A stretch of 17,950 nucleotides of DNA from a virus (lineage: Duplodnaviria; Heunggongvirae; Uroviricota; Caudoviricetes). The translations under genes and the position numbers were made by a program. The stretch is from the IMG/VR virus record IMGVR_UViG_2663763326_000011, one strand, 5' to 3'. The stretch's first letter is position 1, and each line of letters starts with the position of its first letter. Positions 1 through 17,950 of the stretch are shown piece by piece. Under the pieces are notes generated by a model that had not been told where the DNA came from, did not search any database, and was given only the letters and a program-made list of their open reading frames with translations.

Positions 1-15989: not shown

Positions 15990-16754
15990 ATGACTACAAC
16001 GGTATATGATCGTGTTAACGCCTTAGTAGCGACCGACTCTAGGTGGTCTGTTGATCTTAGCCCACATGGCTACGATGGTCATATCCTGTATATTGACGAT
16101 ACCGGCTTCGGTAAGCTAGCTCCACGAAATGATTTTGTTATGCTTTTAGCCGGTGATGGTCTTTTGATTCAGTTATGGAAGCATTGGTGGCGAGGAGACC
16201 TATCTCAACAAGAACCACCAGTTGTTTTACCTACTGGTCAATCGGTAAATTTACATATTGTGAAAAAATCAACTAATGAAGTGATTTTTGATAAAGGTCA
16301 AAAATTAGTTGTAAAAAATAACGAAACGGAAGAACTGTTCGCTGTCTTTACAGGCTCAGGATGCGGTGCTGCTGCGCAAAACTGGATGTATAGCCATTGC
16401 GCAAGATCAGCAATTGAAGAATCTAAAAAGCTTGACCCATACACTGGCGGCACTGTACGTTTTTTAGACTTCAGGACTAACGCATCATTAGTAGAAGACT
16501 CTGTTTCAACCATTAGCGAAGTAAACGAAGCTCTATTGCAGAGGGGGCTGATTATGGATACCAAAAACCCACATTCACCACACGTTTCTATCAGTGCACA
16601 AGAAGTTGCTGAAGTTCGTCAAATGCTGGTTAGTGGTTCAATTACCCCATGTGCACCAGTAGGCCAAAGAACCCAAGATTGGGATGACAACTCCAAATTG
16701 CGTTTAGCAAATGCTATTCAGCGTATTCGTGAAGAAGAAGCACAAATGCGATAA
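15990..16754 (+). CDS. Proteasome-beta/HslV-like N-terminal-threonine hydrolase fold protein with C-terminal extension
   Basis: 254 aa. Begins MTTT (Thr at position 2, as in HslV MTTIV); LVATDSRWS aligns with proteasome VLGADSR/ADTR; Lys41; LLAGDG resembles HslV AGFAGG; FTGSGCGAAAQ resembles HslV IGSGGPYAQAAA. AT-rich gene with no clear SD. Confidence 0.7.
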   Translation: MTTTVYDRVNALVATDSRWSVDLSPHGYDGHILYIDDTGFGKLAPRNDFVMLLAGDGLLIQLWKHWWRGDLSQQEPPVVLPTGQSVNLHIVKKSTNEVIFDKGQKLVVKNNETEELFAVFTGSGCGAAAQNWMYSHCARSAIEESKKLDPYTGGTVRFLDFRTNASLVEDSVSTISEVNEALLQRGLIMDTKNPHSPHVSISAQEVAEVRQMLVSGSITPCAPVGQRTQDWDDNSKLRLANAIQRIREEEAQMR

Positions 16755-16771
16755 ATGGAATAAGTAAGCCT

Positions 16772-16802
16772 AAAAAGCTGCCTATCATACAGGCAGCTTT
16801 TT
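16772..16802. terminator. Strong bidirectional Rho-independent terminator
   Basis: AAAAAGCTGCCT (16772-16783), 7-nt loop, AGGCAGCTTTTT (16791-16802): 12-bp perfect complementarity with an A-tract upstream and a T-tract downstream. Confidence 0.75.
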
Positions 16803-17332
16803 AGTCCGTTTCCCCATTCTATGTAAATACACTTCCTAAAAATAGCGATTAACTTACCTCTCACAATCAATTTCACGAGCAATACGCGTGCGCAGTACAA
16901 CAAGCCTGAACAGGGTTACACACCTCGATCGTGAGCGATGTAGACAATGGCTTTTGACCAAAGCACCCGAAAAAACCGTGTACATAAGGGTGTACGTAAT
17001 CAAAAATCGCATTAGGAAGAAACCAGCTACAATGCGGCATTGAAGCCAATACTCTACAAACAGATTCAGAATATCGAGTAAGCGACATATCTCCGTAGGC
17101 CGTTGTTAATTACAGCGGCGCTACGCATATAGTTTCGTCCTCATATTTATTTACTCCATACTTTTTCTAATGCATTTTACTTATCACAAAATCAGAAAAA
17201 TGCATTCTTACTACAGAAAATAGCAATTTCACATAACTACAAATTATCAATCTATTCTCTCCTTAAAAAATCTCAATCGTGACAATGCGCACAAATCGCT
17301 ACCCTTCCAGACAGATTTTTAGGGAGAGAACC

Positions 17333-17950
17333 ATGCTGTTACACATTTTGTATTTGGTTGGCATTACTGCCGAAGCCATGACGGGGGCGCTGGCGGCCGG
17401 ACGACGGCGCATGGATACATTTGGCGTAATTATTATTGCGACCGCCACGGCAATTGGCGGAGGGTCAGTGCGCGATATTCTGCTGGGCCACTATCCGCTC
17501 GGCTGGGTCAAACACCCGGAATATGTGATTATCGTCGCTACCGCTGCAGTACTCACCACTATAGTTGCTCCTGTAATGCCTTATCTGCGCAAAGTGTTTC
17601 TGGTGCTCGATGCGCTCGGACTGGTGGTATTTTCTATCATCGGCGCACAGGTTGCTCTGGATATGGGGCACGGCCCGATTATTGCCGTTGTCGCGGCGGT
17701 AACCACCGGCGTGTTTGGCGGCGTTTTGCGCGATATGTTCTGTAAACGCATCCCACTGGTATTCCAGAAAGAGTTGTATGCGGGTGTCTCATTTGCCTCC
17801 GCCGTGCTGTACATCGCGCTGCAACACTATGTTTCTAACCATGATGTGGTGATTATCTCCACCCTGGTATTCGGCTTTTTTGCCCGTTTACTGGCGCTAC
17901 GTCTTAAGCTGGGATTACCGGTCTTTTACTACAGCCACGAAGGTCACTAA
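17333..17950 (+). CDS. yicG: UPF0126-family inner-membrane protein (YicG-like), complete
   Basis: 205 aa from ATG 17333 (SD AGGGAGAG 17321-17328) to TAA 17948-17950. The sequence [52 protein letters not shown]... matches my recollection of E. coli YicG; glycine-rich TM repeats typical of UPF0126. The ORF-track start at 17279 is an upstream extension. Confidence 0.8.

What the first reader, a model, noticed from the sequence alone, without database searches (positions are those of the whole stretch)
15990..16754. Solitary proteasome/HslV-like N-terminal-threonine hydrolase at the cargo end of a phage satellite
The 254-aa product carries the full ordered motif set of the proteasome-beta/HslV family: MTTT start (Thr2 would become the N-terminal nucleophile after Met removal), ATDSR (Asp15), Lys41, LLAGDG and TGSGCGAAAQ. 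Unlike HslV it has no adjacent HslU-like ATPase, and it has a ~100-aa C-terminal extension. It sits in an AT-rich terminal segment next to a PerC-like regulator, a position where satellites often carry anti-phage or host-manipulation cargo. I know of no described satellite-borne proteasome-like protease, so it is a candidate novel effector, for example a defence or counter-defence protease.
Basis: partly seen in the sequence, partly recalled or inferred. Interest (0 to 1): 0.8.

Follow-up and report, generated by a model that had tools for sequence, protein, structure and literature searches.

The report
Phage-borne proteasome-like peptidase (RPC type)
The last gene of an E. coli mobile island encodes a stand-alone, proteasome-like threonine peptidase of a family catalogued by computer in 2021 but never tested; its relatives sit in prophage slots that usually hold genes expressed during dormancy, which makes an anti-phage role plausible but unproven.

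Summary

The novelty claim does not hold. Fuchs, Alva and Lupas (2021) catalogued phage-associated proteasome homologues. [quoted passage not shown] I could not confirm this by accession. No experimental work on RPC was found.

What I add is context. Relatives are solitary cargo genes in lysogenic-conversion slots. The commonest slot is immediately downstream of, and co-oriented with, the prophage CI repressor (the lambda rexAB position). Others are P22-like and lambdoid prophage ends and the end of a Vibrio filamentous prophage. This suggests expression in lysogens and possibly phage exclusion, but that is inference only. No known defence model matches.

The parts
15990..16754 (+). Gene for the 254-aa RPC-type proteasome homologue (WP_000214207.1; UniProt A0A0A2R2V7_ECOLX)
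15990..16484 (+). Residues 1-165: proteasome-like Ntn core carrying Thr2, Asp16, Arg18, Lys42, Gly55, Gly122-Ser123-Gly124, Asp149, Thr152, Gly153; only one helix (57-68) where canonical subunits have H1 and H2
   Evidence: phrog_1040 match over residues 1-165; profile alignment to yeast beta5 pairs these residues with Lys33, Gly47, Ser129, Asp166, Ser169; secondary structure; phage PPH ends at about residue 160-165
16485..16751 (+). Residues 166-254: family-specific C-terminal extension (helices 175-185, 204-215, 233-253; conserved G186, M189, A222-P223, W231)
   Evidence: Conserved across the family; no Pfam or PDB sequence match; confident only within the full-length model (block pLDDT 75-98) and poor when modelled alone (pLDDT 74.7, pTM 0.41)
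16770..16804 (.). Strong palindromic hairpin (16-bp stem with A/T runs on both sides), a likely bidirectional intrinsic terminator 16 nt after the stop codon
   Evidence: Terminator scan; sequence
15533..15820 (+). perC-family regulator gene, 170 bp upstream on the same strand; linked to the target only in this E. coli island
   Evidence: PF06069 E 2.6e-33; neighbour cluster 4 found only in window, L001, L002 and L030 at position -1
15375..15498 (.). Cluster of six TTGGTTCA iterons (three direct at 21-bp spacing, three inverted at 9-bp spacing) just upstream of perC; a twin cluster lies at 9173-9281 (plus one copy at 9510) after the primase gene
   Evidence: 13 copies in the window against 0.81 expected, 0 of 200 shuffles reach 13; repeat families
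17061..17077 (.). attR core CAGATTCAGAATATCGA (the native 3' end of yicC); right end of the island
   Evidence: Comparison of the empty site (L067 1501-1517), attL (L001 1392-1408) and the window

Best explanation
[quoted passage not shown] 2021). Proposed mechanism: methionine aminopeptidase removes Met1 (Thr is a permitted second residue, as in E. coli HslV, which starts MTTIV) and exposes Thr2 as the N-terminal nucleophile. Asp16 and Lys42 would form the proteasome-type triad, Gly55 the oxyanion hole, and Ser123, Asp149 and Thr152 would support the site. There is no propeptide and no dedicated unfoldase, so it should act as an ATP-independent peptidase, or less likely a transpeptidase, on peptides, unfolded proteins or one specific target. 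The roughly 90-residue C-terminal extension appears to pack onto the core, which lacks helix H2, and may set oligomerisation or substrate choice. Biologically it is a single-gene accessory cargo ('moron') of temperate phages and of this P4-like island. It is probably expressed in the lysogenic or integrated state, and the most likely pay-off is protection of the carrier cell or element against other phages. Shown: fold, residue conservation, absence of a partner, genomic slots. Inferred: catalysis, Met removal, oligomeric state, timing of expression, exclusion function.
Against: Pfam PF00227 and NCBIfam give no hit. Profile-profile comparison with archaeal beta subunits or E. coli HslV is not significant (probability 2.5-21%), so placement in the superfamily rests on a predicted structure, a marginal E of 0.005 and the PPH bridge. 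RPC membership is by described features only: the published representative accession WP_140207863 was not found in three cluster look-ups. I could not inspect model coordinates, so active-site geometry is unverified. Proteasome-type sites are normally active only in assembled rings, and oligomerisation is unknown here. No consensus sigma-70 promoter was found upstream. No PADLOC defence model matches. The related PPH occurs in a T7-like (Autographiviridae) phage, where a lysogen-protection role cannot apply. The CI linkage holds for about 15 of 53 non-redundant loci, not all.
Confidence: 0.6

Rival explanations
1. Lysogeny or SOS regulator: the peptidase processes a regulatory protein (repressor, antirepressor, or LexA/UmuD/DinI-type SOS component) to tune prophage or island induction, by analogy with the ImmR-ImmA repressor-protease pair of ICEBs1 (recalled from memory).
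For: Immediately downstream of and co-oriented with an S24 CI repressor in many loci; a DinI-like gene divergent upstream in Enterobacter-type loci; UmuD-like and UmuC-like genes next to it in other prophages; a PerC regulator upstream in the window.
Against: S24 repressors self-cleave with RecA and need no protease. The gene also occurs where no CI is nearby: this island, a filamentous prophage, lambdoid prophage ends and lysis-cassette flanks. DinI and UmuDC are themselves common prophage cargo, so adjacency may simply reflect shared cargo zones. No LexA box lies near the gene.
Confidence: 0.13
2. Lytic-cycle helper: like the short PPH proteins of virulent phages, it acts during phage development (host takeover, turnover of host or phage proteins, or processing of injected or ejection proteins) and not in the lysogen.
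For: Homology to PPH, which in Xanthomonas phage L13.2 (Autographiviridae) follows the lysis genes. In Aeromonas it follows a giant injected-type polyvalent protein. In the window the island carries P22 gp20/gp16-like ejection-protein genes 2.3 kb upstream.
Against: The full-length family is absent from 50,697 deposited phage genomes and is found in prophages and islands. It is typically co-oriented with cI or opposed to late genes, with its own terminator, the hallmark of lysogenic-conversion genes rather than late genes.
Confidence: 0.12
3. HslV surrogate: it assembles into rings and borrows the host HslU (or another AAA+ unfoldase) in trans, redirecting host proteolysis.
Against: No detectable sequence relation to E. 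coli HslV. H2 is missing and the extra C-terminal region changes the surfaces. The nearest characterised structural relatives, BPH and Anbu, work without an unfoldase according to PMC8665760. The family also occurs in Alphaproteobacteria and methylotrophs.
Confidence: 0.07
4. Host-fitness or virulence cargo under PerC control, unrelated to phages.
For: A PerC-family activator lies directly upstream; many carrier strains are human clinical E. coli.
Against: The PerC linkage is confined to this one island. Relatives occur in environmental Pseudomonas, Methylococcaceae, Methylopumilus and Komagataeibacter.
Confidence: 0.06
5. Catalytically dead structural remnant of a proteasome homologue.
For: No Pfam hit; no partner gene.
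Against: Every catalytic position is invariant over sequences down to about 25% identity, which argues for selection on catalysis.
Confidence: 0.02

Closest known systems
[quoted passage not shown]
   Same: Proteasome-like core related to PPH, lacks helix H2, additional C-terminal region with no known structural match, Proteobacteria only, similar family size.
   Different: No described feature conflicts. Membership was not confirmed by accession.
[quoted passage not shown]
   Same: MTT start, TDS-type Asp motif, GSG and D-x-x-S-G-G motifs, no H2, phage-borne.
   Different: PPH is about 140 aa and ends at about residue 165 of this protein. It occurs in virulent as well as temperate phages. This family adds about 90 conserved residues and was found only in prophages and islands.
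HslV (ClpQ) of the HslVU protease
   Different: No HslU partner, no significant sequence similarity, no H2, a C-terminal extension, and the beta-subunit-like D-x-x-[ST]-G-G motif.
BPH and Anbu (stand-alone bacterial proteasome homologues)
   Different: Chromosomal housekeeping-type genes with H1 and H2. BPH forms double heptameric rings and Anbu helical or dodecameric assemblies (PMC5777263 and PMC5666114, titles and abstracts). Here the gene is mobile-element cargo with a different C-terminus.
Lambda rexAB, P22 sieA and other lysogenic-conversion exclusion genes
   Same: Same genomic slots: downstream of cI on the same strand, between the ejection-protein genes and immI, and at prophage ends. 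The slot assignments for lambda and P22 come from established knowledge, not from a tool.
   Different: No sequence or fold relationship, and no exclusion phenotype has been shown for this protein.

Membership tests
Proteasome-like superfamily (MEROPS T1 / Ntn hydrolase fold) | Ntn beta-sandwich core flanked by helices | tested here: met
Proteasome-like superfamily (MEROPS T1 / Ntn hydrolase fold) | N-terminal Thr (or Ser) nucleophile exposed at residue 1 | tested here: met
   Thr follows the start codon directly; 206/207 Thr (1 Ser); 190 of 214 start with start codon plus Thr-Thr. Actual Met removal was not tested.
Proteasome-like superfamily (MEROPS T1 / Ntn hydrolase fold) | Asp17, Lys33, Gly47, Ser129, Asp166 and Ser169 equivalents | tested here: met
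   D16, K42, G55, S/T123, D149 and T/S152 are invariant. The HMM alignment to yeast beta5 pairs K42, G55, S123, D149 and T152 with Lys33, Gly47, Ser129, Asp166 and Ser169. The D16=Asp17 pairing is by motif and strand position only.
Proteasome-like superfamily (MEROPS T1 / Ntn hydrolase fold) | Significant match to the curated sequence model (Pfam PF00227 Proteasome) | tested here: not met
   No Pfam or NCBIfam hit even at E <= 10; hhalign to archaeal beta subunits gives probability 2.5-21%; only a 143-sequence profile reaches E 0.005 against PDB beta5.
Proteasome-like superfamily (MEROPS T1 / Ntn hydrolase fold) | Active-site geometry, peptidase activity and ring assembly | not testable with these tools
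HslV proper (HslVU) | Adjacent or co-occurring HslU AAA+ partner | tested here: not met
   Window neighbours are perC and yicG. No recurrent ATPase in 53 non-redundant loci.
HslV proper (HslVU) | Sequence similarity to HslV; about 175 aa with H1 and H2 | tested here: not met
   hhalign to E. coli HslV (sequence verified against 5ji3_A) shows no relation; the protein is 254 aa with a single helix at 57-68.
RPC (Fuchs et al. 2021) | Detectably related to PPH | tested here: met
   phrog_1040 E 2.8e-13. The same PHROG matches a 142-aa phage 'HslV family peptidase' at E 1.3e-21. hhalign probability 91-94%.
RPC (Fuchs et al. 2021) | Lacks helix H2 | tested here: met
   Only one helix (57-68) between strand 49-56 and strand 85-92; residues 69-84 are coil. 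The paper states that PPH and RPC lack H2.
RPC (Fuchs et al. 2021) | Additional C-terminal region with no match to known structures | tested here: met
   Residues 166-254 are conserved with no Pfam or PDB sequence match. No structure-level search of this region alone was possible because the isolated model was poor.
RPC (Fuchs et al. 2021) | Restricted to Proteobacteria | tested here: met
   All named hits are Gamma-, Beta- or Alphaproteobacteria.
RPC (Fuchs et al. 2021) | Clusters with the published representative WP_140207863, and not with DPH WP_074989469.1 | tested here: inconclusive
   Neither accession appeared among the accessions shown for 30 clusters. At most 4 accessions are shown per sequence, so absence is uninformative.
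PPH (Fuchs et al. 2021) | Compact protein of about 140 residues | tested here: not met
   254 aa; family median is 252 aa.
Known anti-phage defence systems (PADLOC-DB v2) | Match to a defence-protein model | tested here: not met
   No hit for the protein or for seven other island cargo proteins, nor for the alternative cargo in strain ETEC6.
P4-like phage satellite (the island that carries the gene) | P4-type integrase, AlpA, alpha-type primase-helicase and two iteron sites | tested here: met
   Integrase domains, Zn-ribbon/Toprim plus DUF927, and Ash; AlpA; 13 TTGGTTCA iterons in two clusters. The primase is frameshifted in this window. The resemblance to P4 ori/crr is recalled from memory.
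P4-like phage satellite (the island that carries the gene) | Capsid or helper-hijacking genes (sid, psu, delta, epsilon) | tested here: inconclusive
   None was recognised by Pfam or PHROGs among the ORFs scanned. Several ORFs have no annotation, and no dedicated satellite models were available.

The most novel reading that the evidence does not exclude
RPC proteins are a new class of single-gene, ATPase-independent, proteasome-like anti-phage (superinfection-exclusion or abortive-infection) effectors. They would be expressed from lysogenic operons (the cI-downstream 'rexAB slot') and from satellite cargo ends, and would act by Thr1-dependent cleavage of an incoming phage protein, for example unfolded ejection proteins, or of a host target. 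That would be the first function for any phage-borne proteasome homologue and the first proteasome-fold defence enzyme.
Probability: 0.3. Interest if true: 0.8.

Novelty: new member of a known kind. Interest (0 to 1): 0.45.

Why it matters
Proteasome homologues that work without an unfoldase (BPH, Anbu, PPH, RPC) have no known function. This E. coli member is easy to test. It is a small, solitary gene that is common in clinical isolates (seen on at least 1000 contigs). Its active site is intact, and its context points to expression in the dormant prophage state. If it restricts phages, it would add a proteasome-fold enzyme to the defence repertoire and give the PPH/RPC clade its first function. 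If it does not, the cI linkage still points to a role in lysogeny that is worth testing. For annotation, WP_000214207.1 and its roughly 580 family representatives could be renamed from 'hypothetical protein' to 'proteasome-like Ntn peptidase, RPC family'.

Tried and rejected
- Direct family assignment by Pfam or NCBIfam gave no hits.
- The single sequence, and a 36-sequence profile, against PDB sequences gave only chance-level hits such as mS26 and DAP decarboxylase. The mS26 match (E 0.006) in the C-terminal half was dismissed as chance because it disappeared with the profile.
- hhalign against single HslV or beta sequences, or a 17-sequence archaeal beta profile, was not significant. Only the 143-sequence profile reached E 0.005.
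- tblastn against 50,697 deposited phage genomes found no full-length relative.
- Modelling the C-terminal extension alone to fold-search it gave too weak a model (pLDDT 74.7, pTM 0.41), so I did not search with it.
- The published RPC and DPH accessions were not found in 30 clusters.
- My first att-site search started after the yicC stop codon and found only a 10-bp chance-level repeat. The true 17-bp core overlaps the end of yicC.
- The only LexA-box match in the window is at 9987, not near the gene.
- A sigma-70 consensus scan found no promoter upstream of the gene.
- A Pfam census of all 150 neighbour representatives was dropped as impractical. Recurrent clusters were scanned instead.
- Literature searches for any defence or experimental work on phage proteasome homologues found nothing.

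Full report
OBSERVATION. The quoted motifs are present in the stated order. The gene is 42.1% GC, against 46.6% for the island to its left and 52.5% for the host gene yicG to its right. A 16-bp-stem palindromic hairpin flanked by A and T runs lies 16 nt after the stop codon (16770-16804). The simple scan found no consensus sigma-70 promoter in the 170 bp between perC and the gene.

WHERE THE WINDOW COMES FROM. The window is an E. coli chromosomal island. Up to position 7238 it is identical to strain EcPF7 (NZ_CP054232.1), where the protein is WP_000214207.1, 'hypothetical protein'. Comparison with an island-free strain in which yicC and yicG are adjacent shows that the island is inserted in the last codons of yicC, with a 17-bp direct repeat, CAGATTCAGAATATCGA. 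attR lies at window 17061-17077. The target is therefore the last gene of the island, 307 bp from its right end. The island encodes:
- a P4-type integrase (1-1269);
- AlpA (2387-2602);
- an AntA-domain protein, an Ash-family protein, and Icd-like and other small genes;
- a Zn-ribbon/Toprim plus DUF927 primase-helicase (6391-9146);
- two P22-type ejection-protein homologues (10184-11539, Inj_translocase, E 1e-74; 11524-13641, 'DNA transfer protein');
- a few unannotated genes, then perC (15533-15820; PF06069, E 2.6e-33) and the target.
About 43 of 5,426 complete E. coli genomes carry at least 80% of the perC-target segment.

The model has one helix (57-68) where canonical subunits have two (H1 and H2). 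Residues 69-84 are coil.

WHAT THE PROTEIN IS: SEQUENCE. Pfam and NCBIfam give nothing, even at E <= 10. PHROGs gives phrog_1040, 'peptidase HslV family', at E 2.8e-13 over residues 1-165. The single sequence and a 36-sequence profile find no proteasome in PDB. Profile-profile comparisons with E. coli HslV, T. acidophilum beta (both sequences verified against PDB) or 17 archaeal beta subunits are not significant (probability 2.5-21%). A 143-sequence profile, however, hits only proteasome beta5/beta5i chains among all PDB sequences (63 hits up to E 10, best E 0.005). Its alignment pairs K42 with Lys33, A54-G55 with Ala46-Gly47, G122-S123-G124 with Gly128-Ser129-Gly130, D149 with Asp166, T152 with Ser169 and G153 with Gly170. 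The motif A-T-D16-S-R18 mirrors the archaeal A-T-E17-R-R19. That last pairing rests on motif and strand position, not on a significant alignment.

CONSERVATION. The family is compact and well defined. There are 80 clusters at 90% identity, and 578 representatives at 50% identity with E <= 1e-3, of which 183 have E <= 1e-30, nearly all 235-275 aa and aligned from residue 1. Conservation in 214 full-length representatives, counted over sequences with a residue aligned at each column:
- Thr2, 206/207 (one Ser);
- Asp16, 211/212 (one Glu);
- Arg18, 212/212;
- Lys42, Gly55, Gly122, Gly124 and Asp149, 214/214 each;
- position 123 is always Ser or Thr, and position 152 is always Thr or Ser.
190 of the 214 begin with a start codon followed directly by Thr-Thr. 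Most of the rest have an internal MTT, which suggests mis-called starts. So there is no propeptide. As in E. coli HslV (MTTIV...), Met removal would expose the nucleophile; that MetAP accepts Thr as the second residue is established knowledge, not tested here. The C-terminal part also has invariant positions (G186, M189, A222-P223, W231), so it is functional and not a linker.

THE C-TERMINAL EXTENSION. A phage 'HslV family peptidase' (Xanthomonas phage L13.2, XEN39269.1, 142 aa, MTTIVWDG...) matches phrog_1040 at E 1.3e-21. It aligns to the family profile with probability 91-94% (E 1e-6 to 2e-7) across the GSG and D-x-x-S-G-G motifs, and it ends at about residue 160-165 of the target. The extension is therefore residues 166-254 (helices 175-185, 204-215 and 233-253). 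It has no Pfam or PDB sequence match. Modelled alone it is poorly defined (pLDDT 74.7, pTM 0.41). In the full-length model the same residues have block-mean pLDDT of 86-98, except for a dip to 75 around the invariant A222-P223 loop. I take this to mean that it packs onto the core, possibly where H2 is missing, and is not an autonomous domain. That is an inference; I could not inspect coordinates.

WHAT IS ALREADY KNOWN. Fuchs, Alva and Lupas (Bioinformatics 2021; PMC8665760) described 22 new proteasome homologues from sequence searches. [quoted passage not shown] RPC comprised 79 nr90 sequences, exclusively from Proteobacteria. Like PPH it lacks helix H2, and it has an additional C-terminal domain that matches no known structure. 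Every one of those features fits the present family (see the membership table). I could not close the loop by accession: the published representative WP_140207863 did not appear among the accessions shown for 30 clusters, and the neighbouring clade DPH cannot be formally excluded. The paper reports no experiment and no context analysis for RPC. I found no later work on PPH or RPC function, or on any proteasome-like defence protein, in the searchable literature. BFVD contains at least 28 phage proteins with this fold, some already named 'Proteasome subunit beta' or 'Ntn hydrolase', but none matches the full-length architecture (TMq <= 0.44). The full-length family is absent from 50,697 deposited phage genomes. 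It is present on 36 IMG/VR viral contigs, and one cluster member is deposited under 'Caudoviricetes sp.'.

GENOMIC CONTEXT. I gathered 65 loci, 53 of them non-redundant, called genes with a simple greedy ORF picker and clustered the neighbours. No neighbour is universal and no ATPase recurs. The commonest neighbour, in about 15 loci, is an HTH_3 plus Peptidase_S24 CI-type repressor (Pfam). It is usually the gene immediately upstream, on the same strand, 101-403 bp away. Cro- or YdaT-type genes diverge on the other side, and there is no perfect-stem terminator in the gap in 8 of 8 loci examined. From established knowledge of lambda, this is the layout of P_RM-cI-rexAB. Other settings are:
- Aeromonas P22-like prophages, between a giant injected-type polyvalent protein and an arc/KilA-N-ANT immunity-I-like module, where P22 carries sieA;
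- the end of a Vibrio cholerae filamentous prophage, after zot;
- the extreme end of an E. coli lambdoid prophage past the tail-fibre genes, opposite strand, next to host DNA;
- beside a Pseudomonas prophage lysis cassette, opposite strand;
- Enterobacter-type prophages, between a divergent dinI-like gene and a convergent C-5 DNA methylase;
- next to umuD/umuC-like genes.
The perC linkage is confined to the E. coli yicC island. Within that island the segment just upstream of perC is variable: window 14518-15396 and strain ETEC6 L002 3782-5997 carry unrelated genes. All of these are classic accessory ('moron', lysogenic-conversion) positions.

HOW IT MOST LIKELY WORKS.
- Shown: a proteasome-like core with a complete, invariant active-site residue set; Thr directly after the initiator codon; no propeptide; no partner; a conserved family-specific C-terminal region; mobile-element cargo positions, most often co-oriented with the lysogeny repressor.
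- Inferred: MetAP exposes Thr2. Thr2, Asp16 and Lys42 hydrolyse, or possibly transfer, peptide bonds without ATP. The extension shapes oligomerisation or substrate choice. The gene is expressed in lysogens and island carriers.
- Function (about 0.3-0.4 for this step): the pay-off is exclusion of, or defence against, other phages. By analogy with genes in the same slots, I recall that rexAB, sieA and many mycobacteriophage repressor-adjacent genes do this.
Nothing in PADLOC matches the protein or its island neighbours, so if it is a defence gene it is not one of the catalogued ones.

RIVALS. The alternatives considered are a regulatory protease for lysogeny or SOS circuits, a lytic-cycle helper like PPH in virulent phages, an HslV surrogate that borrows host HslU, PerC-controlled host-fitness cargo, and a dead enzyme. 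Each is set out with its evidence in the rivals section. The first two remain live. The last is made unlikely by the absolute conservation of catalytic residues.

VERDICT. The claim of novelty is not supported: this is a member of a kind catalogued by computation in 2021 (RPC, related to phage PPH), though still without any experimental characterisation. The 'satellite' label is plausible but incomplete. The new and testable element is the context pattern, with lysogenic-conversion slots that include the rexAB position. That pattern makes a Thr1-dependent phage-exclusion role a concrete hypothesis. Interest is moderate (0.45). It would be high if the defence role were demonstrated.

Noticed in passing
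window 10184-11539 (+) and 11524-13641 (+): A P4-like integrative island carries homologues of the podovirus P22 ejection proteins: gp20-type Inj_translocase (PF16928, E 1e-74; phrog_917) and a 705-aa 'DNA transfer protein' (phrog_6704 and phrog_770, gp16-like). I found no description of a satellite-like element with helper-type ejection proteins. They might retarget or complement a P22-like helper's injection machinery.
   Followed up: partly
window 9173-9281 (+9510) and 15377-15495: The octamer TTGGTTCA occurs 13 times (0.81 expected; 0 of 200 shuffles reach 13) in just two clusters. Each has three direct and three inverted copies (the first has one further copy at 9510). One lies right after the primase-helicase gene, the other about 6.2 kb away just upstream of perC. 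This resembles the two iteron sites (ori and crr) of satellite P4's replicon (a resemblance recalled from memory, not tested).
   Followed up: partly
window about 7236-7245: A 1-bp deletion in a G-run relative to strain EcPF7 frameshifts the 918-aa primase-helicase gene into two ORFs (6391-7245 and 7281-9146). This is either a pseudogenised replication gene in this strain or a homopolymer assembly error.
   Followed up: yes
window 17061-17077; L001 1392-1408; L067 1501-1517: The island integrates into the last codons of yicC, with the 17-bp att core CAGATTCAGAATATCGA. attL rebuilds the end of yicC with a synonymous-type change (GAATAA instead of GAGTAA).
   Followed up: yes
window 14518-15396 versus L002 3782-5997: There is a variable cargo hotspot between conserved island blocks. 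This window carries a 151-aa gene (14818-15273, minus strand) and a 66-aa gene. Strain ETEC6 instead carries two unrelated genes (145 and 318 aa). None has a Pfam or PADLOC match.
   Followed up: partly
between window 17081 and 17159 (L002 7680-8842): dinD is present between the island and yicG in some E. coli strains (for example ETEC6) and absent in others, independently of the island. Island-free strains with yicC directly next to yicG exist.
   Followed up: partly
window 13661-14257 (-): A 198-aa ORF has a weak, sub-threshold match to Bax1-I (PF01027, E 9e-5, 22.8 bits against a cut-off of 34.1). It may be a small membrane protein among the island cargo. RefSeq annotates a shorter 131-aa gene here.
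   Followed up: no
L010 8777-10105 (Cupriavidus sp. a3): In Cupriavidus the family member is followed 60 bp downstream, on the same strand, by a 442-aa protein with a CLP_protease domain. This possible two-protease module was seen only once.
   Followed up: no
L003-L006, about 1-7485 (Aeromonas prophages): Giant (2,400 to over 3,600 aa) polyvalent proteins (InPase, MuF_C, LPD38, ddrB-ParB domains) lie two genes upstream of the family member, separated from it by a conserved 66-aa gene.
   Followed up: no
window 15290-15325: A short palindromic element, ACAGTATACCACTGTAT, followed by AACACTGTTATAC lies in the divergent promoter region between the 151-aa gene and perC. It is not a LexA box, and its role is unknown.
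   Followed up: no
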